Part shown: one piece after another, positions 1 to 24,000 of the stretch | Layout of the letters: every line of letters begins with the position of its first letter | How positions within the stretch are numbered: position 1 is the stretch's first letter | NCBI GenBank assembly: GCA_025058535.1 | Contig: JANXEL010000094.1 | Coordinates: forward strand, 4,059 to 28,058 | Origin: Ignisphaera sp. | GTDB taxonomy: Archaea > Thermoproteota > Thermoprotei_A > Sulfolobales > Ignisphaeraceae | Direction: 5' to 3' | DNA: 24,000 bases | The notes under the pieces: generated by a model | What the model was told of the DNA's origin: nothing | Database searches by the model: none | The model's input: only the letters and a program-made list of their open reading frames with translations | Made by a program: the position numbers and the translations under genes

Positions 1-229
1 TCGTAAAGACCACTGATCTAGCACCCTTTGCCAATATATCCTCCAGAAATTCTAGCCCTTCATCACCTATATTAAAGTATGATACCCCAGAAATATGAGC
101 GTGGGATACTGGGATCAGCCTTTCAGCTCCCAAAGCCTCGCCTATGCTGACTAGAATTCTTAGCGCTAGCCTCTTTGCCTCTCCGTACTCACCGTTTAAC
201 ACTTTTTCTTCAAACTTATCGAGATACAT
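1..229 (-). CDS. Aconitase X (DUF521) large subunit, N-terminal 76 codons; probable phosphomevalonate dehydratase large subunit. The gene continues past the window start.
   Basis: It is absent from the ORF track because it runs off the window. A reverse-strand ATG at 229, 9 nt after the UbiD stop, opens a frame that stays open to base 1: MYLDKFEEKVLNGEYGEAKRLALRILVSIGEALGAERLIPVSHAHISGVSYFNIGDEGLEFLEDILAKGARSVVFT. The LNGEYGEA...GAERLIPVSHAHISGVSY pattern matches what I recall of DUF521/AcnX N-termini. Confidence 0.65.
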   Translation of the reverse strand, partial: MYLDKFEEKVLNGEYGEAKRLALRILVSIGEALGAERLIPVSHAHISGVSYFNIGDEGLEFLEDILAKGARSVVFT

Positions 230-238
230 TCTCGCAAC

Positions 239-1522
239 CTAGCCCAAGGATGCGTATAGGAATTTCTCCTTATTGCTGGCCATGGGTATAGTTAAATCAA
301 ACCCTACTTTATCGCATACCCCATCTGGTGAAACTGGGTCAAGTGTGGAGCACCTAGTCTTTTCAATAACTAGAATACTGTCTCTGCCCCTAAATCTTGT
401 TGCAAATGCCCACTCTATCATATACTCTGAATCTACATCTATATCGGGATCCACGACAGTTACCATCTTTAAACTTGGGTGAGCACTAAATGCCGCTAGT
501 ATAGCATTCTTAGCATCACCATCACTGTTCTTCTCTATAGATATAACGGCGTGCAGCCATGACCCCGCTGCCTCGAGGAGCCTAACCCTGTGAACCCTTG
601 GAACAACCCTACCTACGTACTCCCATATAAGAGCTTCCCTGGAAAAGCTTTGAAGAAGCTTATGCTCCTTTCCGCTTGGAAAGATTGTATGGAAATACTC
701 ATCGGTATTTATGTAAATGGCCTCTATAACTATCATGGGCTCCCTTCTAACGCTATCATAGAGGTTGAGAAGGTCTACAAAGGGTCCTTCATCAACCAGC
801 TCACCCGTTATTCTACCCTCCATAACGACGGCTGCTGGAGCTGGTATGGGTAACCCGTATTTTGGAGTATATGCTATAAAGAAGTTGGGCAGCAAGTTTG
901 GCACTAAGCTTATCTCAAATACTCCTAGAGGTGGTGAAGTAGCTGCTAAAAGTAATGCTGAAGGATGAGCACCTACAACTATTGCTATTGGTGTATCTCT
1001 ACCTCTCTCCCTATACCTATCATATATGTACCTCAGATGCCTAGGTACAATTCTAGCAACAGCACAGTTCTTTGATAGAAGCATTGTTCTATGTATTGAG
1101 GCGTTGCATATCTCATCTAAGCAGGAGATAAATATAGAGGATGTAAGATACCTGCCGCCATCCTTAGGAAAGAACTTAATGAACGGTACAGCATATAGAT
1201 CCACCTCTTTTAGGTGAGTGAAAAACTCTTCAAAGGCTCTCTCCTTGAGTTTGGATTGCTCTCTTGTACTCTCTAGAAACCTTCTATACGCCTCATCCTC
1301 ATTTTCTGCACTGAGGACATACCTATACAACCTGCGACGACTATTCAACACGTTACCAACACAGTTCAAATCAGAGTTTTTCACCTTAAATAACACAACC
1401 TTCTCATCCCTATCGTACTTTAAAAGCACCCTCGACGGCTCTAGTTCAGCATCCAACATTACATCCCTCAAATCAATAACTTCATCTCTAGGAATGACCT
1501 CGATGAACTCTCTTAGCGACAC
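239..1522 (-). CDS. UbiD-family (prFMN-dependent) decarboxylase; likely anhydromevalonate-phosphate decarboxylase of the archaeal mevalonate pathway
   Basis: 427-aa ORF. The GTG start at 1522 is preceded by a GGTGAT SD-like motif (reverse complement of 1526-1531). UbiD-like blocks are present: DGGRYLTSSIFIS, ASIHRTMLL, PIAIVVGAHPSALLLAATSPP, EGPFVDLLNLYD, EPMIVIEAIY. The subfamily call is inferred from the adjacent aconitase-X gene. Confidence 0.8.
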   Translation of the reverse strand: MSLREFIEVIPRDEVIDLRDVMLDAELEPSRVLLKYDRDEKVVLFKVKNSDLNCVGNVLNSRRRLYRYVLSAENEDEAYRRFLESTREQSKLKERAFEEFFTHLKEVDLYAVPFIKFFPKDGGRYLTSSIFISCLDEICNASIHRTMLLSKNCAVARIVPRHLRYIYDRYRERGRDTPIAIVVGAHPSALLLAATSPPLGVFEISLVPNLLPNFFIAYTPKYGLPIPAPAAVVMEGRITGELVDEGPFVDLLNLYDSVRREPMIVIEAIYINTDEYFHTIFPSGKEHKLLQSFSREALIWEYVGRVVPRVHRVRLLEAAGSWLHAVISIEKNSDGDAKNAILAAFSAHPSLKMVTVVDPDIDVDSEYMIEWAFATRFRGRDSILVIEKTRCSTLDPVSPDGVCDKVGFDLTIPMASNKEKFLYASLG

Positions 1523-1570
1523 ATTATCACCTAAGGCTTCAGATGCTACTCCTTTTATCCTCTGAGGAGG

Positions 1571-1598
1571 TATTTATAAGCCTTGCAAATATTTGCAA
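1571..1598 (-). promoter_or_regulatory. TATA box (reverse strand TTATAAATA, 1571-1580) plus a perfect 16-bp palindrome TTGCAAATATTTGCAA (1583-1598) immediately upstream; candidate promoter and operator of the UbiD/AcnX operon
   Basis: Read directly from the sequence. The TATA lies about 50 nt upstream of the GTG start, which fits a short SD-containing leader. The palindrome abuts the BRE side of the TATA. Confidence 0.35.
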
Positions 1599-1825
1599 TG
1601 TTGTAAAGCCTTGGCTGGTTTTAGCGCCGCCCTCAAGGCTGTGTGTAGATGAAAGCCTTACATTACTGAATTCAACGCACCATACACTTTAGTGTCCCAT
1701 GGAAACTGTGGGGAGTCGCTAGATACGGTAGAGAGGTGATTGATAGATTGAGTACGCAGAGATACTGAACTTAAGTTGCCTCTATTCACCAATTTCACTC
1801 CTTAATAAACAGCCATACTGCTTCC

Positions 1826-3169
1826 CTATATCGGGCATTTGGGTACCTTTCCCTTATCATTCCAGTACTCATCAACCTTTATTCTACCAATTACAATACC
1901 ACTTATTGCACCTCTGTATGGTGTTAGTAAGCATATCCTCTTACCAATTGGGTCAAATTCGTCTATCACAGCTATATCCTGTTCCTCGAACGTCTCATTA
2001 ACTATTGCTGAAATCAGTCCCTTAGCATTACCTGGCTTAACTATATCGATTCCCTCCCTCTGCTTAATTTGAATTGCATCGACGTTGTCTGGAACCATGA
2101 CTATTATTAAATCGTCGTATCTAGACGCTGCTATAATGTTTACCTCTAGTTCCTTTGAAAGATTCTGTATAAATTCGTCCGAAAGCGGTTCTCCCGAAAA
2201 TAAGCATGAGCCTAGTAGAGCAATGTTATTAATCTCTAGGCATACTCTTTTGGCCTCTTTAAAGTAAGTGCTGTAGTTGAGCCTCCGTAGCTCTCTTCTA
2301 TCTTCTCTGTTTCTACAGCGTACTAGTCTAGGTTTAGGCAGGCAGTACATCTTGACCAAAGAACCTCTAAACACATTACTAATAATGCTACAGGCCTCCA
2401 TTCCTAGAGCTACAACCGATTTAGGTTTTATGCTCTTTATTAATGTTATCTTGTATTCAATAGACATCAAATCACCAAACCATCCATCTGTGTTCACTAT
2501 AACTAAATCAGAATTGTTGTTTTCAGCTATATCTATCAACTCCATTATCGCGGATATAATTCTGCTCATTGCTGTAGAAGTTGATGGGGTTGTATATCCT
2601 ATGAATCTCATCGTATCCCCTTTCAATTCGCGTAGCCATACTACCTTACTTTTCATGAATTTTAGCGCTATAAAACCAGGTGGAGCTAAGTCGCACTGAC
2701 CTACATCAGCATCAATTATAGCTGGCCTTAGATTACACTCTAGTGCTATATTTGATAACAGTGTGGAAAACGATGTTTTTCCACTATCAACTGCACCCAC
2801 TACAACAACTCTTCTTCCCTCCTTAACTATATCACCCGCAGCTTGCTCCCATAAATCTATTACCTCTTCACCTTCAGAAGGTTGTTCGACAGTGCCTCCC
2901 TCACCGATAAGGAAATTTACCATAGAATCCGTCGTAGCTTTTATAGCATAGCTTCTATATCTACTTATGTAGATGCTTTGGGATGAGCATATATCGGTTC
3001 CCAGCACTCTTATGCATCCTTTCACAACCTCTATTCTTACCGGCCCAATAACTCTGAGTATCCTATTCTTCTCCAGTAGGGTGGTTGAGAACAGTGGTGT
3101 TGGTGATCTTAGTAACCTGACTTCTTTAAAAGCATCATTATACGCATAACTGGTCATAGTACCAGCCAC
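1826..3169 (-). CDS. Clp1/Grc3-like polynucleotide 5'-hydroxyl kinase (P-loop NTPase)
   Basis: 447-aa ORF (GTG at 3169; first ATG at 3157). Motifs: Walker A VVVVGAVDSGKTSF, Clp1-type clasp motif IIDADVGQ, and Walker-B-like LVIVNTDGW. Confidence 0.8.
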   Translation of the reverse strand: MAGTMTSYAYNDAFKEVRLLRSPTPLFSTTLLEKNRILRVIGPVRIEVVKGCIRVLGTDICSSQSIYISRYRSYAIKATTDSMVNFLIGEGGTVEQPSEGEEVIDLWEQAAGDIVKEGRRVVVVGAVDSGKTSFSTLLSNIALECNLRPAIIDADVGQCDLAPPGFIALKFMKSKVVWLRELKGDTMRFIGYTTPSTSTAMSRIISAIMELIDIAENNNSDLVIVNTDGWFGDLMSIEYKITLIKSIKPKSVVALGMEACSIISNVFRGSLVKMYCLPKPRLVRCRNREDRRELRRLNYSTYFKEAKRVCLEINNIALLGSCLFSGEPLSDEFIQNLSKELEVNIIAASRYDDLIIVMVPDNVDAIQIKQREGIDIVKPGNAKGLISAIVNETFEEQDIAVIDEFDPIGKRICLLTPYRGAISGIVIGRIKVDEYWNDKGKVPKCPI

Positions 3170-3576
3170 AGCAGTTTTGCACAGCTCTAAATCATATTAC
3201 GTTGTAGGTGTAAACTTGCTATTTAAATCTACATTCGCTTTTATTCACTAAACTATTGCTCTCGAATCATCATGTAGTCTAAAATGCTATCCAGCAACTC
3301 AATGCTCCTCGTAAGTAGCAGAAATATACACTTGGTGAATAGAAAGGTTTGTTTGATTTTACGAGGTTTTCTCTCCGTGGTTTGCTTTATGATCTAAAAT
3401 TGATTGCAGCTTTCCTACACTCACTATGAATTTGAGGGGCGCAGGCTACACTACACATCTGCTAAATAGAGCTACTGAATGTGTTGTATGGAGGGTGTTG
3501 CACCATAAGTGCTGTACACTCTTGCCCAAATACGCAAAAAGCTTATAGCGGCATGAGCGCGAGAAGATCTGTGACT

Positions 3577-4167
3577 CTATACTTCATCGCTATATATTCT
3601 TTGCAGCGCTATATTTACTGCTGCTAAAGAATCTTCATCTTTTATGTTCTCTGCCTCCAATTTTCGTTTTGAACTCCCGTCCTCTGATATAAATTCTACT
3701 ATGGCACTCTCTTTTAACATACTTGATAATCTAACTACAAAATCATCGTATCCTTTATGAGGCTTGTTCGGAAGTCCTATCCTAACTATTTTCCTCTCTG
3801 CATCAATGCTATCTATGAACATCCTTACAACTTTTAATGCCTCAATCTTGTTCCTATAGCTATTGATGAAAACTACGTCAGAGTTCACAAGAACTGCTAC
3901 ACCTATCCTCTCTCCATAGTCTATCCCTACTATAATGCTTTCTATTCTAGTACTTGAAGTCCTAGAGAGAATAACACTCCTAATCGCACCTCTTTCAACA
4001 CCAATAGAATCGATATTTAACACCATGCCACTAATCTCTATACGCATTTCATTCATGTATCTCAAGCCATTCTCATCAGCAACAATGATACCATGAACTT
4101 TTCTACTATTTTCATCCACACCCTTCACTAGGGCTCTACATCTATTTAGTATATCCAGTACCTTCAC
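3577..4167 (-). CDS. RNase H-fold YqgF/RuvX-like putative nuclease with an extra ~80-aa N-terminal domain
   Basis: 196-aa ORF with a GTG start. The C-terminal half aligns by eye to the RuvX/YqgF signature: IVGIDYGERIGVAVL (compare FDFGTKSIGVAV), KIVRIGLPNKPHKG (compare IVVGLPLNMDG), ISEDGSS (compare HDERLST), DEDSLAAVNIAL (compare VDSASAVIIL). Confidence 0.6.
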   Translation of the reverse strand: MKVLDILNRCRALVKGVDENSRKVHGIIVADENGLRYMNEMRIEISGMVLNIDSIGVERGAIRSVILSRTSSTRIESIIVGIDYGERIGVAVLVNSDVVFINSYRNKIEALKVVRMFIDSIDAERKIVRIGLPNKPHKGYDDFVVRLSSMLKESAIVEFISEDGSSKRKLEAENIKDEDSLAAVNIALQRIYSDEV

Positions 4168-4392
4168 GAGCTTTCTCGGATCGTATATGGATACAACTAT
4201 ATCCCTCCTCTGCCTTTCGATATTGATGGACTCCCACCCTGTTCAAGTTTGTACTATCAGAGCCTAACGCGAGCCTTACATCACTACGTATCAGATCCCG
4301 GATTCTTCCTCATCTCACAATTTCCTGGTCACACTATCTAAGGGAGCTTAAGGTTAATATATCTGACTCTCTTTCGTTGGCTAGGGATTAGC

Positions 4393-5007
4393 ATGCTAAC
4401 CAGATTGAGAGGTAGTTTGAATAAAATTGTAGTTAAAGTAGCTTATATTTGTCAGAGGTCGAACTTGTCGCCAAATCTAATTACCCTACTAGGTTTAGCT
4501 ATATCTGTGCTCGCCATTCCATCAGCAATTTATGGAAATCACCTTTTACTCTTCCTTGTGATTGTAGCAGCCTCTTTTATGGATGTTCTCGATGGTGCGC
4601 TTGCCCGTTTGAGTGGAAGAGTAACGGCTTTTGGCGGAGTGCTTGATTCTGTCTGTGATCGAATTGAGGAATCCATATTTCTGTTCTCCCTTCACTTTAC
4701 TGGAGTATCAATGTATCTCATATTCATAGGGTTTACAATTTCGTACACCATAAGCTATCTGAGGGCATTAGGTGAAACAAGGGGTGTAAAGATGGAGGGT
4801 ATAGGTCTGCTGGAGCGTGGGGAGAGGTTAATACTAATAGCTATCACTGTAATCTTACTATCTGTACCCAATAGCAAATTAGGTACATTGCTAAGCATAC
4901 ATCTATATGAAATTCCCATAGCGCTGTTGGTAATCCTTGGTATTGTAACGATAGTTCAGAGGATTTCATATCTATACACGAGCTTTAAAAATAGCGTGAG
5001 AATGTAG
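4393..5007 (+). CDS. CDP-alcohol phosphatidyltransferase family protein (archaeal polar-lipid head-group synthase, e.g. archaetidylinositol-phosphate/archaetidylserine synthase type)
   Basis: 204 aa with an ATG start. The family motif is exact, D-G-x2-A-R-x8-G-x3-D-x3-D, in DVLDGALARLSGRVTAFGGVLDSVCDRIEE. There are multiple hydrophobic TM segments. Confidence 0.85.
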   Translation: MLTRLRGSLNKIVVKVAYICQRSNLSPNLITLLGLAISVLAIPSAIYGNHLLLFLVIVAASFMDVLDGALARLSGRVTAFGGVLDSVCDRIEESIFLFSLHFTGVSMYLIFIGFTISYTISYLRALGETRGVKMEGIGLLERGERLILIAITVILLSVPNSKLGTLLSIHLYEIPIALLVILGIVTIVQRISYLYTSFKNSVRM

Positions 5008-5020
5008 GACAGATGAGTGG

Positions 5021-5317
5021 TTAGGTTAATTTCTGTAATGGGTTTGCTCTTTTCCTCTCTTCTTCTGATCTAACCTTTATTATTCCGTAGAATATCGCAC
5101 AGTTTATGCAGTAACACTTTGTTACAGGGTACTTCATTACTATGGCTCCCTTTTTCTCCAACTCTGATGCAAGTTGTGGATCTACAGGTGAGTACATCCT
5201 AGTAACACATACAACTTTGTCCTCTGGCACCATAGCACCACAGTTATCGCACTGAACTCTAGTTACGGACCCCTTATCCCCTTTTCTACGTCCTCTGCTC
5301 TCCCTCTTTTTTGGCAA
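5021..5317 (-). CDS. rps26e: 30S ribosomal protein S26e
   Basis: PKKRESRGRRKG...VQCDNCGAMVPEDK...CINCAIF is the S26e signature with its zinc-ribbon cysteines. The ORF-track start (GTG at 5341) adds an unlikely MCFCQVIV. A TTG at 5317 gives the canonical M-PKKRESRGR N-terminus. Confidence 0.85.
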   Translation of the reverse strand: MPKKRESRGRRKGDKGSVTRVQCDNCGAMVPEDKVVCVTRMYSPVDPQLASELEKKGAIVMKYPVTKCYCINCAIFYGIIKVRSEEERKRANPLQKLT

Positions 5318-5406
5318 TACTATCACCTGGCAAAAGCACACTCTTTAACCATATTTTAACTCCTTAAAAGTTGTAATGAAAACAATCAATTGTGGCTCCT
5401 ACCGAC

Positions 5407-6897
5407 TCAGTGCCTCTTGGCGATAGCCATAAACGTTGATGCTCTCTTACCACAGAATCCGCATTCAACTTCAGGAGATGCCAGCTTTACGTCCAGTCTC
5501 ACAAGCGACTCTCTATGTAGTTCTCCCAACGCCTCGATGCCCTCCTCACCCTCTATTAATCTACGAACACACAGCTCATTACCACACCATGGTAATAGAA
5601 CTATCCCACCTTCACTCCTAACTATTTTTAAAGCATCGTGAAGCTTACTAACAATCCTAATATTTGATTTAAGCCAATTCCATGCACGTAGCTCAATACT
5701 GCGCCTTACTTCGTCAAAATCCTTTTTCAGCTCTTGCATCAGCTCTTCAACTCCTACGGCTTTCCTCTTCATGGTATCTCTCCTAAATACTGTCACCGTG
5801 CTATTCTGTATTTCTTTATAGCCTATCTCTATTCTTATTGGAACGCCCTTTAGCTCCCATTCAAAGAATTTCTCAACAGGCTTCATATCCTCTCTTCTAT
5901 CTATGTGCACCCTCACACCAGACTTAATCAGAAGATCTGCAATACTGTCACAGCGTTCATTTATCATTTTAAACACATTAGCATTGGAATGAGGAATGGG
6001 TATGATTACCACTTGGTATGGTGCTATATCAGGTGGTAACACAAGGCCCCTCTCATCACTATGGAATGCCACTATGGTTGCTATCACCCGCTCCGATATA
6101 CCGTAGCTCGTCTGCCATGCATAGTCTATACTTTCATCACGTTTCTGTATCTTTACATCAAAAACTGAGGTAAACGTCTGGCCCAAGTTATGAACCGTCC
6201 CTATCTGTACAGCCTTACCATCTGGGAACACAGTATCGAATGCAATTGTATATAGAGCTCCGGCAAACTTATCCCACTGGGGCCTCCTCGTGACTAAATA
6301 GGGTATGGCTAGCTCGTCAAAGAATCTACTATATATCTTTATGGCCTCCGCCACCTGTCTTTCACAGTCGTTAAAATCCTCATGCAAGGTGTGGGCTTCT
6401 TTAAATGTTGTTACCTCCCTGACCCTTATCATAGGTTTCGTCATTTTAGTTTCATATCTGAAGACACTCACGATCTGATAGTATTTCTTAGGAAGTTGTT
6501 TGTAACTCTTTATCCAGAAGCTCTCCATATAGCTTAATGCCGTTTCACTTGTTGGTCTTAGAGCTAGCTTTACATCCAGCTCCTCATACCCTCCTCTAGT
6601 TATCCATAGTACCTCGTCTTCAAATCCTCTAACATGTTCGCTTTCCTTTCTGAATAGCGTCTCCGGTATCAGTAGAGGGAGTAGTATCTCTTCATGGCCA
6701 GTTTCATCGAGTAGCGATCTAATTAGCTCTAAAACATGTCTCCTTATCTTGAATCCATATGGCAGCCATATCCCCGTACCCTTAACGGGGTACCTCCCGT
6801 AATCGTATATCTCTGCTTCTCTTATGATCCATTCAAACCATTGACTGAAGCCTTCCCCAAATTTTTCTGGAACGCCAATTCTCTGCATAAAATTCAT
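5407..6897 (-). CDS. proS: Prolyl-tRNA synthetase (archaeal/eukaryal-type class II)
   Basis: Blocks: [56 protein letters not shown], and the C-terminal Zn-binding domain (CGFCGK). The maximal ORF starts at ATG 6963 and would overlap trmI by 41 nt. ATG 6897 ([13 protein letters not shown]...) leaves a normal N-terminus and no overlap. The start choice is uncertain. Confidence 0.9.
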
Positions 6898-6922
6898 CAC
6901 TGATTGATTGTGATTTGCCTTA

Positions 6923-7738
6923 CTATGCTTTAGCATTTGAGTACTTAAATACCTTTCTTGCATACATAATGTATCCTGTATGTCCTACCATAGTTGTTGA
7001 AGGTTTTACAGACTCTGATGAAAGCTCTATTTCGCGCAGAAACACTTCACAACATCTAATATCCGTGAATCCCCTATGCCTATTCACAGCTTCAAAAAGC
7101 TTTAGTATTTGATTCATAGTTGGTAAAAAGAATACAGCGGGGGCGGACCACTTTAGAGCGTTATGTAGCGAGTCTAGAACATTCCATGGGTCAGGGATAT
7201 CCACTACAGCAGCATCAATATCAGTCTCATCTATGCCCTCTCTTGCATCCTTAAGCTTCAGTGTGACATATTGATTAAGCTTTAGAGCCTCCAGATTAGT
7301 TTGAGCAACCCTTAGGAACTCCTCCCTAATCTCATACCCATACACGTGACCGTCTGGCCTGATAGAGTTTGCTAGAACTATTGTTGTATTACCGGTGCCA
7401 ACACCTATTTCAAGAATCCTTAATCCAGGTGCTATTCCTAATAAAACTAGTATAAGTCCCAAATCTTTAGGGTAAATCACCTGAGTGACCCTTCTTATGC
7501 CCAGCTCCAAGTAATCGATAAGCAGGGGTTTAAGAAGCCAGGCATCGATATTCAGTGACGTTTTTACCTTACTCCCATAATTGAGGCCGACTAAGTCATC
7601 TAATTTTAGGTTGCCTCTATCGGATGAAAAGGTCCCACCCCTGTGGATCCTTAAGAGCCGTCTTCGCCTTCTATCTATATAGATCACAACAGAACCGTTA
7701 TACTCAATTATATCATTTTTGCTCAGACCTGGTGTCAT
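6923..7738 (-). CDS. trmI: tRNA (adenine-57/58-N1)-methyltransferase TrmI (Gcd14 family)
   Basis: 271 aa. There is an N-terminal beta domain, SAM motif [12 protein letters not shown], and [10 protein letters not shown], which is typical of TrmI/Gcd14. Confidence 0.85.
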
Positions 7739-8196
7739 ATATCATCACATCCTAAATACCTACCCTCATCATCGCTGAGTATCTTAAGCATTTACCGAGT
7801 TAAACCTATAAAACAGCATATAAACTATCATACAGGGTCCTCTACACGCTGATTAAAATGTTTCTAATAGCAATTTTCACGATCTGAATCATGGGAAACA
7901 TTTCAGATTCCATAAGCTACATGATATAGGTGACCACCTAAGGGTGCTCCATTTCATTGGGTGCACTCTCAAACTGTTAGAGTCCAATAATGTCCCTTGC
8001 CTTGGGCAGGGTATGGAAAGTGCATAGCGGTGCCGCAATGGGGTGAAAATCCAGCCTTGTGTAGATGCAACTTTTTAGTAGGCTTCGTTGATCGTCATAT
8101 CCATTAGTGTTCAGTCTCAAAAGGTGGTTACAAGAATGGTGAACCGCGAATACGGTGTTTAAGAGCATCAAAAAGAAACGCTTCTCATGCCTTCTT

Positions 8197-8409
8197 TCAA
8201 ACCTCATCAAAGAGTTCAATGACCTTTGTCTTCTCACTTCTTTTAGCTTTTTTCCCGATACCGTGCTCCGATACCCATAATTCTTTTTTTAAAAGTTCTC
8301 TAATAGCTGATCTAATGACTTCGCTTCTTGATGAGTACCTTCCCATTCTGATCAGTTCATCTATAGCCTCAATGTACGTCTCGGGCATTTTAACAGTAAC
8401 GATTCGCAT
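8197..8409 (-). CDS. Ribbon-helix-helix (CopG/NikR-N-like) DNA-binding protein
   Basis: 70 aa. [39 protein letters not shown] is a strand-helix-helix pattern with the conserved SRSE motif. Confidence 0.8.
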
Positions 8410-8488
8410 ATCTCTTCACCAGGAGTAGATATTACAATGATAATAATTTATAAGTTGGGTCGCTGCTAGAGTTTCTAGAAACAATTAG

Positions 8489-8824
8489 ATGGCAGGTTCA
8501 CGCCTCATGGGAACCAAAGGAAGCAAACCTCTATCAACATTAGAAAAACGGCAGAAAAAAGTGGTGAAAGAAGAGCCGAAAAAGAAAGCAGCAAAGGAAG
8601 AGCCGAAAATGGAGGTAAAGACGATCTCTATAGATGAGTCTCTGACCTCTAAGGCTAGAGAGGATTTAGAGAATGTCGGGTTTATAACGGTGTTTAGTTT
8701 GGCCCAGAAGTTTAACATAAAGTATAGTATTGGTAAAAAGATAATTAAGGAGCTCGTAAATAGGAATGCAGCAGAAATTGTAGCAAAGAATAGAAGAGTA
8801 ATTGTAGCCGTGAGCAAGAGGTAG
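8489..8824 (+). CDS. rps25e: 30S ribosomal protein S25e
   Basis: 111 aa. It has a Lys/Glu-rich N-terminus followed by a winged-helix core (...GFITVFSLAQKFNIKYSIGKKIIKELVNRN...). The fully overlapping antisense ORF 8485..8817 is low-complexity and spurious. Confidence 0.85.
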   Translation: MAGSRLMGTKGSKPLSTLEKRQKKVVKEEPKKKAAKEEPKMEVKTISIDESLTSKAREDLENVGFITVFSLAQKFNIKYSIGKKIIKELVNRNAAEIVAKNRRVIVAVSKR

Positions 8825-8954
8825 CTAATTAATATGCTCAGACCATCACGAGCTCTTGTTTAGCATAAGACTAGTCCATACCTGATTAATCTACATATAA
8901 GCCGAATTGCAGAGCAAAACTCTCATGCTATACATATTGAGGTGGTCCCTCCCA

Positions 8955-9776
8955 CTACTTAATTAAGTAGGACAGTAATTTACGTAACTTTATTAGCACG
9001 CTTTTTCTGTAATGGGTCATAAACCCCCTATCTGCACCTACACCGATCTTAACCAATAGAACCCTATCCTCACTACCTGCAAGTTCTTCAATAACATCAC
9101 CATTTTCATCTATGGCAATAGTCGGCACATCAAGTAGAATTTCGCCTCTTCTAGTTATTGTTCCACCGATCATGATAACTGTACATCTAGTTTCAATTGC
9201 CCTCATCATAGCTAGGTATCTCTGTTTATTTAGATTCACATCTAGCGAGGGATAGAAAATAAGAACGTTAATACTCGCTAGATTCAATAGTAGCGAAATT
9301 TCTGGGTAGAGAATATCCTCTGCTATAACTACACCAACTTTAAATTTGCTCATATCGAGTATAGGTACCTCAATATTCGAACCATATCCTTCAAATGCCT
9401 CCAACTGTCTCACCACCCCCTTTACACCAAGCACGGGTATTGTAAGAAAGGCACTCCTATACAGTTTTGTACCCCTTCTCTCAAGTATGGGTCCTACTAG
9501 CAGGTGCTTATTGTACTTATTAGTTATAACACATATCTTCTGTGTCGTAGTACCTGGAATTGTTTCAGCAACCCGCTTGACCCTTCTGACAGTGGTGATT
9601 AGATAGTTATACAGTGGGATCCCGTTGATCATTTGAGGGGCAACTGCCAGATCTATACTACTACTTTCGCTCAGCTTCTCAACTATCCTTTCAATCTTTG
9701 TTATATTTCTGGCTCTGTTACCTACTTCTATGGAGCTGTGGATTACCGCTATTGAAACTTCGCTTGTCTCTAGCAT
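8955..9776 (-). CDS. Carbon-nitrogen hydrolase (nitrilase superfamily) homologue, predicted catalytically inactive
   Basis: 273 aa, colinear by eye with archaeal nitrilase-fold proteins (LYRSAFLT, KVGVVI.ED..YPE, ...RAIETRCTVIM). The E-K-C triad positions read Q48 (DLAVAPQ), Q124 (GVVRQLEAF) and A152 (VVIAEDILYPE). Its ATG at 9776 overlaps the reverse gyrase stop (ATGCTAG). Confidence 0.8.
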   Translation of the reverse strand: MLETSEVSIAVIHSSIEVGNRARNITKIERIVEKLSESSSIDLAVAPQMINGIPLYNYLITTVRRVKRVAETIPGTTTQKICVITNKYNKHLLVGPILERRGTKLYRSAFLTIPVLGVKGVVRQLEAFEGYGSNIEVPILDMSKFKVGVVIAEDILYPEISLLLNLASINVLIFYPSLDVNLNKQRYLAMMRAIETRCTVIMIGGTITRRGEILLDVPTIAIDENGDVIEELAGSEDRVLLVKIGVGADRGFMTHYRKSVLIKLRKLLSYLIK

Positions 9777-12700
9777 AACTTTCTGACCTCATCCCCATGT
9801 ATGTACGGCAGTACATACATGCACATCTCTCTGTGAAGTTCATTTATAATATCAACATAATCTAGTTTCCCCGTCTCTATGCGCTGCATCTTATCATATA
9901 GTATCCTCGTCTGTTCAATAGAAACCATGCTCTTTATCTCGTCTCTAACATATTTCAATAATCCTTCAATCATCCTCTTCATTGCACCGACGTCCGCTCT
10001 CTTACTAAGTTTACTTACTAAATTCGACAACACAATCTCCAGATCTAGTTTTGCCTCTGGATATTCTGTACCAGCTAATAGTGTGTACACCAGGAAGCCG
10101 TCCGCCGATGGTATTAGTACACCTCTCCTACTCGATTTTATCACATAGCCACGTCTCATCAATATCTCAACAATTTTTGCGTATGTACTGGGCCTCCCTA
10201 TACCAACACTCTTCATCCACCTAACTAAATCCCCCTGGGTAGGCAGCCTTACCTCACTTAACTTCACAGTTTTTATTTTAGATGGTGTTAACATAAGGTC
10301 ATGCCTGGGCACATGAATTATTCTAATGTTTGAGTATAACTCTGTAAATCCAGGTTCAACAATTCCCGTAGCTATCTCCATAATCTGTTGCCACACCTCA
10401 GAACCGTTGATGTATACTTTGATTAGATACTTTGTCTTCTCAATTTTTGCAGAATTCATCTGACTAGCTATAAATCTCCTGAATATCAGATCATAGAGTT
10501 TTAGATGGTGGTTGGCAAGTCTCATGGGTGTCTCTATAACTCCCTCTGCAATAAGCTCCTTCAGCTTATTAACATCGATAGCCCTCGTTGGTCTTATACA
10601 CTCATGCGCTCCTTCCCCACTCCAAGTTCTAGGATTGAAAAGCACCTCATAATCCTTTCCATACCTAACTTTAAGATATTCCCTAGCAATCGATATACCT
10701 GTAGGTGACGTTCTTACACTGTCGGTCCTGTGGTATGTTATAAATCCTGACTCAAAAAGATCTTGTGCGACATCCATTATCTCAGAAGCATCGAGGTGTA
10801 ATACCTTCTGGGCTTCAGCAATCAGCTCATCCGTTGTAAAAGGTGGTGGAGGATGTACAACCTCTGTGTACGAATCAATTAGTTTGAACTCCAGATGGAT
10901 TTTTGAAGGTGACAACCTAATAGATTTCCCTAAAACCCTATCTATGACACCTTGCGGAACTTCCACAACTATATCGTATGCACTGAAAAGCTTGCTTGTT
11001 CTAGAAGTGAGGATTCTAGTTATGTATAGCTCCAAAACCTTTCCCAAAATTGGCGTCTGGACACGTCCTGCACTCAGTCTACCCTCCTCAGCCTTTGGGT
11101 TTACATTCATTACTCTAAACACTTTAGTTACATACTCTGAGAGGGCGAACCCAAACCACCTATCCTCAATTCTTCTAGTTATTTGTGCCTCAACTAGCGA
11201 TAAGTTGATTCCACGTGGGTTACTTAAGGCTGAAAGAATGGCCCTCCTGGTAACCTCGTGAAACTCAACACGCTTTATACTCTTAGCATACGGGGCAAGG
11301 GCTACAGCTACATCATATGCTATCTTCTCTCCTTCAGCATCGGGATCCGTTGCGATAAGAACCTCATCAACTTCGAGAGCAAGTCTCTGAAGCATATTTA
11401 TGGTCTCCCTTGACGATTTCACCCTTCCAGAACCGCATATGGGACATCTATCACCTCTTACGAACTGAGTTCCGCAGCCCAAGCACCTCTTAATATAGTC
11501 GTACTTAGGTAGAAAGAGCGTTTTACCATTGTGGAAAACCCTTACTACGCCGTATATAGAGCTTTCCGAAGCCCCCTCTTCAACAACATCAAAAATGTGA
11601 CCCCCTGTTGCAGTAATCAGCAGATGCATCCTTCCAATGGTCGTCTCATACACTTTCAATCCATCATAGATCCTTGCCGTTGGCCTGCCAAAGAAGGAAG
11701 CTATAGTTCTGGCTTTATTAGGCGACTCTACAATAAATAGCACAATTCTTGATAATTCTCCTTTCCCTCTTCGCAAGACCTCAGGTACTACGCCCTGCTT
11801 TAGCATTCTAATCATATTTCTATCTTCATCTATCTCCCTAACGATCTCATCAATATTTAGCTTGTCAAATTCTTTGAACTCAAATTCATCAATGTAGAAC
11901 CTGAGTTTCTCTTCCAAGCCCCTCAAAAGCCTGTGGTCCTCTGCAAGAAGTATGGAGAGCCCCCTGGTAATCCCTCCAACGTATAATCTTGAAGTACGTC
12001 CGCATGCTTGCAGATATGTAGGAGCATCTGGTATGAGCATGTATAGAGCTCCATTCTCCTCGATGATTGATGTCCTCGGATTCTGCTTCAGCAATTCTAT
12101 CATTTCATAATCTGATAGAATACGCTTGACGTACTCATAGACTCTCTGAATAGTTCTGGATGTATTATCCTCCCTAACAGTACCCTGCTTCAGCTCATCA
12201 ACAATGGTTTTCAGCCTTTCAACAGACGTCCTCCTCATAATTCTGCGAACAGATGCCATCATCTTGGTTACTTCATCCCTTCTCCTATCCTCAACAACCT
12301 CTACCAGTACCGATAGTATCTTTAGGAGTGATTGAGGTGAATAATCAATCCTAGTTAGTGAAACCTTATGCCTAGGCACTCCAAGAAACACCACATATCT
12401 TATCCTCTCTGGAATATCAATGCCTCTAACAAGTAGTCCATAGTACGTTGCAACACCAACTAGGACCTCAACTTCATTGTTAATAAACCGCCGTAGAGCT
12501 CCTTGCTTCTTACTGATAACCAGATCTGCTTTCACCCCGCGATTCCTAAGTACATCTACAATAATCTGTGCATATTCTACTCCTAAGTCCTGAGGAACAA
12601 GGATTATTCCACCATTGCCTAGCCTATTGACGATCATGACAGCCTTATCCGCAGCATTTTCATACGATCCTACGTAGATATACGTATCAATAACATTTCT

Positions 12701-13759
12701 GTAGACCCCAGCAGTTGAACCTATACTAAACCCGAGCACCTCCTTAAATAATCTTATCCTCCTGCCCCTAGCTCTCCCAGTCGCTGAACTGACTATGAGA
12801 AGACCACACGTCTTTCTTTTCTCGATCATGATTTTAGAGTACTCGTCAATCAATTCTTGAATTGGTTTTCCATCAATCAGACACTCGCTGTCCGCATCTA
12901 TGCAGAATGCCATCCTTCTCCTTAAATCAATCAGTCTATAGCCCATCTCGATATCTTTTTCATCAAATCCCATTAGTCTTAGTATGTATTCTACGACTCT
13001 ACTGCCCTTCATTACGGCATCCACATCATCCACAAATATGAAGCCGAATCTGCCTTTCTTTTCAATAAAGTTCTTGAAGACCCTATCAAAACTTCTACGT
13101 AGATATGCTGGAGTAGATATTACGATGTCAAAGTATCCACCTCTTATATTCTCCTCTAGTTCAATTTTCCTCTTCGGAGACATTCTTGCATGTACTGCAG
13201 CTACGTTCAGTACAATGTTTAGTTTATTTAGAAATCTCTGAATTCTTTCCTCATATTGCTGAACCAGCACCGTAGTAGGGACCAGTATGTAGACCTTTTT
13301 ACCGAACTTGTATGCAAGGTATATTGACATAACTAGACCAAATGTTGTCTTCCCCACACCGGTTGGCGCTATCATTGCAAAACTCTGGTTCTGCGCTACT
13401 CGAAGAGCCCAGCTTCGCTCTAAACTCCATAGAGATCCCCCTACGGACACTGCAAAGAAATCCTCAAAATCCTTTACGAATTTCTGAAGGGTTATAACGT
13501 TGTACAGATTCCCACTGGGATTAGCATCTACGTACTTAGCCAGCTCCTCAATACTTTCTATGTGTACCACATCTCTACCTTTCATGCACTTCTTGCACGC
13601 ATTTCTATGTATTGACCTGCAGTCCTCTACAGCTCCACCACAATTGATGCAGGTGTTCAGATATATTCCTCTCGGTGTGTAGATTTTTTCAATAACACGT
13701 TGAGTACCATTGTCCGCGGTAAGGCTTAACGCTACGACTGTCCCTGACACTTTAGGCAT
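9770..13759 (-). CDS. rgy: Reverse gyrase (SF2 helicase-like domain fused to type IA topoisomerase)
   Basis: 1329 aa. The ATG at 13759 is preceded by GGAGAGG. Features in order: N-terminal Zn finger CINCGG...CKKC; helicase motifs APTGVGKTT, FVDDVD, SSATG, QACGRTSR; Toprim IVESPNKARTI and DPDAEGEKIA; an internal Zn ribbon CLGCG...CPICG; and the topo IA active site ITYHRTDS. Confidence 0.97.
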   Translation of the reverse strand: MPKVSGTVVALSLTADNGTQRVIEKIYTPRGIYLNTCINCGGAVEDCRSIHRNACKKCMKGRDVVHIESIEELAKYVDANPSGNLYNVITLQKFVKDFEDFFAVSVGGSLWSLERSWALRVAQNQSFAMIAPTGVGKTTFGLVMSIYLAYKFGKKVYILVPTTVLVQQYEERIQRFLNKLNIVLNVAAVHARMSPKRKIELEENIRGGYFDIVISTPAYLRRSFDRVFKNFIEKKGRFGFIFVDDVDAVMKGSRVVEYILRLMGFDEKDIEMGYRLIDLRRRMAFCIDADSECLIDGKPIQELIDEYSKIMIEKRKTCGLLIVSSATGRARGRRIRLFKEVLGFSIGSTAGVYRNVIDTYIYVGSYENAADKAVMIVNRLGNGGIILVPQDLGVEYAQIIVDVLRNRGVKADLVISKKQGALRRFINNEVEVLVGVATYYGLLVRGIDIPERIRYVVFLGVPRHKVSLTRIDYSPQSLLKILSVLVEVVEDRRRDEVTKMMASVRRIMRRTSVERLKTIVDELKQGTVREDNTSRTIQRVYEYVKRILSDYEMIELLKQNPRTSIIEENGALYMLIPDAPTYLQACGRTSRLYVGGITRGLSILLAEDHRLLRGLEEKLRFYIDEFEFKEFDKLNIDEIVREIDEDRNMIRMLKQGVVPEVLRRGKGELSRIVLFIVESPNKARTIASFFGRPTARIYDGLKVYETTIGRMHLLITATGGHIFDVVEEGASESSIYGVVRVFHNGKTLFLPKYDYIKRCLGCGTQFVRGDRCPICGSGRVKSSRETINMLQRLALEVDEVLIATDPDAEGEKIAYDVAVALAPYAKSIKRVEFHEVTRRAILSALSNPRGINLSLVEAQITRRIEDRWFGFALSEYVTKVFRVMNVNPKAEEGRLSAGRVQTPILGKVLELYITRILTSRTSKLFSAYDIVVEVPQGVIDRVLGKSIRLSPSKIHLEFKLIDSYTEVVHPPPPFTTDELIAEAQKVLHLDASEIMDVAQDLFESGFITYHRTDSVRTSPTGISIAREYLKVRYGKDYEVLFNPRTWSGEGAHECIRPTRAIDVNKLKELIAEGVIETPMRLANHHLKLYDLIFRRFIASQMNSAKIEKTKYLIKVYINGSEVWQQIMEIATGIVEPGFTELYSNIRIIHVPRHDLMLTPSKIKTVKLSEVRLPTQGDLVRWMKSVGIGRPSTYAKIVEILMRRGYVIKSSRRGVLIPSADGFLVYTLLAGTEYPEAKLDLEIVLSNLVSKLSKRADVGAMKRMIEGLLKYVRDEIKSMVSIEQTRILYDKMQRIETGKLDYVDIINELHREMCMYVLPYIHGDEVRKLC

Positions 13760-13800
13760 ACCTCTCCACTAATACCTAATCATCCGTTTATTAAAAACGA

Positions 13801-13808
13801 TATATAAA
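13801..13808 (-). promoter_or_regulatory. TATA box candidate (reverse strand TTTATATA) for reverse gyrase
   Basis: It lies about 41 nt upstream of the rgy ATG. That leaves a ~17-nt leader containing the GGAGAGG SD-like motif. The call rests on position and sequence only. Confidence 0.3.
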
Positions 13809-13825
13809 CTATGATAGCTTCAATT

Positions 13826-13884
13826 CAATCAGCGAAGAGAAGTCACATCACTTCCATTCAGGAGACCGTCGTTTCATCACAAGT
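13826..13884 (-). ncRNA. C/D box sRNA (2'-O-methylation guide), canonical dual-guide architecture
   Basis: The reverse strand reads GTGATGA (C, 13880-13874), AACGACGGTCTC (12 nt), CTGA (D', 13861-13858), ATGGAA, GTGATGT (C', 13851-13845), GACTTCTCTTCG (12 nt), CTGA (D, 13832-13829). A TATA-like TTATAATA lies about 25-30 nt upstream of the C box. The D' guide is complementary over 10 nt to the conserved LSU rRNA segment AGACCGUCGU (rRNA sequence from memory). Confidence 0.7.
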
Positions 13885-13942
13885 ATTTAAATAGCTAGCT
13901 AGGTATTATAAGTATTCATGGTATTAGTGTGACCGTAGATAT

Positions 13943-13999
13943 TAAGATGATGAAACCCCATTGAATGAATGCGTGATTTGACCTGTCTCAGCTGATCCT
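13943..13999 (+). ncRNA. C/D box sRNA (2'-O-methylation guide), divergent partner of the preceding one
   Basis: The forward strand reads ATGATGA (C, 13947-13953), AACCCCATTGAA (12 nt), TGAA (degenerate D'), TGC, GTGATTT (degenerate C', 13973-13979), GACCTGTCTCAG (12 nt), CTGA (D, 13992-13995). The D guide is complementary over 11 nt to the conserved LSU rRNA segment UGAGACAGGUC (from memory). Confidence 0.65.
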
Positions 14000-14963
14000 G
14001 AAAGCTCCTTACCTCAAATGGCTACTTTTGGTTAAACCGTTTAGTCCATCAGCTACAGCACTCCAAACCATAAAACCGGATATACCTTTCCAAAGCAACT
14101 AGTTCTGTGTAAGATCTGCAGCTAAATCTTAAACCTCTAACATTTGAATTGTCCATTAATGAGAGCATGATCGACACGCTGCAGCCAGGTAAAACCAGTG
14201 CTGTGGTAGGTCATACATCTGAGGATATAGCGTGGATGGAGCAGACGACTTTACCTATAAAAACCTGTGCTGCAATCTTGAGCTCATACACCACTATATA
14301 GATGAACCACCACTCGTACTGTGAATTAAATGGAAGTCTGTTGAAGGGTGATAGGAACATGACCTATGTGCAGTAAGTGTAAAGAATTTCCGTGGAAGAG
14401 TGCCAGAGAGGTTTTTGTGTGAATACAGTTAAAAGTAACTGCAGCAGGCTTTGAGATCTCACGGCGCTTTTGAAAGGATGGTTGTCAACAGTTTCATAAC
14501 CTTCCAGAGGACAAAAAGGAGGTGTACTTCAATACCCGTCAATCCAATGTCTACAGCTTCAAACAAATGAATAAATTAAAGTGCCGGGAGCTTTGCAGAC
14601 TGTAATCCCCGTGAAGTTTCCGAACTAAAATTGTAAATAACGTTAATTAACTAGGGCAGCACTGTCGGATAGGACCTTGGATTTGGTGAGAACCAGGGCT
14701 CAGAAATCTAATTTGAATATTATAGAGTTGAAAGAGTCGAGCGAAGAGTAGTTAGAGATGTTGAGGAATTAGAAACCGTGACCTACAGTTTCATGGGAGT
14801 TCTGCGGCATAGGGAAATTTCAGCGGAGAATGTAGAGGCTCTAGTGTAGGTAGGAAATAACTTTTGCCTTGGTAAGCCATGTAATTTAAGTTTTAAAGTA
14901 ATTGAAGTGAGCCCTAGTTAAGGTTCGGAACCCTATTGCAACATCAAATTCACCAGTGATTAC

Positions 14964-15022
14964 TTTATCAGCGATCGAAGGCTTCTTCACCAGCTCCGAT
15001 AAACCCCGTTCTCATCACCACA
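14964..15022 (-). ncRNA. C/D box sRNA (2'-O-methylation guide)
   Basis: The reverse strand reads GTGATGA (C, 15018-15012), GAACGGGGTTTA (12 nt), TCGG (degenerate D'), AGCTG, GTGAAGA (C', 14990-14984), AGCCTTCGATCG (12 nt), CTGA (D, 14971-14968). A TATA-like TATATAAT (reverse complement of 15045-15052) lies about 30 nt upstream. Targets were not identified. Confidence 0.6.
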
Positions 15023-15090
15023 TGTAGTATTACCTATGTCACAGATTATATAGGTTAACGCTTTATAAGAGATTTCACGGCGTTGCAAAA

Positions 15091-15384
15091 ATGGATAAAA
15101 AGATCCCTCCCCAGCTGCTCCTACTATCAATCATAGCTCAGAGTAGAGATGGTCTAACAATTGGCGATCTTGTAAGTAGATTACGAAGCATGTATAGAAA
15201 TGGTTGGAACTCATACTACAGCTTTGGCAAGCGTATAGACATTGGGATTCCAAGCGAACTCCTACAAGACATCAACGTGCTGAAATTGCTGAACCTTGTG
15301 GAAGAGAGGGGTAACAAGCTGGTTGCCACCCAAAAGGCGTACGACTTGCTCTCAAGGATAGAAAGTCACACGAATACCAGGTAA
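15091..15384 (+). CDS. Small hypothetical protein, possibly winged-helix DNA-binding
   Basis: 97-aa ORF with an ATG start. TTTATAAG at 15062-15069 lies 22-29 nt upstream, consistent with a leaderless transcript. The LTIGDLVSRL ... LLNLVEERGNKLVATQKAYDLL pattern resembles a wHTH recognition helix plus wing. The function call is weak. Confidence 0.6.
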   Translation: MDKKIPPQLLLLSIIAQSRDGLTIGDLVSRLRSMYRNGWNSYYSFGKRIDIGIPSELLQDINVLKLLNLVEERGNKLVATQKAYDLLSRIESHTNTR

Positions 15385-15396
15385 TTATTCTGTGTA

Positions 15397-15418
15397 TGAA
15401 GGCCTTCCCAGGCCTTTA
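15397..15418. terminator. Hairpin (8-bp stem TGAAGGCC/GGCCTTTA, 6-nt loop) between convergent genes
   Basis: Read directly: tgaaggcc-ttccca-ggccttta, including one G-U pair. It sits between the stop of 15091..15384 (+) and the stop of 15436..16206 (-). A role in termination is speculative for archaea. Confidence 0.3.
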
Positions 15419-15435
15419 GACAGTGGCTGTGGGTT

Positions 15436-16206
15436 TTAAAAATTCCAAAACTTACCACGGTGCTTAACAGCTGTGATCTGGTGTGCAACTGTTCCAATAA
15501 CGTATGCATTGTCGCTCCTAGTCTTTCGATACCCTATATACCCGCTACTTAGAATCTTTAGTCCCGATCTCACAAACACATCTACAAGTTCACCCAGTGA
15601 GTAGAGGTAGTAGTACCTCCAGTAGATCCTCCCTCTTTTTTTCCACGGTATGTAAAATTCCCTTACGTTATCCACTAACCTAAGCACGTAGAGCAGCATA
15701 TTTCTAAGAATAGATAATGCGAATCGCAGTTGCCTCCAGGACCATACAGTAACAACTATTATGCTAAGTGGCCTAGCTACACGACGTATCTCCCTCAGAA
15801 TTCTTAAACCATACACTCTAGGAATGTGGTGTAGCGAAGCTATAGATAGTATAGAATCTGCTGCGGAGTCCCTAATTGGAATAAAAAACATGTCTGCTGC
15901 AATCGCATCCCCCAGCACATTTTCCTTGACCATGTTCCTCCTACTTATTACGGCCATTGAAAGCGATATGTCCAGGCAGATGAGGTATCTTCCCTTCTTA
16001 TACCTGGTAGCATGGATTCCATTAACGCAGGAACCTGAACCCAGATCCAGAACTACACCACCTTTGATAACCCTGGCTATGGGCCAGGGTGCTGATCTGA
16101 GAATAGAGAAGGTGTCAGCTATTTCTTCGTACACTTGCAGAGTGTGGATAATCTTTGCCCTACCACTCACCTTTCTCCATATCGCACTGAACCCCATTAC
16201 AACCAC
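15436..16206 (-). CDS. trm9: Trm9-like class I SAM-dependent methyltransferase (tRNA wobble cm5U to mcm5U type)
   Basis: 256 aa (GTG at 16206; ATG three codons later). Trm9/ALKBH8-type blocks: VYEEIADTFSILRSAPWP, SAM motif VVLDLGSGSC, SIASLHHIP, ILREIRRVARP...VTVWSWRQ. It lies directly downstream of elp3. Confidence 0.8.
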   Translation of the reverse strand: MVVMGFSAIWRKVSGRAKIIHTLQVYEEIADTFSILRSAPWPIARVIKGGVVLDLGSGSCVNGIHATRYKKGRYLICLDISLSMAVISRRNMVKENVLGDAIAADMFFIPIRDSAADSILSIASLHHIPRVYGLRILREIRRVARPLSIIVVTVWSWRQLRFALSILRNMLLYVLRLVDNVREFYIPWKKRGRIYWRYYYLYSLGELVDVFVRSGLKILSSGYIGYRKTRSDNAYVIGTVAHQITAVKHRGKFWNF

Positions 16207-16256
16207 CAGCTGAGATGCGGCATTTTGATGACACTCTAATTTTGAGGATGCTACTT

Positions 16257-17708
16257 CTAGAGGCTGCTCGTTAGCTCCTTAGCCATGTAAGGCGCTCCAT
16301 TAAGCCTTCTATAACCCAGCTTTCTATAGTACTCTCGTGCGCCAACCCCCGATAACACGTACACAGTATTACAGCTGAATTCGTATCTGGCTATCTCCTC
16401 TGCTACACTCATCAATTCTGCCCCCCAACCCTTATGCTGCCACGCATCATCAATACGTGCTTCTATGGGAACCTGTGGACCGTATATATGGAGCTCTCTA
16501 ACAAGAGCTGTTCTACTGCAGATTTCTCTTCTGTGAGCTTTCTCCGACGGAATTCTAAGCCTAAGTAGGCCCACAATGATATCGTTCTCCGTATCCTCTA
16601 CCGCCAAGAATATCTCCATACCTCTACTCGCTTCATAGTACTCTCTTGTTATTGAAACTCTGCCCAGCTTCCTACCTCTATACAGAAGCTGCCTCCCAAC
16701 CTCTCTATACCTTATCTCACTAATTTTTATACCCTTCTCAATAGCCCTCTCCTCAATAAGCTCGCGAAGATTTGCTTTCTTAGGTCCTGCAACAATAAGC
16801 GGTGCAGGTATGTCCCTTTGAATCCTCATAACTCTGACCCACCTTGGAATGTATCTGTAGAACTCTGACACCAATTCAACTGCATCGTCATCGGTTAAAG
16901 CGGTGTACATACCCGCCCTCCATAGCTCATACAACCTTGTCCCCTCTACAACCACCACTGGATATATCTTCAGCATATCTGGCCTGTAGTCCGGGTTCTC
17001 AAAAATTTCTCTAATCATTGCGATATCTCTATCCAGGTTAGAGCCGGGTAGACCTGGCATGACATGGTATACAACCTTATACCCTGCATCCTTTAGAAGT
17101 CTTGTAGCTTCAACCACGTCCTCTACGGTGTGCCCACGTGAGACAAGGTTTAGAACATCATTATATATGCTCTGCACCCCCAGCTCTACCTTAGTCGCCC
17201 CTAAGTAGAGCATAAAGTCTATCTGTTTCTCCTTAGCCCAGTCCGGCCTAGTTTCAATCGTTAATCCAACTACCCTTATCCTAGCGCTTTCATTTCTTAG
17301 ATGCGCCTCATCAAGAGAGGGCAGCGAGGCCGGTCTTGGATCTGGATACCTGTTGAAGGCCTCGAAAACACTTGCTACAAACGATACCTGATAGTCCACA
17401 GGCATGGCTGTAAAGGTGCCGCCCATAATTATCACCTCAATTTTGCTTGGCACATGACCCAGAGCCTCATACTGCTTCAGCCTTAAACAAACTTGTTCAT
17501 ATGGATCAAAGTTCACCTGGATACCCCTCATCAAGGCAGGCTCACTGCCTATGTAGCTCTGCGGTGTGCCAAACTCAGGCCCACCCGGACAGTAGATGCA
17601 TCTCCCATGTGGACATGGGTAGGGCCTCGTCATAACAGCCACTATAGTAACGCCGGACAGCATCCTCGTAGGCCTCTTAACCCCTTCAAATGTCTTAATG
17701 TTCTGCAT
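16257..17708 (-). CDS. elp3: Elp3 homologue (radical-SAM plus GNAT acetyltransferase; tRNA U34 cm5 modification)
   Basis: 483 aa. It has the radical-SAM cluster motif CPHGRCIYCPGG, LTIETRPDW, and a C-terminal GNAT motif QHKGWGAELMSVAEEIA. Confidence 0.92.
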   Translation of the reverse strand: MQNIKTFEGVKRPTRMLSGVTIVAVMTRPYPCPHGRCIYCPGGPEFGTPQSYIGSEPALMRGIQVNFDPYEQVCLRLKQYEALGHVPSKIEVIIMGGTFTAMPVDYQVSFVASVFEAFNRYPDPRPASLPSLDEAHLRNESARIRVVGLTIETRPDWAKEKQIDFMLYLGATKVELGVQSIYNDVLNLVSRGHTVEDVVEATRLLKDAGYKVVYHVMPGLPGSNLDRDIAMIREIFENPDYRPDMLKIYPVVVVEGTRLYELWRAGMYTALTDDDAVELVSEFYRYIPRWVRVMRIQRDIPAPLIVAGPKKANLRELIEERAIEKGIKISEIRYREVGRQLLYRGRKLGRVSITREYYEASRGMEIFLAVEDTENDIIVGLLRLRIPSEKAHRREICSRTALVRELHIYGPQVPIEARIDDAWQHKGWGAELMSVAEEIARYEFSCNTVYVLSGVGAREYYRKLGYRRLNGAPYMAKELTSSL

Positions 17709-17749
17709 GGTAGGACCGCTGGAGGAATTCTAGCTGTCTAGTCGGGAAT

Positions 17750-18157
17750 CTACCGTACTCCTCTTAAGAGCTTTAAGGGATCCCTAGCAATGACGTGACC
17801 AGGAACTCTATCTCTATACTTTCTTATAAATAGCTTCTCAACTACCCTGATCCTTGTGGAGAGCCTGATATCGTCTGGGTACATAAGGGCCACACCACCT
17901 ATAATGGGGTACCATCTCCAACACCTTTCACACACAATGATTCCTGACACAATATCTTTGGAAAGGCATAAGTCGCAGTTGATCAGATCTACACCAATCT
18001 CTCTAGTATGCCTGCCACAGAATCCACAGAAGACATCACAGAAAGGTTTCTCAGAAACACCTATACTAGTTAGAGTTCTCTCCTCAAAAACGTAAAGCTT
18101 TAGAGGAAAACATCTGCACATGGGGCAGGCAAGGAGATTTAATGAAGCGTACCTCAT
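17750..18157 (-). CDS. trm112: Trm112-like zinc-ribbon protein (methyltransferase activator), extended form
   Basis: Trm112/DUF343 signature: LNLLACPMCRCFPL ... IIVCERCWRWYPIIGGVALMYPDD. It is interrupted by a Cys-rich insert (CDVFCGFCGRH...CDLC) and followed by a ~45-aa tail. ATG at 18157; the ORF track extends to a TTG at 18172. Confidence 0.75.
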   Translation of the reverse strand: MRYASLNLLACPMCRCFPLKLYVFEERTLTSIGVSEKPFCDVFCGFCGRHTREIGVDLINCDLCLSKDIVSGIIVCERCWRWYPIIGGVALMYPDDIRLSTRIRVVEKLFIRKYRDRVPGHVIARDPLKLLRGVR

Positions 18158-18276
18158 GATGCTGCTACCCAAAGTTCATCATTGGATAGGGACAATTATG
18201 TCCACCTCTATATTGGGAGATAAGCTATTTAAGTCTACAGTGTAGAGTAGTGTTCAAATTGGTAGAGGGTTTGAGC

Positions 18277-18981
18277 ATGCAGATAGAAGATTGGAAGACC
18301 TTCAGGAGGGTTGAGGCTGACATTCAGAAGAGCTTTCCAGACGAAATACACGAGTTTCTCACAAAAGTGTTCAATGTCTACCTCATCAGATTTCCACTTC
18401 AGGTGTTTAAGCAGTTTGAGGTTGTTAGAGACAAGCTAATCCCCCTCACCTCCAGATTCGATAACGATAAGTATAATGAGTACTGCGATGCGTTTTCAAA
18501 GGTTTATAGAGCGGTTCTGCTCGATAGGGCTATATCAGACGATATCAAGAAGCTCGTCCTGGAATTAGCATCTAAGGCGAATAGCTTCTTTACCTCAAGA
18601 AGCATGCCGCTATGTGTAAAAGAGGTAAAGTACTATGGAGTTAGAGTTAAAGCTGTATTTGAAGGAAAGCCTCTATCAGATACGCTTGTCGTCGTAGAAT
18701 CTGAAGGACGTGTCATTGCATCCACCAAGACGGACCCCAACGGTATTGCGTATGTCGAGGTTCCTGAGGGAAAGTACGATATATACCTCTATAAGGGTCT
18801 AGATGGCGGCAAGTATGTATATGAGGAGAAGAACATGGTCGTGCCACAGGATAGCGAGGTTGTGTTTAGTGTGAGTGAGACTAAGACTCGTACTGAAATA
18901 GAGAAGGAGCGTGAAGGAAGGCCCGTGATAAGGGAGGTCTCCGAATCGTTAGAGGAGCCTAGGGTTGGTGAACATAGCTAG
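18277..18981 (+). CDS. Hypothetical cytoplasmic protein with a C-terminal carboxypeptidase-regulatory-like (transthyretin-like) beta-sandwich
   Basis: The ORF track starts at GTG 18250. ATG 18277 has GAGGG 7 nt upstream and a TATA-like CTATTTAAG at 18225-18233. VRVKAVFEGKPLSDTLVVVESEGRVIASTKTDPNGIAYVEVPEGKYDIYLYK fits the CarboxypepD_reg-like pattern. There is no signal peptide. Confidence 0.65.
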   Translation: MQIEDWKTFRRVEADIQKSFPDEIHEFLTKVFNVYLIRFPLQVFKQFEVVRDKLIPLTSRFDNDKYNEYCDAFSKVYRAVLLDRAISDDIKKLVLELASKANSFFTSRSMPLCVKEVKYYGVRVKAVFEGKPLSDTLVVVESEGRVIASTKTDPNGIAYVEVPEGKYDIYLYKGLDGGKYVYEEKNMVVPQDSEVVFSVSETKTRTEIEKEREGRPVIREVSESLEEPRVGEHS

Positions 18982-19959
18982 CTCATCTATGGTGCACGAG
19001 TAGATCTTTCTATCCAATCTGCTAAGATACTCTATTACAAGAGGGCTGTTATTAAGAAGGGCCTCATCGAGGGCCAACCTGAGATCCTCTATCGTATGCA
19101 TTTTCCTATTATTTATGGATAGCAGGATATCACCATCGCTGAATCCGCACACTCTAGATATATTTGGGTTCAGAATTCTAGAGATTACGAGACCGTATCG
19201 AAGTCCGAAGTGTGTAGCTATACTTCTCAACGCAAGCACGTTTATCCCAAGTACTATGTGTGCAATCCTACCATACCTTTTTAGGATTCTGTAGCTGTAT
19301 AGCACTCTGGTAGAGGGTGTAGCAAGGGAAAACTCATTTGCGTCAAACGCCTTTGCTACAACCATACCAACAACGGAGCCGTTGAGATCCACTATGGGGC
19401 TTCCACTCATCCCCATCAATATTGGTAGACTCAATAGCAGAAGGCCCTCAATCAAACCGTACCCAACATCAGCCTTCACCTCAGAACCGCTCACAATACC
19501 CACTGATAAAAATGGTCTTAGAATACCGTACGCCGTACCACATGCTATAACAAAATCTCCAATGGAAGCCATGGAGTCCTTCAAAGAAATCGGTTCGCGT
19601 TTCACACTACTTTGTATGAACATCAAATCCCACCTAGAATCTACATCAATAATCTCACCTTCAATTACATCTCCATTGAGATCCAGAAGGCATATCCTTC
19701 CATCACCTATATGCTGCAGTGAGTGCATCACTGTTGCAACTACAGAGCTATCTATGTAGAAGCCTGTTGCTACAGCATTCAAGTAGCCATTATCTCTAGC
19801 CACCTCCATACAATCAATGCTCCTATCCCTTGGAATGAGCACCATAGTGGTTGAATCGATTGTCCTTACTATCAATTTCTTTAGCTCTCCTTCAATAAGC
19901 CTTAGATTTGTGTTACCAACATCAGTAAGCGCAATCCTATCGCTTTTAGCACTGTCCAT
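18949..19959 (-). CDS. Trypsin-like serine protease with C-terminal PDZ domain (HtrA/DegP-like)
   Basis: Catalytic contexts: ATVMHSL (His), WDLMFIQ (Asp), GMSGSPIV (Ser). A PDZ-like region follows (GLVISRI...GDILLSINNRKM). The ORF is open to 20058, but ATG 19959 (MDSAKSD...) has a TATA-like element about 30 nt upstream. Neither start gives a signal peptide. Confidence 0.8.
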   Translation of the reverse strand: MDSAKSDRIALTDVGNTNLRLIEGELKKLIVRTIDSTTMVLIPRDRSIDCMEVARDNGYLNAVATGFYIDSSVVATVMHSLQHIGDGRICLLDLNGDVIEGEIIDVDSRWDLMFIQSSVKREPISLKDSMASIGDFVIACGTAYGILRPFLSVGIVSGSEVKADVGYGLIEGLLLLSLPILMGMSGSPIVDLNGSVVGMVVAKAFDANEFSLATPSTRVLYSYRILKRYGRIAHIVLGINVLALRSIATHFGLRYGLVISRILNPNISRVCGFSDGDILLSINNRKMHTIEDLRLALDEALLNNSPLVIEYLSRLDRKIYSCTIDELAMFTNPRLL

Positions 19960-20130
19960 TTTACCTCGTATATTATCCTTTTCACAGATATAATATGTGG
20001 TGTGAAGCCCTATAACGAATTCAATTGAAGCACGGGCCCACCCTGTGAACTCGAGCATCTGCTGCGCGGTTCATTACTCTAAGGCTTATAAACTGATTTT
20101 CTGTACTCACCGTGATAAGGTGTATAGCAG

Positions 20131-20913
20131 GTGGGTATTGTAGATCTGTCAAATTTCTTATCAGAGGTGGGCAGGGTCGTTATAGTTATGAGTGGAAAAG
20201 GTGGTGTGGGTAAATCTATCATAGCTAGCTCTCTCGCAATAGGGCTTGCACTAAAGGGTCGCAGTGTTGCCATTCTCGATGCTGATATCCATGGCCCCAG
20301 TGTGCCGTGGATTATGGGTGTCGAGAACGGGTACATGACTGTGGACAGCGACGGTTTCATAAACCCCATTGAGATTGAGAATATTGCTGTGATTTCAATA
20401 GAGCTTCTGCTAACAAATAAAGATGTGCCCCTAATATGGCGTGGTCCACTGAAAACCCGCGCAATTCTGGAGATTCTATCAAGGACTAGAGTGGGCAAGA
20501 GAGACTACCTCATTATAGATATGCCTCCGGGTACAGGTGATGAACCTCTAACCATTGTGCAGCATTTAAAAAATAAGATTATGGGTGCAGTACTTGTAAC
20601 AGTACCTGGAGAGCTTGTCAAGCACGTTGTTACAAAAGCTGAGATCTTCCTTAAAGAGCTAGGTGTACCTCTACTTGGAATAGTGGTAAACATGTCCTAC
20701 TTTAAATGCCCTACATGCAATACCATACACAGGCTTTTTGGTGCAACCAGTATAATGAATGAGAATATAATTGCAGAGATACCTATAGATCCCCTCCTAG
20801 CCCAAATGGTTAGTAGTGGTAAGCTTATAGACTATCTAAAGGGAAGCAGCAGTACAGCCAAATCCCTTCTTAGAATAGCAGATAGCGTGGCGAACATGGA
20901 AGCACAAAAATGA
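20131..20913 (+). CDS. Mrp/NBP35/ApbC-family Fe-S cluster carrier ATPase
   Basis: 260 aa. GTG start with AGGTG 9 nt upstream. Motifs: deviant Walker A MSGKGGVGKS, IIDMPPGTGD, and the conserved C-x-x-C (KCPTC). Confidence 0.9.
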   Translation: MGIVDLSNFLSEVGRVVIVMSGKGGVGKSIIASSLAIGLALKGRSVAILDADIHGPSVPWIMGVENGYMTVDSDGFINPIEIENIAVISIELLLTNKDVPLIWRGPLKTRAILEILSRTRVGKRDYLIIDMPPGTGDEPLTIVQHLKNKIMGAVLVTVPGELVKHVVTKAEIFLKELGVPLLGIVVNMSYFKCPTCNTIHRLFGATSIMNENIIAEIPIDPLLAQMVSSGKLIDYLKGSSSTAKSLLRIADSVANMEAQK

Positions 20914-20984
20914 GTTTACAGCCGAAATTAGGGTGGTGGGTAGGTCAAGCCTCTGAATGGGAGAAAGGCGGGTCGTTGACCTGG

Positions 20985-21857
20985 CTACACCCTAACCCTT
21001 TTGACCAATATAATCCTATTTTGAAGCCCCACCTTCTCAATTCTAACAATTCCAAGCTTCTCAAGCTTTCTAATATGCCTCCACAGTGTGGTTTTAGGTA
21101 TGTTTATGCTGTTCTGCAGCTCTGCCTGTAGAGCTGAACCACCCTTTGCATCTAGAACTTTGATTATGGCTACATCTACATCATTAAGTGTTTCAATGAG
21201 CTCCCTCGGTCTTCTCTTCTTTAGGTAAAGATACATCCCCACTACAGCAGCGACCGCAATAAGACCCGCTGTGGATATCCACAGCACATAGTTTGGCTGT
21301 CCCATGGATGGCTGAGTGGTCCACTGGGTATCTGTAGGAGTTGTTTTTATAGGCGGTGATATCTGCGGTGGTCGCAATGTGTACCTTAATTCCTGTGGAC
21401 CCCTTATTGTAAGTGTAAGTGTGTTGCCTTCCCTTTCATAGCTGACTATCTCCCTTGGAACTGTGAGGAGAACTACATTTGGTACAGGTATTCTGAGGGT
21501 GGTGGTGATGTTGGTCTCTATCAGTAGGTAGAATATGCTGTCCACTATGGACACATTAGCGATGTACGAAATATTGACAGAGGAAGATTCTTGCACAATT
21601 AGGTAAAGCGTTCTATTCTCATACATCACTGGAATCGGCTCACCATCAGCCACAGCTACAATGGTTTCAGGTATCGGTTCAACTGGGGCTTCAACAATCT
21701 GAAGCCCATCATTAAGATGTGCATGGATCTCTACAGATACTACACCGTGCTCATTAATGGTTATCATCACCGAATCCTGTGCATACAGCACTGGGCTAGC
21801 TGATGTAGATAGAAAGCATATCAGGAAAATCACAATCAGTAATCCGTAAGTATCCAT
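20985..21857 (-). CDS. Membrane-tethered winged-helix transcription regulator (signal peptide/anchor, extracytoplasmic domain, TM helix, cytoplasmic wHTH)
   Basis: 290 aa. Hydrophobic N-terminus LLIVIFLICFLSTSASPVLYA, then a ~160-aa beta-rich domain with N-x-S/T sites and a Pro/Thr linker. TM helix YVLWISTAGLIAVAAVVGMYLYL is followed by KKRRPR. C-terminal wHTH: DVAIIKVLDAKGGSALQAELQNSINIPKTTLWRHIRKLEKLGIVRIEKVG. Confidence 0.8.
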   Translation of the reverse strand: MDTYGLLIVIFLICFLSTSASPVLYAQDSVMITINEHGVVSVEIHAHLNDGLQIVEAPVEPIPETIVAVADGEPIPVMYENRTLYLIVQESSSVNISYIANVSIVDSIFYLLIETNITTTLRIPVPNVVLLTVPREIVSYEREGNTLTLTIRGPQELRYTLRPPQISPPIKTTPTDTQWTTQPSMGQPNYVLWISTAGLIAVAAVVGMYLYLKKRRPRELIETLNDVDVAIIKVLDAKGGSALQAELQNSINIPKTTLWRHIRKLEKLGIVRIEKVGLQNRIILVKRVRV

Positions 21858-22156
21858 TGAGATCCAGCACCATTTTCACAGCTTATCATTTAACATCCTA
21901 GCACTCTCTACTAGGAGTGGAGCTTATATGTGTTTACTCTACCGAATGTATCTGAATTCTTTAAAATGTTGTGTGCTATACTGGGCTACCTGGATGCTGT
22001 ATGGTAGGGGAAGTAGTTGCAGATCAGCATTCTCCTTTCTGCACAGAAGTGATCACCGAGTCTCCAGAGGGGGTCATGCTTCATTATGTGCTATTTTTAA
22101 TGCATTAATAAGCGTGTGAAACTTCGGCCGCATAGTACCACGGTTTTGATTTCAGG

Positions 22157-22197
22157 TGTATAATTTTTTATACCTGTATAAGAAAATACGTGTATAA
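22157..22197 (+). promoter_or_regulatory. Three direct TGTATAA repeats (22157, 22175, 22191) plus an imperfect inverted repeat CAGGTGTATAA/TTATACCTG (22153-22176); promoter/operator candidate for the RHH gene at 22210
   Basis: Read directly. The repeat spacing is 18 and 16 nt. The repeats overlap TATA-like sequences and end 13 nt before the ATG. A GGTG SD-like motif lies at 22198-22201. Confidence 0.3.
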
Positions 22198-22209
22198 GGT
22201 GTTACGCCC

Positions 22210-22914
22210 ATGGGGAGTGAAGATGAGTTTAGAAAGGAATTTGAGAAATTGTTGAATGAATTAAAAGGAAATGTCGAGAGGCTTGCTGCGGATATTGAGA
22301 AGATGTTAGATGGAGGTAACATTAGGGAAGCGTATAGAATTTGGAGGGAGAGGTCGAGAGAAGTTATCAGGAAGTTAAAGGAGCGTGTTGATGAACTTGA
22401 AAAGATGGGTGAGAGTATCGATGAGAAGACGGTGAGGGAGATCGTTAGTGAGTTTAAAGATAAGATTGATGAGGTTGTGAAGGAGGTATCCGACGTTTTC
22501 AACAGTATTTTGAAGAGGTTCAGGGAGTTTGATGTTGATGTAGCTGTGCCACTATCCCTTCATAGAGTTCCTAAGATATTCGTAAGAACATTTGAGGACG
22601 TATTTAACTCTGTGGTTGAGGCATTTGAAGATGTCGAGGAGGCTATAGAGGAGGGTTTGAAGAGTGCGGCTCGAGGCGGACTAAGCAGCGTCATCTCAGC
22701 TAGGATTAGAAGGAAGGAGCTTGAGTTAATAGATCGGCTTGTTGATGCTGGTATATTCAGGAGTAGAAGTGAAGCTATAGCATACTTTGTTAGAAGGGGT
22801 GTGGAGTCTAGTAGAGAATGGATAGAAAAGGCCTTGGAGCAGGCTAAGAAGATTAGAGAGCTTCAAGATTCCATAAGAAGGGAGCTAGGGGATATTGATA
22901 AAGATGATGAGTAG
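22210..22914 (+). CDS. Coiled-coil protein with C-terminal ribbon-helix-helix (CopG-like) DNA-binding domain
   Basis: 234 aa. The N-terminal ~170 aa are E/K/R-rich with heptad-like periodicity. The C-terminal ISARIRRKELELIDRLVDAGIFRSRSEAIAYFVRRGVE is an RHH signature. The antisense ORF 22152..22502 is low-complexity (Ser/Leu/Phe-rich) and spurious. Confidence 0.75.
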   Translation: MGSEDEFRKEFEKLLNELKGNVERLAADIEKMLDGGNIREAYRIWRERSREVIRKLKERVDELEKMGESIDEKTVREIVSEFKDKIDEVVKEVSDVFNSILKRFREFDVDVAVPLSLHRVPKIFVRTFEDVFNSVVEAFEDVEEAIEEGLKSAARGGLSSVISARIRRKELELIDRLVDAGIFRSRSEAIAYFVRRGVESSREWIEKALEQAKKIRELQDSIRRELGDIDKDDE

Positions 22915-22918
22915 AGCT

Positions 22919-23428
22919 CTACATTCTTCTCCTCAACTGATTATAGACGCCAACCACACCTATTAGAATAGCAATTATAAGTGCTATAGTAGGCTGCAGC
23001 CCTAGTGCAATTGTGCTTTTGTAGACTAGAGAGGCACCTGTTGCAGCAAACAGCACTGCCAGTACATTGCTACTCAGTATATATATCACAGCAGCTAGCA
23101 CTATTGTCATCAGTAGAGTTAGTACAGCTCCTCTAACGAGTATTGTTGAGATTGCATAGCCAAACACTATCGATAGAGCAACCTTAAACAAGGTGAAGCC
23201 AATGATAAACCCTATGAAGATAGCCAATATCGTGAATAGTATGGATAGCGCTACGCTATGAAATAACCCGTACGTAAGAATGTGGGTTGCGTAGCCCAAT
23301 ACGGCTGCAAAGGCCAACGATGAGATGAATCTAGCCAGCTGCACACCCCAGATGCACATAGCCAGTCCTATGATGGTGGCAATAACGTGTGCAGGAACAT
23401 CAATTCCTTCAATGATGATTTGGGGCAA
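22919..23428 (-). CDS. Integral membrane protein (about 5 TM helices), function unknown
   Basis: 169 aa and almost entirely hydrophobic, with a short basic C-terminus (QLRRRM). TTG start at 23428; TATA-like ATTTATATA about 30 nt upstream. Confidence 0.7.
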   Translation of the reverse strand: MPQIIIEGIDVPAHVIATIIGLAMCIWGVQLARFISSLAFAAVLGYATHILTYGLFHSVALSILFTILAIFIGFIIGFTLFKVALSIVFGYAISTILVRGAVLTLLMTIVLAAVIYILSSNVLAVLFAATGASLVYKSTIALGLQPTIALIIAILIGVVGVYNQLRRRM

Positions 23429-23613
23429 GGATCATCCCAGGAAGAACGGTGGAGCCCATATATAAATACTTTTTGCTCAGAACACTCTAGAGAACTTGGT
23501 GCTACACTCTTTTGAGCAAAGAGCTGGCAGACCTTTCTGCTGCAATGTGTCTCTTAGAATGGTGTTCTCCTCGAAGCTTTAGAGAGCTTTGTCTACTCTA
23601 TGCTTGAAGGCTA

Positions 23614-24000
23614 CTACCTTCTCTTCATCACTAGTATAAGAAGCGCTACAGCGGTAGACACTGCTATCAATAACGCAACTGTGACGTTGCTGCGGTAGGG
23701 AATCTGTTGCACTGCTAACGTTGTTCCTGTTGCTACGGTCTCCGTTTTCGGGCTGCGTACGTATAGCTGTATAGTATTGCTCTCTACTCTGTAAACACCT
23801 TCGCTTTCTGGCACCAGCACCTTTACTTCATAAATACCTGGTCTCGGTAGAGAGAGCTCTACGATAGATGTTTCTCGATTTACTTTACCGGTAGCTCTGC
23901 TCCATGTACTCTCGTTACTCAATCTGTACAGGATCTCTATAGCGTTTATGATGGGTGGCGATACCTCTACCTTCACCAATGCTTTCGAGCCCACCTCTAC
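23614..24000 (-). CDS. C-terminal part of a surface/secreted protein with a C-terminal TM anchor; the gene continues past the window end
   Basis: The reverse frame is open from 24000 down to the stop at 23614. It has a beta-rich sequence, then the hydrophobic anchor VTVALLIAVSTAVALLILV and a basic tail MKRR. The GTG at 23994 is probably not the true start. Confidence 0.6.
   Translation of the reverse strand, partial: VEVGSKALVKVEVSPPIINAIEILYRLSNESTWSRATGKVNRETSIVELSLPRPGIYEVKVLVPESEGVYRVESNTIQLYVRSPKTETVATGTTLAVQQIPYRSNVTVALLIAVSTAVALLILVMKRR

Follow-up and report, generated by a model that had tools for sequence, protein, structure and literature searches.

What occupies the long gap beside the reverse gyrase gene of this Ignisphaera genome, in which no open reading frame (ORF) of at least 60 codons was found in any of the six frames? 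The gap (13760–15090) measures 1331 nt from the start codon of reverse gyrase to a gene for a 97-aa protein. No spacer in the window, meaning the whole stretch of DNA that was analyzed (24,000 nt), is longer, and the next largest are 458, 407, and 352 nt. The longest ORF within it amounts to 50 aa. The ORF listing and the spacer ranking bore out the first-pass annotation, which had singled out a 1.33-kb ORF-free island adjoining reverse gyrase. The positions it gave for individual motifs proved exact: CTGCAGC at 14116, 14179, and 14439, the palindromes TAACGTTA (14638–14645) and TTAATTAA (14643–14650), the TAAGAT/ATCTTA hairpin, a 62-codon open stretch (14113–14298), and an ATG ORF (14167–14301). 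When the entire gap was shuffled, 22% of the shuffles likewise had no ORF of at least 60 aa. The gap and its neighbors are laid out as follows.

9770–13759, minus strand: reverse gyrase, 1329 aa.

13760–13826, minus strand: 5' region of reverse gyrase, with the SD-like GGAGAGGT and the conserved A/T boxes TTTATATATCG and TTTTTAATAAA (minus strand reading).

13884 to 13827, minus strand: sRNA-1, C/D box; C GTGATGA, 12-nt guide, D' CTGA, C' GTGATGT, 12-nt guide, D CTGA.

13885–13942: putative divergent promoter region between sRNA-1 and sRNA-2, with the conserved box ATAATAAGTATT at 13907–13918.

13943–13998, plus strand: sRNA-2, C/D box; C ATGATGA, degenerate D'/C' (ATGA/GTGATTT), D guide ACCTGTCTCAG, D CTGA.

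13999–14964: lineage-specific core; orphan DNA that is not conserved (~965 nt), flanked by the convergent 3' ends of sRNA-2 and sRNA-3.

15022 to 14965, minus strand: sRNA-3, C/D box; C GTGATGA, guide, D' CGGA, C' GTGAAGA, guide AAGCCTTCGATCG, D CTGA.

15023–15090: putative back-to-back promoter region, with TATATAAT (minus strand reading) for sRNA-3 and GCTTTATAAG for the 97-aa gene.

15091–15384, plus strand: 97-aa gene.

The composition of the gap had been called coding-like. This argument fails because spacers and genes are compositionally alike here: the GC content is 41.1% in the core, 41.9% in the remaining spacers of the window, and 42.5% in the genes, and the measure has no discriminating power. 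The core is no misassembly, because it was found in an NCBI genome and in two independent Logan assemblies. The Ignisphaera sp. MAG GCA_026414015.1 (contig JAOAJU010000001.1) carries the gap with the core included, one of the Logan assemblies is identical, and the other shows 7 SNPs in 5.9 kb, two of which fall in the core (14084 and 14460).

For comparison with relatives, we turned to the 97-aa protein. Among 5.8 billion proteins, just three other clusters were found for it, all from Ignisphaera and 67–73% identical. The contigs of these homologues provided three further lineages: L006–L010, L012, and L013. A metagenome scan with the conserved sRNA-3 pattern added L015 to the first of them, a contig 99.8% identical to L006; the same scan gave two chance matches, not rRNA. 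A search with the N-terminus of reverse gyrase against genome contigs yielded only Desulfurococcales MAGs, which were 41% identical and lacked the sRNA cluster. The four Ignisphaera lineages are about equidistant, with 81–85% amino acid identity in the Elp3-like protein. Common to all of them are the gene order, the three sRNAs, and the promoter-like A/T boxes.

The three elements at the gap edges had been read as C/D box sRNAs, a class that guides 2'-O-methylation, and this reading held. In the box scan, sRNA-1, sRNA-2, and sRNA-3 showed box C with 0 mismatches, box D CUGA, and C-to-D lengths within 45–75 nt. Their guide spacers are 11–13 nt and 12 nt, and the D' and C' boxes are internal. 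The latter boxes are degenerate in sRNA-2 and sRNA-3, and such degenerate D'/C' boxes are common in archaea. One more gene was obtained from the scan.

7723–7772: fourth C/D box sRNA gene.

The window contains neither rRNA nor tRNA, the kinds of target that such guides would pair with. With the entire window scanned, none of the three edge sRNAs reached the gathering threshold of Rfam. The best match of sRNA-3 was snoPyro_CD, with 26 bits (E = 0.0086) against a gathering score of 45. The C/D matches of sRNA-1 were sub-threshold at 19–23 bits, and the other C/D matches at the edges had 14–23 bits. Since the archaeal C/D models of Rfam are guide- and genus-specific, sub-threshold scores argue against membership in those families, not against the C/D class. 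The boxes and both guides of sRNA-1 are nearly invariant in L006, L012, and L013. The D guide of sRNA-2, ACCTGTCTCAG, is invariant, and the alignment with the relatives ends directly after its D box. Across the three sRNAs, the four lineages show little or no change in the boxes and D guides, and the flanks diverge. On the evidence of this conservation rather than of any Rfam score, we regard the three edge elements as genuine C/D box sRNA genes.

The positions of the A/T boxes suggest how these genes may be expressed. ATAATAAGTATT lies ~27–31 nt from the 5' ends of both sRNA-1 and sRNA-2, and it may be a TATA box that is used bidirectionally. On the other side of the core, TATATAAT and GCTTTATAAG are, judged by their position, candidate promoter elements for sRNA-3 and the 97-aa gene, respectively. 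The ATG of the 97-aa gene follows GCTTTATAAG by ~25 nt, a spacing that suggests a leaderless mRNA. AGATTATATA, located in the same 15023–15090 region, was kept in all lineages. The boxes of the reverse gyrase 5' region (13760–13826) are likewise kept in the alignment of the four lineages, and their position is that of a putative promoter.

The edge elements resemble the known archaeal C/D box sRNAs (Rfam snoPyro_CD RF00095 and the Sulfolobus/Pyrobaculum sR families) in several respects: they share the C, D', C', and D boxes, guides of ~12 nt, lengths of 50–58 nt, apparent promoters of their own, and guide conservation across species. They differ from the curated Rfam families in their scores (26 bits at best vs. 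45), and the likeness concerns the edges, not the core. In Pyrobaculum, C/D sRNA genes are clustered, lie convergent or divergent, and overlap gene ends (PMC6009581). The edge sRNAs match this description in their clustering, their convergent and divergent layout, and their overlap with gene ends. They add new genes, so far unannotated, to the archaeal C/D box class and lie outside every curated Rfam family.

The lineages differ in what lies between sRNA-2 and sRNA-3. The distance from reverse gyrase to the 97-aa gene is 369 nt in the L006 group, 525 nt in L012, 511 nt in L013, and 1331 nt in the window. The sequences can be aligned up to the D box of sRNA-2 and again from that of sRNA-3, with the breaks exactly at these two boxes. 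Therefore, all length variation resides between the convergent 3' ends of these two sRNAs, in a slot of ~12 nt (L006–L010 and L015), ~165 nt (L012), ~165 nt (L013), and ~965 nt (window). The spacer of the L006 type consists entirely of promoter or sRNA, except where a few bases separate the two convergent D boxes. No similarity was detectable among the four slot fillers, and none could be aligned to another. The core at 13999–14964 had no counterpart in any of the three other Ignisphaera lineages. The first-pass annotation had named a lack of conservation in relatives, together with a lack of transcription, as what would refute its claim, and on the point of conservation the claim fails: a counterpart proved absent from every relative examined. 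At such divergence a neutral spacer cannot be aligned, so the dissimilarity shows that there is no genus-wide constraint, not that the core is functionless in the lineage of the window. The first-pass annotation had been right to isolate 14001–14963 as the part in need of explanation; it had offered four explanations and made no choice among them.

We propose the following explanation. The gap would comprise three C/D box sRNA genes, conserved as a cluster and each with a promoter of its own, and the ~965-nt core would be DNA gained in one Ignisphaera lineage. The junction of the sRNA-2 and sRNA-3 3' ends would be the only position of the spacer that tolerates gain or loss without harm to a promoter or an sRNA. 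It appears to act as an indel-tolerant slot, because three lineages carry differing extra DNA exactly there. Any transcription of the core would be due to passive read-through of the sRNA genes on either side. Several parts of this account are direct observations: the sRNAs are conserved, the core is restricted to one lineage, and it has no detectable homology, structure, or repeat. The event is taken to be a gain in the lineage of the window, although a loss elsewhere would fit four about equidistant lineages as well. The core is probably functionless filler, perhaps left over from a plus strand coding segment, orphan or acquired, that has decayed.

Two regions of the core bear on such a relic.

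14113–14298, plus strand: stop-free stretch of 62 codons with a 44/50-codon ORF; chance-level open frame, codon log-odds ~+6.

14581–14880, plus strand: purine-rich patch, weakly coding-like in the frame whose codons begin at coordinates divisible by 3; period-3 power 1.63.

Codon log-odds, trained on the genes of the window, reached ~+6 over 14090–14270 in one plus strand frame and up to +15 over 14660–14850 in another; the reference values were ~+20 for reverse gyrase and +6 to +10 for the 97-aa gene. The period-3 power was 1.5–1.63 in both patches, compared with 1.58 for the 95th percentile of shuffles and 2.09 for the genic median. This signal stands only at about the 95th percentile of the shuffles, and the coding-like statistics are marginal. 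The plus strand is 57% purine over 14301–14963, similar to the coding strands in the window. Translation of the second patch gave a charged peptide, ...YYRVERVERRVVRDVEELETVTYSFMGVLRHREISAENVEALV..., with 4 stops in ~110 codons. The 14581–14880 patch may be the relic of a decayed orphan ORF. The strand-symmetric 4-mer correlation with the rest of the window was 0.57 for the core, as compared with 0.74 ± 0.06 for other 963-nt windows, a comparison that confounds non-coding with foreign origin.

Homology searches gave these traces no counterpart. Six-frame translations of the core, with X for stops, had no credible match in Pfam, PHROGs, NCBIfam, or PADLOC; the sole profile match was Polysacc_deac_3 (E = 0.012), with 14.6 bits against a cut-off of 28.5. 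The concatenated six-frame query had no match at E ≤ 10 among the 5.8 billion proteins, a search that remnants below ~35–40 bits would escape. The 62-aa open stretch had 0 matches among 1.84 billion representative proteins. When all ORFs of the window and of L001, L002, L006, L010, L012, and L013 were compared with the core by tblastn, the matches were at chance level only. An HMM of the 97-aa protein family was negative on the core. This result ruled out a decayed duplicate of the 97-aa gene, despite a 13/14 match of GAGATCTCACGGCG at 14453 to the upstream region of that gene.

The same traces can be read as a pseudogene. Once functional, and either ancestral or acquired, the gene would have occupied the interval from reverse gyrase to the 97-aa gene; it would now be decaying here and would already have been lost from the other lineages by deletion. 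Both log-odds patches, their periodicity, the purine bias of the plus strand, and a stop-interrupted translation that resembles a charged thermophile protein speak for it. Against it stand the marginal statistics, the lack of a homologue in every protein and profile search, with no intact version known, and the fact that no remnant was found in the relatives. We consider this history unlikely; it is a near neighbor of the explanation that we favor. The decayed gene put forward at first pass is compatible with the weak coding-like statistics of the plus strand, and the homology that it called for was not found. A decayed gene may still be where the gained DNA came from in the explanation that we favor, in which the core is functionless filler.

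A different possibility is that the core gives rise to at least one lineage-specific non-coding RNA, such as an unstructured regulatory or antisense RNA or a non-canonical guide, transcribed from internal TATA-like boxes. A/T boxes that resemble the local promoters do occur (CCTATAAAAAC at 14253 and ATATTATAGAG at 14716, for example). Moreover, sRNA genes cluster at this locus, and the fourth one lies at 7723–7772. The RNA searches did not support this reading. No match in the core reached the gathering score of Rfam 15, and a scan of 13600–15250 at E ≤ 10 returned only two noise matches of 11–14 bits in the core. ARAGORN found no tRNA or tmRNA, and a relaxed scan found 0 further C/D candidates (shuffles average 0.01). 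There was no excess folding, the best z values of approximately −2.4 to −2.5 among 62 windows of 120 nt on both strands being equal to the chance minimum. Stable RNAs of hyperthermophiles are usually G+C-rich, and the GC content of the core, 41%, equals the background. Non-conservation in the relatives counts against this reading as well, and we rate it as quite improbable. The further non-canonical sRNAs or structured long non-coding RNA suggested at first pass found no support in the Rfam, C/D, folding, or GC results.

The sRNA profiles gave a similar picture. In nhmmer searches of the core with profiles of sRNA-1, sRNA-2, and sRNA-3, the result was not significant (E = 0.39, 0.7 bits), and the core as a decayed sRNA duplicate was ruled out on this basis. 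Short matches to sRNA-1 are present inside the core, such as AGCGAAGAGTAGT at 14740. Tandem repeats were not detected by TRF, and every direct or inverted repeat of the core is a short two-copy match. The three copies of CTGCAGC had been pointed out as a feature of note. Some heptamer occurs at least three times in 58% of the shuffles, and the triplet is thus at chance level.

The core could also be a young, lineage-specific expressed locus, where recently gained DNA has given rise de novo to a long non-coding RNA or to one or more micro-protein genes. Its drivers may be read-through from the sRNA promoters or the TATA-like boxes at ~14253 and ~14716. To this idea we give a low probability, comparable with that of the non-coding RNAs considered above.

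Small protein genes in the core are still less probable. The candidates are the 44/50-codon ORF at 14149/14167–14301 and a 49-codon antisense ORF at 14211–14360. These ORFs exist, and the frame of 14149–14301 (codon start mod 3 = 1) has slightly positive log-odds. However, chance alone would give longer open frames: the longest open stretch exceeds 62 codons in 91% of the core shuffles. Homologues were found neither among the 5.8 billion nor among the 1.84 billion proteins. The gene callers left the ORFs uncalled in three assemblies, no SD or TATA box is evident at the right distance, and the ORFs are absent from the relatives. The small unannotated proteins of the first-pass annotation found no support, their ORFs being shorter than the chance expectation and without homologues.

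A mobile origin was considered for the following segment.

14647–14921: segment bounded by the perfect 11-nt inverted repeat TTAACTAGGGC/GCCCTAGTTAA; chance-level, not called a mobile element.

The core, or these 275 nt of it, could be the relic of a non-autonomous mobile element (MITE/IS), in which TTAACTAGGGC would form the terminal inverted repeats and TTAA the target duplication. The repeat is perfect, with its copies 253 nt apart, a TTAA duplication is possible, the locus is an insertion site, and the oligonucleotide signature is atypical. However, a perfect inverted repeat of at least 11 nt occurs in 17.5% of the shuffles. The 291-nt segment closed by the inverted repeat had a fold z of −1.4. 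No further full copy of the repeat was found in the 24-kb window, where one half-site with 1 mismatch is located at 4124, and the six-frame profile searches did not reveal a transposase remnant. Phage and plasmid DNA, searched by blastn in 'distant' mode, gave nothing real, and three exact 20–22-mers and one peptide query found nothing in viral contigs. We find a mobile relic about as hard to credit as small protein genes. Finally, a replication origin, weakly proposed at first pass, was rejected as having next to no probability: a short AT-rich palindromic block is present at 14634–14650, but the core has no ORB-like or other repeated elements, neither orc1/cdc6 nor whiP is nearby, there is no skew inflection, and the relatives retain the locus but lack the core DNA.

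Like lineage-specific intergenic insertions and the relics of orphan pseudogenes, the core is confined to one lineage, occupies an indel-tolerant site, and bears faint coding statistics, with no ORF, homologue, or conservation. Its one unusual property is its size, ~1 kb of apparently functionless DNA in a compact genome whose other spacers measure at most 458 nt. In Pyrobaculum, MITE-like elements that resemble sRNAs, as well as duplication and transposition of sRNA genes, have been described (PMC6009581). The core is similar to these elements in that it is extra DNA adjoining C/D sRNA genes and contains short sRNA-1 matches. It differs in that its sRNA profile match is insignificant, its terminal repeats are at chance level, and multiple copies were not seen.

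For Ignisphaera, the gain in annotation consists of four previously unannotated C/D box guide RNA genes, three in the gap and one at 7723–7772. The junction of the convergent sRNAs is a hot spot of spacer turnover, its length varying from 12 to ~965 nt between sister lineages. The core itself would gain importance only through expression evidence that a new gene is emerging from ~1 kb of orphan DNA in so compact a hyperthermophile genome.

The divergent C/D box sRNA genes sRNA-1 and sRNA-2 are separated by 58 nt (13885-13942). This interval holds one conserved A/T box, located at a similar distance from the 5' ends of both genes:

13907-13918: single conserved A/T box, ATAATAAGTATT, ~27-31 nt from the 5' ends of both sRNA-1 and sRNA-2

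The box may be a bidirectional TATA element common to the two sRNA genes. The sRNA-1 orthologue in L012, the locus of another Ignisphaera lineage (7542-7605 of that locus, minus strand), carries a 12-nt insertion between the D' and C' boxes, with both guides intact.

Elsewhere in the window, a fourth C/D box sRNA was found:

7723-7772, minus strand: canonical C/D box sRNA, boxes ATGATGA ... GTGATGA ... CTGA

It is kept in L012 and in L006, a further Ignisphaera locus. With its D guide and D box, this sRNA extends into the PCMT-like methyltransferase gene (6923-7738), and the overlap includes the annotated ATG of that gene (7738).

The base composition of the whole window showed practically no difference between intergenic (41.9% GC) and genic (42.5% GC) sequence; therefore, GC content is unable to tell spacers, genes, and RNA genes apart in this genome. 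The heptamer CTGCAGC occurred 9 times on both strands of the whole window versus an expected 3.07, a count reached in 1 of 100 shuffles. The palindrome GCTGCAGC accounts for two of these nine sites. Examples are found at the following positions:

14178-14185: site with CTGCAGC
22993-23000: site with CTGCAGC

The sequencing run SRR7039829 contained two Ignisphaera lineages in one sample. The first (locus L004) represents the same strain as the window, from which it differs by 7 SNPs over 5.9 kb. The second (locus L013) has ~84% amino acid identity in Elp3, and the filler at the slot where the convergent sRNA-2 and sRNA-3 genes meet is only 165 nt long.

A block of ~7 kb downstream of the 95-aa gene is inverted in L012 (8644-15829 of that locus) relative to the window (15436-22914) and the L006 group, and the breakpoint in the L012 lineage lies directly after the 95-aa gene. 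The gene content of the block is as follows:

Inverted ~7-kb block: methyltransferase, Elp3-like, Trm112, Trypsin_2, ParA, HTH_24

The 97-aa protein (15091-15384, plus strand) was confined to Ignisphaera, forming 4 clusters among 5.8 billion proteins, and matched no Pfam family. A TATA-like box ~25 nt upstream of the ATG suggests that the mRNA of this gene is leaderless. On the other side of the sRNA genes, reverse gyrase and the downstream CN_hydrolase gene (8955-9776) share 7 nt (9770-9776), where the stop region of the former coincides with the start of the latter. This overlap, which is also kept in the relatives, suggests that reverse gyrase and the CN_hydrolase gene are co-transcribed.
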